Source of the DNA: Patescibacteria group bacterium
Lineage (GTDB): Bacteria; Patescibacteriota; Minisyncoccia; JACQLN01
DNA: 64,000 nucleotides
Direction: 5' to 3'
Assembly: GCA_038065095.1 (NCBI GenBank)
Contig: JBBTRR010000001.1
Span: 29,652-93,651 of the forward strand
Shown: piece by piece, positions 1-64,000 of the stretch
Numbering within the stretch: the first letter of the stretch is position 1
How the letters are laid out: every line of letters begins with the position of its first letter
The notes under the pieces: generated by a model
The model's database searches: none
What the model was told of the DNA's origin: nothing
Seen by the model: only the letters and a program-made list of their open reading frames with translations
Translations under genes and position numbers: made by a program

Positions 1-1205
1 TTATTGGCGTAACAGGAACAAATGGTAAATCTACAGTCGTTCAATTACTTCACGAAATTTTTACAAATTTTGGTTTAAATGTAGCTTCAACTTCCACTAT
101 AAGATTCCGTATTAAAGATAAATACGAAGACAATAAGCTTAAAATGACTATGCCGGGGCGTTTTGCTTTGCAAGATTTTTTGCGAAAAGCGGCCAACGCC
201 GGTTGCCAATACGCAATTATAGAAGTTACTTCGGAGGGTTTAAAACAAAACCGCGCCGCGTTTATAAATTTTGATACTGCGGTTTTAACCAATGTTCGAC
301 CGGAACATATAGAAAGCCACGGCTCGTTCGAAAAATATAAAAAAGCTAAAGGCATACTTTTTGATTCTTTAAAGAAAAAAACTGTAGATAAATTTTTTGT
401 ACCTAAAAAGAATAAAAAGATAAGTGTAATAAATTTAGATGATCCCTCGGCTTATTATTACGCCAACTTTAGTGCAGATGAAAAAATAGGCTACGGTTTA
501 TTAAAAGAAAATATTCGCGCAGGTGTTAAAAATAATTTTATTCCAGAAAATATTAAGTTTTCGCCAAGTGGTGTGGAATTTAATTTAGAAGAAGAAAAAT
601 ACCAAAGCCCGCTTTTAGGTGACTTTAATTTATATAACACCCTGGCGGCTGTGGCGGTGGCTCGTGCTTACGAAATTCCACATAAACACATTAGAAAAGC
701 CATAGAAAGTTTTAAGGGTGCACTAGGCAGGTTAGAAATACTTCAGGAAAAGCCGTTTTTAGTGGTTATAGATTATGCTCATACACCCGATGCTTTAGAG
801 GCCGTGTACCGTGTGGCTAAATCTTTTTGGGTTAAAAACGGACATAAATTAATTGGTGTTTTAGGCGCGGCTGGCGGTGGGCGCGATAAATGGAAAAGAA
901 AAGAAATGGGTTCTATTGCCGAAAACTATTGCGACACTATATTTTTAACCGATGAAGACCCTTATACCGAAGACCCAGAAAAAATAGTAGCCGAAGTCGC
1001 AAAGGGAATTAAACATAAAGAATATAGAAAAATTATGGACAGGCGCTTAGCCATACGCGAAGCCTTAGAATCAGCTAAACATGACGATGTTGTTTTAATA
1101 ACAGGTAAAGGTGCCGAAAAAACCATGATGACCAAGTTTGGTGCTATGGATTGGGATGAAAAAGCTATAGTTTTAGAGGAGATAGAGAAGTTGGGTAAAA
1201 AATGA
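1..1205 (+). CDS. murE: Mur ligase (MurE-like UDP-N-acetylmuramoyl-tripeptide synthetase), 5' end cut by window edge
   Basis: Frame-3 ORF open from nt 3. P-loop IGVTGTNGKST at nt 3-35. DYAHTPDALEAV and Mur ligase C-terminal domain. TGA stop at 1203-1205. Confidence 0.8.
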   Translation, partial: IGVTGTNGKSTVVQLLHEIFTNFGLNVASTSTIRFRIKDKYEDNKLKMTMPGRFALQDFLRKAANAGCQYAIIEVTSEGLKQNRAAFINFDTAVLTNVRPEHIESHGSFEKYKKAKGILFDSLKKKTVDKFFVPKKNKKISVINLDDPSAYYYANFSADEKIGYGLLKENIRAGVKNNFIPENIKFSPSGVEFNLEEEKYQSPLLGDFNLYNTLAAVAVARAYEIPHKHIRKAIESFKGALGRLEILQEKPFLVVIDYAHTPDALEAVYRVAKSFWVKNGHKLIGVLGAAGGGRDKWKRKEMGSIAENYCDTIFLTDEDPYTEDPEKIVAEVAKGIKHKEYRKIMDRRLAIREALESAKHDDVVLITGKGAEKTMMTKFGAMDWDEKAIVLEEIEKLGKK

Positions 1206-1218
1206 TAAAGTTAAACCA

Positions 1219-1695
1219 ATGAACCAAAAAGGATTTATTAAAGATGTTGTTATCATCGTTCTTGCGATTCTACTGCTAGGCGGTGGGTATTTTTATTTTT
1301 CCAGAAAACCAGCTTACGCTCCGGCGGAGAATACAAATTCCGTTGTTGCTGGTGTAAAAATATACGAAGTTCCAGAGCTTGCGGTGGAATTTGTTTTGCC
1401 GGAAGCATTTATGGATTTAACGCATAAGGTTATTAAATTGTCTGGTGACCAAGCTGTAAACTCTGTAGCGTTTTCCAGTAAACGATTAGAATTTGGTGGT
1501 TGTGGCCTAGAGACGGCTCCTTTGGGATATTTGACCTATGACAATGACAAAGGCGGTACACTTGTCGGGCACGCAAAGTATGATAACGACAAACTCTATT
1601 ACATAAAACCCGATGGACAGTGTAAAGCTGATATCTCGTTGCAAGATTGGCAGATGCTTGAAGATGCTTTGAAATCTCTTACTGCTGATTTTTAG
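1219..1695 (+). CDS. hypothetical signal-anchored protein, paralog A
   Basis: N-terminal TM helix. First ~31 aa and ~110 nt including the upstream RBS region are nearly identical to the ORF at 2392. Confidence 0.5.
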   Translation: MNQKGFIKDVVIIVLAILLLGGGYFYFSRKPAYAPAENTNSVVAGVKIYEVPELAVEFVLPEAFMDLTHKVIKLSGDQAVNSVAFSSKRLEFGGCGLETAPLGYLTYDNDKGGTLVGHAKYDNDKLYYIKPDGQCKADISLQDWQMLEDALKSLTADF

Positions 1696-1725
1696 AAATA
1701 GGTTTAATAAGTTATACTCAATTGT

Positions 1726-2088
1726 ATGAACAAAGCTCAACAAATAACCTCATTTAGAGCTGTTTTACCTACCCGTGTAATTGTTAATGTTGAAAATACA
1801 GGTGATGGTCTTTGGGCTAAAGTATCTACACCAGATGGCAGGCTTTCCAATTGCTATACTCAAGCTACTAATGCAGTTGAGCTGGTTGTAATGATAAACG
1901 ATGCAATATTTACTCACTTCGAAATCCCAGTAAATTTAAGGAAGAGTATTGGTTTTTATGTTCCGCTTTCTAACGAACATCTTCGTATAGAGGAAATGTT
2001 TAATAAGCTTGTTTCAATGGATAAACAGTTGGATATAAAAGGAGATAGTAAAACGACATTAGTTTTTCGGGAGGAGATAACTTGTTAG
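1726..2088 (+). CDS. hicB: HicB-like antitoxin (RNase H-like fold, UPF0150 family)
   Basis: N-terminal pattern ENTGDGLWAKVSTPDG...C.TQATNAVELVVMINDAI matches the HicB N-terminal domain. It sits 9 nt upstream of the HicA-like ORF. Confidence 0.5.
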   Translation: MNKAQQITSFRAVLPTRVIVNVENTGDGLWAKVSTPDGRLSNCYTQATNAVELVVMINDAIFTHFEIPVNLRKSIGFYVPLSNEHLRIEEMFNKLVSMDKQLDIKGDSKTTLVFREEITC

Positions 2089-2097
2089 CAATATTTT

Positions 2098-2364
2098 ATG
2101 GCGAAACCGAAGGGTGATAAACCTAAGTTAGTCGCATGTACTCCCGAAGATGTTTTTGGAGCAATAAAAAAACTTGGAGGTTTCAAAATACTTTTTGAAA
2201 GTGCTAAACATACCAAGTTAGTGCATATAAAAACTGGTCAGGCTTTCACCATTCCACGCCATTCCCCAGTAAATAAACATATGTTTAGGGATTTTGTTGA
2301 GAAATTCTTGGTTGGAGTATGTAAATTGGACGAAAAGGAAATTTATAAACACTTGTGGTGCTAG
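2098..2364 (+). CDS. hicA: HicA-like mRNA interferase toxin (YcfA family)
   Basis: GFKILFESAKHTKLVHIKTGQAFTIPRHS...VNKHMFRDFVEKF aligns with HicA GW.LVRQKGSHHIFRHP....TVP.H.KDL..GTLRSILKQ. Confidence 0.6.
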   Translation: MAKPKGDKPKLVACTPEDVFGAIKKLGGFKILFESAKHTKLVHIKTGQAFTIPRHSPVNKHMFRDFVEKFLVGVCKLDEKEIYKHLWC

Positions 2365-2391
2365 ATATTTAGTAAAAATAAAATAAAAACT

Positions 2392-2979
2392 ATGAACCAA
2401 AAAGGATTTATTAAAGATGTTGTTATAATCGTATTAGCGATTTTGTTATTAGGCGGCGGGTATTTTTATTTATCTAAAAAACCAGCGTATGTTCCAGAGG
2501 AAATGACGAATAAAGATGTATCAGCTGAAATAAGTTATAAGAATGAAAAGTACGGTTTTGAGTTGGTTTTACCAAATGGATATAAGGGTTATGATGTTTC
2601 GGAAACAAATCAGGTTGAATATTATGGATTAGACAGTAAGAGTTTAGATTTTAATGTAGATTCAAGCGGTACAACTTGGCCGTATGGTCGTTTTTCTGTG
2701 TTTATTATTGCAATCTATCCTTTAGATTGGTGGAATAAAAATGCGTTCGTTGATACCGCAGATAATACAACATATAAGAAAGAAGCAGATCAAAATGCCA
2801 GTAATTACCTAGGGCTTTTCCTTGGTAAAAACGAAAAGTATGTGTTTACTTGGTTTAGAGGGCAGGATTGCCCGCGAAAGTTAGGCACAGATGAATATAC
2901 AGATCGTGTAGATACAATTCAATGCAAACTTTTTACGACAAGTGAAGATGTATTAAAAACCTTTAAAATTATAAAATAA
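2392..2979 (+). CDS. hypothetical signal-anchored protein, paralog B
   Basis: Same N-terminus as the ORF at 1219 (MNQKGFIKDVVIIVLAILLLGGGYFY). Divergent C-terminal domain. Confidence 0.5.
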   Translation: MNQKGFIKDVVIIVLAILLLGGGYFYLSKKPAYVPEEMTNKDVSAEISYKNEKYGFELVLPNGYKGYDVSETNQVEYYGLDSKSLDFNVDSSGTTWPYGRFSVFIIAIYPLDWWNKNAFVDTADNTTYKKEADQNASNYLGLFLGKNEKYVFTWFRGQDCPRKLGTDEYTDRVDTIQCKLFTTSEDVLKTFKIIK

Positions 2980-2980
2980 T

Positions 2981-3541
2981 ATGTCAAAAATAAAAGAAAT
3001 AATTTTAGCGTTAGCGATTGTGGTGGTGCTCAATTTGTTTTTTAATTATGGGGTTTTTACTTTTTATAAAGAACCCAAATTTGAAAACTTTTGTTCAGCC
3101 GAATTAACTCAAAAAGTTTATACCGAAAAAGCTTCGTGCGAAGCAGTGGGTGGGCAGTGGTATGAAAATAATAACGTAAGTGTTGATTATCAGGGCAGGC
3201 CAATGCCGGTAAAACCAGATCCACAATCTCAAATAAATCAAAAAGGCTGGTGTGATCCTACAGTAAAATGCCGAGAGAGTCATGATAAGGTTTTAGGCGT
3301 ATATAACAGAAATGTTTTTATAGTTTTAATTATTTTAGGCTTGATATCTTTAGGTTTGGGATTACTTGTTATAAGTGCTTCGGCTGTGTCTAATGGGTTT
3401 TTGGGTGGTGGTCTGCTGTCTTTAATTGTTGGAACGGTAAGGTACTGGTCCGATATGAACGAGTATTTAAGGTTTATAGTTTTGGGTATTGCACTTGCAA
3501 TGTTGATTTGGTTGGGATATAAAAAATTTAACTCCAAATAG
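2981..3541 (+). CDS. hypothetical membrane protein
   Basis: ORF with N-terminal and C-terminal TM segments. No recognisable family. Confidence 0.4.
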   Translation: MSKIKEIILALAIVVVLNLFFNYGVFTFYKEPKFENFCSAELTQKVYTEKASCEAVGGQWYENNNVSVDYQGRPMPVKPDPQSQINQKGWCDPTVKCRESHDKVLGVYNRNVFIVLIILGLISLGLGLLVISASAVSNGFLGGGLLSLIVGTVRYWSDMNEYLRFIVLGIALAMLIWLGYKKFNSK

Positions 3542-3554
3542 ATTAGAGTAAACA

Positions 3555-3637
3555 AAACATCATTCCTCGCAGACGACACGGAGGCCTCTCAATTGTAGAA
3601 TCGGTCATCTCCGTGATGCTGTTCGGAATGATGTTTT
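3555..3637 (+). repeat. hairpin repeat HR, subtype 1, copy 1
   Basis: AAAACATCATTCCTCGCAGACGACACGGAGGCCTCTCAATTGTAGAATCGGTCATCTCCGTGATGCTGTTCGGAATGATGTTTT. The flanks are inverted repeats around a conserved core, followed by a T-run. It lies 14 nt after a stop codon. Confidence 0.75.
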
Positions 3638-3655
3638 TTTCTTGAGTTAAAGGTT

Positions 3656-4474
3656 TTGATTTGTTATCCTCTTTACATGAATAAAATAGTTTTTGATGTA
3701 GAAACTCAAAAGGAACTGGCCGAAGTTGGTGGTTTTAGAAATGTTCATTTGTTGGGTATTTCTGTGGTTGGTGTTTACACTTATGCCGACGATACCTACA
3801 AAGCCTACGAAGAAAAAGAACTTCCCGAACTAGAAAAAGTAATGGCAGATGCCAGCTTAATAATTGGTTTTAATACCAAACATTTCGATAACCAAGTTAT
3901 ACAACCTTATTTTAAAAACTTTACCATAGCCGAAGCACCCACATTAGATTTAATGGAAAAACTGGAAGCGGTTTTGGGTTACAGGCCAGGCTTGGGAGCA
4001 CTTGCTAGTGCAACGTTGGGTGAACAGAAATCTGGGCATGGTTTAGAAGCTTTACAGTGGTACAAGGAAGGCAAGATAGATCAAATTAAAAAATATTGTT
4101 TGCAAGATGTTAAGTTAACTAAAGAAGTTTACGAATATGGTTTAAACCATGGTTCGGTGCTTTTTGAATCGCGTGTAAGTGGATTGCAAACTGTAGTGGC
4201 TAATTGGTTTAATGATAAAGAAAAAAAAGATATTCAAGCAGTTTTAGCTGACGCTTTTAAAAATAAAAAATTGGTAGAAATTGATTATGTTTCTATGAAA
4301 TCGGAAGATGGCGAAGAAGCTCGCAAGAAAAGAAACATAGAAATTTATTCTATAAACAAAGATACTGTAGAAGCTTATTGCCATACTCGCAAGGATAAGC
4401 GCTATTTTAAAGTTCATAGAATTTTAGATGCTAAGGTTATAGACGAAGAGCATAAAATTCCTAGTCTTTTTTAA
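3656..4474 (+). CDS. DEDD-type 3'-5' exonuclease (RNase H-like superfamily)
   Basis: Exo motifs FDVET, FN..FD and YCLQD (Y-x3-D). Confidence 0.5.
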   Translation: MICYPLYMNKIVFDVETQKELAEVGGFRNVHLLGISVVGVYTYADDTYKAYEEKELPELEKVMADASLIIGFNTKHFDNQVIQPYFKNFTIAEAPTLDLMEKLEAVLGYRPGLGALASATLGEQKSGHGLEALQWYKEGKIDQIKKYCLQDVKLTKEVYEYGLNHGSVLFESRVSGLQTVVANWFNDKEKKDIQAVLADAFKNKKLVEIDYVSMKSEDGEEARKKRNIEIYSINKDTVEAYCHTRKDKRYFKVHRILDAKVIDEEHKIPSLF

Positions 4475-4482
4475 GGACTTAC

Positions 4483-4511
4483 CCCGACGCAAGGTCGGGG
4501 TGCTCATTTTG
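4483..4511 (+). terminator. intrinsic terminator
   Basis: CCCCGAC-GCAAG-GTCGGGG hairpin followed by TGCTCATTTTG. Confidence 0.6.
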
Positions 4512-4557
4512 TAACTGCTTGTAAATTCGCAGACAAAATGGCATATTACTAAAACTG

Positions 4558-5052
4558 ATGATAGATAATAAATTCAATAGCCCATCTAAAGGCATTATGC
4601 TGGTAGATGAAGTAATTCGTGATGTTTACGATTACTTGCACGAAAGTGCTAAGCATAAATACCAAGTTATAGTTGGTACCGATTCTCAAGTTTATATAGA
4701 CCGCACAGATTTTGTGACGGCTGTTGTGGTACGCCGAGTTGGCGCGGGTGGCCGATATTTTTGGGCACGCCAAGAACATAAAAATTTTAAAACATTACGT
4801 GAAAGAATTTATACCGAAACTTTAAAATCTTTAAGCGTAGCCGAAGTTGTTTATAAAAATTTATTTGAATCTTTAAAGAAAGAAAATTTGTTAGATAATT
4901 TTAATTTCGAAATCCATGTGGATGTTGGCGAAAATGGTGCTACGCGCGAAATGATAAAAGAGGTAGTAGGTATGGTTAGGGGCAATGGTTACGAAGTAAA
5001 AACAAAGCCGATGTCTTTTGGGGCTTTTGTAGTTGCTGATCGTCACACATAA
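4558..5052 (+). CDS. RNase H-like YkuK/DUF458-family protein (tentative)
   Basis: VIVGTDSQ-type motif and the size fit DUF458. Weak recall only. Confidence 0.3.
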   Translation: MIDNKFNSPSKGIMLVDEVIRDVYDYLHESAKHKYQVIVGTDSQVYIDRTDFVTAVVVRRVGAGGRYFWARQEHKNFKTLRERIYTETLKSLSVAEVVYKNLFESLKKENLLDNFNFEIHVDVGENGATREMIKEVVGMVRGNGYEVKTKPMSFGAFVVADRHT

Positions 5053-5206
5053 ATTTTTTCGCTTTACTCTAAAATTTAGAGTAGTTAGTAATTTGTATTT
5101 AGTAGTTAGGGCAAGGAAGAGTTATTTAAAGAGGAAAAATTTTCCTAAATACTAATTACTCACACTAAGTACTTCTTAATTACTCGCCCTGATCTATTCT
5201 ATTTTT

Positions 5207-5557
5207 ATGTTTGATTTTGAAAAACTTTCTGTTTATTATAAGACAAAATTATTAAACAAAGATATACTTTTTTTACTTAGGAGTAATAAACAGATTGACT
5301 CTTACTTAAGAGATCAATTAAAAAGAGCATCAATAAGCTCGGTAATAAACATAGCTGAAGGCAGTGGTAAATTTTCCAAGGCAGATAAGCGTAATTTTTA
5401 TACTATAGCTCGGGGTTCTGTTTATGAATGCGTTTCACTTCTGGAGTTAATAAGAGATGATGGACATATAAGCAAAGAAGTATTTAGTGGTTTTTATGAG
5501 GATTATACAGAAATTTCTAAGATGCTTTTAGGTTTAATAAATAGCCAAAGAATATAG
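5207..5557 (+). CDS. four-helix-bundle protein (23S rRNA IVS protein / Avd-like family)
   Basis: LKRASISSVINIAEGSGKFSKADKRNFYTIARGSVYECVSLLELI matches the family core RAA.SI..NIAEG..R.S.KE...FL.IA.GS..E. Confidence 0.7.
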   Translation: MFDFEKLSVYYKTKLLNKDILFLLRSNKQIDSYLRDQLKRASISSVINIAEGSGKFSKADKRNFYTIARGSVYECVSLLELIRDDGHISKEVFSGFYEDYTEISKMLLGLINSQRI

Positions 5558-5593
5558 TCAAAAAGGCTGTTTTTTGGTAGGTTAATTTATCCC

Positions 5594-5621
5594 TTGACAA
5601 GAACTATAAATGGTGTATAAT
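5594..5621 (+). promoter_or_regulatory. sigma70-type promoter, TTGACA - 16 nt - TATAAT
   Basis: TTGACA at 5594-5599 and TATAAT at 5616-5621. It drives the downstream noncoding GC-rich region. Confidence 0.6.
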
Positions 5622-5627
5622 GAGTAT

Positions 5628-6046
5628 ATTCAGTAAAAGACAGCACCTTACTCCCTTGGGGGAGGTTAATGGAAATATATAGTTGTTCTGATAAAAAGTA
5701 CTTAAATAAGAGCATGATGCTCTTGTAAAATTTACGGAAGGGATTCCCAACGTAGTAATACGTCGGAGGGGACGTATGGCACAGTGTGAAGTAGTTGACA
5801 TGACCATGCCTGGGTTTTTCTCTAGTGAGGATTTCACGGCAGCCAAAATACTGCTTTCAAGCAGGACGGTGGTTGAGGGAACATGCTTCATGCCAGGACG
5901 CTCTGGCGATACACGCCACGAGACCATCGGCCTGAACCACGGCACCCAGAAGTTCATCACCCAGTTGCTTGGGTGGGGGAAGTGACGGAAATACGCAGTA
6001 CCTTGGCTGGAGTGGAAACACTCCGGCCTTTTTATTTTTGCTTCCT
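5628..6046 (+). ncRNA. unclassified GC-rich structured RNA candidate (~420 nt)
   Basis: A GC island in AT-rich DNA, bracketed by a consensus promoter and a GNRA-loop terminator. It holds multiple local hairpins (CTCCCTTGGGGGAG, AGAGCATGATGCTCT, ACGTCGGAGGGGACGT, CTGCTTTCAAGCAG) and only short shadow ORFs on both strands. Confidence 0.45.
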
Positions 6047-6048
6047 TT
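6014..6048 (+). terminator. intrinsic terminator
   Basis: GGC-GGAGTG-GAAA-CACTCC-GCC hairpin followed by TTTTTATTTTT. Confidence 0.65.
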
Positions 6049-6130
6049 TAAGGTGTAAATAATAAGCAAAAATATCCCAAGTGAGCAGAGCGACAAGGGA
6101 TTACCCTGATTTTTACGTTATAATCCACTC

Positions 6131-6760
6131 ATGTCCGAATTAGTTTTAGGTATAGATGAAGCCGGTAAGGGCTGTGTCATTGGTCCGCTGTTTTTAGGTG
6201 GGTTTTTAATTTCGGAAGAAGATTATTTAATAGATAAACTTAATAGTTTGGGTATTACCGACTCTAAATTGCTTGTGGCTAAAAAGCGTGAAAGTATCGC
6301 TAAAGAAATTAAAAAAATAGCCCACGGTTATAAAGTTATAAAAATTAGCCCTGCCGATATAGATAAATATTCTATAAATAATTTAGAAATTAAACATTCG
6401 GCTAATTTAATTAATCATTTTTCACCTCATCGAACATATTTGGACGCACCAGTTTCTGGTGCGGGTATTAAAAAATACTGTAATTCTATTAACCTGTTTT
6501 GCTTAAACAAGAACCATAAAATTATAGGTGCTAATAAAATGGATAGCCATAATCTTGCGGTGGCGGCCGCGTCTATTCTGGCTAAGTCGGAACGAGAAAA
6601 ATATGTTAAAATTCTAAAAAAGACTTATGGAGATTTTGGTTCGGGTTATCCATCGGATCCTAAAACTATAAGATGGTTGGCTAATTGGAAAAAAACCAAA
6701 GGTGAATGGCCACCAATTGTGCGCAGGAAATGGTCTACAATATCAAATATAAAAGATTAA
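6131..6760 (+). CDS. rnhB: ribonuclease HII
   Basis: LGIDEAGKGCVIGPLFLGG N-terminal catalytic motif. Size 209 aa. Confidence 0.85.
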   Translation: MSELVLGIDEAGKGCVIGPLFLGGFLISEEDYLIDKLNSLGITDSKLLVAKKRESIAKEIKKIAHGYKVIKISPADIDKYSINNLEIKHSANLINHFSPHRTYLDAPVSGAGIKKYCNSINLFCLNKNHKIIGANKMDSHNLAVAAASILAKSEREKYVKILKKTYGDFGSGYPSDPKTIRWLANWKKTKGEWPPIVRRKWSTISNIKD

Positions 6761-6829
6761 ATATCAAAATCATATATTAAAATTTTAATTTGTAATTTTT
6801 ATTTTTAAACTTTAATTTTTAATTATTTA

Positions 6830-8236
6830 ATGAAATTATATTTTTATGGTGGTGCTGGCGCGGTTACTGGTGCAAATTATTTATTAGAATGTGCCCATTC
6901 GACTGGTTCGACAGGCTCACAGCAAGCAGACTCAGGGCAAGCCGTCACCAGAATTTTAATTGATTGCGGTTTGCAACAAGGTGGGCGAATGGCCGAAAAA
7001 GAAAACTACGAAAAATTTGCCTACGACCCCTCAACCATAGATGCTGTTTTTATAACACACGCCCATTTGGATCATGTTGGTCGTATTCCTAAACTTTATA
7101 AAGAAGGCTTTAGAGGAAAGATTTTTAGCACACATGCTACACTAGATTTAGCTCGTGTTAATTTAGATGATTCTTTACACTTGTTAGAAAGAGAAGCCGA
7201 GGAAACTGGTTTAGAACCATTGTTTAACGAAAACGACTTAATTGAATCTTGGAAACTAACTCATGGCAAATCTTACAGCGAAGAAGTAAAAGTAAGTAAT
7301 AGTATTAGGGCTTTTTTTAAAGATGCTGGCCATATTTTAGGCTCGTCTATTATAGAATTTTATCTTTCGGAGGGTAGTCGCAAGATCAAAATAGTTTTTT
7401 CGGGTGATTTAGGAAATTCACCCACACCTCTTTTAAAAAATACAGAAGTTATAACCGAAGCCGATTATGTTTTGGTGGAGTCGGCTTATGGCGATAGAAT
7501 CCACGAAGATCGTTCTCAAAGAAAAGAAAAATTAAAAGCAGTAATTGAATCTGTTGTAAAAAATGGCGGAGTCTTAATGATTCCGGCTTTTGCTTTAGAA
7601 AGAACACAAGAATTACTTTTCGAACTGAATAATCTGGTGGAGTCTGGCCGAATAAAAAAAATACCGGTTTTTATAGATAGCCCTTTGGCTATAAAAGCCA
7701 CAGCAGTTTATCAAAAATATCCAGATTATTTTAACAAAGAAGTAAACTCTTTAATAAAATCTGGCGACGATCTTTTTAACTTTCCGGGTTTGCAGTTTTC
7801 TTTAACCACTGAATCTTCTAAAGCTATAAACAAAGTTTTGCCACCTAAAATTATAATTGCAGGTTCGGGTATGTCGGAGGGTGGGCGAATACTTCACCAC
7901 GAACGTCGTTATTTACCCGATCCAAAATCTGTTCTTTTAATGATTGGTTATCAAACATCTGGTACATTAGGACGCAGGCTCCTAGATGGTGTACAAGAAG
8001 TAAAAATGTTTAGAGAAATTGTTCCTGTAAGAGCTGTAGTGAAGGCTATTGGTGGTTATTCAGCTCATGCCGATCAAACCGGCCTTTTAAAGTGGGTGGG
8101 CGCAATTAAAGGCGTTAAAAAAGTTTTTGTAGTACAAGGCGAAGAAGGTCCGTCTTCTGTCTTAGCAGGAAAAATAAAAGAAAGTTTTGGTTTTGAATCG
8201 ATAGTTCCTGAAGCGGGGCAAGTAATTGAATTGTAG
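6830..8236 (+). CDS. MBL-fold beta-CASP ribonuclease (RNase J / CPSF-like)
   Basis: HAHLDHVG (HxHxDH), beta-CASP-like region, SAHAD motif. 468 aa. Confidence 0.7.
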   Translation: MKLYFYGGAGAVTGANYLLECAHSTGSTGSQQADSGQAVTRILIDCGLQQGGRMAEKENYEKFAYDPSTIDAVFITHAHLDHVGRIPKLYKEGFRGKIFSTHATLDLARVNLDDSLHLLEREAEETGLEPLFNENDLIESWKLTHGKSYSEEVKVSNSIRAFFKDAGHILGSSIIEFYLSEGSRKIKIVFSGDLGNSPTPLLKNTEVITEADYVLVESAYGDRIHEDRSQRKEKLKAVIESVVKNGGVLMIPAFALERTQELLFELNNLVESGRIKKIPVFIDSPLAIKATAVYQKYPDYFNKEVNSLIKSGDDLFNFPGLQFSLTTESSKAINKVLPPKIIIAGSGMSEGGRILHHERRYLPDPKSVLLMIGYQTSGTLGRRLLDGVQEVKMFREIVPVRAVVKAIGGYSAHADQTGLLKWVGAIKGVKKVFVVQGEEGPSSVLAGKIKESFGFESIVPEAGQVIEL

Positions 8237-8269
8237 TTTTTTAGTGTTTATTCATGATAAATTAAATAT

Positions 8270-8479
8270 ATGGAACAAACATTTTCAAAAAAGTGGCTTT
8301 ATATGGGTTTGGTTATTACTATCCTTAACCCAGTTTTCTCGGGTCTAATTTTAGGAGCGGTATATATAACCGAACCTGGGTTAAAAAAATATGGGCGTAT
8401 TATTTTACCAATCACTGTTATTTGGGGCGCAATAGCTTTTTGGCTTTCGGCAAAATATTTTCCTGTAAGACCTTTATAG
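8270..8479 (+). CDS. small hypothetical membrane protein
   Basis: 69-aa ORF with two hydrophobic segments. Confidence 0.3.
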   Translation: MEQTFSKKWLYMGLVITILNPVFSGLILGAVYITEPGLKKYGRIILPITVIWGAIAFWLSAKYFPVRPL

Positions 8480-8484
8480 AGAAC

Positions 8485-9630
8485 GTGTCTAAAACTTTAA
8501 CTAACTTTATTTTGGCAGTTTCCACGCTGGTCGGCACCATAATTGGTGTCGGTATGTTTGGCTTGCCTTATGCGGCAAAAATTTCCGGTTTCGGACCAGT
8601 TATTTTTTACTTGGTATTACTTGGTATTTTAGTAACCTTACTTCATTTAATGTATGGCGAGGTTGTTCTTAGAACCTCAACTAAACATAGGTTGGCGGGT
8701 TATGCCGAAATTTATTTTGGTTCTAAGGGTAAAATAGTTGGTAGTGTTATTTTTTTTATAAATTTATATTTAGCACTTTTAGCTTATTTGGTTGTGGGTG
8801 GGGAATTTTTAAAAAATATTTTTTCTGGATTTTTAAATTTTTCTCCCCAAACCGGAACATTGCTTTTGGCATTAATTGGTTTTGCTGTAGTTTTTAAAGG
8901 GATTAAATTGGCCGGTGTTACCGATTTTTTTATGACAGCGATTTTAATTTTAATGGTTTTTGGAATAGGTTTTTTTGGTTATTCGACAATAGATTCAAAA
9001 AATTTAATTAACTTTGCTTCAAAGGATTCTTTATTTTTCCCTTATGGCATAGTTCTTTTTTCTTTAGCGGGTGGTTCGGCCATACCAGAGATAAGATCTT
9101 TTTTTAAAACTAATGTTAAAAATTATGCTAAGGCAATTATTTTAGGTACGGCTATACCTATTCTAATATATGCAGTTTTTACATTTATTATTTTTAGTAT
9201 AAGCGGAACTTTTACATCTAAAGAAGCTATTTCTGGTCTTGCAAATTTTCTTGGTAATGGTTTCGTAAGATATGGGGCTATTGTTGGCTTTCTTGCTGTA
9301 ATAACATCTTTTTTTACGATAGGTTTAAATTTAAAAAATTCTTTCCGGTTTGATTTTAAACTCCCTGTTTTTGTAAGTTTTGTATTAACGGTTGGCATAC
9401 CACTTTATTTGTTTTTTTCTGGATTCGCAGATTTTATAACCATAATATCTTTGGCCGGTGGAGTAATTGGTGGGTTAGAAGCTCTACTCATAATTTCCCT
9501 TTGGATAAAATCTAGAAAAAAAAGCGAAAGGATTCCCGAATATTCACTTAAATTAAGACCTGTAATTGTTGGTCTTTTGGTTTTGGTGTTTTCTTTGGCA
9601 ATTTTTTACGAACTTATTTATACTCTTTAA
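8485..9630 (+). CDS. amino-acid permease-like membrane transporter (aromatic/hydroxy amino acid permease-like)
   Basis: FILAVSTLVGTIIGVGMFGLPYA N-terminal signature, ~11 TM segments. The GTG start at 8485 is inferred. The ORF track extends to 8422, overlapping the previous ORF. Confidence 0.5.
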   Translation: MSKTLTNFILAVSTLVGTIIGVGMFGLPYAAKISGFGPVIFYLVLLGILVTLLHLMYGEVVLRTSTKHRLAGYAEIYFGSKGKIVGSVIFFINLYLALLAYLVVGGEFLKNIFSGFLNFSPQTGTLLLALIGFAVVFKGIKLAGVTDFFMTAILILMVFGIGFFGYSTIDSKNLINFASKDSLFFPYGIVLFSLAGGSAIPEIRSFFKTNVKNYAKAIILGTAIPILIYAVFTFIIFSISGTFTSKEAISGLANFLGNGFVRYGAIVGFLAVITSFFTIGLNLKNSFRFDFKLPVFVSFVLTVGIPLYLFFSGFADFITIISLAGGVIGGLEALLIISLWIKSRKKSERIPEYSLKLRPVIVGLLVLVFSLAIFYELIYTL

Positions 9631-9631
9631 A

Positions 9632-10219
9632 ATGTCTAAAATAAATAAACTAGAAGAACTAAAAAAGGAGTTGGAAGAAAATAAAGATTTACCACTGCGC
9701 GAATCCAATTTAGTTTTTGGTGAAGGCAATATAGATTCTAAAGTTGTGTTTATCGGCGAGGCGCCCGGCTTTCATGAAGATCAGCAAAGGCGTCCGTTTG
9801 TAGGGCGATCGGGTCAACTCTTAAATCATCTTATAGAGAATATCGGTTGGAAAAGGGAGGAAGTTTATATAACTAATATCGTTAAACGCCGTCCGCCCGA
9901 AAACCGTGATCCATTACCTAACGAAATAGAATCTTATAAGCCTTATTTAACAAGGCAAATAGAAATAATAAATCCAATCCTTATAGTAACCTTGGGTCGG
10001 TTTTCAATGAATTATTTTTTACCTATGGCTAAAATAAGCCGCGATCAGGGCAAAGTATTCAAATGGGGGAAATGGGACGAAAAAGGAGGAAAGGGGAGGT
10101 TCGTTGCTCCTGTGTTTCATCCAGCCGCCGCTCTTAGGTCTAATGGTAATATGGAGGCTTTAAAAAATGCTTTTAAAAAGATACCAAAGATTCTAAAAAA
10201 GTGTGAAAGCTTGGTTTAG
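9632..10219 (+). CDS. uracil-DNA glycosylase, family 4
   Basis: GEAPGFHEDQQRRPFVGRSGQLL, HPAAALR. Start taken at MSKINK (ATG 9632); the upstream extension is hydrophobic and considered spurious. Confidence 0.8.
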   Translation: MSKINKLEELKKELEENKDLPLRESNLVFGEGNIDSKVVFIGEAPGFHEDQQRRPFVGRSGQLLNHLIENIGWKREEVYITNIVKRRPPENRDPLPNEIESYKPYLTRQIEIINPILIVTLGRFSMNYFLPMAKISRDQGKVFKWGKWDEKGGKGRFVAPVFHPAAALRSNGNMEALKNAFKKIPKILKKCESLV

Positions 10220-10327
10220 CAAAAAGCTCTGTGGAAAATGTCTTTTTTATGCACAAAATGACCCCATTTTGTGCCTACTTTTAAGAGGCTAACAAAGCTT
10301 GACTTCTGTGGTTCAAAAAGCGTATAA

Positions 10328-11632
10328 TTGACGAACAATCTGCTTTTAATGTATAAAAAACCACAACTTAGGTTTTTTCTTGTTTTAACAGCTTTTTTAG
10401 CTGTTTTTCTGGTTTCCTCAAATATAGCCCTAGCTGCTTCTAAGAATACTAATTCCGAAAGTGGTCGATATTTAATTGCAACAAAAAGTTACTTTATAAA
10501 ATCTCTTTTTGGTGTTCAGCATGAGTTTGATTCTGGTTTTACGGCCGACCTAACTACTGGCGAGGTTTGGACTTTGGAAAAAATATTTAAAGTTAACGTT
10601 ACATCTGTTCCTCTTTATAAAATAAATAGCACAGATGTTGTTGATACTGTTTCTGCTAATGTTGTAAGTGCTGTTTCTGAAACAGTAGCTTCTTTGCAAA
10701 AAGATGTTCAAAAACCAAAATTTAGGAATGTTTTACCTACCAATGGAATTACTTGGGGTGCTAGTAAAATTTATAGCGACAATTCTCTAATCTCTACTTT
10801 TGGAGGCAAAGAAATTAATGTTGCTATTCTAGATACTGGTGTTAGCGCTTCTCATCCTGATCTAGTTAGTAATATAAAAGATTGTAAAGATTTCACACGA
10901 GGTTCTGTACCGCGTTCTGCTTGTGAAGATAAAAATGGTCACGGCACACATGTGGCTGGAATAATTGCAGGCAATGGCGGTTTTGATACTAAGGGTGTTT
11001 GGGGTATAGCCAGCGAAGCTAATTTATTGGTTTATAAAGTTTGCCGTAACGATGGCACTTGTTGGGCGGATGATGTAGCTTCTGCTTTGGACTATGCTAT
11101 TACCACAAGTAAGACTAATATTGTTTTTATTGGTTTAGGTGGAAATAATGAAAGTTCTGTTTTAAAAAATTCTATAGATTCTGCTTTAAATAAAAATGTT
11201 TTAGTTATTACTGGAGTGGGTAATGATGGCCCAGACAAAGCTTCAATAGATTGGCCAGCAGCTTATAAAAATATAGTTTCTGTGGGTGCCTTAACCGAAG
11301 ATGGTATTGTGGCTACTTGGTCTAGTAGAGGTGTAAATGATGGTGATTACATAAAAGAAGAAAGAGAGATTTCTTTTGTGGCCCCAGGCGTAAATGTAGA
11401 ATCAACTTGGGTTGATGGCAGTTACCGCTTTCTTTCGGGAACTTCTATGGCTGCGGCTTATGTTGCCGGTATAGCTACTAAAATATGGAATGGTTCGGCT
11501 ACAAGTACATTGGTTAATTTAGAAAAACTAAGCCAAGATATTGGTTTGCTGGGCGATGATAACGCTACTGGTTTTGGTATGTTGGTTTTACCTAAAAGCA
11601 AAATAGAAACCCCAATTACTTCGTTGCCATAA
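10328..11632 (+). CDS. secreted subtilisin-like serine protease (S8)
   Basis: Catalytic-triad motifs DTGVSASHPDL, HGTHVAGIIAG, GTSMAAAYVAG. N-terminal signal peptide. Confidence 0.85.
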   Translation: MTNNLLLMYKKPQLRFFLVLTAFLAVFLVSSNIALAASKNTNSESGRYLIATKSYFIKSLFGVQHEFDSGFTADLTTGEVWTLEKIFKVNVTSVPLYKINSTDVVDTVSANVVSAVSETVASLQKDVQKPKFRNVLPTNGITWGASKIYSDNSLISTFGGKEINVAILDTGVSASHPDLVSNIKDCKDFTRGSVPRSACEDKNGHGTHVAGIIAGNGGFDTKGVWGIASEANLLVYKVCRNDGTCWADDVASALDYAITTSKTNIVFIGLGGNNESSVLKNSIDSALNKNVLVITGVGNDGPDKASIDWPAAYKNIVSVGALTEDGIVATWSSRGVNDGDYIKEEREISFVAPGVNVESTWVDGSYRFLSGTSMAAAYVAGIATKIWNGSATSTLVNLEKLSQDIGLLGDDNATGFGMLVLPKSKIETPITSLP

Positions 11633-11659
11633 TTAGATAATAAATAGATTATATTTTAT

Positions 11660-11697
11660 CCCGCCAGAAACATAAGCTGTTTCTGGCGGGATTTGTT
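11660..11697 (+). terminator. intrinsic terminator
   Basis: CCCGCCAGAAACA...TGTTTCTGGCGGG hairpin followed by ATTTGTTAT. Confidence 0.5.
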
Positions 11698-11708
11698 ATA
11701 ATCAAAAT

Positions 11709-12347
11709 ATGTTCACTGGCGTAAATCGTATTATAAAAATTATTGTGGCAGCGGATTTTTTTTATAATTCGGCTTTTGCTTCTTTTGGCCCGGTTTTTGC
11801 GATTTTTTTGACTAGTCAAATTCAAGGCGGTTCAGCCAAAGTGGCTGGTTTTGCGGCTTCAATTTATTGGATAGTTAAATCTATCTTCCAGTTACCAATT
11901 GCACGTTTTTTAGATAAAACTGATGGTGAACGCGATGATTTTTGGGCGCTATTTTTGGGTTATTTTTTAAGCTCACTTATTCCTATTGCTTATATTTTTG
12001 TTACAAAGCCGGTTCACTTATATATTGTTCAGGGTTTTTACGGTTTTATAATGGCATGGGCGGTGCCGGCTTGGTATTCAATTTTTACTAGGCATGTAGA
12101 TAAATGGAGGATTAGTTTTGAATGGAGTTTAGATAGCGTTTTTTCGGTTGGGCTTGCCGCTTCGGTAGCCACAGCTTTGGGTGGTTATGTAGCCGATAAA
12201 TATGGTTTTGTAGTTTTGTTTCTTTCGGCCAGCGCTATATCACTTTTATCTTCTTTCTTACTACTTGGGTTACTTAGCCATCTTAGCCCAAAAAAACATT
12301 ATCAAGATAGAATAATCCCCGAACGCCATAGAAAAATAGTTCAGTAG
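11709..12347 (+). CDS. hypothetical polytopic membrane protein
   Basis: 212-aa ORF with ~6 TM segments. Confidence 0.4.
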   Translation: MFTGVNRIIKIIVAADFFYNSAFASFGPVFAIFLTSQIQGGSAKVAGFAASIYWIVKSIFQLPIARFLDKTDGERDDFWALFLGYFLSSLIPIAYIFVTKPVHLYIVQGFYGFIMAWAVPAWYSIFTRHVDKWRISFEWSLDSVFSVGLAASVATALGGYVADKYGFVVLFLSASAISLLSSFLLLGLLSHLSPKKHYQDRIIPERHRKIVQ

Positions 12348-12417
12348 ACTTACGCGCCAATATTTGTTAGCTTTTTGGCAAGATAGGTTTGGGTGTTCTT
12401 TTAAAAAAGGAGATAAT

Positions 12418-12555
12418 ATGAAAGCTCTCAAAAGCATTGGCGAGATAATTGCCGTAGTACTTACTCTTGTTGTCTGTATTGGTTGGGGTTTGATTCGTGG
12501 TTATGCCTTTAACTGGATCCGTCCGATTATAGCTTTGGGAGGTTTTAGAAAATGA
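12418..12555 (+). CDS. tiny hypothetical membrane peptide (45 aa)
   Basis: AAAAAGGAGATAAT-ATG RBS. Single TM. Confidence 0.3.
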   Translation: MKALKSIGEIIAVVLTLVVCIGWGLIRGYAFNWIRPIIALGGFRK

Positions 12556-12815
12556 AAAGAAAATATGTTTTTGGCCGCAAGCCAGCATTGGTTGTTACTT
12601 CTAGAGATACGGAAAAATTACTTGTCCCGCTTCTTGAAGAAGTAGGCATATTTCCCGAAGTGCATTGTTACCGACCTGAATTTGTTGAGGACGGCGCGGA
12701 ATTACATCTAGCTGAAGCTTGTTTTATAGGCGTCCAAAATATTAAGGATCACATCGGTCTTTGCAAAACTCATATGGAGGGTTTAAGAAAAGATTCTTTG
12801 CCTGTGGAGGTGTGA
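12552..12815 (+). CDS. small hypothetical protein (87 aa)
   Basis: ATGA start/stop overlap with the upstream ORF. Confidence 0.3.
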   Translation: MKRKYVFGRKPALVVTSRDTEKLLVPLLEEVGIFPEVHCYRPEFVEDGAELHLAEACFIGVQNIKDHIGLCKTHMEGLRKDSLPVEV

Positions 12816-12816
12816 A

Positions 12817-13002
12817 ATGAAAAAGATAAAGTGTTGGTTCAAAGATAAAAAGATTATAATTTACACAATAATGTTTTTTGCTGGATGTGTTGTACTTTTT
12901 CTATCCTCGGCTGGTTTTGGTGCTGGGTTTTTAGGTTGGCATATTATTCTGGCAATGGTTTTGGTGAGTCCTTTTGTGTGTGACCTTGCCAAAGCAACAT
13001 AA
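12817..13002 (+). CDS. small hypothetical membrane protein (61 aa)
   Basis: Start 1 nt after the previous stop. Two TM segments. A terminator hairpin follows at ~13015-13045. Confidence 0.3.
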   Translation: MKKIKCWFKDKKIIIYTIMFFAGCVVLFLSSAGFGAGFLGWHIILAMVLVSPFVCDLAKAT

Positions 13003-13082
13003 AGCATAATTAGTTTAGCTCGGCGGAAAATCCGCTGGGCTTTTTTATTGACCAACAATATAATTGGGTGTATTTTTAATCT

Positions 13083-13265
13083 ATGGCAAAGAAGAAAACT
13101 ACAATTGATATATTTTCAGATAAAGATATAGAACTCCACGAGTTGGATTGTCGTTTAGACAAATTGAACAAGCTTGAAAATTTTGTTATCTTGGTCAAAC
13201 AAGAATATCAGATTAGGCGTTTGGAATTAGAAATAAAAGAGCTCAAAAACGCTCTTGCCATGTAG
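13083..13265 (+). CDS. small coiled-coil protein (60 aa)
   Basis: ORF with heptad-like LELEIKELK. Confidence 0.3.
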   Translation: MAKKKTTIDIFSDKDIELHELDCRLDKLNKLENFVILVKQEYQIRRLELEIKELKNALAM

Positions 13266-13286
13266 TTCTTTAAAAAGGAGGAGATC

Positions 13287-13505
13287 ATGTCCAATACGGT
13301 AGTATATTTTGTTATTGGCTTAGTGTTTAGCTTTTTTTATGTAAAAAAAAATATACTATCCAGAACTGGAGAAGTGCACGGTTTCGGAGTATTATTAATA
13401 TTGACTGTAATTTTTTTAGTGTGTGCCGCCATATGGCCAGTTCTTTTGCTTGTTGATATCGTGATTTTTATCCTAATGTTTCTAGGTAAATTATCTTCAA
13501 AATAG
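13287..13505 (+). CDS. small membrane protein (72 aa)
   Basis: AAAAAGGAGGAGATC-ATG RBS. Two TM segments. A terminator hairpin follows (ATGCACGAC...GTCGTGCAT). Confidence 0.35.
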   Translation: MSNTVVYFVIGLVFSFFYVKKNILSRTGEVHGFGVLLILTVIFLVCAAIWPVLLLVDIVIFILMFLGKLSSK

Positions 13506-13592
13506 AAAACTTGAACTTGTTTGATGATGCACGACACATAAAGTCGTGCATTTTTCTTTTGAGTCAAAGTTGCTAATATTAAAGCCAATACA

Positions 13593-15371
13593 ATGAATCA
13601 AGAAATTGCTAAAATTTTTAAAGAAATATCTATTCTACTTTCAATGCAAGGTGTGGCATTTAAACCGCAGGCGTTTGAGCGGGCGGCCACGAACATAGAA
13701 AACCTAGGCGAGGATTTAAAAGATATATATAAAAAAGGTGGTACTAAGGCTCTAGAACAAATTCAAGGTGTAGGTAAGAGCATGGCAGAAATGATAGAGG
13801 AGTATTTAAAAACAAAAAAAATTAAAGAACATTTAGCTTTAAAGAAAAAAATTCCGGTGGATATAGAGGGCTTAACTAGTGTGGAGGGCGTTGGCCCCAA
13901 GGGTGTATACAAACTTTATAAGAAGCTAGGCATTAGAACCTTAGGCGATTTAGAAAAATCGGCTAAGGCAGGCTTAATTAAAAATTTAGAAGGCTTTGGT
14001 GAAAAATCGGAGGAAAAAATTTTACGTGGTTTAGAGTTTGTTAAAAAGCACAGCGGTAGATATGTTTTAGGTTTTGTTTTACCCGAAATTAGGGAAATTG
14101 TTTTGCGTTTAGAAAAAAGTAAATATGCCGATAAAGTTTTGTTTTGTGGTTCGGCTCGAAGGATGCAGGAAACCATAGGTGACGCCGATATTTTAATAAC
14201 TTCTAAAAATGCAAAAGAAGTTATGGATCTTTTTATAAAAATGCCAGAAGTTGGAAGGGTGGTAGCAAAAGGCGAAACTAAAAGCGTTGTTAAGTTAAAT
14301 AATGGTTTAGAAGTAGACTTGCGTGTGGTAGCGCCCAAAAGTTTTGGGGCAGCGGCGCAATATTTTACTGGTGATAAAAATCATAATGTAGAATTGCGAA
14401 AGATTGCGATAGATAAAGGCTATAAGTTAAATGAGTATGGTTTGTATAAAATTAAAAAATCAAATCTCAAAAATCAAAATTACAATTCAAAAATAAAAAA
14501 TAAAGAAGAATATGTTGCTGGCGAATCAGAAGAGGGCATATATAAGGCGTTAGATATGGATTTTATTCCTCCAGAACTTAGAACCTTAAATGGCGAGATA
14601 GAAGCGGCTCAAAACCATAAACTTCCTAAGCTGGTTGATTACGGCGATTTAAAAGGCGATTTGCAGATTCAAACCAACTGGACGGATGGCGAAAACACAA
14701 TAGAAGAAATGGCTGAAGCCGCTATGAAAATAGGTTTGGAATATATTTTAATTACGGATCATACAAAATCCTTGGCTATGACAGGCGGGTCGGATGAGAA
14801 AAAGTTAGAAAAACAAATGGCAGAAATAGATAAAATAAACAAAAGATCCAAGTTCCAAGATACAGGTTTCAAGATTTTAAAAGGTGCTGAGGTAAATATT
14901 TTAAAAGATGGTTCGTTAGATATAGACGATAAAACTTTAGCTAAATTAGATGTGGTAGGTGTAGCGGTTCATTCTTTATTTAACCTGCCAAAAGCCGAAC
15001 AAACCAAAAGAATAATTAAGGCGATGGAAAACCCAAATGTAGATATTCTTTTTCATCCCACTGGCAGAATTATTAACAAACGACCAGCTTACGAAGTTGA
15101 TATGGAAGAAATTATAAAAGCCGCCAAAAGAACCGGCACGGTTTTAGAAATAGACGCTTTTGCCGATAGGTTAGATTTAAAAGATGAACACATAAGAATG
15201 GCGATAGAGGCAGGTATAAAATTATCCATAGATTCCGATGCGCATCATACGGATCATTTTAAATATTTAGAAATTGGTATTGCGCAGGCGAGAAGGGCTT
15301 GGGCGACAAGGGAAGATATAATAAACACACAACCCTTAGATAAAATGTTAGGATTTTTAAAAAATAATTAA
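13593..15371 (+). CDS. DNA polymerase X family (Pol beta-like domain + PHP domain)
   Basis: HhH motifs GVGKSMAEMIEEY and GVGPKG; the nucleotidyltransferase core; C-terminal PHP (ILITDHT, HS, DSDAHH). Confidence 0.85.
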   Translation: MNQEIAKIFKEISILLSMQGVAFKPQAFERAATNIENLGEDLKDIYKKGGTKALEQIQGVGKSMAEMIEEYLKTKKIKEHLALKKKIPVDIEGLTSVEGVGPKGVYKLYKKLGIRTLGDLEKSAKAGLIKNLEGFGEKSEEKILRGLEFVKKHSGRYVLGFVLPEIREIVLRLEKSKYADKVLFCGSARRMQETIGDADILITSKNAKEVMDLFIKMPEVGRVVAKGETKSVVKLNNGLEVDLRVVAPKSFGAAAQYFTGDKNHNVELRKIAIDKGYKLNEYGLYKIKKSNLKNQNYNSKIKNKEEYVAGESEEGIYKALDMDFIPPELRTLNGEIEAAQNHKLPKLVDYGDLKGDLQIQTNWTDGENTIEEMAEAAMKIGLEYILITDHTKSLAMTGGSDEKKLEKQMAEIDKINKRSKFQDTGFKILKGAEVNILKDGSLDIDDKTLAKLDVVGVAVHSLFNLPKAEQTKRIIKAMENPNVDILFHPTGRIINKRPAYEVDMEEIIKAAKRTGTVLEIDAFADRLDLKDEHIRMAIEAGIKLSIDSDAHHTDHFKYLEIGIAQARRAWATREDIINTQPLDKMLGFLKNN

Positions 15372-15376
15372 TTCAT

Positions 15377-15458
15377 AAATTTGTTCCCTCGTAGACGACA
15401 CGGAGGCCTCTCAATTGTAGAATCGGTCATCTCCGTGATGCTACTCGAGAACAAATTT
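15377..15458 (+). repeat. hairpin repeat HR, subtype 1, copy 2
   Basis: AAATTTGTTCCCTCGTAGACGACACGGAGGCCTCTCAATTGTAGAATCGGTCATCTCCGTGATGCTACTCGAGAACAAATTT. Same core as copy 1, with different but self-complementary flanks. Confidence 0.75.
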
Positions 15459-15467
15459 ATTTTGAGC

Positions 15468-15755
15468 ATGTTTAAAGATAAAGTTTATAAATTTACTAAA
15501 AAAATTCCCAAAGGCAAGGTGGCGACATATAAAAAAGTTGCTATGGCGATTGGTTCACCCAAAGCGGCGAGAGGAGTGGCGATGGTACTGTCTAAAAACT
15601 TTGACCCTAAAATCCCTTGCCATCGTGTTGTAAGAACCGATGGTTCTTTGGGTGGTTATAACCGTGGTGGTATTGTCGCAAAAGCAAAACTACTTAAAAG
15701 TGAAGGAGTCTTGATAGAAAATGGTAAAGTTGACTCAAAAACACATTTAATATAA
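15468..15755 (+). CDS. methylated-DNA-protein-cysteine methyltransferase (MGMT) DNA-binding domain protein
   Basis: PCHRVV active-site motif. The ORF-track start at 15381 merely translates the repeat; ATG 15468 is taken as the start. Confidence 0.75.
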   Translation: MFKDKVYKFTKKIPKGKVATYKKVAMAIGSPKAARGVAMVLSKNFDPKIPCHRVVRTDGSLGGYNRGGIVAKAKLLKSEGVLIENGKVDSKTHLI

Positions 15756-16068
15756 TATACAAATATATTATGAGTTTTATCAAAGCCACGCAATATAAAC
15801 ATATGTTAAAGACCAGAACAATTAACTGGTTTGTTTTGCGTTTCTGCAAAGCTAAAAATAAAGGGGGTTTTGATAAAATACAACAATTTACTACCTAGTT
15901 TAATAAGATAAATTCTATAGATAACTATCAAAACCTCCTTACGGAGGTTTTTAAGTTTTGGGGATTGGTTTGAGCATCTAAACTAGATGTTCAAACCAGA
16001 ATCCTAAAACGTTTAGGTTCTGGGAGTTCCTTAAAATCCAAATATCACACTATCCTAAGGAGGATAAT

Positions 16069-17841
16069 ATGATACGCATTAATAACACTTTCCAGACGCT
16101 TTTTAGTACGCCGAGGTTGTTTTTTACTTTAAAGGATAATCCGGTAAGTGAGCGAGTTATTAGCGAGCTTAAAGAGATGCTTGGTAGTGAACAAGAGTGT
16201 ATTGTTTTTGGAGATGTTAGCGAAGTAAGAGCTATGTTTGAAAGCGGAATTTCGCCAGATTCAGCAGTGGTTTTGATTGATGTTGGTATGTCTGGGGAAT
16301 TTAGCCCCACAACTCAATTACGCCCATGTGAATCTGCAACCATTCCTAGTTGGTCGTGTGGTGCCCAATGGTGTGTAAAGGTAAGTGGTAAATGCCGTCG
16401 CCCTGATCGTTGCGCTCGGCAGTTGCGGGCAGATTTTGTTCGAAATTTTCAAGATCATCTCGGTATCGGCTACTATCCATGGGGCAAACCCCGCCTCAAC
16501 GAAAAACCTCCAGTGAGTGTTAATTTGGGCGATATGACGAATGTTATCGGCAGATTAAACAGTGGCCCAGATTTTGCCGAAGCCATAGCCGATCAAGGGC
16601 ACGTTTTAGAATTGCCCAAGGGTTCCAAGATAAGTTGGATAAGAATTCCACCTGAACCTTTGGTTTGCGATGAAGCTAGTTTGAAGGGGATTATGACCGC
16701 TTTCGACGAGTTCGAAGCATCAAGCTGTAAATTAACTTTGTTGGATAGCAGTGTTTCCGAAATGCTTTTTTCCGGTGTGGATCTTAATGGTTCTCTTAAG
16801 GATATCTATCTTTTTCCTGACAAAAAAATGTTCTCAGTGCGACGTCCCGATTTGCACTTTACAGGTGAAGGGGTGTTTGCGTCGGAGAACGACGAGATGC
16901 CGGGTGGTTTTGCGGAGCTAGTTCATCTGGATCAAGCCTACAAGGTTAATCAAGACAGGTGGCATAGGTGTTTTGAGTGGTTGTCTGGCATGGGTCCAGT
17001 TCTATTTTTGGTTTCGCATGAATGGAGCAAGTGTTATATACCAGAAATAAAGTGGCTGGTAGAAAATTTGCAAAAGCTTGGTTACCCAGCTTTGTTTCTT
17101 TCTACCGAAAACTTGGATCGTCTCATCATCAATTCGCACGGAGTATATTTTGATGGCGAAAAGATGGGTACTGTCTGGCGGCAATTTCCAATTTTCGAAA
17201 CGAAAGAGGATTCCAAATTAGGGGATTTGGTTCACGCGGCTAAAAACGGCGTGATCCGTTTGGTGCCGGAGTTTGCTCATTTCGGAAACAAGGCTTGGTT
17301 TTCTATTTTTAGAAGTCGAGCAGATTTTTTCCGCTGTGAACTTTCTCCAAAATCTTTTTATATTCTAGATGCCATCTTGCCAGATTCTCGTTTGGTTAAT
17401 CCTCAAAGCACTAGCAATCCTTTTCCTTGTTCTGTAGCTGGGTTGAATATTGTTGATATCCATCACTTTATGGGGCTAGAGGAAGATGAAAGGAATCGCT
17501 TAGTGCTTAAGGTTTGTGGAGCCAATACGTTGTCGGCTAGGTCTTATGGCGTACTGATTGGTCATGGCCTTATTGGTAGTACTTGGTCTGGCTGGATCAA
17601 AGAGCGGCTACAGTTAAACCAACCTTTTATTGTTCAACGCCGTTTGGAAAGTGGTGTGGTGCGCATACCCGTTATGAACACTCGTCGAAATTGCGGTGAG
17701 ATGTTTAACTGCCGAGTTCTTTTGCGCCCGTGGATGATAGGTGGGGAATTGGTTTCTGTTTCGGCTTGCGCTGTGCCATCGAATACTTTCAGGGTTCACG
17801 GTATGGTAGACATGGCCGTGGCGCCAGTGATATTTGGATAG
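16069..17841 (+). CDS. ATP-grasp family ligase with long Cys-rich N-terminal extension (GshB/RimK-like C-terminal half)
   Basis: LVLKVCGANTLSARSYGVLIG resembles IVLKPLDGMGGASIFRV; FIVQRRLESG resembles MAQNYLPAIKDGDKR. Markedly higher GC than flanking genes. AAGGAGGATAAT-ATG RBS. Confidence 0.55.
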   Translation: MIRINNTFQTLFSTPRLFFTLKDNPVSERVISELKEMLGSEQECIVFGDVSEVRAMFESGISPDSAVVLIDVGMSGEFSPTTQLRPCESATIPSWSCGAQWCVKVSGKCRRPDRCARQLRADFVRNFQDHLGIGYYPWGKPRLNEKPPVSVNLGDMTNVIGRLNSGPDFAEAIADQGHVLELPKGSKISWIRIPPEPLVCDEASLKGIMTAFDEFEASSCKLTLLDSSVSEMLFSGVDLNGSLKDIYLFPDKKMFSVRRPDLHFTGEGVFASENDEMPGGFAELVHLDQAYKVNQDRWHRCFEWLSGMGPVLFLVSHEWSKCYIPEIKWLVENLQKLGYPALFLSTENLDRLIINSHGVYFDGEKMGTVWRQFPIFETKEDSKLGDLVHAAKNGVIRLVPEFAHFGNKAWFSIFRSRADFFRCELSPKSFYILDAILPDSRLVNPQSTSNPFPCSVAGLNIVDIHHFMGLEEDERNRLVLKVCGANTLSARSYGVLIGHGLIGSTWSGWIKERLQLNQPFIVQRRLESGVVRIPVMNTRRNCGEMFNCRVLLRPWMIGGELVSVSACAVPSNTFRVHGMVDMAVAPVIFG

Positions 17842-17853
17842 TTTTAGGTAAAA

Positions 17854-18981
17854 GTGCGCAAGCTCGAGGTAAAAATAAACTTCGAGCTTGCGCCAATTTT
17901 AATAATGAAAAATAAAAAAAATTTATCAATAAAAAGGTTTAGGGATTATGGCTTTAAAGTCGGTCTTTTGCCGTGTGGTAAAAAAAATTCCATAGCCGAT
18001 GTTCTTGGTGTAAAAGTAGGGCACTTAAATAAAATATTGGGTAAAGATATTAGAACTGGTATAACCATAATTGATCCGGGAATAAAAAATTTATTTAGAA
18101 AAAAAATTCCAGCCGCAGTTTATGTGGGTAATGGTTTTGGAAAATTAACAGGTACCACTCAAATTGAAGAATTAGGCACTTTGGAAACTCCTATCGCGCT
18201 TACCAATACTCTGGCGGTAGGGCCAGTCATGCGAGGCGTAGTAGATTGGGTTATTAAAAATTCGCCCGATATTAAATCAACAGAAACTGTAAATGCTGTA
18301 GTTGGTGAAACTAACGACGGCTGGTTAAATAATATTCATAAAAATTCAATCAGCTCAGTTGATGTTTTTAAAACCTTTAAAAATTTATCGGCCGATTTTG
18401 CCACAGGTTGTGTGGGTGCGGGCGTAGGCACACGTTTATTTTCTTGGAAGGGTGGTATTGGTTCGTCTTCGCGTTTAATTAAAATTGGAAACAAAAAATA
18501 TACACTAGGTGCTTTGGTTCAAACAAATTTTGGTGGCGCGTTAAATATATTAGGAATACCCGTTGGTAAAATTTTAGGCCAAACTGATTTTGATAGTTTT
18601 ATTAAAATAGGTGATGGATCTTGTATGATTGTTTTAGCAACAGACGCTCCGCTTTCGGCTCGCCAGTTAAAAAGAATTGCTAAAAGGGCAATGCTTGGTT
18701 TGGCTAAAACAGGTTCGGTTATGGCACATGGTAGTGGAGATTACGCTATAGCCTTTAGCACTAACAGAAGCGGTATAGAAGGCGAGGGAAGTTTGTCTAA
18801 ATGCTTGTCTGATTCATGTTTAACACAATTCTTTTTAGGAGCAGTTGAAGCCACAGAAGAAAGTATTTACGATGCTTTGTTTGCCGCAAAAACCACAATA
18901 GGTGTAAATGGCCATATTTTGAAATCTATTCCCAAAGAACAGGTGGTTGAAATAATAAAAAACAAAAATGGCGAAAAATAA
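17854..18981 (+). CDS. DmpA/peptidase S58 family aminopeptidase
   Basis: GKKNSIADVLGVKVGH, TGITIID, GSGDYAIAFS. The true start may be ATG ~17905 (MKNKKNL). Confidence 0.6.
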   Translation: MRKLEVKINFELAPILIMKNKKNLSIKRFRDYGFKVGLLPCGKKNSIADVLGVKVGHLNKILGKDIRTGITIIDPGIKNLFRKKIPAAVYVGNGFGKLTGTTQIEELGTLETPIALTNTLAVGPVMRGVVDWVIKNSPDIKSTETVNAVVGETNDGWLNNIHKNSISSVDVFKTFKNLSADFATGCVGAGVGTRLFSWKGGIGSSSRLIKIGNKKYTLGALVQTNFGGALNILGIPVGKILGQTDFDSFIKIGDGSCMIVLATDAPLSARQLKRIAKRAMLGLAKTGSVMAHGSGDYAIAFSTNRSGIEGEGSLSKCLSDSCLTQFFLGAVEATEESIYDALFAAKTTIGVNGHILKSIPKEQVVEIIKNKNGEK

Positions 18982-19669
18982 AAAACAATTTCGTTTGGGC
19001 ATTTTAGGTGGCATGGGGCCGATGGCTGGCGTTTGGTTTCAAAAAATAATAATAGATTCAACGTCAGCCACAAAAGATCAAGACCATATTCAAGTGGTTT
19101 GTTTTACCAATCCTAAAATTCCAGATAGAACGAATTCTTTGCTTAAAGATGGTGGTAAAGATTATGTAAAAGAGGTTTCTAAATCGCTTAAGGTTTTAGC
19201 TGAAGCCGGTGCAAATTTTCTTGCTATTCCTTGCAATACTGCACATGCTAGGCTTAAACAAATTCAAGCTAATATCTCGGTTCCTATACTAGATATGATT
19301 GATCTTACCGTAAATGAGGTGGTAGATAATTTCTGTAACGTAATTATTCTAGCTACGGACGCTACTATAAAAGAAAAGGTTTATCAGTTAAAAAATAAAT
19401 CTAATAATATTAATTGGATATATCCAGACAAAAAAACTCAAAAGAAAGTTTCGAAAATAATTTACAGTATAAAAGCTGGCCGAGAAAAAAATATTTTAGA
19501 AAATATTGTTAGTATGGTAAAAAAGCTTAATAAGAATTCTAACGCTGTTATTTTTGCTTGTACCGAACTTTCTATTTACGCCAAGGAGGCCAGAAAATTT
19601 ATTAAAATTCCAATAATTGACCCCTTAGAAGTGTTGGCGAAGGAAGTGGTTAGACTTGGAACCAAATAA
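18968..19669 (+). CDS. Asp/Glu racemase family protein (aspartate racemase-like)
   Basis: LGILGGMGPMAG and PCNTAH motifs. Confidence 0.7.
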   Translation: MAKNKKQFRLGILGGMGPMAGVWFQKIIIDSTSATKDQDHIQVVCFTNPKIPDRTNSLLKDGGKDYVKEVSKSLKVLAEAGANFLAIPCNTAHARLKQIQANISVPILDMIDLTVNEVVDNFCNVIILATDATIKEKVYQLKNKSNNINWIYPDKKTQKKVSKIIYSIKAGREKNILENIVSMVKKLNKNSNAVIFACTELSIYAKEARKFIKIPIIDPLEVLAKEVVRLGTK

Positions 19670-19670
19670 A

Positions 19671-19706
19671 ATATCCCTCCGACGAAAGGTCGGAGGGATA
19701 TTTTTT
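19671..19706. terminator. bidirectional intrinsic terminator
   Basis: ATATCCCTCCGAC-GAAAG-GTCGGAGGGATAT plus T6, between convergent genes. Confidence 0.65.
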
Positions 19707-19717
19707 AATACCTTATA

Positions 19718-20071
19718 TTACTTGCTAGTTTTGACTTGATTTACAATCTTGGCAAATACTTCTGGATTGTTTTCGGCGATGTCGGCTAATACCTTTCTAT
19801 CTAATTCTACATTGGCTTTCTTTAAAGCGTCTATAAAACGGCTATAAGAAATACCATTTTGTTTAGCAGCTGCGCCAACTTTAATTTGCCACAAGGTTCT
19901 AAAATTACCTTTCTTCTTTTTGCGATCGTGATAAGCCTTGGACCAAGCATGAAGCAAGGCTTCTTTAGCAGCTCGGTAATGTGTATTACGTGACCACTTA
20001 AAACCCTTGGCATATTTTAATAAATTTTTTCTGCGTTTAGACGCAATCGTTCCTCTTTTTACGCGTGCCAT
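19718..20071 (-). CDS. rplT: 50S ribosomal protein L20
   Basis: MARVKRGTIASKRRKNLLKYAKGF... Confidence 0.9.
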   Translation of the reverse strand: MARVKRGTIASKRRKNLLKYAKGFKWSRNTHYRAAKEALLHAWSKAYHDRKKKKGNFRTLWQIKVGAAAKQNGISYSRFIDALKKANVELDRKVLADIAENNPEVFAKIVNQVKTSK

Positions 20072-20091
20072 ATTTGTCTAAATTTTATTTT

Positions 20092-20295
20092 TTAACTTAA
20101 TCTTGCAAACGGCATTTTTTCCAAAATATTTCTAATTTCTGGTTTGGCCATTGCTGAATCTTTTTTAATGCTTCTCTTTCTGTTACTAGATTTCTTAGCT
20201 CTAAAATGATTTTGGTTTGGAGTTCTGTGCATAAGTTTTCCGTTTTTAGTTAAACGGAATCTTTTTGCCATTGATTTGTTTGTTTTTGAAGCCAT
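20092..20295 (-). CDS. rpmI: 50S ribosomal protein L35
   Basis: Basic 67-aa protein with L35-like motifs, in the infC-rpmI-rplT order. Confidence 0.85.
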   Translation of the reverse strand: MASKTNKSMAKRFRLTKNGKLMHRTPNQNHFRAKKSSNRKRSIKKDSAMAKPEIRNILEKMPFARLS

Positions 20296-20297
20296 GT

Positions 20298-20789
20298 CTA
20301 TTTATGTATAGTTATTGACCAGCCGGAAGGCGAGCTAGTCGGCGAACCATCGGTTTTATGCTGCTCGGTAACCATCTTTTCGAAAGCTATCAACTTGGTT
20401 CTAGCTAGATCTCTAAAGGCCTTTTCTCTACCTTTTAAAAATATTTCCAATCTAACTTGGTCACCTTTTTTAAGGAATTTATCGGCTAAACTGGCTTTTA
20501 CTTCGGTATCGTGAATAGAAGTTTTGAGCCCAATACGCACTGTTTTAAGCTCCTGCCTCTTATTTGAGGACTTCATCTTTTGTTCAGCCTTTCGCTGATG
20601 GTACTCAAATTTACCATAATCTATGATTTTGGCAACTGGCGGGGTGGCGGTAGGGTTAACCTCGGCTAAATCTAAACCTTTTTCCTTGGCTATTTTTAGG
20701 GCATCTTGCAAACTTAAAACACCCAAGCTTTTGCCGGTTTCATCTATAACTACTAATTTTTCCGAACGTATTTGGTTGTTTATTTTCAA
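20298..20789 (-). CDS. infC: translation initiation factor IF-3
   Basis: LVVIDETGKSLGVLSLQDALKIAKEKGLDLAEVNP. TTG initiation codon. Confidence 0.85.
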   Translation of the reverse strand: MKINNQIRSEKLVVIDETGKSLGVLSLQDALKIAKEKGLDLAEVNPTATPPVAKIIDYGKFEYHQRKAEQKMKSSNKRQELKTVRIGLKTSIHDTEVKASLADKFLKKGDQVRLEIFLKGREKAFRDLARTKLIAFEKMVTEQHKTDGSPTSSPSGWSITIHK

Positions 20790-20794
20790 ATTTT

Positions 20795-21058
20795 TTAGAT
20801 TTTGGTTGGTAAATTTTTTTTATATTTCTCAATTAAAAACTCCTTCTTTTTTCTAGACCATTTTTTAATTTGTATTTCTCTTTGCCTAGCTTCTTTAAGG
20901 TTTGAATATTCTTCTTTAAAAATAATTTTATAATGACCAGATTTTGTAAAAATAGCGCCAGATTTAGTGTTGTGAAATTTTAACCTTTTTTCCGGGTTTT
21001 CCGAAATACCAATATATAATTTATTGAAATTATTTTTAATTATATAAACAAAAATCAT
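20795..21058 (-). CDS. GIY-YIG nuclease-superfamily small protein (UPF0213-like)
   Basis: FVYIIKNNFNKLYIGISENPEKRLKFHN...EIQIKKWSRKKKE. The ORF-track extension to 21112 overlaps a tRNA-like remnant. Start taken at MIFVYII. Confidence 0.6.
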   Translation of the reverse strand: MIFVYIIKNNFNKLYIGISENPEKRLKFHNTKSGAIFTKSGHYKIIFKEEYSNLKEARQREIQIKKWSRKKKEFLIEKYKKNLPTKI

Positions 21059-21199
21059 AATTATGTCCCTCGACTTGTGGTGAAGAGGGTCGAACCACTT
21101 CGCTCGGGACACTCGACTCGTAGTGCATACCTACCAAGTTATTTGATTTGGTTGTGGCTTGCCACGAGTGAGTCCGAGCTTAAGTGAGGACGAGTCGAG

Positions 21200-21558
21200 T
21201 GGAGATGGCGGGAATTGAACCCGCGTGCAAAAAGTTTCTCGATTAAATTGCTACGAAGCCTAACCGTTCTTAATTTAAGTTTAACTCTTAAAGAACGGTG
21301 AAAAAAGTTAAACTTTTGGCGATTGTCTTAAGTCTAAAGTTCGCCTTCATTAGACAGCAGCCCGAAAGGTTGGCACCGCACACTGTCTTCTCGGGCGAAA
21401 ACAGGGCGATGGCTGATAGATTTTAAGCTACAGCGAACGCTGGTTTATTAGCGCTAAATAAGTTTGCACTTACTATTTGTAACCAGTTTTATGAGTTTGT
21501 GGTATACCTCAGCTTCGAATTCTTATCGATACGTTCCTTGACGATTCAAGTCATCCCC
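21200..21558 (-). ncRNA. ssrA: tmRNA (ssrA)
   Basis: 5' GGGGATGAC...TGAATCGTC. 3' tRNA-like GCGGGTTCAATTCCCGCCATCTCCA with acceptor pairing GGGGATG/CATCTCC. Internal tag frame GCA-AAC-... gives ANLFSANKPAFAVA-TAA (plus coordinates ~21424-21468). Immediately downstream of smpB. Confidence 0.75.
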
Positions 21559-21624
21559 ATGGGTAGGGTCTAGAAAAATCAGCCACTAGGTTAAAATAAA
21601 ACCCTATTGGCTAGTCCCTAAACC

Positions 21625-22071
21625 CTAGTGGCTATCTTTGAGTTCTCTAGCAATATCTCTTTCGGCGATACGTTTTTTTAAAACTTCTCGCTTATCACCT
21701 TTACTTTTACCTTTGGCTAAACCAATTTCTAGTTTGATTTGACCGTGCTTATTATAAACTTTTAATGGCACAATAGTCAACCCTTTTTCTTTGGTTTTCC
21801 CTTGTAAATATTGAAGTTCTTTTTTGTTAAGCAAAAGTTTTCGTTTACGTTCTGGGTTGTATCCGGCAACCATGTTTTTAGGTTGATAGGGGGCGACCAT
21901 AGCTTTCACTAGCCAAGCTTCTTCGTCTTCCACAACTATATATGCGCCCTGCAAACTATAATGGTTATTCCTTATAGACTTAACTTCACCGCCAAGCAAA
22001 ACCAAACCCGCCTCGAATTTCTCTAGGATATCATAATTAAAAAATGCTTTTTTGTTGGTTTTGCTTTCCAC
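21625..22071 (-). CDS. smpB: SsrA-binding protein SmpB
   Basis: KKAFFNYDILEKFEAGLVLLGGEVKSIR... typical SmpB. Confidence 0.9.
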   Translation of the reverse strand: MESKTNKKAFFNYDILEKFEAGLVLLGGEVKSIRNNHYSLQGAYIVVEDEEAWLVKAMVAPYQPKNMVAGYNPERKRKLLLNKKELQYLQGKTKEKGLTIVPLKVYNKHGQIKLEIGLAKGKSKGDKREVLKKRIAERDIARELKDSH

Positions 22072-22174
22072 CCAGTTATTTTAATACAAATATCTATTGT
22101 TGACAAGAATTATTGTAGTATTATATAATAATTAACACGTAGATTGTTCATTTTAAACTTATAGAGAAGGAGAT

Positions 22175-22657
22175 TTGGCTATGCTTATAAGAAAGAATGA
22201 ATACTTGGATTTACCTAGAAGTAAAGTAAGGTGTCTTAGTAATATCAGTCTGCCGAAAAGCACTAGTCTTTCGGTGTATCCTAAGTGGTTCATGAACAAG
22301 AATCATTTGGAGTTAAGTATTGTTCTTTTCAGAACAGATAAGAATGGTAATCTTAAGGAGCGGGAAGTTAGTCTTTTGGAGCTGTTTCCTTTGGAAAGTA
22401 TTCCCAGTGGCGGTCCTAATTTTTTGAGTTTTATTAAATCGGGAAGTCACCTCTGGGGTGCTATAGATATGAGTTTGCAGCAGCTTGTAACTAAAATCAC
22501 GCACGAGTTACAAATTTTCTTTGATTCCGAAGTTGCAACTCTTGGAGGTATAAATCCAAATGAAGTTGTGAAATTTTCCTTAGAAATTGGTCACGAAGTT
22601 TTAGAAGGTGAGAGTACTGTAAGGAGACTCAAGGGTTTTCTTCTCTTTAGGGAATAA
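22175..22657 (+). CDS. hypothetical protein
   Basis: 160-aa ORF. Upstream TTGACA ... TATAAT promoter-like elements around 22101-22130. A terminator follows. Confidence 0.35.
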   Translation: MAMLIRKNEYLDLPRSKVRCLSNISLPKSTSLSVYPKWFMNKNHLELSIVLFRTDKNGNLKEREVSLLELFPLESIPSGGPNFLSFIKSGSHLWGAIDMSLQQLVTKITHELQIFFDSEVATLGGINPNEVVKFSLEIGHEVLEGESTVRRLKGFLLFRE

Positions 22658-22667
22658 GATAGTCACA

Positions 22668-22697
22668 ACAAACAAAGCCCAGCGCTAAGCTGGGCTT
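22668..22697 (+). terminator. intrinsic terminator
   Basis: AAAGCCCAGC-GCTA-AGCTGGGCTTTTTCTTT. Confidence 0.6.
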
Positions 22698-22752
22698 TTT
22701 CTTTACTATAATTAGTTTTTTCGCTAAGGTTAAGTATATTAAGTCTATTAAA

Positions 22753-25700
22753 ATGAGACAAGTAAATCTACCTCAAGAAGAAGAAAAAGTTTTAAAACAT
22801 TGGCACGAAAACGAGATTTTCGAAAAAACTCTAGAAGCCACTAAAGATGGTAAGCCTTTTGTATTTTACGAGGGCCCGCCTACGGCCAATGGCAAACCAG
22901 GTATTCATCATATTGTGGCGAGGTCTTTTAAAGATATTATTTGCCGTTTTCAAACCATGAAAGGCCGGTACGTTTCGCGCCGCGCCGGTTGGGATACACA
23001 TGGCTTGCCGGTAGAAATTGAGGTAGAGAAAAAACTTGGTTTAAAAAATAAGCGCGATGTAGAAAAATACGGTATCGCCAAGTTTAATAAAGATTGCCAA
23101 ATATCGGTATGGCAATATAAAGATGAATGGGAAAAAATGACACGCCGAATGGGCTATTGGCTCGATTTAAAAAATCCATATATAACTTACGAACCTCAAT
23201 ACATAGAAAATGTTTGGAATATTTTAAAAAGAATTTACGATAAAAATCTTTTAGTTAAAGATTATAAAATCGTGCCGTTTTGTGTGCGTTGTGGTACGCC
23301 AATTTCTAGCCACGAAGTGGCGCAGGGTTACGAAACAGTTACAGATAGATCGGTAACCATAAAATTTAAAGTAAAAGGTTTAGAAAATACATATTTACTG
23401 GCGTGGACTACCACGCCGTGGACTTTACCAGGAAACGTTGCTTTGGCAGTTGGGCCAAAGGTTGTTTATGTAGAAGCCGAAGTTAACGGCGAAAAATATA
23501 TTTTGGCTCGCGATTTAGCCGAGAAAGTTTTTTCCTCGACTACGCTCGGAACAAGTGGCTCTGATTACAAAATAAATAAAGAATTAAAAGCGGGCGATCT
23601 TACCAAACTTTCTTACGAACCATTATTTGCAGTTAAAGAATTAGAAAGTGAAAATTCTTACAAAGTTTACGAAGCTGATTTTGTAACCACCGAAGATGGT
23701 ACGGGGATTGTGCATACCGCTGTAATGTATGGCGCCGACGATTTTGAACTTGGCACCAAATTAAATTTGCCAAAATTCCACACGGTTAACCGCGAAGGCG
23801 TTTTTGTAAAATCAGTCCCTGTTGTTGGTGGCCTTGCTATTGTTAGCGAAAATAAAAAAGACCCAATAACCGAAAAAACAATTTTGTTTTATTTAAAAAA
23901 ACAAAATTTTCTGTTTAGCGAAGCTAGCTACAAACACGAATATCCATTCTGTTGGCGTTGTAAATCGCCGTTACTATATTACGCCCAAGAAAGTTGGTTT
24001 ATAAAAATGTCGGCGTTACGGGGCGATTTAATTAAAAATAACGAAAAAGTTAATTGGGTGCCCGAACACATTAAAGAAGGTAGGTTTGGCGAATGGTTAC
24101 GCGAAGTTAAAGATTGGGCCATAAGCCGTGAAAGGTATTGGGGCACGCCACTGCCAATTTGGGAGTGCACCAAATGCGAACATAAAACCGTGATTGGTTC
24201 TTTGGAAGAATTAAATTCAAACAGATTTAGCGAAGGCACGGATTTTTTACTGGTTCGTCATGGTGAAGCTGAATCTAATGTGGGTCAATTTGTTAGCTGC
24301 TATCCAGAAAAAAAATTAAACCCACTTACCGAAAAAGGTAGAAAGCAAGTGGAAGAATCAGCTAAAAAAATAAAAAAAGAATTAGGTAAAAATAAAGTTG
24401 CAGCTATTTATGCTTCCGATGTTTTACGCGCTCGTGAGACCGCACAGATAATCGCGGATGAACTTAAAATAAAAGAAGTTGTCTTAGATGAAAGACTACG
24501 CGAAATAAACGTAGGCGATTTAAACGGCTTGCTTTCAAGTGAATACGTGGCCCATTTTAATTCGCTTAAAGATCGCTTTGTACGCCCAGCACCAGGCGGA
24601 GAATCGCTTGAGGATACAGTTAAAAGAATGAAGAATTTTGTGCATGATGTTTCTGAAAAATATGGAAACAAGAAGGTGATTGTGGTTAGTCACGGCGATC
24701 CCCTATTTTTCTTAAAAAATTCAGATAAAGTTTATGGCGAAGACGAACTTGAACTTCTATATCAAAAAGCTATAGATAAACCAGGAAAATATTTAGACCT
24801 GGCGGGGTTTACAGATTTTAAACTTAATAACTGGCCTTACGACGAAGAAGGGAATTTAAACCTTCATCGCCCTTATGCAGATAATGTGTTCCTCAAGTGT
24901 TCTATGTGTTCCTCAAAAATGGAACGTATAAAAGACTTAGCCGATGTTTGGTTTGATTCAGGTGCGATGCCATGGGCGTCATCGGAAAATCAAAAATCAA
25001 AAATCAAAAATCAAAATTTAGGGAAAGATAAGTTTCCAGCTGATTACATTTGTGAAGCGATAGATCAAACTCGTGGTTGGTTTTACACCTTAATGGCGGT
25101 TAGCACAGCTTTGGGCGAAGGCACGCCATATAAAAATGTAATTAGTTTAAACCACGTGTTAGATGAAAAAGGCGAGAAGATGTCGAAATCGAAAGGGAAT
25201 ATTGTAGACCCATGGATGGTGGGCGAGAAAGTTGGTTTCGACATGATGCGTTGGTATTTTTATACTGTAAACGCGCCGGGTGATAACAAACTTTTTAGTA
25301 TGCGCGATATAGAAAGCAAAAAGCGCAGGTTTGCCGATACTCTAATTAATTCATTCTTGTTTCTCGAAACATACTATGTTTCGAGTGGTGAGCGTAGTCG
25401 AACCATTACAGCTCGACCGGACATTCTAGATAAATGGATTTTAATGCGTTTAGAAAAATTAGAATTTGAAGTAAATAAATTTTTAGAAACTTACGATATA
25501 ACTTCCGCTTCGCGTGCTATAGAAGAATTTATAGATGAACTTTCTAATTGGTATATTCGCCGCAGTCGCCGCAAATTTCAAAAACAAAATATAGACGCCG
25601 AAAAATTATCGGCTCAAAATACTTTAACCGAAGTTTTAAAACGCACTGCTATTATTATGGCGCCATTTGCACCGTTTATATCGGAATGGCTATATATGAA

Positions 25701-26307
25701 TCTCAAAAACTTGAAACTTGGAACTTGTAACTTAGAATCAGTCCATCTCGAACACTGGCCGAAGTCATCCAAAATATCTAAATCGGAAATTACCAAAGCT
25801 ATGGAAAGAGCTCGTGAAATTGTGGCTCTAGGTTTAGCCGAGCGTGCTCAAGCGGGTTTACGCGTGCGCCAACCATTAAATGCTTTGTATGTTTCGCCAG
25901 CCGATTACAATTTAATTGGCGATGTTTTATACATTGTGGCGGAGGAACTAAATGTTAAAAAAGTTTTAAGCGACAGAAAAATAGAAAAAAATAGCGTTAG
26001 TTTGGATACTGTTCTTACAGCGGAACTCAAAGAAGAAGGTATGGTGCGTGAAATGATTCGCAACATTAACGAAATGAGAAAAGAAGCGAAGCTAACACCG
26101 GAAGATAAAATAATTTTGTATTACGAATTAAATCAAAACGCTAATTTTAAAGAATTATTAACGCGTTGGGAAAATATAATTAAACAAGAAACTCGTTCTA
26201 CCCAAATTCACTTCGGTATAACCGAAGCCGAAAGTTTTTTGGTCCACAAAGTTTGGAATTACGAAGGTTTTGAAATTGGAGTGGGGATTAAGACACACGA
26301 AGATTAA
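22753..26307 (+). CDS. ileS: isoleucyl-tRNA synthetase with inserted histidine-phosphatase (PGAM-family) domain
   Basis: PPTANGKPGIHHIVA (HIGH), CP1 editing region, WAISRERYWGTPLP, DQTRGWFYTL, KMSKSKGN. 1184 aa. Confidence 0.9.
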   Translation: MRQVNLPQEEEKVLKHWHENEIFEKTLEATKDGKPFVFYEGPPTANGKPGIHHIVARSFKDIICRFQTMKGRYVSRRAGWDTHGLPVEIEVEKKLGLKNKRDVEKYGIAKFNKDCQISVWQYKDEWEKMTRRMGYWLDLKNPYITYEPQYIENVWNILKRIYDKNLLVKDYKIVPFCVRCGTPISSHEVAQGYETVTDRSVTIKFKVKGLENTYLLAWTTTPWTLPGNVALAVGPKVVYVEAEVNGEKYILARDLAEKVFSSTTLGTSGSDYKINKELKAGDLTKLSYEPLFAVKELESENSYKVYEADFVTTEDGTGIVHTAVMYGADDFELGTKLNLPKFHTVNREGVFVKSVPVVGGLAIVSENKKDPITEKTILFYLKKQNFLFSEASYKHEYPFCWRCKSPLLYYAQESWFIKMSALRGDLIKNNEKVNWVPEHIKEGRFGEWLREVKDWAISRERYWGTPLPIWECTKCEHKTVIGSLEELNSNRFSEGTDFLLVRHGEAESNVGQFVSCYPEKKLNPLTEKGRKQVEESAKKIKKELGKNKVAAIYASDVLRARETAQIIADELKIKEVVLDERLREINVGDLNGLLSSEYVAHFNSLKDRFVRPAPGGESLEDTVKRMKNFVHDVSEKYGNKKVIVVSHGDPLFFLKNSDKVYGEDELELLYQKAIDKPGKYLDLAGFTDFKLNNWPYDEEGNLNLHRPYADNVFLKCSMCSSKMERIKDLADVWFDSGAMPWASSENQKSKIKNQNLGKDKFPADYICEAIDQTRGWFYTLMAVSTALGEGTPYKNVISLNHVLDEKGEKMSKSKGNIVDPWMVGEKVGFDMMRWYFYTVNAPGDNKLFSMRDIESKKRRFADTLINSFLFLETYYVSSGERSRTITARPDILDKWILMRLEKLEFEVNKFLETYDITSASRAIEEFIDELSNWYIRRSRRKFQKQNIDAEKLSAQNTLTEVLKRTAIIMAPFAPFISEWLYMNLKNLKLGTCNLESVHLEHWPKSSKISKSEITKAMERAREIVALGLAERAQAGLRVRQPLNALYVSPADYNLIGDVLYIVAEELNVKKVLSDRKIEKNSVSLDTVLTAELKEEGMVREMIRNINEMRKEAKLTPEDKIILYYELNQNANFKELLTRWENIIKQETRSTQIHFGITEAESFLVHKVWNYEGFEIGVGIKTHED
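24235..24730 (+). other. PGAM/histidine-phosphatase domain inserted within ileS
   Basis: LLVRHGEAESN (RHG), LTEKGRKQ, ASDVLRARETA, PGGESLEDTVKR, VVSHGDP. The domain sits between CTKCEH and KCSMCSS zinc-knuckle halves. Confidence 0.7.
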
Positions 26308-26765
26308 AAATAAAAAAACCTTAAAGTTCCTAAAATCCATTTGATAGCTCTTTTTAAGATATTTACATCCTCATCCATCATACCAATACTAGAATTACAT
26401 TGTCGGCAAATCCAGCCACGTATTTCCCCGTTTAGATGGTAGTGGTCTAAGACAACATCATTTTTAAACTGTCTGATTATTGTTCTATCACAGACAGGAC
26501 AGTGGAAAGATTCTCCGAGAGGTGGCATGGGATGGGTTTTTCCATACGCAATTCTCATCTTTATAGGAATTGGTTTTTTCCACTTGCGACAATTCCGACA
26601 TTCACCTCTCCTAGATATTTTTCCCGCAATACTTTTTTGGTTTTTTTCAAACTCAAAAATACTTTTTCTTTGCTGACATCGACGACAAATCTTGGTTTCA
26701 TTAAAACACAAATTACAGAACTCTTTGTGGGAGGCTTTATTACGATTACATTCAGTACAAATCAT
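26304..26765 (-). CDS. Endonuclease VII-family (HNH-like) nuclease with N-terminal Cys-rich Zn-finger repeats
   Basis: CPVCDRTIIRQFKNDVVLDHYHLNGEIRGWICRQCNSSIGMMDED matches the T4 EndoVII/Endonuclease_7 core. ATGA start/stop overlap with the upstream LexA-MTase gene. Confidence 0.6.
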   Translation of the reverse strand: MICTECNRNKASHKEFCNLCFNETKICRRCQQRKSIFEFEKNQKSIAGKISRRGECRNCRKWKKPIPIKMRIAYGKTHPMPPLGESFHCPVCDRTIIRQFKNDVVLDHYHLNGEIRGWICRQCNSSIGMMDEDVNILKRAIKWILGTLRFFYF

Positions 26766-28279
26766 ATATATTTAATTCTTTTACGAGCCACTTCACAGTA
26801 TTTATTAAATAACTCACTTCCTATATACTTTCTACCACTAAGAACAGCCATTTTGGCGGTGGTGCCACTACCCATAAATGGGTCGTATACAACATCACCT
26901 TCTTTACTCCAAGAGACTATATGGTCTTCTGCTAGTTTTTCAGGGAAGATAGCTGGGTGTTCGTATGCAAAATTATCGCTTGCCGAGTGTCCTTTTCCGA
27001 TATAATACTCCCAGACGTTTGTTCTCCTACCAAACTTTTCATAACCACTTCTAGCTCTCTTAGATAAAGTCCCATCATAAAGTCGTTTAGTACCACTATC
27101 ACCGGATCTTGCCTCTATATTTTCTCTATCTTTTATAAGGTTTATTGTTTTTGGTGTTCCTTTGCTAAATACAAACATGTATTCAAAGGTTTGCCAATAG
27201 GTTTTATTATTGCCAACCGCTCCGCGTGGTGGTTTTAAGTAAATCATTGTATCAAATAAATTAAAACCAATTTCTTTGAAATACAAGGCATGCTTAAGGG
27301 ATGTACCGCTTTCATTTCCTTTTTTTGTTTGGTCAGCAATAACCCACACAACGACCCCACCTTTTTTAGTAATGCGATATAACTCTTTAACTATCTGCTC
27401 AAATTCATTAAAGGTGTTACCATTATATTTTCGCATATCGTCATAAGGAGGAGAGGTTACTGTCATGTCAATAAAATTGTCTGGCATTCTAGACATTGTG
27501 TCTAAACAATTTTCATTGTAGATAGTATTCAGATTAACACCTTCTTTTTTTATTTCGAGCGAAGTGTTTTCCATTATTTCTGCCGTATCTCTATAAATTA
27601 CTTGGTTTTTAGGAAGTGCTTCGTATTTTACACCTCTTATTTTAAAAGGTGATGTATATGAAGAACTTTTAGTATAATTTTCGTTCTTTATAACATCAAT
27701 TAAAGTTCCTTGAATCGCAAAATCTTGATTTTTTTTAACTATTATTGGCTCCATATTTTTATTGGCGGGTTGTAATCGTATATGGTTTTTTTCTTTAAAA
27801 AAAGTTTTCAAAGTTGCTTCGCGGTTATCTATTAATGCGACTACCTTTTCTCCGTTTTTGGCTGTATTTTGTTCTTTAATTAAAACAATATCACCGCTAT
27901 TTATTTTTTCTTCAACCATACTGTTACCTCTTACCCTCAAGGCATAGATATTTCCAGAATTAGGCAATTTATTTTTCGGAACCATAATTGTTTCTTTTTC
28001 CTCTATGGCTTCAATTGGTTCACCAGCCGCGATTATGCCCAATAAGGGAATTTTTACAAAATTATCATATATAGGTATTTCTATATTTCTTTTTTGATGT
28101 TTTTCTTTGTTTATATATCCTTTGTTTGTAAGAGCTTCTAAGTGTTGGCTTATAGTGGCTGAAGAAGTGAGCTTAAAATGCTTCCCAATTTCCTTATGAG
28201 AAGGGGCGTAGCCTTTTTTATTACTATATTTAGTTACAAAATCAAGGATTTGTTTTTGTCTTGGAGTTAAGTTTCTCAT
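26762..28279 (-). CDS. LexA (wHTH + S24 peptidase) fused to beta-class DNA methyltransferase (SPPY ... FxGxG)
   Basis: N-terminus aligns with E. coli LexA along its length: LTPRQKQILDFV, GYAPSHKEIGKHF, cleavage site IAAGEP, Ser motif RGNSM, Lys motif ATLKTF, RLQPAN. C-terminus carries DMTVTSPPYDD and then VVYDPFMGSGTTAKM. Confidence 0.8.
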   Translation of the reverse strand: MRNLTPRQKQILDFVTKYSNKKGYAPSHKEIGKHFKLTSSATISQHLEALTNKGYINKEKHQKRNIEIPIYDNFVKIPLLGIIAAGEPIEAIEEKETIMVPKNKLPNSGNIYALRVRGNSMVEEKINSGDIVLIKEQNTAKNGEKVVALIDNREATLKTFFKEKNHIRLQPANKNMEPIIVKKNQDFAIQGTLIDVIKNENYTKSSSYTSPFKIRGVKYEALPKNQVIYRDTAEIMENTSLEIKKEGVNLNTIYNENCLDTMSRMPDNFIDMTVTSPPYDDMRKYNGNTFNEFEQIVKELYRITKKGGVVVWVIADQTKKGNESGTSLKHALYFKEIGFNLFDTMIYLKPPRGAVGNNKTYWQTFEYMFVFSKGTPKTINLIKDRENIEARSGDSGTKRLYDGTLSKRARSGYEKFGRRTNVWEYYIGKGHSASDNFAYEHPAIFPEKLAEDHIVSWSKEGDVVYDPFMGSGTTAKMAVLSGRKYIGSELFNKYCEVARKRIKYI

Positions 28280-28390
28280 TACTTAATTATACCGAAAATT
28301 AACCGAAAGTTATCCACAGATAAATCACAGCTCATTATAAAGTTTTTATTGCAGTAACATTGGCGAATTGATAGTATCATTATAAATATT

Positions 28391-28672
28391 ATGGATAAAA
28401 AAATGTTAAAATCAATCAGTGTGTTTGTTAAATTTGATCTGGTTCTTGAGCCAATTACTGGGCAAACAGAAATGAAAATTATAGTGAGCGAGGGTGCGCC
28501 GTTTATTTTTCTTTTACATAGTATTTTTACTTCTTACCCCGAGATTCAAAGAAGATATCCTCCGGGCAAACTAACCATGGCGCTAAATGGTTGCCGACCG
28601 ACAGAACACGAATTCCTTCAGGACGGAGATATAGTAAGTTTCTCCATACAAAGCTACCTATTTAATAATTAG
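28391..28672 (+). CDS. hypothetical small protein (possible beta-grasp fold)
   Basis: 93-aa ORF. The LNG...DGDIVSF pattern is reminiscent of MoaD/ThiS but lacks C-terminal GG. Confidence 0.25.
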   Translation: MDKKMLKSISVFVKFDLVLEPITGQTEMKIIVSEGAPFIFLLHSIFTSYPEIQRRYPPGKLTMALNGCRPTEHEFLQDGDIVSFSIQSYLFNN

Positions 28673-28704
28673 CAAGGACAGTCCTTGCTAGGGCTTGAAT
28701 TCAT

Positions 28705-28968
28705 ATGCCACGAATTACATCTGTAACTGTTGAATGCAAATGCGGGCAGGAGATTTTTAAATATCAAAAAGCTGGCACTGGCCGGTTAGTTAAATGTTTT
28801 CTTGGCAGAATTTTAGAAGACTATATTTCTTTGCCAAAACACTTGCCCACTGGAGTAAGTGTTTTGTGTTCTAAGTGCGGCGAAAGAGTGGGTACTATAC
28901 AATTAATTCATGGTGCACCAGCTGTAAAATTAAACCAAGGTCAAATCCAATCCATCCGCATCGGTTAA
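28705..28968 (+). CDS. hypothetical Zn-ribbon protein
   Basis: CKCG ... CSKCG cysteine pairs. 87 aa. Confidence 0.3.
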   Translation: MPRITSVTVECKCGQEIFKYQKAGTGRLVKCFLGRILEDYISLPKHLPTGVSVLCSKCGERVGTIQLIHGAPAVKLNQGQIQSIRIG

Positions 28969-29004
28969 CAACATTCTCACATTCTGCAGAATATGAGAAT
29001 GTTG
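28969..29004. repeat. 36-nt near-perfect palindrome with CATTCTGCAGAATG core
   Basis: CAACATTCTCACATTCTGCAGAATATGAGAATGTTG (1 mismatch), 32 nt upstream of the ArsR-family gene. Confidence 0.6.
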
Positions 29005-29036
29005 TGCGTAGGGGGATGGAGGATTAAAATATAACT

Positions 29037-29315
29037 ATGAGCAGAAAAGCCAAAACCGCAAAACAACTAGAAAGGCATTTTAAAGGGATTTCTAATCACC
29101 GTAGAATTGAGATTTTATGTTTGATCGCTAAGGTAGATAAAATTAGTTTAGACGACATTGCTGAAAATTTAGATTGCAATATAAAAACAATTTCGGAGCA
29201 CACCAGAAAACTGGTTCAGGCGGGTTTAGTAAATAAAAAATACCAAGGCAGATTAGTGGAACACTCTCTTTCACCTTACGGACATATTCTTCATAAGTTT
29301 ATTAAATCATTCTGA
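29037..29315 (+). CDS. ArsR/SmtB-family HTH transcriptional regulator
   Basis: RRIEILCLIA...ISLDDIAENLDCNIKTISEHTRKLVQAGLV. Confidence 0.7.
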   Translation: MSRKAKTAKQLERHFKGISNHRRIEILCLIAKVDKISLDDIAENLDCNIKTISEHTRKLVQAGLVNKKYQGRLVEHSLSPYGHILHKFIKSF

Positions 29316-29337
29316 CATTCTGCAGAATGTCAGAATG
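29308..29337. repeat. 30-nt perfect palindrome with the same CATTCTGCAGAATG core
   Basis: CATTCTGACATTCTGCAGAATGTCAGAATG. It overlaps the ArsR stop codon and precedes the DUF45 gene. Confidence 0.6.
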
Positions 29338-29343
29338 TGCTAA

Positions 29344-29889
29344 ATGAACAGCATTAAATACACTCTAAAATTAAGTAAGAAAGCGAGAAGGTTAAGGCTC
29401 GCTATTTATTGCGATGGTGCGGTGGTGTTAACCGCGCCGCATTCAGCGAGCGAAAATTTTATAAACCAATTTGTTGCTAAAAATACAGAATGGATTTTAA
29501 AAAAGCTTAAGGACTTTGCGCCCAGGGCGCACCAGCCTCGGGCTGGTAAACTTAGTAGTCGTAAATTATATATTAAACATAAAGACGAAGCTTTGGTGTT
29601 AGCTCAAAACCGAGTTAATTATTTTAATCAGTTTTATGGTTTTAAATTTAATAAAATAAATATTCGAAATCAGAAAACTCGCTGGGGTAGTTGTTCTAAA
29701 AAAGGCAATTTAAATTTTAATTATAAAATAGCGCTTTTACCTGCATACGCAGCCGATTATATTATTGTTCACGAACTTTGCCACTTGAGCGAATTTAACC
29801 ACTCGCGTAATTTTTGGAATTTGGTAGCTAAAACAATTCCTAATTATTTAGCCATAAGAAAAGAATTAAAACGCGGTGGTATATGTTAA
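29344..29889 (+). CDS. YgjP/DUF45-family metal-dependent hydrolase (HExxH)
   Basis: RWGSCSKKGNLNFN, ADYIIVHELCHLSEFNHSRNFWNLV. Confidence 0.7.
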   Translation: MNSIKYTLKLSKKARRLRLAIYCDGAVVLTAPHSASENFINQFVAKNTEWILKKLKDFAPRAHQPRAGKLSSRKLYIKHKDEALVLAQNRVNYFNQFYGFKFNKINIRNQKTRWGSCSKKGNLNFNYKIALLPAYAADYIIVHELCHLSEFNHSRNFWNLVAKTIPNYLAIRKELKRGGIC

Positions 29890-29900
29890 AATAAATTTGT

Positions 29901-30155
29901 ATGATAGATAGAATCAAAAAAACTCAATCAGAAATAAGGCAAGAAATTAGGGAAAAAACTTTAGGCTATATTGTAACTGCATTAGGTTTGGTGGTGGGTT
30001 TGGCTTGGAATGATGCCATAAAGGCTTTTATTGAATATTCTTTTCCTTTAACCAAAGACACAATACAAGCAAAATTTGTTTATGCTGGTGTAATAACGGT
30101 TATGATCGGGCTTATCACTTATATTTTGTCTAAGTTATTAGGAAGCAAAAAATAA
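29901..30155 (+). CDS. small hypothetical membrane protein
   Basis: 84-aa ORF with two TM segments. Confidence 0.3.
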   Translation: MIDRIKKTQSEIRQEIREKTLGYIVTALGLVVGLAWNDAIKAFIEYSFPLTKDTIQAKFVYAGVITVMIGLITYILSKLLGSKK

Positions 30156-30332
30156 AAGGTCGGTTAATAACAAATAAAAAATCTTTTATTATGGCAGTAG
30201 TTAAATTAAATAAAAACAAAACAGGTTTAACATTAGGTTTGTTTTTGGGTTTGATGCATACAGTGTGGTCGCTTATGTAATGGGTTTTGTGTTTGCTTTT
30301 GTTTGGAACAAAGGTCATGGCCGAGATTAGTT

Positions 30333-31943
30333 TTATTTAAGCGAGAATTTATAAACTTTAAAAGCCGGAATATTGTTTGCTCCATAACCGGTAATTTCTA
30401 TTGCCGGTTTTTGGTTGTTTTTTTGCAAAAGTAATTCTACATTTTTGGCGTATTCGGTTGGAGTAGTTTGTTTTAGTGGTGCGGCTTCTTCAGCTTTAAC
30501 AAAGTAGAGTGTAAAATCTTTAAAAGCCGAGATACCGTTTTTTTGTATAATATTTTCAAAGTTACTTGCCGTCATAACTGGTATGCCGTGGTAATACTGT
30601 CTACGACTAAAAAGCCAAAGGGATGATTGTAAAGCAATGTTATCGTCATAAATTATACCAGTTGGTGCGAGTGTGGTTGGATATTTTTCTGCATATTTTT
30701 GAATAACGGCATTCAAGTATGGGTTAGGGTGTACAGGTAAACTTGTTGGGCGGTTGTCGTTAAAAACAGAATCGAAATATTTATCTAGTTTTACTACCCC
30801 ATAATCTGGGCGCAAAAAAGCATAATTATATAGTTCGCCAATTATAATTGAAAACAAAATAATTCCAATACTTAAAAATTTATACGGTTTTTGCCATAAA
30901 AATAAAATAACTGCGGTTATAAAAAATATGGTAGGAATTATTAATAAAGAAACAAACCTAATAGCCGAGCCTGCTTCAACTAAAAGCAGAATTATAAAAA
31001 ACAGAGCAATTAGTATGAGTGCAAGTTCTTTTTTATATTTTAAAATTACTAAAATTAAACCAATTAAAACCATTGTTAGAAATGGTGTAGAAAATATTGC
31101 CGGAACATTTTCACCAATTTTAGAGAAAGGATCTTGGGTTTTACCTCCAAAAGCACTAACCGGCCAAGGTGTTTTTTGTTTTAGCACGTAGGCCAGTTGC
31201 AAATCAAAATGCCCAAAAGTTTTATACGAATAGATATTATAAACAATAACCGGCGAGAAGATTATTATAGCTAAAACTAAAGCCAAGTATATTTTTGAGT
31301 TTTTAAATAAATCGCGCCTAAAAATTAAAAGGTATACAAGATAGGTTGGTATTAAAAATATGGCAATATATTTAGTTAACATAGCTAGGCCGAAGGTTAA
31401 GCCAAAATGCCACCAATATTTTTTGTTATTTAGAAAACTTAAAAAGTAATAAATATTTAAGAGTATAAAAAAGAATAAAACCGATTCCATCATAGCCATA
31501 CGCGAAAGCGAAACATGGGCAAAACTGATGGCTGAAATAAAAGCCGAAATTAAACCAGCTTCTTCTTTTTTAAAAAGTTTTTTACCTATTAAATAAATTA
31601 AATAAACAAAACCAATACCAAAAATTGCCGAAGGCAAACGTGAGACAAAAAGTGAATTGCCAAATAAATTAAAAAATATTTTTTGAACTAAAAAAAATAG
31701 GGGCGGATGATCGTGAAAGGAAAGATTGAGCCATTTAGGCAAAATTGACCCCTCGACTGCGCTCGGGGCAAACCACTGAATAGGTGTGGTTTGGTAAGGG
31801 CTTTCCAAATAATCCAACCAACCGATAGAACGAAAAGAATAAAAAGACTCGTCAAAAACGAGTTCGGCCGAGCCTAAACCCCACAAGCGCAAAATGCCAG
31901 CTAGGGCCACAATTGCTATTATGATTGTTCTGTTTTTGGTCAT
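30333..31943 (-). CDS. GT-C family glycosyltransferase (ArnT/PMT-like, GT39/GT83)
   Basis: N-terminal ELVFDESFYSF DE-motif, >10 TM segments, C-terminal soluble domain. Confidence 0.7.
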   Translation of the reverse strand: MTKNRTIIIAIVALAGILRLWGLGSAELVFDESFYSFRSIGWLDYLESPYQTTPIQWFAPSAVEGSILPKWLNLSFHDHPPLFFLVQKIFFNLFGNSLFVSRLPSAIFGIGFVYLIYLIGKKLFKKEEAGLISAFISAISFAHVSLSRMAMMESVLFFFILLNIYYFLSFLNNKKYWWHFGLTFGLAMLTKYIAIFLIPTYLVYLLIFRRDLFKNSKIYLALVLAIIIFSPVIVYNIYSYKTFGHFDLQLAYVLKQKTPWPVSAFGGKTQDPFSKIGENVPAIFSTPFLTMVLIGLILVILKYKKELALILIALFFIILLLVEAGSAIRFVSLLIIPTIFFITAVILFLWQKPYKFLSIGIILFSIIIGELYNYAFLRPDYGVVKLDKYFDSVFNDNRPTSLPVHPNPYLNAVIQKYAEKYPTTLAPTGIIYDDNIALQSSLWLFSRRQYYHGIPVMTASNFENIIQKNGISAFKDFTLYFVKAEEAAPLKQTTPTEYAKNVELLLQKNNQKPAIEITGYGANNIPAFKVYKFSLK

Positions 31944-32127
31944 TTTGTAAATTATATCTAATTACGACATTTCATGATAATAAATTCTGGCTACCATTCG
32001 CTCGCCCAGCGAGCTTGCTCATTGGTACTGCTCACTCGCTCTTCCCGTAAAACGGGAAACCATGCCCGCTCGTTCGCAGAACCGCGCCAGAACTTATTAT
32101 CCCTTTATTCTTATTAAGGAAAAGACG

Positions 32128-32249
32128 GAACATTATTCCGAGCAGCATCCCGCCAGAGGCGGGCAAGTATGGAGTTTACCTGCCGATGAGGCAGGAAGAC
32201 TATTTATATAATAAAGAGGCTCCATATCGTCTGCGAGGGGTAATGTTCC
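32128..32249 (-). repeat. hairpin repeat HR, subtype 2 long form, copy C (inverted orientation)
   Basis: Reverse complement reads GGAACATTACCCCTCGCAGACGATATGGAGCCTCTTTATTATATAAATAGTCTTCCTGCCTCATCGGCAGGTAAACTCCATACTTGCCCGCCTCTGGCGGGATGCTGCTCGGAATAATGTTC. Matches copy A with compensatory stem changes. Confidence 0.7.
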
Positions 32250-32279
32250 GCTTGGTAATCTGTTATACTTTTAACGTTT

Positions 32280-32831
32280 ATGAAATCTATAGAAGGTATT
32301 ATTTTAAAAAATTCGCCACGGCACGAAGCCGACGCTGTTTTTACGCTTTATACCAAAGAACACGGCTTAATGGAACTGCAAGCAAAAAGCGTACGCAAAC
32401 ATTCGGGTAAACTTCGGCATGGCTTAGATATGTTTAATCATGCCGAAGTGTTTTTTGTACCTTCAAAATATATGCCAATAATTACAGATTTTAAAGTTAA
32501 AGATTCTAATTTAATTTTAAAAAACGATTTATACCGTTTAAAGTTAGCTCACTTTGTGGTTCAAATAATATTTAGAATTTTTGAACCAGGTATGGGCGAA
32601 GCCAAAGTTTGGGAAAAAACTTCCGACTTTTTTTCTATTTTAAATAATAAGCATGCCACTAGAGATGGATTAAAGGAATCGGCTTACCTTTGGTGCTACT
32701 ATATTTTAGATTCAAACGGCTTAAATCCTAGAGCACCCGATTTTAAATTAGAAGACTCTGGCTTACTTAGAACAAGGATCAAATATCTGTTCCTCCATAA
32801 TTTTGGGGTTAATTTAGACAAGCTGATATAA
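32280..32831 (+). CDS. recO: RecO N-terminal domain-like DNA repair protein (short form)
   Basis: EGIILKNSPRHEADAVFTLYTKEHGLMELQAKSVRKHSGKL...FNHAEV pattern resembles the RecO OB-fold N-terminus. No Zn-finger found. Confidence 0.45.
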   Translation: MKSIEGIILKNSPRHEADAVFTLYTKEHGLMELQAKSVRKHSGKLRHGLDMFNHAEVFFVPSKYMPIITDFKVKDSNLILKNDLYRLKLAHFVVQIIFRIFEPGMGEAKVWEKTSDFFSILNNKHATRDGLKESAYLWCYYILDSNGLNPRAPDFKLEDSGLLRTRIKYLFLHNFGVNLDKLI

Positions 32832-34223
32832 TTGTTACATATGCCAGACAATTTAGAAGAGCTACAAAAAAAGCTTTATACAGAACAAAAACCGATTTTA
32901 CCGCCAGTCGAAGTTGAAGTTGTAAAAAAAGAAGTTGTTGCTCCACTGCCATTAACAGAAGATGTGGCACCTTCGCCAGCTATTTGGAAAAGAATATTTT
33001 TAGGTGCGGGTTTTTTCTTTTTAATTGCAGTAACCGTGGCGGTCTATGTTTTTTTTCGTGGCTTTTATGCTTTTAGAAAAGATAGAGTAGAAATTAAATT
33101 AAGCGCGCCTGCCGAAGTTAGTGCGGGCGAGACTGTAGTTTGGAAATTAAGACTGGTTAATAAAAATGAAACCGAATTAAAAGATGGAGTTTTAACTTTT
33201 CAATTTCCAGATTTTTCCCAACCCGTAATTGAAACTGCCGAAGCTGATCAATTTAAACAAAGTGTTTTAAAGCAAACAATTTCTATTCCAGAATTAAAAC
33301 CTAGCGGTTTATATGAAAGAGAATTTAAAGCCGTTGTTTTTGGTGGTGATAATTTTGAAAGAAAAGCTCAAGCAGTTTTTAATTTTAAACCTTCAGCCGG
33401 CACCATTGTTTTTCAATCTATTGCTACTGCAGTCACAAAAATTTCTTCTTTTCCAATAAATTTAAACATAGAATCTTCGGCCGAAACAATTTCGGGCGAA
33501 AATGTGGAAGTTAAATTTAAATTAAAAAACGAAGGTGAAGTCGCTTTTACTAATTTAAGATTACGTTTGGAATCGCCGGCTGGTTTTAGATTAACAGAGT
33601 CTTCCGAAAAACTTGCCGAATTTAACAATGTTTGGCGCCTAGATTCTATTTTACCTCAAGAAGAAAAAGTTTTAGTTATTAAAGGACTGGTTACCGGTAT
33701 AGAAGGCGAAGGCAAAGTGTTTAGAGTTTTTGTTGAAGGTTCGGAAGGTACAAGTTGGAAAACATATAAGGAATCTAGTGGTACAGTAAAACTTGTTATG
33801 GTGCCTCTGGCTTTATTTGTGGGTACTAATCTAGATGGCATAACTTCGGCACGGGCGGGCGAGACGATTACATATAAAATTAGTTATCAAAATAATTTAG
33901 ATATCCCGCTGGCTAATTTAACTTTAAAAATTAAATTTGAGGGTGATGGTTTTAATTTAACTTCGGTACAGCCAAGTATTGGTTTAGATTCTGCTTCTAA
34001 AACAATAATCTTAAATCGTGATAATTCCGCCGATCTTTTTGGCATAGAACCGCAAGAAAAAAAAGAAATAACTTTAAAAATTAAAGTAAAAGATAATGCT
34101 ACTGGCGGTGCTAAATTACCTGTTACAGCCATAATAGAATCCACCACTAAACCAGAAGGATTATCTGTTTCTAAAATTTTTTCTAGTCAAAATTTGACCT
34201 TAGAAGTAAAAAGTGGAGAATAA
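32832..34223 (+). CDS. membrane-anchored protein with repeated beta-sandwich (DUF11/CARDB-like) domains
   Basis: N-terminal TM after a ~55-aa cytoplasmic tail. Repeated ~100-aa T/S/E-rich beta-strand modules. Confidence 0.35.
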   Translation: MLHMPDNLEELQKKLYTEQKPILPPVEVEVVKKEVVAPLPLTEDVAPSPAIWKRIFLGAGFFFLIAVTVAVYVFFRGFYAFRKDRVEIKLSAPAEVSAGETVVWKLRLVNKNETELKDGVLTFQFPDFSQPVIETAEADQFKQSVLKQTISIPELKPSGLYEREFKAVVFGGDNFERKAQAVFNFKPSAGTIVFQSIATAVTKISSFPINLNIESSAETISGENVEVKFKLKNEGEVAFTNLRLRLESPAGFRLTESSEKLAEFNNVWRLDSILPQEEKVLVIKGLVTGIEGEGKVFRVFVEGSEGTSWKTYKESSGTVKLVMVPLALFVGTNLDGITSARAGETITYKISYQNNLDIPLANLTLKIKFEGDGFNLTSVQPSIGLDSASKTIILNRDNSADLFGIEPQEKKEITLKIKVKDNATGGAKLPVTAIIESTTKPEGLSVSKIFSSQNLTLEVKSGE

Positions 34224-34259
34224 GAAGTAAGTTCTTTTACAAATTCAAAGGAGACTAAG

Positions 34260-34568
34260 ATGATAAAAATATCTGAACGTCCAAATGTTTGTATTTTATG
34301 TGAAGTGAAGTGTCCAGTTTGTGGAAATTTTAAAAAACCAATTGATACTAGGTTAATTGAGGTTTGTTATACTGGGGCAGATGGTAGCTTGACTGGTTGG
34401 GCCGTTATTACTAATTGTTGTCAAGCTATTCTCTTTAAGTCTTATTCATTTAGTGGTGTACTTAATTTGTTAGCTATTAGCAATAGTCATTCTTCACATA
34501 TAAAGATAGTTAGGCCACCCTCGGTTCTGATTGAAGTTCTTGAAATTAAGGAACCTGCACCCAATTAA
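34260..34568 (+). CDS. hypothetical Cys-rich small protein
   Basis: AAAGGAGACTAAG-ATG RBS. CILCEVKCPVCG and NCCQ motifs. Confidence 0.3.
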   Translation: MIKISERPNVCILCEVKCPVCGNFKKPIDTRLIEVCYTGADGSLTGWAVITNCCQAILFKSYSFSGVLNLLAISNSHSSHIKIVRPPSVLIEVLEIKEPAPN

Positions 34569-34569
34569 T

Positions 34570-34605
34570 ATCCGTTCCGATTGCGCATCGGGCGGATTTT
34601 ATTTT
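34570..34605 (+). terminator. intrinsic terminator
   Basis: ATCCGTTCCGAT-TGCGC-ATCGGGCGGAT followed by TTTTATTTT. Confidence 0.55.
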
Positions 34606-34638
34606 GCTCGTAAGCTTTCAAATTGGTATAGTATTCTA

Positions 34639-35943
34639 ATGACAGATTCAATAGATAAAATAGTTTCTTTATGTAAGCGCCGAGGGTTTGTTTACCCGGG
34701 TAGCGAAATTTATGGTGGCTTAGCCAACAGTTGGGATTATGGCCCATTGGGCGCGGAATTAAAAAACAATATAAAACAGTTGTGGTGGAAGAAGTTTGTG
34801 CATGGTCGTGATGATGTAGTTGGTATAGATGCGGCTTTAATAATGAATCCAAAAGTTTGGGAAGCTTCGGGGCACGTGGCAACTTTTAGCGACCCTTTGG
34901 TTGAATGTATTAAATGCCATTCTCGTTTTAGAGCAGATCAGTTTAATGGAACATGTGAACAATGTGGTGGTAAAAAATTTAGCGAAGCCAAACAGTTTAA
35001 TTTAATGTTAAAAACTTTTCTGGGGCCAGTAGAAAATTCTGATAGTGTTGTTTATTTTCGCCCTGAAACTGCCCAAGCTATGTTTGTAGATTTTAAAAAT
35101 GTTTTAGATACTTCGCGTAAAACTATTCCATTTGGTATTGCTCAAATTGGTAAAGCTTTTAGAAACGAGATTACCCCAGGGAACTTTATTTTTAGAACGC
35201 GCGAATTTGAACAAATGGAAATAGAGTATTTTATTAAAAAAGATACTTGGCAAGAAAACTTTGAACATTGGCGAAAAGAAATGCTAGGTTGGATGGAAGA
35301 TGTTGGTATAGATTTAAAACATGTGCACGAAATAGAAATTCCTGCCGAAGACAGGGCTCATTATTCTAAGCGCACCATAGATTTTGAATTTGATTTTCCT
35401 TTTGGCCGAAAAGAACTTTATGGTTTGGCTTACCGAACAGATTTTGATTTAAAAAATCACGAAAACGCATCTGGCCAAAACTTAAAATATCGCGAACAGG
35501 GAGACGGTACATCCAGCGGAGAAGAATACTGGCCACATGTTATAGAACCAACGTGGGGTGTAGATAGGTCGTTGCTTGCAGTGCTATGTAGTGCTTACGA
35601 TGATACCGATGCTAGTCGCACTGTCTTAAAACTAAATCCAAAAATAGCGCCATATAAAGTTGCAGTATTTCCTTTAATGAAAAATAAACCAGAGCTTGTG
35701 GAAGCGGCTAGAAAGGTTTATACCGGTTTAAAAAAAGAATTTGTGGTGGCGTGGGATGACAGAGGTAATGTGGGTAAGCGTTATTATAGCCAAGATGAAA
35801 TTGGCACACCTTATTGTATAACTGTAGATTTTCAAACTTTGGAAGATGAAACCGTAACAATCCGCGATAGAGATACTACTACACAGGAAAGAATAAAAAT
35901 TTCGGAATTAACAAATTATCTGTCAAACAAAATTTATAGATAA
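34639..35943 (+). CDS. glyS: glycyl-tRNA synthetase (class II, dimeric archaeal/eukaryote-like type)
   Basis: YGGLANSWDYGPLG, FRNEITPGNFIFRTREFEQME. Start at MTDSIDK; the ORF-track N-terminal extension is spurious. Confidence 0.85.
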   Translation: MTDSIDKIVSLCKRRGFVYPGSEIYGGLANSWDYGPLGAELKNNIKQLWWKKFVHGRDDVVGIDAALIMNPKVWEASGHVATFSDPLVECIKCHSRFRADQFNGTCEQCGGKKFSEAKQFNLMLKTFLGPVENSDSVVYFRPETAQAMFVDFKNVLDTSRKTIPFGIAQIGKAFRNEITPGNFIFRTREFEQMEIEYFIKKDTWQENFEHWRKEMLGWMEDVGIDLKHVHEIEIPAEDRAHYSKRTIDFEFDFPFGRKELYGLAYRTDFDLKNHENASGQNLKYREQGDGTSSGEEYWPHVIEPTWGVDRSLLAVLCSAYDDTDASRTVLKLNPKIAPYKVAVFPLMKNKPELVEAARKVYTGLKKEFVVAWDDRGNVGKRYYSQDEIGTPYCITVDFQTLEDETVTIRDRDTTTQERIKISELTNYLSNKIYR

Positions 35944-36194
35944 AACATTATGCCAAAGGATTTTGATAAGTGGAATTATAAGAAAAAAGAATTACAAAAA
36001 CGAGGAACTACTCCTTTTTGTTATCCGCGGGAAGTATGGTATATACAGGATATTAAGGGAGTTTCGTAATTCAAAGTACCCTTTGTATTTAAAGGTGGGG
36101 AGATGTTCTTTGAAAATGAAATAAGTTTAATTTTTTTCTTCTAAACTCGCGCCTACGGGCGCACATTCGTATCTGCGGACACAAGGAGGACACA

Positions 36195-36380
36195 ATGGTG
36201 GCTTACGAAGTAGGAATCGGGATTCTAATATCCGCGTTGTTGGCACTGATTTGTTTACTGGCGTCCAACAAGTGGGGAAAAGAATCGACGAAGTGGTTTC
36301 ATGTCGGGACCATCATCGCTATCGTTGTAGTTTTGATAGTGAAAGCAATTAAAGATCGTAAATGGAGGTTCTTCTCATGA
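36195..36380 (+). CDS. small hypothetical membrane protein
   Basis: 61-aa ORF with two TM segments and AAGGAGGACACA-ATG RBS. GC-richer than the genome average. Confidence 0.3.
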   Translation: MVAYEVGIGILISALLALICLLASNKWGKESTKWFHVGTIIAIVVVLIVKAIKDRKWRFFS

Positions 36381-37327
36381 ATCCTGTCGTTCGTCGCGTT
36401 CTCACCATAGTTACAATCGTCCTTGCGGGGTTTTTAATCCTGCAATTGGCAAGCGTACTGATGGCCATGTCGATTTATTCATGGTTTTTCCAAACCATTA
36501 GGAATGCATCAGGCATGCCTGATGCATTAAATGGGGCAATTAGTATTTGGCTCGTCGCCATCGTTCTGATGCTGCTCCCCACTTTCTTTTCTGCAATCTT
36601 CTTCAGGAAGACTCTAAAGAAGGTGCTCATCGTTGCAGGAGCACTGTCTGGTTGGGTTTTGATTGTATACTTCATGTCTTTGCCAAAGGAGGGACAGTTT
36701 TTCAACCCTATGACTGGGCAGACGATGTATCGTTATGCACGGTCTCCTGACGGCAAGATTGATCTCTTTCCTCTAGGTTACAAATTTCATCCGAGGTATG
36801 GAACAGAGTTGGAACTAGTAACACCAGAGATTATAAAAGAGATTGATCGAAAGGCTACAGAGGCTGTCATGAACCAAGAGAAGGAACAAGAACGACAAAG
36901 ATTGATGAACCTCAATTTGCAAAATGCGCAGAGAGAGAAAGAGCTGGCTCAGCAGAGAGCTGAAGCCAGTGAGCGAAGAGAGAAAGAGGCTCGGGCTAAA
37001 CTTCAGTTCTCTCAGAGAGAGAAAGAGCTGGCTCAGCAGAGAGCTGAAGCCAAAGAAAGCGAACAACAAAATCAGGAACTGGATCGACTCAGGGCTCAAA
37101 TCAAAGAAGGCCAAGAAAAAGTACTTCGACAGATGCGAGAGGATTCTGTTCGAGTAGCAAAGTACCTGGCTGAAAAAGAAGCTCAAGCATTAAAATCAAA
37201 AGAGAAGCCCAAGAAAGATATATGTAATGGTGGTCAGTCTCTTGGTCCAGGCATGTATGCTGGTAAAACATGTTGGGATTCCGACGGAGGAATGTATATT
37301 ACAGGAGGAAGTGTGACTCCTAGATGA
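36362..37327 (+). CDS. membrane-anchored coiled-coil protein with exact 40-nt in-frame direct repeat
   Basis: 3 TM segments, then a Q/E/K/R-rich coiled coil. QREKELAQQRAEA is encoded twice (36929-36968 and 37013-37052). GC-richer than the flanks. Confidence 0.4.
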   Translation: MEVLLMNPVVRRVLTIVTIVLAGFLILQLASVLMAMSIYSWFFQTIRNASGMPDALNGAISIWLVAIVLMLLPTFFSAIFFRKTLKKVLIVAGALSGWVLIVYFMSLPKEGQFFNPMTGQTMYRYARSPDGKIDLFPLGYKFHPRYGTELELVTPEIIKEIDRKATEAVMNQEKEQERQRLMNLNLQNAQREKELAQQRAEASERREKEARAKLQFSQREKELAQQRAEAKESEQQNQELDRLRAQIKEGQEKVLRQMREDSVRVAKYLAEKEAQALKSKEKPKKDICNGGQSLGPGMYAGKTCWDSDGGMYITGGSVTPR

Positions 37328-37532
37328 ACCAAAGAATATAATTAACTTGTGGGTGTCTTTGTATAACCCTTAAAAAGCTCTACGATTTTACAAATGTGAT
37401 ACGTAGGGCTTTTTCTTTTATATTTAAATATAAAGGTTCAACCTTTTCTTTTCTTGTCGGGGTTTTAATATAAAACAAAAACTGCTATTCTATTTTTAAG
37501 ATACATTTAAGTTTAATTTTAAAAAACAAATC

Positions 37533-38804
37533 ATGCATAATTTTATAAAAGATGTTTGGCCAAATGGTTTAAGAGCAATTTATGTGCCGATGCAAGGAAC
37601 TCAAACTTTAACCTTGTTGGTTTTGGCAGGCACTGGTTCGCGTTACGAAACAAAAGATATAAACGGTATTTCGCACTTTTTGGAACACATGTTTTTTAAA
37701 GGTACTACCAAACGTCCTGGCAAATCGGATATTGCTCATGAACTAGATGCAGTGGGTGCGGCCTACAATGCTTTTACAGATAAAGAATTAACGGGCTATT
37801 GGGTTAAGGTGGATAGCAAACATTCCGATTTAGCTTTTGATGTTGTAAGCGATATATTTTTAAATTCTACAATTCCACAAGAAGAAATAGAAAAAGAACG
37901 CGGTGTAATTATTGGCGAAATAGATATGTATGAAGATACGCCAATGCGAAAAATTGGCGACACCTTTGAAGAATTATTATATGGCGATCAGCCTGCAGGT
38001 TGGGATATTGCCGGCAGAAAAGAAGTTATTCGTTCTATAAATCGACAACATTTTATAGATTACATAGATAAGCACTACCGTTCAAAGGGTATTGTGGTTG
38101 TTGTAGCAGGAAATATTACAGCAGAAGATGCAAAAGAAAAAGTTCATAAATATTTTAGTACAGTAAAAGAAGGCGATGTACCAAAACCACTTCCATGTGT
38201 GGAATCTCAAAGTGAACCACAAATAAAAGTTTTTTATAAGGAAACGGATCAGTGTCATATAATTTTAGGTGCTCGGGCTTATAATATGTTTGATCCTCGC
38301 CGTTGGGCTTTAGGCTTGCTCGCCACAATTTTGGGCGGAGGAATGTCTTCTAGATTATTTATAAGAATTCGTGATGAACTTGGTTTGGGTTATTACATTA
38401 GAGCTTCGTCTACACTTTCGCTAGACCATGGTTACTTCGAAGTAAGTTCTGGAGTTGATACTGCTAGAGTATATGAAGCTGTGGAAGCCATAATGACCGA
38501 ATTAAAAAAGATAAAAGTGAATGGAGTAGAGGAAAGAGAGCTTCAAAAATCTAAGGACTTTATAAGGGGAGGAACATTGCTTGGTTTGGAAGCTTCCGAT
38601 GATTTAGCCTCGTTTTTTGGCCTTCAGGAGGTCTTAACCAATAATGTATTGACAGTTGAACAAAAGTTCAGTATGATGGATAAAGTTACTTTGGCCGACA
38701 TTAAAAGTGTGGCCGAAGATATCTTCCAAAATAAAAATCTCAACTTGGCCGTAATTGGCCCGCTTAAGGACAAGGCAGGCTTTGAAGGGATATTAAAATT
38801 TTGA
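37533..38804 (+). CDS. M16-family zinc peptidase (insulinase-like)
   Basis: HFLEHMFFKGT inverted HxxEH zinc motif. Confidence 0.8.
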   Translation: MHNFIKDVWPNGLRAIYVPMQGTQTLTLLVLAGTGSRYETKDINGISHFLEHMFFKGTTKRPGKSDIAHELDAVGAAYNAFTDKELTGYWVKVDSKHSDLAFDVVSDIFLNSTIPQEEIEKERGVIIGEIDMYEDTPMRKIGDTFEELLYGDQPAGWDIAGRKEVIRSINRQHFIDYIDKHYRSKGIVVVVAGNITAEDAKEKVHKYFSTVKEGDVPKPLPCVESQSEPQIKVFYKETDQCHIILGARAYNMFDPRRWALGLLATILGGGMSSRLFIRIRDELGLGYYIRASSTLSLDHGYFEVSSGVDTARVYEAVEAIMTELKKIKVNGVEERELQKSKDFIRGGTLLGLEASDDLASFFGLQEVLTNNVLTVEQKFSMMDKVTLADIKSVAEDIFQNKNLNLAVIGPLKDKAGFEGILKF

Positions 38805-39841
38805 AATCTCAGTCATCTCATACCGATATCAGCATAACCACGGAAACTTTACTCCGTGCTTTTGCTATTGTACTCGGGCTAGCGCTTATCTATTTAATTC
38901 GTGATGTAATAGCCGTACTTTTGTTTTCTATTATAATTGCAGCTGCTATTACACCGCTGGCTAATTATTTTCAAGGTAAAGGCATACCTAGAACCTTAGG
39001 AGTTTTTGCTATATATTTTTTGGCATTCTTGGTTTTAGGTACAATACTTTATTTTATAATTTCGCCATTATCGGATGAACTGGATAATCTTTCTTTGGTG
39101 GTTCCGCTTTATTTTGATAAAGTAGATGGTTTTTTTAAAGTTATTCGAGATTCGGCTCCGCAGTACGAACAGTTGTTAAATAAGGTTCAAGATAATCTTG
39201 TCGCCATAAGCAATGATCTTGCCAACGTCTCAGGAAATATTTTTGGAGCTACTAGCGGAATATTTGGTGGTTTTATTTCTGCGGTTTTTGTTATTGTTAT
39301 TTCTTTTTACCTAGCAGCACAGGAACATGGTATTAATATGTTTTTGCGTGCAGTTACACCAAAAGAAAAACAGCCTTACGTTTTAAATTTATGGTCTCGC
39401 GCCCAATACAAACTTGGACGTTGGCTTCAAGCTCAATTAATTCTTAGCATAATAGTCGGTGTTTTAATTTATATCGGGCTTTTGATTTTTGGAATTAACC
39501 ATAGGGTGCTTTTAGCTTTAATTGCCGGCATAATGGAAATAATTCCAATATTTGGTCCCGTACTGGCTGCGGTCCCCGCTATAATTTTAGGTTTACTAAA
39601 GTCCCCGATAGTAGCACTTTGGGTAATTCTTATATACACTATTATTCATCAATTGGAGAATCATGTTTTTGTGCCTAATATAATGAATCGCGCCGTTGGG
39701 CTTAATCCTGTTATAGTTATAATATCTTTGCTTATTGGTGGTGAACTTTTTGGTATACCAGGTATAATTCTTTCTGTGCCGGTGGCTGTAGTTTTAGTAG
39801 AAATTATAAAAGATTTTGGGCATCATCACGAAGAAGTTTAA
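38801..39841 (+). CDS. AI-2E family transporter (PerM/UPF0118)
   Basis: 8-TM architecture with C-terminal GIPGIILSVPV motif. Confidence 0.55.
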   Translation: MKSQSSHTDISITTETLLRAFAIVLGLALIYLIRDVIAVLLFSIIIAAAITPLANYFQGKGIPRTLGVFAIYFLAFLVLGTILYFIISPLSDELDNLSLVVPLYFDKVDGFFKVIRDSAPQYEQLLNKVQDNLVAISNDLANVSGNIFGATSGIFGGFISAVFVIVISFYLAAQEHGINMFLRAVTPKEKQPYVLNLWSRAQYKLGRWLQAQLILSIIVGVLIYIGLLIFGINHRVLLALIAGIMEIIPIFGPVLAAVPAIILGLLKSPIVALWVILIYTIIHQLENHVFVPNIMNRAVGLNPVIVIISLLIGGELFGIPGIILSVPVAVVLVEIIKDFGHHHEEV

Positions 39842-39864
39842 AATGAATTAATCTTTATCAAAAT

Positions 39865-39977
39865 ATCAGCCTTCACAGACGACATGGAGCCTCTTTATTT
39901 ATATAAGATAGTCTTCCTGCCTATGGCAGGTAAACTCCATACCTGCCCGCCTTTGGCGGGATGCTGTTCAGGCTGAT
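39865..39977 (+). repeat. hairpin repeat HR, subtype 2 long form, copy A
   Basis: ATCAGCCTTCACAGACGACATGGAGCCTCTTTATTTATATAAGATAGTCTTCCTGCCTATGGCAGGTAAACTCCATACCTGCCCGCCTTTGGCGGGATGCTGTTCAGGCTGAT. 24 nt after a stop codon. Confidence 0.75.
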
Positions 39978-39990
39978 GTTTTGAAAACTC

Positions 39991-41472
39991 ATGAATAAGT
40001 TTTATATTACAACCGCTATTGATTATGTTAATGGCAAGCCTCACATTGGACACGCTTTAGAAAAGATTCAAGCGGATGTTTTGGCGCGTTACCACAGAAT
40101 AAAAGGTGATGACGTGTTCTTTTTAACGGGCACCGACGAACACGGTGTTAAGATTTTTCGTGAAGCCGAAAGAGCTGGTAAAGATACGCAGGATTTTGTA
40201 AACGAAAATGCAGAATATTTTAAACAATTAAAAACCGTTTTAAATCTTTCTTGGGATGAATTTATTAGAACTACCGATAAAGAAAAACATTGGTTGGGAG
40301 TTCAAAAGTTATGGCAGAAGCTTTACGAGGCTGGTGATATTTATAAGAAAAAATATAATGGTCTTTATTGTGTTGGCTGTGAATCTTTTAAAACAGATAG
40401 AGATTTAATAGATGGTAAGTGTCAGGATCACCAAAAAGAACCAGAACTGGTTGAGCAAGAAAATTGGTTTTTTAGGCTTTCAAAATATCAAAAAGAAATA
40501 GAATCAAGAATTAAGAATAACGAATTAAGAATAATTCCGGAGTCCAGAAAAAATGAAATTTTGTCTTTTATAGAATCGGGTTTAGAAGACATTAGTTTTT
40601 CTAGGCCAAAAAAAGATTTACCGTGGGGTGTTCCTGTGCCAAACGATGCAGATCAAGTAATGTATGTTTGGTGCGATGCTTTGTCTAACTATATAACCGC
40701 AATTGGTTATGGTGATGAAACCGAGCAATTTAAAAAACTTTGGCCGGCTGATCTTCAGATTATAGGTAAAGATATTTTGCGTTTTCATGCTGCTATTTGG
40801 CCAGGCATACTTTTGTCGGCTGGTTTAGCTTTGCCTAAAAAGCTTTTTGTTCACGGTTTTGTTTCAGTAGAGGGGCAAAAAATGTCTAAAAGTTTGGGTA
40901 ATATTGTAGACCCTGTGTCGCTTGCTAAAAAATATGGAACAGATGCTTTGCGTTATTATCTTTTACGAGAAATTCCTTCATACGAAGATGGAGATTTTAG
41001 TTTAAGAAAATTTGAAGATAGATATTCTGCGGATTTAGCTAATGGTTTAGGAAACTTAGTGGCGCGAATAGTGACTTTAGGAGAAAAAAACCACCCTTCT
41101 GGTAGTATCTCTTTTGATTTTGGAGATGACATCATTGATATGGTCAAAAAAGAGAGTAATCGTATTTTCCGTGAATACGAAAATAAAATTTCAGAATTCA
41201 AACTGCATGAAGCCTTGGGGGTTGTCTGGGAACTTATAGGTATAGCTGATAAATATATTAACGAGACAAAGCCATGGGAAAAATACGATATAATTTTAAG
41301 TGGTGAATTTAGAAAAATAATGGCGAATTCTGGTTATTTGCTGGGTGTTATACTAAATTTAGTTGAGCCATTTTTGCCAGAAACAGGTGAAAGAATTAGA
41401 AAACAGATTTGGTTTACGGAATCTGCGATAAACTTTAAGAAAGGAGAAAATTTGTTTCCTAGGTTAAATTAA
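39991..41472 (+). CDS. metG: methionyl-tRNA synthetase (minimal form)
   Basis: IDYVNGKPHIGHA (HIGH), KMSKSLGN. Confidence 0.9.
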   Translation: MNKFYITTAIDYVNGKPHIGHALEKIQADVLARYHRIKGDDVFFLTGTDEHGVKIFREAERAGKDTQDFVNENAEYFKQLKTVLNLSWDEFIRTTDKEKHWLGVQKLWQKLYEAGDIYKKKYNGLYCVGCESFKTDRDLIDGKCQDHQKEPELVEQENWFFRLSKYQKEIESRIKNNELRIIPESRKNEILSFIESGLEDISFSRPKKDLPWGVPVPNDADQVMYVWCDALSNYITAIGYGDETEQFKKLWPADLQIIGKDILRFHAAIWPGILLSAGLALPKKLFVHGFVSVEGQKMSKSLGNIVDPVSLAKKYGTDALRYYLLREIPSYEDGDFSLRKFEDRYSADLANGLGNLVARIVTLGEKNHPSGSISFDFGDDIIDMVKKESNRIFREYENKISEFKLHEALGVVWELIGIADKYINETKPWEKYDIILSGEFRKIMANSGYLLGVILNLVEPFLPETGERIRKQIWFTESAINFKKGENLFPRLN

Positions 41473-41484
41473 ATACACAAAAAC

Positions 41485-41559
41485 ATCGTTCCTCACAGAC
41501 GATATGGAGCCTCTTTATTTATATAAATAAGTCTTCTCCATAATGCTGTTCGGAACGAT
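41485..41559 (+). repeat. hairpin repeat HR, subtype 2 short form, copy B
   Basis: ATCGTTCCTCACAGACGATATGGAGCCTCTTTATTTATATAAATAAGTCTTCTCCATAATGCTGTTCGGAACGAT followed by ATTTTTTC. 13 nt after the metG stop. Confidence 0.75.
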
Positions 41560-41576
41560 ATTTTTTCTTAAACATA

Positions 41577-42404
41577 ATGAATCCAAAATTAATAGACGCT
41601 CATACGCACGTTCAATTTGCTACATACAAAGACGATAGAGACGAAGTTATAAAAAGATCTTTAGACACTGGAATTTGGATGGTTAATGTTGGTACGCAAA
41701 TAGATACTTCGCTTGAGGCAATTAAACTTGCCGAAAAATATTCACAAGGTGTTTATGCAACTGTTGGCTTGCATCCGGTTCATACGGATAAATCGTTTCA
41801 TGACAAAGCTGAGCTTGGTGAAGGAGGAATGGAATTTACTAGTAAGGGTGAGGTTTTTGATTACGAGGAATATAAAAAATTGGCGCTTAATCCAAAAGTT
41901 GTGGCTATAGGTGAGTGCGGTTTAGATTATTATCATTCGGCAGAATATAGAAAAAAACAGGAGAAAGTTTTCATAGAACAAATAGAATTAGCATATGAGG
42001 TTAAAAAACCTTTAATGATTCACTGTCGCAAAGCTTTTGACGATTTATTAAATGTTTTAAGGGATAATCGGCATAAATTACAAACTGTTCCGGGTATAAT
42101 ACATTTTTTTAGTGGTGACTTGAAACAAGCGACCATGCTTTTAGATATGGGTTTTTATTTTACATTTGGCGGTGTAGTAACTTTTACTCGCGATTACGAC
42201 GAAATTATAAAAACTGTTCCTATTAACCGTTTGCTTTTAGAAACTGATGCTCCTTATGTAACTCCAGCGCCATTTCGCGGTCAGCGTAACGAGCCTGTGT
42301 ATGTGGTGGAGGTGGCTAAAAAAATTGGTGAAATAAAAAATATTGATTTCGAAGAAGTTTCTCATCACACCATAGAAAACGCAAGGAACATTTTTAAAAT
42401 ATAA
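41577..42404 (+). CDS. tatD: TatD-family metal-dependent DNase/hydrolase
   Basis: LIDAHTHVQF and TatD motifs throughout. Confidence 0.85.
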   Translation: MNPKLIDAHTHVQFATYKDDRDEVIKRSLDTGIWMVNVGTQIDTSLEAIKLAEKYSQGVYATVGLHPVHTDKSFHDKAELGEGGMEFTSKGEVFDYEEYKKLALNPKVVAIGECGLDYYHSAEYRKKQEKVFIEQIELAYEVKKPLMIHCRKAFDDLLNVLRDNRHKLQTVPGIIHFFSGDLKQATMLLDMGFYFTFGGVVTFTRDYDEIIKTVPINRLLLETDAPYVTPAPFRGQRNEPVYVVEVAKKIGEIKNIDFEEVSHHTIENARNIFKI

Positions 42405-42463
42405 TTTGTAAATTATTCTCTATTGTTATATTCTGTCATAAACCATAATTAAGGAGGTCAAAA

Positions 42464-42751
42464 ATGGCAAAGCCTAAGACCAAACGAGTAATTATAGGAA
42501 CCAGTATTACCGCAACCAGAGCTGTGAAGGGAAAGGTTCCCGAGACATCTTTATTATGTAAGATCCCCAATGTTCTTTTAAGTCTAGATCAGCGTACGCA
42601 TATCGCCGTATACAAGCCTGATGGCTCTCTGGATACTGGGAATATTTTCAAATTCGAGATAGCAGCAGATACTCTTGCTATAACCATGGATGAAAATAGC
42701 AAGGTAGAAAGTATTACACGTTCTTATCGCCTTGAAGAAAAAACAGAGTAG
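42464..42751 (+). CDS. hypothetical protein
   Basis: GGAGGTCAAAA-ATG RBS. 95 aa. A terminator (AAATCCGCCTATCGGCGGATTTTTC) follows. Confidence 0.35.
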   Translation: MAKPKTKRVIIGTSITATRAVKGKVPETSLLCKIPNVLLSLDQRTHIAVYKPDGSLDTGNIFKFEIAADTLAITMDENSKVESITRSYRLEEKTE

Positions 42752-42875
42752 TTCTGTGTAACAAATAAATCCGCCTATCGGCGGATTTTTCTTGCTTTAA
42801 ACCTCCTTTTTCGCTATTTTAGATAGATACAAATGGCTCCTCCTTCGCGCAAGGCTACGGAAGGACAAGTAAAAA

Positions 42876-45266
42876 ATGAAGTACAACCATAAAAAAGTAG
42901 AATCTAAATGGCATAAGAAGTGGGTTTTAGAGAAGGTTTATGAACCCGATCTTAAAAATGCCAAGAATTCATACTATAACTTGATGATGTTTCCATATCC
43001 TTCAGCCGAAGGGTTACACGTGGGTAATATGTATGCTTTTGTTGGTAGCGACATTCATGGGCGTTTTAAAAGAATGCAGGGCTTTAATGTTTTTGAACCG
43101 ATTGGCCTTGATGGTTTTGGCATTCATTCCGAAAATTACGCTTTAAAAATTGGCGAGCATCCTATGGATCAAGCTAGAGTTTCCGAGAAGAATTTTTACC
43201 GCCAATTACAAATGATAGGTAATGGTTTTGCTTGGAATGAAAAATTAGAAACTTACGATCCCGAATATTATAAATGGACTCAATGGATTTTTATTCAGCT
43301 TTATAAAAAAGGTTTGGCTTATCGTAAAAAATCGGCAGTTAATTGGTGCCCTTCTTGCTTAACAGTTTTAGCCGATGAGCAGGTTATTAGCGGTGAATGC
43401 GAAAGGTGTAATACAAAAGTTATTAAAAAAGAACTAGAACAATGGTTTTTTAGAATTACCAAATATGCCGATAAGCTTTTAAAGGGTTTGGATAAAATTG
43501 ATTGGAGTGAAAAAGTAAAAATCGCACAACGGAATTGGATAGGTAAATCGGAAGGCGCTTCTATTAAATTTAGTTTAGTAGATGTTACAGGTCAAAAAAA
43601 TGGCAAACATTTTGTAGAAGTTTTTACTACACGCCCAGATACAATTTTTGGCGTAACTTTTGTTGCAATTTCACCAGAAAAGGCAAAGTTTTGGTTAGAT
43701 ATTGGTTGGCAAGCAGGTGAAGAAGTAAAAAGTTATATTACTAAAGCTCTTTCCGAAAGAGTTGCTAAAGATCAAAACCAAGATAAGGATAAATCCGGCA
43801 TATTTTCTGGTATCTTAGCAGTTAACCCAGCTAATAACGAAAAAATTCCAGTTTGGATTTCGGATTATATTTTGGCCGGCTATGGCACAGGTGCTGTTAT
43901 GGGAGTTCCAGCGCACGATGAGCGTGATTTTGAATTTGCTAAAAAATTCGAGTTGGCAATAAGTGACGCGTCTCTTGTTTCCATCGAAGAAGGAATAAAA
44001 AAAAGTGGCGGCAAAAAAACAGTTCAATTTCGACTTCGCGATTGGTTGATTTCTCGCCAGCGTTATTGGGGTGCGCCAATACCAATGATTCATTGTGAAA
44101 AATGCGGCTGGCAAACAGTGCCAGAAAAAGATTTACCAGTTAGATTGCCTTACATAAAAAACTTTAGGCCAACTGGTACAAGCGAGTCGCCTTTAGCAGC
44201 CAATGAAAATTTTTATAAAGTTAAATGTCCTAAATGCGAAGGTGTAGCCAGAAGGGAAACCGATGTTTCCGATACATTTTTAGATTCGGCTTGGTATTAC
44301 CTCGGATATCTTATGCTCGGAAATAAAAAATCTCTACTTCGCCGAGGCTACGCAGGGCAAGCAAAAAATAAAAAATTCTATTTTGATGGCGGATTAGTTA
44401 AAAAATGGTGCCCGGTGAACATGTATATTGGTGGCGCGGAACATTCTGTTTTGCATTTATTGTATGTTCGTTTCTTGGCAATGGTTTTTAAAGATTTACG
44501 TTTAACCAATTTTGGCGAACCTTTTAAAAAGTTTAGGGCACATGGCTTGTTAATAAAAGATGGGGCTAAGATGTCGAAATCGAAAGGGAACGTTATTAAT
44601 CCCGATGAATATATTAAAAATTATGGTGCCGATGTTTTAAGAATGTACTTAATGTTTTTGGGACCGTTTGATCAAGGTGGTGATTTTAGAGACGGTGGAA
44701 TAAAAGGAATAACCAGATTTTTAGATAGAGTGTGGAAAATTGCTAATAGCGACAAGCGATCCCACTACGCTAAAGCTTCGAGGGACGGGCAAGGGACAAG
44801 CGAAGAATTAAATAAGAAAATACACAAAACTATTAAGAAAGTTACGGAAGATATAGAAAATTTAAATTACAATACTTCGATTTCGGCTTTGATGGTTTTG
44901 TTAAATGAATTTGAGGCAAATATGGAATCTGTTGGTAAAAACGAATTAGAAATTTTTACTAAGCTTTTAGCGCCATTTGCACCACACATGAGCGAAGAGG
45001 TTTGGCGAGAAATTTTAAAGAATAAAAAATCTATTCATATAGCGCCTTGGCCAAAATTTGATTCTAAGCTAATTAAAGACGCAGAAGTAGATGTGGTGGT
45101 TCAGGTTAATGCTAAAATGCGCGCGGTTATAAAACTGCCTGCGGGTGCCTCGCAAAAAGATGTTGAAATCGCCGCTAAAAACAACGAAAACATTTCTAAA
45201 TATCTTATTTCCCCAATTAAAAAAGTTATCTTTATTAAAGATAAATTTATAAATTTTGTGGTTTAA
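42876..45266 (+). CDS. leuS: leucyl-tRNA synthetase
   Basis: HVGNMYAFVGSDIHGR (HIGH-region), KMSKSKGN, CP1 editing domain. Confidence 0.9.
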   Translation: MKYNHKKVESKWHKKWVLEKVYEPDLKNAKNSYYNLMMFPYPSAEGLHVGNMYAFVGSDIHGRFKRMQGFNVFEPIGLDGFGIHSENYALKIGEHPMDQARVSEKNFYRQLQMIGNGFAWNEKLETYDPEYYKWTQWIFIQLYKKGLAYRKKSAVNWCPSCLTVLADEQVISGECERCNTKVIKKELEQWFFRITKYADKLLKGLDKIDWSEKVKIAQRNWIGKSEGASIKFSLVDVTGQKNGKHFVEVFTTRPDTIFGVTFVAISPEKAKFWLDIGWQAGEEVKSYITKALSERVAKDQNQDKDKSGIFSGILAVNPANNEKIPVWISDYILAGYGTGAVMGVPAHDERDFEFAKKFELAISDASLVSIEEGIKKSGGKKTVQFRLRDWLISRQRYWGAPIPMIHCEKCGWQTVPEKDLPVRLPYIKNFRPTGTSESPLAANENFYKVKCPKCEGVARRETDVSDTFLDSAWYYLGYLMLGNKKSLLRRGYAGQAKNKKFYFDGGLVKKWCPVNMYIGGAEHSVLHLLYVRFLAMVFKDLRLTNFGEPFKKFRAHGLLIKDGAKMSKSKGNVINPDEYIKNYGADVLRMYLMFLGPFDQGGDFRDGGIKGITRFLDRVWKIANSDKRSHYAKASRDGQGTSEELNKKIHKTIKKVTEDIENLNYNTSISALMVLLNEFEANMESVGKNELEIFTKLLAPFAPHMSEEVWREILKNKKSIHIAPWPKFDSKLIKDAEVDVVVQVNAKMRAVIKLPAGASQKDVEIAAKNNENISKYLISPIKKVIFIKDKFINFVV

Positions 45267-45273
45267 TTTTTCT

Positions 45274-45356
45274 AAAATATCATTCTTCGCAGACGACACG
45301 GAGGCCTCTCAATTGTAGAATCGGTCATCTCCATGATGCTGCTCAGAATGATATTT
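45274..45356 (+). repeat. hairpin repeat HR, subtype 1, copy 3
   Basis: AAAATATCATTCTTCGCAGACGACACGGAGGCCTCTCAATTGTAGAATCGGTCATCTCCATGATGCTGCTCAGAATGATATTTT. 8 nt after the leuS stop. Confidence 0.75.
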
Positions 45357-45366
45357 TATATTGTAA

Positions 45367-46017
45367 GTGAAAATTTTAGATATTCGCAATAATTTTTCTC
45401 CAGAACTCGCCTCTAAAGAAGCGGCGCTAGCTTTGTTAAAAGGACGAGTGATAGTTTACCCTACCGATACGCTTTATGGCATGGGTGCTAATGCTTTCGA
45501 CAATGATGCTATAAGAAAAATTTTTGCTATTAAAAAACGTTCAGAAAAAAAACCATTACCAGTAATGGTAGGTTCCATAAGTATGGCCAAAGCCATGGCA
45601 GTTATAGATAAGCCGAGAGAAAAAATATTAAAAAGTTTTTGGCCGGGGCCTTTTACTTTTATATTAAAAAAGAAGCCAAGTATTTCTTTCTTGCTTACCG
45701 CTGGCAGAAATTCTATAGCTTTAAGAGTTCCCGATAATTATTTTTGTCAAAACCTAATTAAAGATTTTGAAGGGCCAGTTACGGCAACTTCGGCTAATAT
45801 TTCGGGCGAGGCTGATTATTTTGATTCTAGAGAAATAATAGAAAGGTTTAGCCTAGAAGAAATTCAGCCAGACTTGTTTATAGACAACGGAGTTTTGCCG
45901 GAATCCGATCCATCAACCATAATTGATCTAACCACAGATAATGTTAGAATAGTTAGAATTAATCCAACCAACAAAGAAAATTTTTTAAATATTTTAAAAA
46001 ATATACAGATAAAATAA
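45367..46017 (+). CDS. tsaC: L-threonylcarbamoyladenylate synthase (YrdC/Sua5 family)
   Basis: VYPTDTLYGMGANAF..., KKRSEKKPL. Confidence 0.75.
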   Translation: MKILDIRNNFSPELASKEAALALLKGRVIVYPTDTLYGMGANAFDNDAIRKIFAIKKRSEKKPLPVMVGSISMAKAMAVIDKPREKILKSFWPGPFTFILKKKPSISFLLTAGRNSIALRVPDNYFCQNLIKDFEGPVTATSANISGEADYFDSREIIERFSLEEIQPDLFIDNGVLPESDPSTIIDLTTDNVRIVRINPTNKENFLNILKNIQIK

Positions 46018-46067
46018 TATAAAACTTAATATATCTTCGCTCCTACAAGGAGGATCTTTTATATCAA

Positions 46068-47285
46068 ATGGATTCAAATATAATAAAACTTTTACAGCTC
46101 GAAAAGGATCGCCAGAAAGAAACTATAAATTTAATTCCTTCGGAAAATTTAGTTTCAAAAAATGTCTTAACTGTTTTAGGTTCGGTCTTAACCAATAAGT
46201 ATGCCGAAGGGAAGTCGCATCAGCGTTATTATTTTGGTAACGAAATTGTAGACAAAATAGAAGACGAAACTAAAGCTATGGTTTATAAAGTTTTTGGAAT
46301 CTCGGAAAGTGAATGGGGTGTAAATGTTCAATCGTACTCTGGCAGTATTGCTAATTTAGCAGCTTATCTTGGGGTTTTGGAATTAGGGGACAAAGTTTTG
46401 GCTATGTCGCTAGAGCATGGTGGGCATTTAACACACGGGCATAAAGTAAGTTTTACTGGGAAAATATTTAAGTTTGAGCACTATGGTGTGGGTAAAGATG
46501 GTTTATTAAATTACGAATCTATTTTAGAACAAGCTAAAAAATTTAATCCTAAACTAATTGTGGCTGGGGCAACGGCATATCCAAGAACAATAGATTTTAA
46601 AAAATTTAAAGAAATTGCAGATGCTGTTGGCGCAAAATTAATGATAGATCTATCTCATATTGCGGGTTTGGTTGCGGGTGATGTTCACCTGTCGCCATTT
46701 CCTTATGCAGATGTTGTTACAACTACAACGCATAAAACTTTGCGTGGTCCGCGAGGCGCTATAGTTATTTCTAAAAAAGAATTATCGGATAATATAGATA
46801 AAGCTGTTTTCCCTGGTTTACAAGGCGGGCCACAATTGCATACTATTGCCGCCATCGGAATTTCGCTTGAAGAAGCTACAAAACCCAATTTTAAAGAATA
46901 TGCAAACCAAATAGTTAAAAATGCTAAAGCTTTAGCCGAGGAATTAATCAAACTTGGTTTTTCTGTTGTATCCGGGGGCACGGATAATCACTTAATGCTG
47001 GTAGACGCTGCACCCCTTGGTTTAACAGGTTCGGAAGCTGGAAAGAAATTAGAAGAGGTTGGCATAATTGTTAACAAAAATATGATTCCATTTGATCCGC
47101 GTAAGCCATGGGATCCTTCTGGTATAAGAATTGGCACGCCATCGGTAACTACCAGAGGTATGAAAGAAGAAGAAATGAAAAAAATAGCAGAGCTAATCCA
47201 TATGACCTTACAAAATAAAGAAGATTTAGGTAAAATAAAGGCAGAGGTTAAAAGTTTAGCTAATAGATTTATTTTTACAGGGTGA
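46068..47285 (+). CDS. glyA: serine hydroxymethyltransferase
   Basis: TTTTHKTLRGPRGA PLP-lysine motif region. 405 aa. Confidence 0.9.
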   Translation: MDSNIIKLLQLEKDRQKETINLIPSENLVSKNVLTVLGSVLTNKYAEGKSHQRYYFGNEIVDKIEDETKAMVYKVFGISESEWGVNVQSYSGSIANLAAYLGVLELGDKVLAMSLEHGGHLTHGHKVSFTGKIFKFEHYGVGKDGLLNYESILEQAKKFNPKLIVAGATAYPRTIDFKKFKEIADAVGAKLMIDLSHIAGLVAGDVHLSPFPYADVVTTTTHKTLRGPRGAIVISKKELSDNIDKAVFPGLQGGPQLHTIAAIGISLEEATKPNFKEYANQIVKNAKALAEELIKLGFSVVSGGTDNHLMLVDAAPLGLTGSEAGKKLEEVGIIVNKNMIPFDPRKPWDPSGIRIGTPSVTTRGMKEEEMKKIAELIHMTLQNKEDLGKIKAEVKSLANRFIFTG

Positions 47286-47929
47286 TCAGAATATTGCAGT
47301 TTCGCTCGCCAAGGGGGAAAGTTTTTCAACCCCCTCATTATAAATATTTTGGTATCCCCCTTGAATTCGCTCAACAGCAATATTCTTTTCTAATGGATAA
47401 TATTTTTTTCGCATCAATCTACAATTTAGCTTTTAAGAATGTTTGGACAGATACACTGATAATACTTTTTGCGGCGTATTGGGAATTTGTAGTGGTAGCA
47501 GTTTTGCTTTTTTATTTATGGACGCCAAAGCTTAGAAAATCGGATTTAAGGACTCGAGCGCTTCATACTGGACTCGCTCTTTTTTCGGCTTTGTTTGCTA
47601 GATTTGGTGTAACATCTCTTATTCGTTTTTTATATCCACGTGAACGCCCGTTTGTTTTTGGTGGATTGGACGCGCTTATAAACCAAAACCCATTAGAAGC
47701 ATCTTTTCCTTCGGGGCATGCTACATTTTTTATGGCATTGGCAGTTTATTTTCTTTTGATTGGCCAACGTAAGCTGGGTATTTTTCTTTTTGTTTCTGCT
47801 ATTTTAATTGGTGTCGCCAGAGTGGCCGCAGGCGTTCATTGGCCGAGCGATGTTTTGGCGGGTTGGGCGATTGGCGCTGTAGTTAGTTATGTTATTTTTT
47901 GGTTTACCAAAAACAAATTTAATAAATAG
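47282..47929 (+). CDS. PAP2-family phosphatase (undecaprenyl-diphosphatase-like)
   Basis: RPF...PSGHA...GVHWPSDVLAG motifs. The actual start is possibly ATG ~47396 (MDNIFF). Confidence 0.6.
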   Translation: MIRILQFRSPRGKVFQPPHYKYFGIPLEFAQQQYSFLMDNIFFASIYNLAFKNVWTDTLIILFAAYWEFVVVAVLLFYLWTPKLRKSDLRTRALHTGLALFSALFARFGVTSLIRFLYPRERPFVFGGLDALINQNPLEASFPSGHATFFMALAVYFLLIGQRKLGIFLFVSAILIGVARVAAGVHWPSDVLAGWAIGAVVSYVIFWFTKNKFNK

Positions 47930-48083
47930 CATTTACATAACAGACGGTCACAAAAAAATGTTATAGCATAGATTTGTGACTGTTGATCTATGCTTGTTAG
48001 TTTGAAGCCAGTGTATTATTATACATTGGCTTTTTGGTTCTTTTAAAAAATAGTTCGATTAACTCACCATAAAGGAGGGAAAA

Positions 48084-48662
48084 ATGAATAATATAAATAA
48101 AAACTTGGCCAATATGATAACAGGTATTGGGCTTATCGCTGTAATACTTTTTATAACTTTTTTGTTTAAAGGATACTCTGGGCCAGTTATGATTGTGGCT
48201 ATTTCGATCGTTGCTCTTACGGATTTGATGGATGGAGCTATTGCAAGGGGTTTAAAAATAGTTTCTCAGTTGGGCAAGTCTCTTGATAGAGCTCGTGATA
48301 AACTTTTTGCCTGTGTTCTTTTTGGATTTGAACTAGGTAGATTACTAGAAAAGTCCGACATAGTTTCTAATGCCGCTTCGGCCTTTTTGGTAGCGATACT
48401 TTTATTTGAACTAGGCTTAATAGGTACTTGGATATTCGGCTTGAAAAAGAAGCTAGATGTAAGTGCACATGTTTGGGGTAAAAGAAAGATGTGGTTTTAC
48501 TTTTTTTCGGCTTATCTGTTCTTTGTAGATGTATACTTTGTTCCTTTTTTGGGTAACCAAATATTCGGTGTAGTATTTCTTTCGTGTTTAGCTATCTCGG
48601 CTTTATTGGCTTTCTTAAGTTTGTGGGGCTATATACAGAGATTTTTTCCTTCTAAAACATAA
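48084..48662 (+). CDS. hypothetical membrane protein
   Basis: AAAGGAGGGAAAA-ATG RBS. 5 TM segments. A terminator (AAAAATCCTCCTTTGGGAGGGTTTTTGTTTT) follows. Confidence 0.35.
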   Translation: MNNINKNLANMITGIGLIAVILFITFLFKGYSGPVMIVAISIVALTDLMDGAIARGLKIVSQLGKSLDRARDKLFACVLFGFELGRLLEKSDIVSNAASAFLVAILLFELGLIGTWIFGLKKKLDVSAHVWGKRKMWFYFFSAYLFFVDVYFVPFLGNQIFGVVFLSCLAISALLAFLSLWGYIQRFFPSKT

Positions 48663-48750
48663 AAAATCCTCCTTTGGGAGGGTTTTTGTTTTGTGGTCAA
48701 GAGCTTCTTGCTTGCATAATACCCCTAGGGGGTGTATACTTATAAACATT

Positions 48751-49014
48751 ATGAATCCAACAAAGAATAAAATAATTCATCGCTTAAAAATAATAGAGGG
48801 GCAAGTTAGGGGTTTACAAGAGATGGTTAAAAAGGATGTTTATTGTATAGATGTTATTACTCAAACATCTGCCGTTAAACAAGGTCTTTCCAATGCCGAA
48901 GATCTGCTTTTGGAAAACCATTTAGATAGCTGTGTATTAAAACAGGTTACTTCCGGCGAAACGAATAAAGCTAAAAAAGAAATTTTAAAAGTTTATAAGC
49001 TTAAAAGAAAATAA
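48751..49014 (+). CDS. csoR: CsoR/RcnR-family metal-sensing repressor
   Basis: RLKIIEGQVRGLQEMVKKDVYCIDVITQTSAVKQGL...HLDSCV. Confidence 0.7.
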   Translation: MNPTKNKIIHRLKIIEGQVRGLQEMVKKDVYCIDVITQTSAVKQGLSNAEDLLLENHLDSCVLKQVTSGETNKAKKEILKVYKLKRK

Positions 49015-49019
49015 AAATA

Positions 49020-51581
49020 ATGACAACCAAAACATTCAAAATTAAAGGAATGCATTGTGCTAGTTGTGTTGCAACAATTGAGCGTGTGCTTTTAAAGACA
49101 ATTGGTGTGCGTTCGGCTTCAGTTAATTTTGCTTCGGAATCGGCATTTGTTGAGTTTGATGAAAAAATCATTTCAGAGTCAAATCTCGCAAAAATTGTTG
49201 AATCAGTGGGTTATCACCTTGAAGTGAACACGAAAGAAAAAATCATATCTGTTGCAACCGACAAAAAAGGAAAGGTAATTATTGGCAAAAATATTGAAAC
49301 AATTTCAATGAAAGTCTTAGGTATGGATTCTCCTCATTGCGCAATGACGGTTGAGAGCGCACTTAAAAAGTTATCGGGCATTAAAAACACTGATATTGAT
49401 TTTTCAAATCAGCGCGCAAAAATTATTTTTGACTCGTCTCTGTTAAATATTGGCGATATTTTTAAAGTTATTACTGATGCTGGCTATAAGCCGATTGAAG
49501 AAGAGGGTGAGGCGGAAGAGATCTTGGATAAAGAAAAGTTTGAACGGGAGAAGCAAATAAAAACCATGAAACTCAAGCTTGTGATTGGCGGTATTCTTTC
49601 ATTTTTTATATTTTTAGGCAGTTTTCCGCAGTGGTTCTCTTTTGTACCACAAGTTTTAAATAGTAATTGGGTTCTTTTAATTTTAACTACCCCAGTGCAA
49701 TTTTGGGTTGGTTATCAGTTTTACAGCGGACTCAAGCTTCTCATTAAATATCGCACTGCCGATATGAACACTTTGATTGCTATTGGGACATTAGCTGCAT
49801 ATTTCTATAGTGTGGCAGTTACAATTTTTCCGGTTTTTTTCGCAAGAGAAGGGCTAATGCCGGCAACCTACTTTGATACTTCGGCAATAATTATCGTTTT
49901 AATTCTTTTAGGAAAGTATTTTGAGATATTGATGAAAGGAAGGGCTTCGGAGGCTATTAAAAAACTTATCGGTCTACAACCTAAAACCGCAAAAGTTATA
50001 AAAGGAGGAAAAGAAATCGAAATATTGATTTCCGATGTTATGCTGGGCGATTTAATAGTTGTTCGACCAGGAGAAAGAATTCCGGTTGATGGAAAGATAA
50101 CTGAAGGAGACTCGGAAATTGATGAGTCAATGATTACCGGAGAATCAATGCCTGTTCATAAAAAAGTTGATAGTGCGGTTATAGGTAGCACCATAAATAA
50201 ATTCGGAACATTCACTTTTCGGGCGACTAAAATTGGCAAAGATACTGTGCTTTCGCAAATAATTAAAATGGTAGAGGAAGCCCAAGGTTCTAAGGCTCCG
50301 ATTCAGCGGCTGGCCGATCTTGTTTCCTCTTATTTCGTTCCGGCGGTGTTCATTATTTCTTTTTTAACTTTTATTGTTTGGTTTTTCTTTGGACCTACCC
50401 CTGCTTTTACTTTTGCTCTTATAAATTTCGTGGCAGTTTTGATAATTGCTTGTCCTTGCGCTCTTGGTCTTGCTACCCCTATGGCTATTATGGTTTCTTC
50501 TGGTAGCGCGGCAAGTAAAGGTATTTTAATAAAAGATGCTGCTTCGCTTGAAATTGCTAATAAAATAAACACTGTGATTTTAGATAAAACAGGCACGCTT
50601 ACACAAGGAAAACCGCAACTAACTGATATTGTTGCGTTCAATAATAACCACCAAGTAGATATTCTTAATCTCGCAGCTTCGTTGGAACAAAGGTCGGAAC
50701 ATCCTTTGGCACAGGCTATATTGCAGTATGCTGCAAGTCTTGATCAAAAATCCTCGCACCCTCTTGATAGGGCGATTATTGATGAGGTGGCAAAAGAAAA
50801 TATTGGACTCTATCAATTGGAAAATTTTAAAGCAATCTCCGGAAAGGGTTTACAAGGATTTTTACAAATTCAATCTCAAAGGGTTGAGGCATATTTAGGA
50901 AACCGAGCCTTAATGACAGACATTGGTCTTGATGTTTCTTTATACGAAGATGTTATTAGCAAGCTTGAAAATGAAGGTAAAACAGTAATGATTGTTGCAG
51001 TTGATAAAAAAATTAAAGGCGCGCTTGCTGTGGCCGATGTATTAAAAAAAGAAGCAATTGAAGCAGTACAAACTCTCAAAAAGAACAATATAGATGTTTG
51101 GATGCTTACTGGGGATAATGACCGCACTGCCCGCGCCATTGCGGCGCAAGTAGGCATAGACAATATAATGAGTGAGATATTACCAGACAAGAAATCGGAA
51201 AAGGTGCGCGAACTTCAGAATCAAGGAAAAATTGTGGCAATGATTGGTGACGGCATAAACGACGCTCCGGCGCTTACGCAAGCTAATATTGGTATTGCTA
51301 TGGGCGAAGGCACGGATATTGCCATGGAGTCGGCTAATATCACGCTGATGCGGGGAGATTTGATGCTTATCCCAGAAGTAATAAATATTTCTAAACGCAC
51401 AATGAGAATAATAAAACAAAATCTTTTCTGGGCGTTTTTCTACAATATAGCTTTTATTCCTGTTGCTGCGGGTGTTCTTTATCCGTTTTTTGGAATTCTG
51501 CTTAATCCAATTTTTGCCGCGACAGCAATGGCCTTTAGCAGTATTAGCGTTGTTTTAAATTCATTAAGATTAAGAGTGTAG
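49020..51581 (+). CDS. copA: copper-translocating P1B-type ATPase with two N-terminal HMA domains
   Basis: GMHCASCV, CPC (ACPCALGLATP), DKTGTLT, GDGINDAPAL. Confidence 0.9.
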   Translation: MTTKTFKIKGMHCASCVATIERVLLKTIGVRSASVNFASESAFVEFDEKIISESNLAKIVESVGYHLEVNTKEKIISVATDKKGKVIIGKNIETISMKVLGMDSPHCAMTVESALKKLSGIKNTDIDFSNQRAKIIFDSSLLNIGDIFKVITDAGYKPIEEEGEAEEILDKEKFEREKQIKTMKLKLVIGGILSFFIFLGSFPQWFSFVPQVLNSNWVLLILTTPVQFWVGYQFYSGLKLLIKYRTADMNTLIAIGTLAAYFYSVAVTIFPVFFAREGLMPATYFDTSAIIIVLILLGKYFEILMKGRASEAIKKLIGLQPKTAKVIKGGKEIEILISDVMLGDLIVVRPGERIPVDGKITEGDSEIDESMITGESMPVHKKVDSAVIGSTINKFGTFTFRATKIGKDTVLSQIIKMVEEAQGSKAPIQRLADLVSSYFVPAVFIISFLTFIVWFFFGPTPAFTFALINFVAVLIIACPCALGLATPMAIMVSSGSAASKGILIKDAASLEIANKINTVILDKTGTLTQGKPQLTDIVAFNNNHQVDILNLAASLEQRSEHPLAQAILQYAASLDQKSSHPLDRAIIDEVAKENIGLYQLENFKAISGKGLQGFLQIQSQRVEAYLGNRALMTDIGLDVSLYEDVISKLENEGKTVMIVAVDKKIKGALAVADVLKKEAIEAVQTLKKNNIDVWMLTGDNDRTARAIAAQVGIDNIMSEILPDKKSEKVRELQNQGKIVAMIGDGINDAPALTQANIGIAMGEGTDIAMESANITLMRGDLMLIPEVINISKRTMRIIKQNLFWAFFYNIAFIPVAAGVLYPFFGILLNPIFAATAMAFSSISVVLNSLRLRV

Positions 51582-51611
51582 ACAAAATTATAAAAATAAT
51601 TTAAAAATTTT

Positions 51612-51815
51612 ATGACAAATTCAAACTTAGGTAAATTAGATAGGATATTGCGATTTGCTTTAGCTTTCTGGTGGCTTGGGCCGTTGGCGCCACATTTTGA
51701 CGCAAATTGGGCAAATATAATTATTACTTCTATTGGATGGATTGCTCTTATTGAAAGTTTCTTAGGCTGGTGTTGGCTTCATACTGCTTTCGGCATTAAT
51801 AACAAGGACAAATAG
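51612..51815 (+). CDS. DUF2892 (YgaP-like) small membrane protein
   Basis: RFALAFWWLGPLAPH...WIALIESFLGWCWLHTAFGI. Confidence 0.5.
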   Translation: MTNSNLGKLDRILRFALAFWWLGPLAPHFDANWANIIITSIGWIALIESFLGWCWLHTAFGINNKDK

Positions 51816-51828
51816 CAGTATCATTAAA

Positions 51829-52248
51829 TTGACTAAAATAGTTATGATTATACGAAGTATAAAATCGCTAATAGGAGTTTTTGTTTTACTTGCTTACATA
51901 AGTATTGGCGTTTTTGGTTTATTTGAATTTAATCACACGCCCGAAACACCAATGGTAAATTGCCCGTACGCAGAAAATAGTTTTTCTGTATGCGCCAACA
52001 ACCTTGGCCATTTAAATAATTGGCGTCAGTTTTCAAATATAACCTTACCGTTACTGTTTGTTTTTTCTATTCTGATTTTGGGGATGGTTTTGTATTTTCT
52101 TGGCAAACAAAAATTTTTAAATCAAAAACAGTATTTTTATAAATGGAAATTCTATCTAGACAATAGAAAACGATACACCTATCCCGATAGAATTATTAAA
52201 TGGCTTTCACTTTTTGAAAATAGCCCGTCTTTTTCATATAAGATATAG
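51829..52248 (+). CDS. hypothetical membrane protein
   Basis: 139-aa ORF with two TM segments. Confidence 0.3.
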   Translation: MTKIVMIIRSIKSLIGVFVLLAYISIGVFGLFEFNHTPETPMVNCPYAENSFSVCANNLGHLNNWRQFSNITLPLLFVFSILILGMVLYFLGKQKFLNQKQYFYKWKFYLDNRKRYTYPDRIIKWLSLFENSPSFSYKI

Positions 52249-52360
52249 CTTTAATTTGTCGTAAAATTTTTAGCTATGTCTTTTTTAAATCCCTATTACG
52301 GGATTTTTTAATTCACATAAAACTCCACAGCTTCTACGGAGAGAAACTTTAGAAAAAAAT

Positions 52361-52879
52361 ATGAAAAACAAAATTATTGTGTATATTATTGCTATTGTAA
52401 TTCTTTTTATCGGAATATTCTTGTATGCAAAACCTAATGAAAGCAAAAAAGTAGATGATGGAAAAATAACAAACTCACATCCAGCTAAAACAGAGGGCAC
52501 TTTAGTGGCCAAAGAAATATTTTATGACTTCGGAACAATTTCTATGAAAAACGGCAAAGTGAGTAAATTGTTCAAAATTAACAATTCTACAAGTGAAGAT
52601 ATAAAATTGCCGAGCTTAACTACTTCTTGTATGTGCACAGCGGCATATTTTATAGATTCAGATAGAAACAAAAAAGGACCTTTTGGTATGCCTGGTATGG
52701 GGTTTGTTCCCAAATTAAACGCAATTATAAAAGCTGGAACATCGGGTGAGATTGAAGCTGTATACGATCCAAATGCTCATGGTCCAGCTGGGGTTGGTAT
52801 GATTGATCGATTTATTTATCTTGAAGATGCAAATAACAATAAATTGCAATTTGAGATAAAAGCAAACGTAACACCTTAA
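52361..52879 (+). CDS. DUF1573-like beta-sandwich protein
   Basis: FYDFGTISMKNGKVSKLFKINNSTSEDIKLPSLTTSCMCTAA pattern. Confidence 0.45.
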   Translation: MKNKIIVYIIAIVILFIGIFLYAKPNESKKVDDGKITNSHPAKTEGTLVAKEIFYDFGTISMKNGKVSKLFKINNSTSEDIKLPSLTTSCMCTAAYFIDSDRNKKGPFGMPGMGFVPKLNAIIKAGTSGEIEAVYDPNAHGPAGVGMIDRFIYLEDANNNKLQFEIKANVTP

Positions 52880-52884
52880 ACTGT

Positions 52885-53664
52885 ATGAAAAAAATTATTA
52901 TTGCAACTAGTATCGTGCTGACCGCTATTATTGGATTGATTATTATCAAAAATAGTTCGGTAACCTCGTCTGTTATTTGGAATTTGAGCAATCAAGGCGT
53001 ATGGCTTTTGCCGCTTGTGCTTATTGCCGCAGTTTTAGACAGTGTACACCCGTGTTCGTTCTCAATTCTTCTTATTACGATTGCTTTTCTGTTTGGCATA
53101 CAAATGGGCCGTAAGAAAATTCTGGCGCTTGGCGGAACATATATTGCCGGTATATTTACCGCGTATTTCTTGATTGGAGTTGGGATATTGAAGGTTTTGC
53201 ATATCTTCAATACTCCGCACTTTATGGGAAAATTAGGGGCAACACTCCTTATTACGTTTGGCGTGCTCAATCTTTTGAATCGCTTCCTTCCATCATTTCC
53301 CATCAAGCTTCGCCTGCCAGCTGTGGCTCACGGCACGATGAGCAAATTAATGGATAAAGCTTCGTTTTCTGCGGTGTTTGTGCTTGGCCTTTTGGTTGGC
53401 ATTTGCCAGTTTCCTTGTATGGGCGGGCCGTACCTTATGGTTATCGGACTTCTGAAAGATCAAGTTACCTATATGAAAGGATTTGGTTATTTAATGCTTT
53501 ATAATTTTATTCTTATCATTCCACTTGTTGTTGTACTCTTTATTTCTGCAAACAAAGTGTTAGTTGAAAAAATGGAAGTATGGAAACGCGATAATATGAA
53601 TGATTTAAAACTCTGGGCAGGTATTGCTATGATTATTATTGGTGTTTTAATATTCTTTATCTAA
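52885..53664 (+). CDS. CcdA/DsbD-like thiol-disulfide transporter
   Basis: HPCSFSIL and FPCMGGP Cys-in-TM motifs. 6-7 TM segments. Confidence 0.45.
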   Translation: MKKIIIATSIVLTAIIGLIIIKNSSVTSSVIWNLSNQGVWLLPLVLIAAVLDSVHPCSFSILLITIAFLFGIQMGRKKILALGGTYIAGIFTAYFLIGVGILKVLHIFNTPHFMGKLGATLLITFGVLNLLNRFLPSFPIKLRLPAVAHGTMSKLMDKASFSAVFVLGLLVGICQFPCMGGPYLMVIGLLKDQVTYMKGFGYLMLYNFILIIPLVVVLFISANKVLVEKMEVWKRDNMNDLKLWAGIAMIIIGVLIFFI

Positions 53665-53671
53665 AACTAAT

Positions 53672-54127
53672 ATGATTATTACAATAATATCAATTTTACT
53701 TATCACGCCTGTAATTTGGTTGGTAAGTAAAAAATTAAAGTTTAAAATTTGCCCAATTTGTGCTGGAGTTTCTTTGACATGGTTTTGGTTGTTGGTTGGA
53801 ATAAAATTAAATTTACTAAGTTCTGCCGACTATCAGTTACCTACGGCTATTTTAATGGGTGGAACTGTTGTTGGTTTAATGTTTAAATTGGAACAATTTA
53901 TCAAAATAAAATTTGTTTTGATTTGGAAAACACTATTTGTTGCATTAGGTTTTATGGTGGTGCACAGCTTGATGTTTGCTAACTGGATGATTTTTCTAGT
54001 CAGCGCTATTTTAGTTGTTTTGCTTACTTTTATTTTAAAGGTAAGTAAAACAACTTTAGAAAACCAGAAATTGCACGAGGTTTCTTCGTCAAAGGAACTT
54101 GAAGAAAAAATGAAAAATTGTTGTTAA
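53672..54127 (+). CDS. hypothetical membrane protein with CPICAG motif
   Basis: 151-aa ORF with 4 TM segments. Confidence 0.3.
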   Translation: MIITIISILLITPVIWLVSKKLKFKICPICAGVSLTWFWLLVGIKLNLLSSADYQLPTAILMGGTVVGLMFKLEQFIKIKFVLIWKTLFVALGFMVVHSLMFANWMIFLVSAILVVLLTFILKVSKTTLENQKLHEVSSSKELEEKMKNCC

Positions 54128-54155
54128 GAAAAATTATAATAATTAAAATAAAAAT

Positions 54156-55106
54156 ATGGAAGACGAAATACCAAAAAAAAATAACTCATATGCTTTGCCA
54201 ATAACCATTATTATCGCGGGAGCTATGATTGCGGTGGCTTTGGTCTATGGTCCTAGAAACTGGGCGACGTCAACACAAAACATTGCTGGGCAAGTCTCGG
54301 TGGTTGAAGAAGCTGTCTTGCCTTCAAAAGGCGTTGTGCTTCCAGTTACTTGGAGTGATCTCGGATTAAAGCTTGTTAGTGTAGGAGCTATTGATGCTGA
54401 AAAATTTAAAGCTGTCTATGATCAAAAAAGGGTTTTTACCGATGAATATAAAAACCTTCTTCTTGGTAAGAGCGATGGCAAACTCAAAATAACAAATGAA
54501 AATTCCGGTTATTTGCTTAATCTGTTTTGGGCGCTTGGTCTAGCCAGCAAAAATCCAATATTGGAATCAGGCGAGATGACAAATCCGGCCTATGGGGGCG
54601 CGGGAAATTTTGCTTCAACAGGCGGTTGGACAATTGCGCAAGGCAACGCTATGGATCATTACAGTCGCCATAAATTTTTTGATTTAACTTCCGAACAGCA
54701 AGCTCTTGTAGATAAAATATCAAAAGGCATATACAGACCGTGTTGTGGCAATTCCACGCATTTTCCGGACTGTAATCATGGAATGGCTATGCTCGGTCTT
54801 CTTGAGCTTATGGCTTCGCAGGGTACAAGTGAACAGGATATGTGGCGAGCAGCTTTAGCTGTTAATTCCTATTGGTTTCCAGACACATATATAACAATTG
54901 CGGCCTATATGAAAGGCAAAGGCGTTGAATGGAAAGATGTAAATCCGCAAGAAATACTGGGCGCTAACTATTCAAGCGCGCAGGGATATGCAGAGATTGC
55001 CGCTCAAGTTTCTCAACCTCATCAGCAAGGAGGTGGAAGTGGTTGCGGAGTTGGCGCTGGAGAACCAGCTGCACCACAACGTCAGCAGGGCGGATGTGGA
55101 ATATAA
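54156..55106 (+). CDS. hypothetical secreted/anchored Cys-rich protein
   Basis: N-terminal TM, CCGNSTHFPDCNHG motif, Gly/Gln-rich C-terminal tail ending CG. Confidence 0.3.
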   Translation: MEDEIPKKNNSYALPITIIIAGAMIAVALVYGPRNWATSTQNIAGQVSVVEEAVLPSKGVVLPVTWSDLGLKLVSVGAIDAEKFKAVYDQKRVFTDEYKNLLLGKSDGKLKITNENSGYLLNLFWALGLASKNPILESGEMTNPAYGGAGNFASTGGWTIAQGNAMDHYSRHKFFDLTSEQQALVDKISKGIYRPCCGNSTHFPDCNHGMAMLGLLELMASQGTSEQDMWRAALAVNSYWFPDTYITIAAYMKGKGVEWKDVNPQEILGANYSSAQGYAEIAAQVSQPHQQGGGSGCGVGAGEPAAPQRQQGGCGI

Positions 55107-55184
55107 ATTAAGCAATATAATTATTTTTTGGAGATAATTCACTAATTTGTAAATAGTGGCTTTTTGTGATAAATTACGTGTTCA

Positions 55185-56207
55185 ATGTCAAAAAAATACA
55201 CATTTCATGTAAAAGGAATGCATTGTAAAGCTTGCGTGGTTCTTGTTGAATCCGAGCTTAAAGAATTGCCAGAGGTATCTTCTGCGGAGGCTTCGCTTAA
55301 AGATTTAAGCGTAGAAGTTTCTGGAAATTTTGGTGATAAAACTGCGGAGCATATTGCTAAAGATTTAAGTGAAACAATAAAAAAACACGGCTATGAACTT
55401 TTACTAGAAAAAGAAAAACATTCTGTTAAATGGAATGATTTTTTAATTGCCGGCCCGATAGCTTTGGGTTTTATTTTACTTTTTATCTTTTTACAAAAGA
55501 TAGGTTTAGTAAATTTAGTTAATAGTTCTAAAGTTGGTTTTGGCACAGCTTTTGTTATCGGTCTCATTGCTTCAGTTTCTACTTGTATGGCGGTGGTGGG
55601 TGGTTTGGTGTTGTCTATGTCGGCAAATTTTGCCAAAGAAGGCGATAAGATAAAACCTCAATCCTTGTTTCATGTTGGGCGTTTAATTTCTTTCTTTTTG
55701 TTGGGTGGTATTATCGGGGCGGTAGGCTCTTCTTTTCAGTTGGGTGGAACCGGAGTGTTTATATTAAGTTTTTTGGTGGCAATTATTCTTTTAGTTTTAG
55801 GCATAAACTTAATAGATGTTTTTCCTTGGGCTAAAAAATTTCAACCCACCTTACCTGCTTTTTTAGGTAAGCGTGTACATAGTTTAAAAAATATTAATCA
55901 TACATTAACTCCATTCTTAATTGGTGTAGCTACGTTTTTTTTACCATGTGGTTTTACTCAATCAATGCAGATTTATACACTAACTACTGGAAGTTTTTTA
56001 ACGGGCGCTTTAACAATGTTTTTCTTTGCGTTAGGCACGTTACCAGTGCTTTCGCTTTTAAGTTTCAGTTCGCTGGGGATTCACAAAAAAGCACAGTCAG
56101 GAATATTTTTTAAGACGGCTGGTTTGGTGGTAATATTTTTTGGAATTTTTAATTTAATTAATAGTTTGGTCGCGATAGGTTTGATACAACCATTGTTTAA
56201 TTTTTAG
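55185..56207 (+). CDS. HMA-domain (GMHCKAC) fused to CcdA/TauE-like membrane permease
   Basis: N-terminal MSKKYTFHVKGMHCKACV heavy-metal-associated domain. TCMAVVGG and LPCGFT Cys-in-TM motifs. Confidence 0.5.
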   Translation: MSKKYTFHVKGMHCKACVVLVESELKELPEVSSAEASLKDLSVEVSGNFGDKTAEHIAKDLSETIKKHGYELLLEKEKHSVKWNDFLIAGPIALGFILLFIFLQKIGLVNLVNSSKVGFGTAFVIGLIASVSTCMAVVGGLVLSMSANFAKEGDKIKPQSLFHVGRLISFFLLGGIIGAVGSSFQLGGTGVFILSFLVAIILLVLGINLIDVFPWAKKFQPTLPAFLGKRVHSLKNINHTLTPFLIGVATFFLPCGFTQSMQIYTLTTGSFLTGALTMFFFALGTLPVLSLLSFSSLGIHKKAQSGIFFKTAGLVVIFFGIFNLINSLVAIGLIQPLFNF

Positions 56208-56212
56208 AAAAA

Positions 56213-56608
56213 ATGAAACTAACAATTATTTCTATAATAATTTCGGCTGGCGTTGTTTTTGCTGCTATATTTTTTGCTAATAACAGAAATTCTTTGGGTT
56301 TGCCCGATAGCGAACCTGTGGCGGTTTCGCAAGTTGTAGATGGTAAACAAGTTATAGAAATTAAAGCTAAGGGCGGCTATACGCCTCGCGAAATTTTAGC
56401 TAAAGCCGATATGCCCACGGTTATTAAAGTAAAAACACAAGGCACATTTGATTGTTCTTCGGCTTTGGTTATTCCAAGTTTAAATTACAGATCTAATTTA
56501 TCGCCATCGGGTGTTACCGAAATTGAAGTGCCTCCGCAAAAAATAGGTGCCGTTATAAACGGCACCTGCGCTATGGGTATGTATGGGTTTTCTATAAAGT
56601 TTAATTAG
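56213..56608 (+). CDS. cupredoxin-like domain protein
   Basis: N-terminal TM, C-terminal GTCAMGMYGF Cys/Met cluster typical of cupredoxin_1-like proteins. Confidence 0.4.
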   Translation: MKLTIISIIISAGVVFAAIFFANNRNSLGLPDSEPVAVSQVVDGKQVIEIKAKGGYTPREILAKADMPTVIKVKTQGTFDCSSALVIPSLNYRSNLSPSGVTEIEVPPQKIGAVINGTCAMGMYGFSIKFN

Positions 56609-56743
56609 GTGTTTTATTTAAACAAAAAAAAGGGAGAATTACTCATTCTTCCTATTTTCATATTGGGGATAACTATTGTTTGTATACCTTCTATTTATTT
56701 TCTATAATTATATTATAGTCTCTACAAAAATATCGTCAATACT

Positions 56744-58606
56744 ATGATTACTAAAAATCAAAAAGAGGTGTTGAATTTTGTTAAAAGTTATCAAACCAAA
56801 CATGATTTCGCTCCTTCTCTGGAGGAGATTAAGAAAAAATTTAAACTTGCTTCTGTTTCTACCTCTCATTACTACATTAGAAAGCTTCAAGAGGCGGGGC
56901 AACTCCAAAAAGAATTTAATCAACCGCGCGCTGTTTCAACTACTAATAAAAAACAAACAATAGAAATACCAATCGTTGGCGCAATTGCCGCTGGGCAACC
57001 CATTAGGGCAATTGAAGTACAGAATGAAACAATTACTATCACTAAAGACGAAATAAGCAAACAAGGTAAACATTATGCCTTACGTGTTCAGGGTAATAGT
57101 ATGATAGAAGAAGGAATTTTTGACGGTGACATTGTGGTTATCCGTAAACAAGAAGTTGCCGAGAACGGGCAAACAGTGGTTGCAATTATTGATGAGGACG
57201 AAGCAACTCTAAAAAAGTTTTATCGTGAAAATAATAGGATTCGGCTTCAGCCAGCTAATCCAAGATTATTTCCAATTTATCGCGATGAGGTAGAAATTCG
57301 GGGCGTTGTTGTAAAAATTATTCGCAACCTTGAATTGCAGTTAGACAAAGAAAAATCAAAAGATAAATATGTGCGCCGAATAGATTCTTCTTGGGATTAT
57401 CGCGGAGAAAATACTAAAACCTATACACATGGTATTCACATCTATCCCGCAATGTTTATTCCGCAAGTGGCGCGAAGATTATTGGAGACATACAGTCAAG
57501 AGTACGATACAATTTGCGATATTTTTTGCGGTTCTGGCACAGCTTTGGTTGAAAGTAAATTGTTAAATAGGAGTGCCTATGGTATTGATCTAAACCCCTT
57601 GGCCATTTTCCTTGCCAAGGCGAAAACTACACCCATCAATCCTCAAAAATTAACAAGAACATATCTTTCTTTATTTGATAGAATTGGAAAAGTTACAGAT
57701 AGTGAGATTAAAAAACTCGATTTCAAAAATATTGGTTTTTGGTTTAAAGAAAAAGTTATTACTAAACTTTCAAAACTTAAAAAAGCTATCCAAGAAATTA
57801 AGGACGAAATAATTCGCGATTTTTTTATGGTCGCTTTTAGTGAAACAGTGCGCTATGCCTCAAACACAAAGACAGGCGAGTTTAAATTGGTAAGAATTAA
57901 GAGTGAAAAATTAGATAAACATGATCCCGATGTATTTGGAATTTTTCGAAAAAGGGCCGAGTCAAATATTGCAAAAATGGGTGAATTTTATAAAGATGCA
58001 AAAAAAGATGCTTGGACAAAAATAATTTACGGTGACTCGTCTAAAGATAATGGTATAAAACTAGCCTCTGTAGATTGCATAATTACCTCTCCGCCTTATG
58101 GAGATAGTCGAACAACGGTAGCTTACGGCCAGTTTTCGCGTCTTTCAGCCCAATGGGCCGATATTTTTGACAATCCGAATGATGCTTCTAGCATAGATAA
58201 CGAACTACTGGGCGGTAGAGCCTCAAAAACACTATCACATTCTTTGTCTTCGGATTATCTTAACGATTCATTAGACAATATTGCTAAAAAAGACGAAACG
58301 CGTGCCAAAGATGTTTTAAGTTTTTTTATTGGATTGAATGAGTGTTTAAAGCAAGCTCATAAAATATTAAAACCAAAAAAATATTTCTGTATTGTTATTG
58401 GTAATAGGTTAGTTAAACAAGTTCGTATCCCAACCGATTTTATAATCGCTGAGCTAGGAGAAAAAATCGGTTTTACTTGTGAGGATATTTTTGTTCGTAA
58501 TATTCCAGGCAAAAGAATGCCCATCAAAAACTCGCCTACAAACATTGTTGGAATACTTGAAGAAACGATGAACAAAGAAAGTATTGTTGTTTTAAGAAAA
58601 AACTAA
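56744..58606 (+). CDS. LexA (wHTH + S24 peptidase) fused to alpha-class DNA methyltransferase (FxGxG ... SPPY; N4C/N6A type)
   Basis: QKEVLNFV, DFAPSLEEIKKKF, cleavage site IAAGQP, RVQGNSM, ATLKKF, RLQPAN. Then DIFCGSGTALVE (motif I) and IITSPPYGDSRT (motif IV). Confidence 0.8.
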   Translation: MITKNQKEVLNFVKSYQTKHDFAPSLEEIKKKFKLASVSTSHYYIRKLQEAGQLQKEFNQPRAVSTTNKKQTIEIPIVGAIAAGQPIRAIEVQNETITITKDEISKQGKHYALRVQGNSMIEEGIFDGDIVVIRKQEVAENGQTVVAIIDEDEATLKKFYRENNRIRLQPANPRLFPIYRDEVEIRGVVVKIIRNLELQLDKEKSKDKYVRRIDSSWDYRGENTKTYTHGIHIYPAMFIPQVARRLLETYSQEYDTICDIFCGSGTALVESKLLNRSAYGIDLNPLAIFLAKAKTTPINPQKLTRTYLSLFDRIGKVTDSEIKKLDFKNIGFWFKEKVITKLSKLKKAIQEIKDEIIRDFFMVAFSETVRYASNTKTGEFKLVRIKSEKLDKHDPDVFGIFRKRAESNIAKMGEFYKDAKKDAWTKIIYGDSSKDNGIKLASVDCIITSPPYGDSRTTVAYGQFSRLSAQWADIFDNPNDASSIDNELLGGRASKTLSHSLSSDYLNDSLDNIAKKDETRAKDVLSFFIGLNECLKQAHKILKPKKYFCIVIGNRLVKQVRIPTDFIIAELGEKIGFTCEDIFVRNIPGKRMPIKNSPTNIVGILEETMNKESIVVLRKN

Positions 58607-59304
58607 AGGATTTTCTTATGAATCTTAAACAAAAGCGGTAAAAATTTTTCAGTCAGACGAAACGCAGAACCATGGTCGTGTGGTTGTCCTGCTTTTATTC
58701 CACTATGATAGACACCAAGACGAATATCGTATTTTGAATGGGCAAGAAATTTAGTCGGATCAATTTCTTTAAGGATATATGCGTCTTTGTAGTGAAAATA
58801 CTCGTGTCCGCTTTTATTTTTTGTTTCGGCTCGAACTAATATCAAGCCATTTCCTATTTTTTCTATCGCTTTCTGTTTCAAAAATGCCAGACTGTAATAT
58901 CCTAGAAGTTTTCCTTTTTTAAGAATAAGTAATTTTCCTTGCCCCTCATCAATAGTAGCTTGAAAACCCATACCATTTATTTTACCATCACTAATTGTTT
59001 GATGAAGAATTTTAATTTTAGGAAATTCTGAATCGGGATAACCAAAACGCTTTCTAATTTCAGAATTTGTGATACCTTCGGGGCTTTTAGTGAATAATGT
59101 CATCATGGAAATAGTATTGATTCTTTGAGACTTTAACTCCATTACACCGAAATCAGGTAGTGCAATATTATTTTCTGTAATTCCGAGATAATCCTCAAGA
59201 GTTTTTCCGATTCCAGTATTATGTTTTCGGTTTGATTTAATCCACCCCTTTTCTGAGAGTTCTTTTAAACCTTTCTTGATTTGAGTAAGTGTTCGTTTTT
59301 GCAT
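58603..59304 (-). CDS. putative Type II restriction endonuclease (MvaI/BcnI-like family, tentative)
   Basis: NTGIGKTLEDYLGI..N....PDFGVMELKS N-terminal pattern. 234 aa. Convergent 4-nt overlap with the MTase gene. The ORF-track N-terminal extension (to 59424) translates the tRNA and is rejected. Confidence 0.5.
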   Translation of the reverse strand: MQKRTLTQIKKGLKELSEKGWIKSNRKHNTGIGKTLEDYLGITENNIALPDFGVMELKSQRINTISMMTLFTKSPEGITNSEIRKRFGYPDSEFPKIKILHQTISDGKINGMGFQATIDEGQGKLLILKKGKLLGYYSLAFLKQKAIEKIGNGLILVRAETKNKSGHEYFHYKDAYILKEIDPTKFLAHSKYDIRLGVYHSGIKAGQPHDHGSAFRLTEKFLPLLFKIHKKIL

Positions 59305-59309
59305 CTTAT

Positions 59310-59394
59310 TGGTGGGCGAGGAGGGACTTGAACCCTCAAGCCTTTCGGCACACGATTTTGAGTCGTGCATGTTTGCCAATTTCATCACTCGCCC
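59310..59394 (-). tRNA. tRNA-Leu (anticodon CAA), long variable arm, encoded CCA
   Basis: Reverse complement reads GGGCGAGTGATGAAATTGGCAAACATGCACGACTCAAAATCGTGTGCCGAAAGGCTTGAGGGTTCAAGTCCCTCCTCGCCCACCA, with acceptor GGGCGAG/CTCGCCC and T-arm GAGGG-TTCAAGT-CCCTC. Confidence 0.75.
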
Positions 59395-59489
59395 AATATT
59401 TAGGTATTTTCTAGTAAAAAGCATTCATTGTCAATGCGGATTCCTTAAGGTAAAATGAATAGTATCTAATTAAGTAACTAAGTAATTTT

Positions 59490-60452
59490 GTGTCTAGAAC
59501 AATTTCTTTCGTTAACCAAAAAGGTGGTGTAGGAAAATCAACCAGCGTTATAAACGTTGGTGCGTTTTTAGCAGTACACGGTAAATCGGTTTTAGTGGTG
59601 GATCTTGACCCGCAAGCTAATACAACTTCGGGTATGGGTGTAGATCCATATCAAATAGAATGGAATTTGTATCATGTTTTAACAAATGGTTTGTTGCCCG
59701 AAGAGGCTATAAGAAAAACCGGTGTAGCTGGTTTGGATTTATTACCTTCTAGTACAAATTTGGCGGGTGCGGGGATAGAATTAGTAACTCAACCTAACAG
59801 AGAATTTCGTTTGCGCGAAGCCTTAAGCCGAGTTTCTACAAACTACGATTATGTTTTAATTGATTCACCTCCTTCGCTCGGTTTACTAACTATAAATGGT
59901 TTAGTTGCTTCCGATTATGTTGTTATTCCTGTACAATGCGAATATTACGCTTTGGAAGGTATTGGTCATCTTTTAAAAACTATAGAATTGATTCGCGATA
60001 ATCTTGGTCACAATGTTAGTGTGTTAGGCGCAGTCTTAACTATGTACGATAAGCGCAATCGCCTTAATCGTGATGTGGTAAAAGAAATGAGTAGAAATTT
60101 TCCAGGGCGTGTTTTTAATTCTATTATTCCTCGTTGTGTTTCTTTGGCCGAAGCGCCCTCGTTTGGTAAAACTATTTTGCAATATGATCTTTATTCCAAA
60201 GGTGGAAAAGCTTATAGACAGTTAGCCGAAGAAATACTAGGCTTAGAAAATGTTGGTGCGGTAGAAACTCCTGTTGTTAGCGAGGTTGCCGTTCAAGAAG
60301 AAAGTCAGGAAGAAAATATAAATAATGAGAATATAGATAATTTAGAACCAGAAAACGAAGTTGTAGTAACCGAGGCCAGTAATGATTTTGTTCAAACAGA
60401 AATTGTTACCACTTTGGTAGCGGAAGATAGTAATTCTCAATTATCAATTTAA
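59490..60452 (+). CDS. parA: ParA/Soj chromosome partitioning ATPase with acidic C-terminal tail
   Basis: ISFVNQKGGVGKST deviant Walker A, VDLDPQANTTSG. Confidence 0.85.
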   Translation: MSRTISFVNQKGGVGKSTSVINVGAFLAVHGKSVLVVDLDPQANTTSGMGVDPYQIEWNLYHVLTNGLLPEEAIRKTGVAGLDLLPSSTNLAGAGIELVTQPNREFRLREALSRVSTNYDYVLIDSPPSLGLLTINGLVASDYVVIPVQCEYYALEGIGHLLKTIELIRDNLGHNVSVLGAVLTMYDKRNRLNRDVVKEMSRNFPGRVFNSIIPRCVSLAEAPSFGKTILQYDLYSKGGKAYRQLAEEILGLENVGAVETPVVSEVAVQEESQEENINNENIDNLEPENEVVVTEASNDFVQTEIVTTLVAEDSNSQLSI

Positions 60453-60536
60453 CAATTTCCAATATATTTTCAATGATATAATTTTCAAACATTTAGTTTT
60501 GTAAATTGTAAATTGAAAATTGTAAATTAGACACAT

Positions 60537-61451
60537 ATGGCTTTAGGCAGAGGTTTGGAATCATTGATTCCACAAAAAAGGAACGAAGAAGTTTCTTCTC
60601 CAAAAGAACAAACTAGCTTTTCTGTTCCAGCAAAGAATGTTGCCACAACCGCAAGGCAAGAGAGTGTTTTTTATATTGAAATAGAAAAAATAAAACCAAA
60701 CCCTTATCAGCCTAGAAAAGAGTTTAACGAAGCCGAGCTTAATAGTTTGGCCGATTCCATGAAGCAGTACGGCATGCTTCAACCTCTTTTGGCTTCTAAG
60801 ATTGAGTTTGCTGTTTCCAGTGGAACCAAAGTTGAATACCAGTTAATAGCTGGTGAACGCCGTTTAAAAGCCGCGGGTATTGCGGGGCTTCGCCAAGTTC
60901 CGGTAATAATAAAAAATCCAGACAATGCTACAAAATTGGAAATAGCTTTAATAGAAAACGTCCAGCGCCAAAATCTAAATGCCATAGAAGAAGCTTTGGC
61001 TTATGAACGTTTAATGACTGAATTTAAATTAACCCAAATGGAGGTGGCTCAAAAAGTTGGCAAGAGCCGCGAGGTAGTTGCCAACAGGGTTCGTCTTTTA
61101 GATTTACCATACGAAGTTCAACGAAGTATTTCCGACGGAAAAATAAGCGAAGGTCATGCGAAGGTTTTGTTGGCTATTAAAAATTCCGAACGCCAAATAT
61201 TTTTAACTGACGAAATAATTAAAAAAACTTTATCGGTCCGCGAACTAGAAGATATTGTTCGTACCGACGAATCTTACAGGGCAAAAACAACAAAGGTAAG
61301 TGATCCGGAACTAGAAAACTATAAAAAAACAATTCAAGATACTTTGGGTACACCTGTTTCTTTTTCGGGTAACCGCGAAAAAGGTAAACTGGCTATCAGT
61401 TTTTATTCTCAAGAGGATTTAGATAGAGTAATTAAGCGTTTGACAATGTAG
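60537..61451 (+). CDS. parB: ParB/Spo0J partitioning protein
   Basis: LGRGLESLI, GERRLKAAGIAGL, HTH region. Confidence 0.85.
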   Translation: MALGRGLESLIPQKRNEEVSSPKEQTSFSVPAKNVATTARQESVFYIEIEKIKPNPYQPRKEFNEAELNSLADSMKQYGMLQPLLASKIEFAVSSGTKVEYQLIAGERRLKAAGIAGLRQVPVIIKNPDNATKLEIALIENVQRQNLNAIEEALAYERLMTEFKLTQMEVAQKVGKSREVVANRVRLLDLPYEVQRSISDGKISEGHAKVLLAIKNSERQIFLTDEIIKKTLSVRELEDIVRTDESYRAKTTKVSDPELENYKKTIQDTLGTPVSFSGNREKGKLAISFYSQEDLDRVIKRLTM

Positions 61452-61532
61452 GTATATTCTGATACAATATATCTAAGCTCAAATAGAGCCTAAATAGTAC
61501 CTCAAAAACCTTAATCGCAGGAGAAACTGGCT

Positions 61533-62366
61533 ATGGCTAAAAGCCCGGTCGGTAGTATGTCGGACTGGTCCGGCGTGCTCAAAGATTTTTTCCGTCAGGT
61601 TGACGATGGCAGTATCACGCTGGAGATGGTGAAGGCCTTCGTCGAACATCGGGTTGTGTCTGCTCTCGAAACTCTGCTGGAGACCACAAAAAAGAAACTC
61701 CAGAAGTTTTTCCGTGTAGACCTTGAACCCATGCCTGCTGAATTCACCGAAGAGAACTTGGCCAAGTGGGCCGAGTTCAACTTGAAGCCTGTCTATCTGC
61801 CGATGGAAGAAATCGGTGAAGACCGCAAACTGAAAAATTGGACCAAGCCCGAAAAATGGTTTTATCAGAAAATCGGAGAAGGCAAAGTTAACGCGGACAG
61901 TGCCAAGCTTCACCAAGGCTGGTATCTGGCCGATTTCACAGTCGGCACAGATTACACCGACGGCACGCAGGTGTTTCCGAACGACCCTCTCAATCCAATC
62001 ATCAAAAGATTGCGCGAAGAAGGGAAAATCGGAAAGTACGATAATACTCCGCTCGGTTCTCGCTTTGCCATTACCCACGACGAATGGCAGACAGTAGTTT
62101 GTCCTGCTGTGGCCGAATCACTTGGTTTCAAACCTACACAGGTTCGCTTGGAGCGATCCATTGAATTTAACGCGATCGGGAATATCTACGATCCCAATCG
62201 TGGCAGGTTCAATATGTGGGAGTGGTTCAGTGATAAATTTGAGGACTCCTACCAGCTTTGCAGTGGTCGCCGCGGGAGCGGTGGTCTGGCCCACGTCTTC
62301 TACAGTTGGTCTAGTCATCGCCTCGTCGACATAGCTGGTCGTCCTCTGGTGAGTTTCGTGAGTTAG
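61533..62366 (+). CDS. DGR target (variable) protein, C-terminal VR
   Basis: GC-rich ORF with GCAGGAGAAACTGGCT-ATG RBS. Its C-terminal ~40 codons align to the downstream TR, with differences concentrated at TR adenines. Confidence 0.65.
   Translation: MAKSPVGSMSDWSGVLKDFFRQVDDGSITLEMVKAFVEHRVVSALETLLETTKKKLQKFFRVDLEPMPAEFTEENLAKWAEFNLKPVYLPMEEIGEDRKLKNWTKPEKWFYQKIGEGKVNADSAKLHQGWYLADFTVGTDYTDGTQVFPNDPLNPIIKRLREEGKIGKYDNTPLGSRFAITHDEWQTVVCPAVAESLGFKPTQVRLERSIEFNAIGNIYDPNRGRFNMWEWFSDKFEDSYQLCSGRRGSGGLAHVFYSWSSHRLVDIAGRPLVSFVS
62235..62352 (+). other. DGR variable region (VR)
   Basis: Aligns to TR 62661-62778 with a constant offset of 426 nt. The 3' homology block CGTCCTCTGGT(G)AGTTTC is identical (IMH-like). 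Confidence 0.6.
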
Positions 62367-62384
62367 GTTCTTTTCCCCTTGGGC

Positions 62385-62412
62385 TTTGGCTCTTGGGATT
62401 TTCCCCCAACGC
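62385..62412 (+). other. GC-rich hairpin downstream of VR
   Basis: TTCCCCCAAC-GCAA-GTTGGGGGAT (8-bp GC stem, 4-nt loop) ~35 nt past the VR end, followed by a T-run. Confidence 0.6.
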
Positions 62413-62660
62413 AAGTTGGGGGATTTTTTTATTTTCACAAACTTGATAGAATTTTTCTTGAGTAAGCTAATGAAGAATAGATCAAGGTTTATTCTCGCAT
62501 TTACTCTCCTGTTTAAAACAGGAAATAACGAAACTCCTTGCTTTGGGCTAGATCGGGTGTCCTAAATTTGTGGGATTGCCGAGTAAAAAACTATCCGTGG
62601 GATGCGGATTTCAGAAAATATAGATTTATATTTTCGGTGATTATAGACGGCTTAAAGCAA

Positions 62661-62778
62661 AAATTCGAGGATTCCAACCAGCTTTACGGCGGTAACCGCG
62701 ATAACGATGGCTTGGCCAACGTCAACTACAACTGGTCTAGCAATCGCAACGACAATATAGCTGGCCGTCCTCTGGTAG
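62661..62778 (+). repeat. DGR template repeat (TR)
   Basis: Adenine-rich (many AAC codons in the VR frame). Homologous to the VR. Intergenic. Followed by hairpin AAGAGCACCT-TATTTTTT-AGGTGCTCTT at 62790-62818. Confidence 0.6.
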
Positions 62779-62825
62779 TTTCCAAACAAAAGAGCACCTT
62801 ATTTTTTAGGTGCTCTTTGTAAAAT

Positions 62826-63143
62826 TTAGTTTGATCTTATCCAGCCACCTAACATTCTGCCTATTTCCAAAACTTTTTCTTCAGCTATTAAATATTTTTT
62901 TATATTGATTGATTTGGTATCGTGAGCAAGGCGGACAAGATATTTTAACAAGTCAGTTTTATCGCTAGCCTTTCTTAAAGTTTCATCTTTTTGATGTTTG
63001 GGTTGGTAACTTGCTGAAAGTATTAATTCTAAAACCTCTAAAATAGTATTTTCAATTTTATTTCCCAGAGTAAAACGTTCCAGCTTTGGAAATGTTTTTA
63101 AACACTCGTGAAATAATTTATATAACTCACAAATCTTATGCAC
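62826..63143 (-). CDS. avd: Avd-like four-helix-bundle accessory protein (GTG start)
   Basis: FPKLERFTLGNKIENTILEVLELILSAS ... LKYLVRLAHD ... EIGRMLGGWI matches the four-helix-bundle/Avd family. Divergent from the RT. Confidence 0.65.
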   Translation of the reverse strand: MHKICELYKLFHECLKTFPKLERFTLGNKIENTILEVLELILSASYQPKHQKDETLRKASDKTDLLKYLVRLAHDTKSINIKKYLIAEEKVLEIGRMLGGWIRSN

Positions 63144-63162
63144 AATTGGTATTTCAACTCCG

Positions 63163-64000
63163 TTGGGGGGGGGCTTTAATGGTAAAGTTTTCCATAATAT
63201 TTTTGAAAAGATTATTGGCTTAGAAAACTTATTTTTAGCTTGGCGCGAATTTAAGCGTGGTAAGAAAAAGCGTTTAGATGTTCAAGAATTTGAGTTTAAC
63301 CTAGAAGATAATTTGTTTCAATTGCGTAACGAACTAAAGAATAAAATCTACCAACACAATAAATACATTCCTTTTTATGTAACCGACCCAAAGTTAAGAC
63401 ATATACATAAGGCTACAGTTCGGGATAGAGTTTTACATCAAGCCGTGTTTAGAGTTCTTTACCCAATCTTTGATAAAAATTTTATATTTGATTCTTATTC
63501 TTGCCGAATAAACAAAGGCACGCATAGAGCAATTACCAGATTAGAAAGTTTTTGCCATAAATTAAGCCAAAACAACAGTAAAACTATTTTCGCCTTAAAG
63601 TGTGATATTAAAAAGTTCTTTGATTCTATAGATCAAAATATTCTAGCTAGTTTGATACAAGCAAAAGTTAAAGACGATAATGCTACGTGGCTTGTAGACG
63701 TGATTATCAAAAGCTTCCCCAAAGGTTTACCCTTGGGCAATGTAACCAGTCAATTGTTTGCCAATATTTATCTTAACGAACTAGACCAATTTATTAAACA
63801 TAAATTAAAAGAAAAGTACTACATTCGTTATTGTGATGATTTTATTATTTTGGGTGAGAACCTGAACGTCTTGCAGAGATTATCAAAAAAGATAGATGAG
63901 TTTTTGGGAAAGAGTTTAAAGCTATCCTTGCATCCCAATAAAATTATCATGCGTAAATATATACAGGGCATAGATTTTCTGGGTTATGTGATTTTGCCGA
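63163..64000 (+). CDS. DGR-type reverse transcriptase, 3'-truncated by window edge (start codon uncertain)
   Basis: LPLGNVTSQLFANIYLNELD (DGR hallmark IGxxxSQ in place of the group II QGxxSP). YIRYCDDFIILG (YxDD). RT motifs 1-5 in order. Confidence 0.8.
   Translation, partial: MGGGFNGKVFHNIFEKIIGLENLFLAWREFKRGKKKRLDVQEFEFNLEDNLFQLRNELKNKIYQHNKYIPFYVTDPKLRHIHKATVRDRVLHQAVFRVLYPIFDKNFIFDSYSCRINKGTHRAITRLESFCHKLSQNNSKTIFALKCDIKKFFDSIDQNILASLIQAKVKDDNATWLVDVIIKSFPKGLPLGNVTSQLFANIYLNELDQFIKHKLKEKYYIRYCDDFIILGENLNVLQRLSKKIDEFLGKSLKLSLHPNKIIMRKYIQGIDFLGYVILP
63165..63173 (+). repeat. G9 homopolymeric tract at the RT 5' end
   Basis: CCGTTGGGGGGGGGCTTT. Separates an out-of-frame ATG (63138) from the RT reading frame. 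Confidence 0.8.

Follow-up and report, generated by a model that had tools for sequence, protein, structure and literature searches.

The window, by which we mean the whole 64 kb stretch of Patescibacteria DNA that was analysed, carries near its end a DGR made up of a target gene with a variable repeat (VR), a template repeat (TR), the accessory gene avd on the opposite strand and a reverse transcriptase (RT) gene that runs past the last base. At the 5′ end of the RT gene lies a run of nine G (G9), contained in a short leader ORF. The features are as follows:

62235..62350, plus strand: VR, at the 3′ end of the target gene (61533-62366)
62661..62776, plus strand: TR, found by repeat search (family D1)
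62826..63143, minus strand: avd accessory gene (105 aa), divergent from the RT, with NF033474 and Pfam bAvd matches
63121..63126, plus strand: putative −10-like hexamer TATAAC, 11 nt upstream of the leader ATG
63138..63179, plus strand: leader ORF in the G9 state (MHNWYFNSVGGGL followed by the stop), ATG plus 12 sense codons plus TAA
63163..64000, plus strand: DGR RT ORF as called from TTG 63163, continuing past the end of the window
63165..63173, plus strand: G9 homopolymer, flanked by T and C (C9 on the avd strand)
63177..63179, plus strand: "hidden" stop TAA, directly 3′ of the tract, in a frame one nucleotide behind the RT frame

The RT matches Pfam RVT_1 at 8e-22 but does not reach the cutoffs of models for group II, retron or DRT proteins, and its LPLGNVTSQLF segment fits [LIV]GxxxSQ, the signature of DGR RTs. 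The ORF downstream of the tract is intact across 321 codons (the full-length RT is 321 aa in L002), and avd reaches 88.2 bits with NCBIfam NF033474 DivGenRetAVD (cutoff 80). TR and VR are 77% identical in the window, with 29 mismatches, 17 at TR adenines and 12 non-A transitions; the bias towards adenines is clear, but the repeats are more degraded than those of relatives, and no other pair among the 86 loci examined is as degraded. TR/VR pairs were found in 86 of 86 testable loci, with about 17 A mismatches and about one non-A mismatch, OFF-frame loci (defined below) included, and the related loci that carry the tract are genuine DGRs.

G9 is the only G or C homopolymer of at least six in the whole window (GC 36%), in which 0.04 (independent bases) to 0.17 (first-order Markov) G or C runs of at least nine are expected. 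A first-pass annotation of this DNA had read the tract as a possible slipped-strand switch at the start of the RT, and on re-reading the sequence both of its landmarks lie where it had placed them: G9 at 63165-63173, and an ATG at 63138 whose frame closes at TAA 63177-63179. From the ATG (63138-63140), which is 27 nt from G9, the leader reads ATG CAC AAT TGG TAT TTC AAC TCC GTT GGG GGG GGG CTT TAA. Removal of one G gives MHNWYFNSVGGGFNGKVFHNIF..., with the leader ATG in frame with the RT, just as had been proposed. With G8 or G11 the ATG is joined to the RT frame (ON); at G9, which is one G too many, translation from the ATG would stop at TAA 63177. The tract had also been described as overlapping the divergent avd start, which holds for the leader ATG, whose complement is codon 2 (CAT) of avd, head to head and next to the avd GTG start (63143-63141), but not for the G tract itself, which lies 22 nt upstream of that start.

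As the annotation had noticed, the RT frame has no ATG upstream of the conserved core, which starts at about 63199 (IFEKIIGLENLFLAW). The frame is open from 63115, after TAA 63112-63114, and TTG 63163, the start chosen by gene callers, is the sole canonical start in it before the core; an ATG at 63179 is out of the RT frame and is not conserved. To say that the RT would need a non-canonical start at G9 was too strong, because TTG is a legitimate bacterial start codon, but a comparable TTG start is present in only 11 of the 55 related loci in the same frame state, and 33 of the 55 have no canonical in-frame start whatever. Upstream of the tract, the RT frame lacks any ATG, GTG or TTG in 56 of 110 tract loci, and the next start is usually inside the conserved core. 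TTG 63163 was ruled out as a general RT start for this want of conservation, and the G run was rejected as a Shine-Dalgarno (SD) sequence for a downstream start because there is no in-frame start between tract and core. Since an SD is missing in 29 of the 33 long genes of the window, an internal TTG would be a poor start and a 5′-proximal AUG the likely one. In several long window genes TATAAT lies 6-8 nt before the ATG. The TATAAC at 63121..63126 is a candidate −10 that would make the 5′ leader very short or absent; such a hexamer (at least 5/6 match, 11-nt spacing) was found in only 27 of 107 homologues, and a consensus promoter scan called neither TATAAC nor any other plus-strand promoter for the RT.

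From more than 580 homologous loci we fetched 160 (RT identity 52-86%). A total of 153 related Patescibacteria DGR RT loci were analysable and 110 unique tract loci were used for statistics; these loci share phylogeny, so the p-values given here overstate independence. A tract of G7-G14 was present at the same place in 119 of the 153 (six loci with G7, seven with G8, 39 with G9, 48 with G10, 14 with G11, three with G12 and one each with G13 and G14). Other G or C runs of at least seven number only 11 in 670 kb of related loci, against 110 at the tract site, and GGG makes up just 18% of the Gly codons in RT bodies. Of the 110 unique loci, 107 have a leader ATG before the tract, at a distance of 21-57 nt (mode 27); eight of these lack an avd between TR and RT. 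Where the annotation had left orthologous RT starts to be compared, we found this conserved leader ATG before the poly-G and no internal TTG or ATT start; in L009, whose leader is the nearest homologue, the tract is G8 and the in-frame reading is MHQGNFNSIGGGFNGKVFHN, a natural example of the fusion predicted for the window. Among relatives in which the tract is lost or interrupted, 28 of 33 carry the ATG in frame, versus 27 of 110 tract loci (Fisher p = 6e-10), and these locked relatives encode GG by mixed codons or have lost it. The leader ATG is, on these comparisons, strongly supported as the real RT start.

The link with avd is weaker than had been stated: a divergent avd does adjoin the tract here, but the tract also occurs in DGRs without avd next to the RT. 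Tract and TR are 65-86 nt apart without avd and 340-445 nt apart with it, the position at the RT start being constant, and a general role for the tract as an avd promoter or UTR element was rejected because it persists where no avd adjoins; in the divergent architecture it may nonetheless affect avd expression. Folding of the 110 loci revealed no conserved RNA structure around the tract (median z = +0.35; no consistent pairing partner), and an Rfam search returned sub-threshold chance matches only. A hairpin with a T-rich tail at 63168-63193, which pairs the tract with a downstream UUUUCC, was seen in the window and its closest relatives only.

When contigs were compared whose 1200 nt of flank differ by one mismatch at most, tract length alone separated otherwise identical contigs in six lineages; length heterogeneity across assemblies, which the annotation had proposed to look for, is thus found in the window lineage and in five others alike. 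The window lineage has G9 in 13 contigs, among them those of at least six Illumina assemblies of separate wells and replicates, whose flanks are 100% identical, and G10 in one contig (L168) that is otherwise identical over 4641 nt. The other tracts were G9 (three contigs), G10 (two), G11 and G12 in Wildermuthbacteria; G8 (five) and G9 in Portnoybacteria, where the in-frame G8 is dominant, with 21 contigs; G9, G10 and G11 (five) in cluster 4; G8 (two) and G9 (six) in cluster 7; and G9 (two) and G10 in Nealsonbacteria. When the proteins are clustered at 90% identity, the clusters show matching N-terminal variants. ON alleles were found beside OFF alleles within lineages; an ON allele (G8 or G11) for the window lineage was absent from the databases searched. 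These lengths are to be read with the caveat that assemblies report the majority tract length only and that homopolymers are error-prone; two long-read lengths, G6 (L001) and G5 (L169), were discarded because those contigs hold 37-42 other homopolymer indels. The tract appears, from these contig comparisons, to be a hypermutable, length-unstable element.

The lengths are not spread evenly over the three frames. The leader ATG is in frame with the RT in 23 of the 107 tract loci, has one G too many in 55 and one too few in 29 (chi-square p = 3e-4, kinship ignored). The window belongs to the one-G-too-many (+1) state, an arrangement that holds in 51% of loci, and in each of the two frame classes the most frequent length is ON+1 (Fisher p = 0.004). 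A stop follows the tract within three codons in the one-G-too-many frame in 89 of 110 loci, where 27.6% would be expected (p = 4e-31). Moreover, the codon before N/K at the hidden-stop site ends in T in 51 of 51 cases versus 30% in RT bodies (p = 4e-27), and the hidden stops stand in strong termination contexts, UAA-U or UAA-A, preceded in homologues mostly by UAU, UCU, CGU or GCU. The hidden stop is, judging from these frequencies, under selection at the nucleotide level.

Tract state could be set beside VR diversity in about six lineages only. The ON contigs of Portnoybacteria each have a different VR, and in Wildermuthbacteria 16 of 17 variable VR positions are at TR adenines, with the most diverged VRs in ON contigs. 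An invariant VR is found in the OFF-only lineages, namely Nealsonbacteria and that of the window, where it is identical in all Illumina assemblies and by that measure shows no ongoing diversification. The VR of cluster 4 is also invariant; this cluster is mostly OFF (the G11 contigs and G9) but includes one ON contig (L181, the G10). VR diversification thus seems to follow tract state in the few lineages sampled. Decayed TR/VR pairs were found at six loci, all in the +1 state, and the difference in non-A TR/VR mismatches between ON and OFF loci was not significant (p = 0.08).

We consider it probable that the poly-G tract is a heritable on/off switch for DGR mutagenesis, carried as a conserved cassette in this Patescibacteria clade. 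The slipped-strand phase-variation reading put forward by the annotation gains support from the leader ATG of the relatives, the lengths of 7 to 14, the polymorphism confined to the tract and the in-frame ATG that appears once the tract is lost. The cassette would consist of the leader ATG about nine codons upstream, the poly-G (G7-G14, most often G9-G10) and, directly 3′ of it, a stop one nucleotide behind the RT frame. RT translation would begin at the leader ATG, with tract length setting whether that ATG is in the RT frame. Slipped-strand mispairing during replication would add or remove one G far faster than substitutions arise, so lineages would flip, presumably reversibly, between ON, with full-length RT and mutagenic retrohoming possible, and OFF. 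In the commonest OFF state, with one G too many, the ribosome would make a peptide of about 13 aa and terminate at the hidden stop. The amount of RT protein is expected to follow the frame, and the benefit may be that costly mutagenesis is limited yet kept available. As for the window itself, the one-too-many G9, the invariant VR and the 12 non-A mismatches together make its element look switched off. However, with TTG 63163 in frame G9 may not be completely OFF; the RT is expected to be off, or at most weakly made through this TTG or rare slippage, in a DGR that would now be quiescent.

Part of the evidence could also be accommodated without a DNA switch. The G run might be a site of programmed recoding at a set low frequency, by RNA polymerase slippage or by a ribosomal +1 shift (on the GGG codons, or prfB-like on CUU-UAA with the G run acting like an SD), so that the +1 genotype would be the normal attenuated state and DNA length variation a side effect. 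The +1 state is indeed the commonest, the modal length is ON+1 in both frame classes, and OFF-frame loci keep pristine A-only TR/VR mismatches, which fits constitutive low-level expression; a stop straight after the slippery run, here strongly selected, is typical of programmed frameshift sites. The RF2 frameshift site of prfB is AGGGGG-UAU-CUU-UGA-C, and the GGGGGG-GGG-CUU-UAA-U of the window shares its geometry, in which a G-rich run leads into CUU and a stop and the main ORF lies in the +1 frame. Nevertheless, we rejected a prfB-like site, as neither the slip codon nor the weak stop context is conserved: the codon before the stop in homologues is mostly not slip-competent, and the stops are not of the weak UGA-C kind. 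Each of the three frames is found, also between identical strains, and the in-frame state dominates in Portnoybacteria, for example. The host hardly uses SD pairing, no stimulatory RNA structure is conserved, decayed TR/VR pairs occur only in the +1 state (six loci), and G or C runs are, to our knowledge, not the usual substrate of bacterial transcriptional slippage. We regard recoding in place of a DNA switch as rather unlikely. We hold to the same low degree a combined reading in which the one-G-too-many genotype would be a selected, tightly terminated state that yields a small tuned amount of RT by recoding (a +1 ribosomal shift or one G lost in transcription), DNA slippage would be a second heritable gear and the cassette would set the DGR duty cycle across Patescibacteria. 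Were that so, two stacked slippage mechanisms would govern a targeted hypermutator.

It is less likely still that this genome is losing the DGR and that the extra G is a frameshift which has become fixed and inactivates it. Such decay would agree with the most degraded TR/VR pair of the 86, with the VR that is the same in every Illumina assembly and with the OFF-only lengths (G9, G10) of the lineage, but the RT ORF and avd are intact, the latter above its curated cutoff, the tract is uninterrupted and still varying, and leader ATG and hidden stop are preserved; moreover, decay concerns the present state of one lineage and leaves the family-wide cassette unexplained. We find it highly improbable that the RT is made normally from TTG 63163, with the G run merely encoding Gly-Gly-Gly or having some other role, for instance in the promoter or 5′ UTR of the divergent avd or in the template RNA of the DGR. 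The TTG is in frame and picked by gene callers, the tract is close to the avd start and a local hairpin can form; against this, most same-state loci offer no such start, a need for glycines cannot explain GGG-only codons when locked relatives mix GG codons or lose GG, the tract keeps its position to the RT start rather than to the TR and occurs without a neighbouring avd, and neither a conserved structure nor an Rfam match was found. Least credible of all is a sequencing or assembly artefact hiding a true G8 with the ATG already in frame. Homopolymers are prone to error and the long-read assemblies do give G6 and G5, but G9 recurs in the independent Illumina assemblies, the long-read contigs are full of homopolymer indels elsewhere, and frame-dependent length statistics and a selected hidden stop cannot come from sequencing error.

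The regulation of DGRs is largely unknown, and Patescibacteria (CPR) are rich in them. If the tract gates the RT, about three quarters of these elements would be genetically OFF in the dominant genotype at any time, which would change how DGR "activity" is read from metagenomes and would account for the inconsistent or truncated RT starts given by gene callers. Tract length modulo 3 would then be a simple marker to correlate with VR diversity across samples. A heritable switch of this kind would place a hypermutable element over a targeted hypermutator and would be the first candidate contingency locus in CPR bacteria; in the literature searched we found no report of a homopolymer or of phase variation at a DGR RT.

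The window shares with the BPP-1 DGR of a Bordetella phage and with the CPR "B3" type the RT, avd, adenine-specific TR/VR and a target with a C-terminal VR; we know of no homopolymer at the brt start of BPP-1. The B3 type accounts for 90% of CPR DGRs (Wu et al., 2018, PMC5758913), and the window order target-TR-avd(reverse)-RT appears to be B3, going by the brief description in that paper. Among phase-variable systems, Campylobacter jejuni NCTC11168 has 28-29 poly-G/C contingency tracts (PMC4965091, PMC8437040). As at those contingency loci, we found an intragenic G tract of at least seven in the 5′ coding part (typically G8-G13, centred on 9-10), polymorphism in repeat number, one-G changes that toggle between a full-length and a truncated frame, and both ON and OFF alleles among near-identical genomes. 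The Campylobacter tracts, however, control surface-structure genes in a host-adapted pathogen, whereas here the gene is a DGR RT of free-living or episymbiotic groundwater Patescibacteria, the switching is predicted from sequence, and a cassette with a selected hidden stop is conserved over many class-level lineages. In Bifidobacterium breve, too, pilus clusters contain a conserved G tract inside a gene (G11/G12) by which two ORFs are split or fused, and the reference assembly records one length; there the replication-slippage switch was demonstrated by error-corrected sequencing and phenotypes, with mixed tract lengths within a population, whereas ours is proposed from assemblies (PMC9187656). 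A further parallel is offered by the phasevarions, with their phase-variable mod methyltransferases (PMC5909438), in which a simple-repeat switch likewise acts on an enzyme that alters the cell genetically or epigenetically, so that control has two levels; their effect is on methylation and gene regulation, whereas here it would be the targeted hypermutation of one VR.

The G9 tract at 63165-63173 is the sole G/C homopolymer of at least 6 within the 64-kb window (36% GC), in which the chance expectation for runs of at least 9 is 0.04 to 0.17. Around it lies a cassette of the standard diversity-generating retroelement (DGR) type, with target gene, variable repeat (VR), template repeat (TR), accessory gene avd and reverse transcriptase (RT):

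61533-62366: DGR target gene, carrying the VR
62235-62350: VR, within the target gene
62661-62776: TR
63143-62826, minus strand: avd (NCBIfam DivGenRetAVD, score above cutoff)
63138 to 63177-79: leader ORF, from ATG to stop TAA, reading MHNWYFNSVGGGL
63177-79: TAA, the hidden stop behind the tract
extending past the window end: RT ORF (Pfam RVT_1 match; 321 aa at full length in an overlapping contig)

The sequence agrees with the first-pass annotation that the ORF from ATG 63138 halts just past G9, that the RT frame has no upstream ATG (TTG 63163 is its only canonical start before the conserved core), and that deletion of one G joins ATG 63138 in frame to the RT. The overlap with the avd start that it described holds for the leader ATG, the complement of avd codon 2, and not for the tract, which lies 22 nt upstream of that start. 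The leader stop also overlaps (TAATG) the ATG of a short ORF, MVKFSIIFLKRLLA, at 63179-63223, 5 nt past the G run, which is out of the RT frame and kept only in the closest relatives (loci L008-L010). Elsewhere in the window, at 62402-62423 and 36 nt past the target-gene stop, TCCCCCAAC-GCAA-GTTGGGGGA is a GC-rich hairpin whose loop has 4 nt; a T run accompanies it. A terminator is one possible role for it; another is the hairpin/cruciform that is known to follow DGR VRs. At 56744-59424, a 620-aa fusion of LexA DNA-binding domain, peptidase S24 and N6/N4 DNA methyltransferase adjoins a convergent MvaI/BcnI-type restriction endonuclease, whose true start is probably farther downstream than in the longest ORF, because tRNA-Leu(CAA) (59310-59394, minus strand) overlaps the 5′ end of the latter.

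Searching for the exact Avd protein located this locus in 13 contigs of groundwater metagenomes from Hainich. G9 is present in each of six independent Illumina assemblies, whose sequence matches the window at 100% identity; this leaves a sequencing artefact, one outcome the annotation had named as fatal to its proposal, poorly supported. Two error-prone assemblies showing G6 and G5 were discarded because they hold 37-42 further indels, nearly all homopolymeric. Contig L168 (run ERR3654040) encodes P0125, a 345-aa RT variant in the 90%-identity cluster of the RT, and over 4641 nt it is identical to the window except for G10 in place of G9; the tract is therefore the one varying position in this lineage, and the length heterogeneity sought among assemblies does occur. 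Tract length, given here as the majority length in each assembly, differs among contigs with 0-1 mismatches per 1200 nt of flank in six lineages:

Window lineage: G9 (six shown, 13 contigs), G10
Wildermuthbacteria: G9 in three, G10 in two, G11, G12
Portnoybacteria: G8 in five, G9
Cluster 4: G9, G10, G11 in five, plus one interrupted tract
Cluster 7: G8 in two, G9 in six
Nealsonbacteria: G9 in two, G10

Protein clusters hold matching N-terminal variants, the same nucleotides being read in other frames (e.g., NSVGGG vs TPLGGG). Judged from these sequences, the poly-G tract is hypermutable. The interrupted tract of cluster 4, GGGGGGGTGGG (L187:1536-1546), equals the G11 allele in total length and reflects either a substitution introduced in sequencing or a mutation that locks the switch OFF. 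In another locus (L058), a C13-A-C5 run about 30 nt upstream of the tract, directly before G11 and beside scaffold N's, is probably an assembly artefact at a homopolymer.

We then compared 160 loci whose encoded RTs are homologues at 52-86% identity. They were taken from GTDB genomes and from metagenomes, and every one belongs to a Patescibacteria-type organism. A G tract of at least 7 occupies the equivalent site in 119 of the 153 analysable sequences (G7, 6; G8, 7; G9, 39; G10, 48; G11, 14; G12, 3; G13, 1; G14, 1), representing 110 unique tract loci. GGG accounts for just 18% of the Gly codons of RT bodies, and 670 kb of these loci contain only 11 other G/C runs of at least 7, against 110 at the tract site; the conservation is thus one of nucleotides. 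In the comparison of orthologous RT starts that the annotation suggested, 107 of the 110 unique loci have a leader ATG 5′ of the tract, at a distance of 21-57 nt (mode 27). Eight of these have the TR, not a divergent avd, directly upstream, and the leader-tract cassette is therefore the RT's and not avd's. A TR/VR pair is present at every one of the 86 loci whose upstream sequence was long enough, and its mismatches number about 17 at TR adenines against about 1 at other positions.

In the frame with one G too many, a stop follows within 3 codons of the tract in 89/110 loci, vs 27.6% expected from RT bodies (p=4e-31; as the loci are related, this and the other p-values are optimistic); in the remaining alternative frame, just 6/110 loci show one at that distance. 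Where a hydrophobic residue and then N/K follow the tract, the first codon is T-ending in 51/51 cases vs 30% elsewhere in the RT (p=4e-27), and for that reason the hidden stop is no by-product of the protein sequence. Most hidden stops are UAA-U or UAA-A, strong termination contexts by E. coli rules. The leader ATG is in frame in 23 loci, one G too many in 55 (window included) and one too few in 29, a non-uniform distribution (p=3e-4), and the modal tract length is the in-frame length plus one in both frame classes (Fisher p=0.004). An in-frame ATG is present in 28 of 33 relatives with the tract absent or interrupted, among them the "locked" leaders MRQGNIKLVGGIRR and MNQRRFNFTYSGGK, vs 27 of 110 tract loci (Fisher p=6e-10).

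The best reading of the tract is a slipped-strand contingency switch of the RT. Translation would begin at the leader ATG, its frame relative to the RT would be set by tract length, and the commonest OFF state would terminate cleanly at the hidden stop. Ordinary initiation at TTG 63163 is poorly supported: a comparable TTG exists in only 11 of the 55 loci sharing the window's state, against the internal TTG starts that the annotation had foreseen as a refutation, and 56/110 tract loci have no ATG/GTG/TTG in the RT frame 5′ of the tract, their next start usually lying within the conserved core. A Shine-Dalgarno-like motif is missing in 29/33 long window genes, and TATAAT stands 6-8 nt upstream of the ATG in several (e.g., ATGs 6131, 11709, 28279, 31943, 32841), which suggests that leaderless or near-leaderless mRNAs are widespread in this organism; for these reasons we infer that the 5′-proximal AUG is the more credible start. 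Programmed recoding at the G run, which could coexist with a DNA switch, is unlikely as the source of RT. It would account for why the +1 state is overrepresented and why a stop follows a slippery run, and the window's GGGGGG-GGG-CUU-UAA resembles the RF2 site, but the slip codon varies among homologues, the stops are strong, identical strains show all frames, and no conserved stimulatory structure was found. Decay of the window's own element is possible, although neither RT nor avd is disrupted and tract length still varies.

If tract length is the switch, the states it predicts match the pattern of VR diversification in the few lineages sampled, roughly six. Each ON Portnoybacteria contig has its own VR, and the VR is also the point at which two assemblies are broken; in two published MAG contigs of this lineage (L016 and L176), N runs lie exactly over the VR, about 820-960 nt upstream of the tract, and probably arose because an ON (G8) population was heterogeneous in its VR and the assembly broke there. 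In Wildermuthbacteria, upstream variation is confined to the VR (17 positions, 16 of them at TR adenines), and ON contigs hold the most diverged VRs. The VR is invariant in the two lineages whose observed lengths are all OFF, Nealsonbacteria and that of the window, and also in cluster 4, mostly OFF with one ON contig (L181, G10). No other TR/VR pair among the 86 related DGRs is as degraded as the window's, in which 12 of the 29 mismatches are non-A transitions. This fits a long OFF period, and the window VR is identical across all assemblies of the lineage; the element looks long quiescent, its RT and avd intact nonetheless.

Other homopolymers of related Patescibacteria contigs fall in promoter-like spacers, the classic layout of promoter-spacer phase variation. 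Examples are TTGCCT-aaaatGGGGGGGGtgg-TATAAT, present twice in tandem downstream of an RT (L166:4005-4060 and 4133-4190), and TTGACA-acccactgCCCCCCCC-TATAAG (L020:5350-5395); they hint that simple-repeat switching may be used more widely in CPR. Our full-text literature search returned no paper in which a DGR RT, or CPR bacteria, are connected with phase variation or with a homopolymer, and the large DGR survey of Wu et al. (PMC5758913) does not mention a homopolymer at the DGR RT. On the strength of that search we rate a DGR with a built-in simple-repeat switch as a new form within known kinds, poly-G phase variation being well known from Campylobacter (PMC4965091) and Bifidobacterium (PMC9187656).
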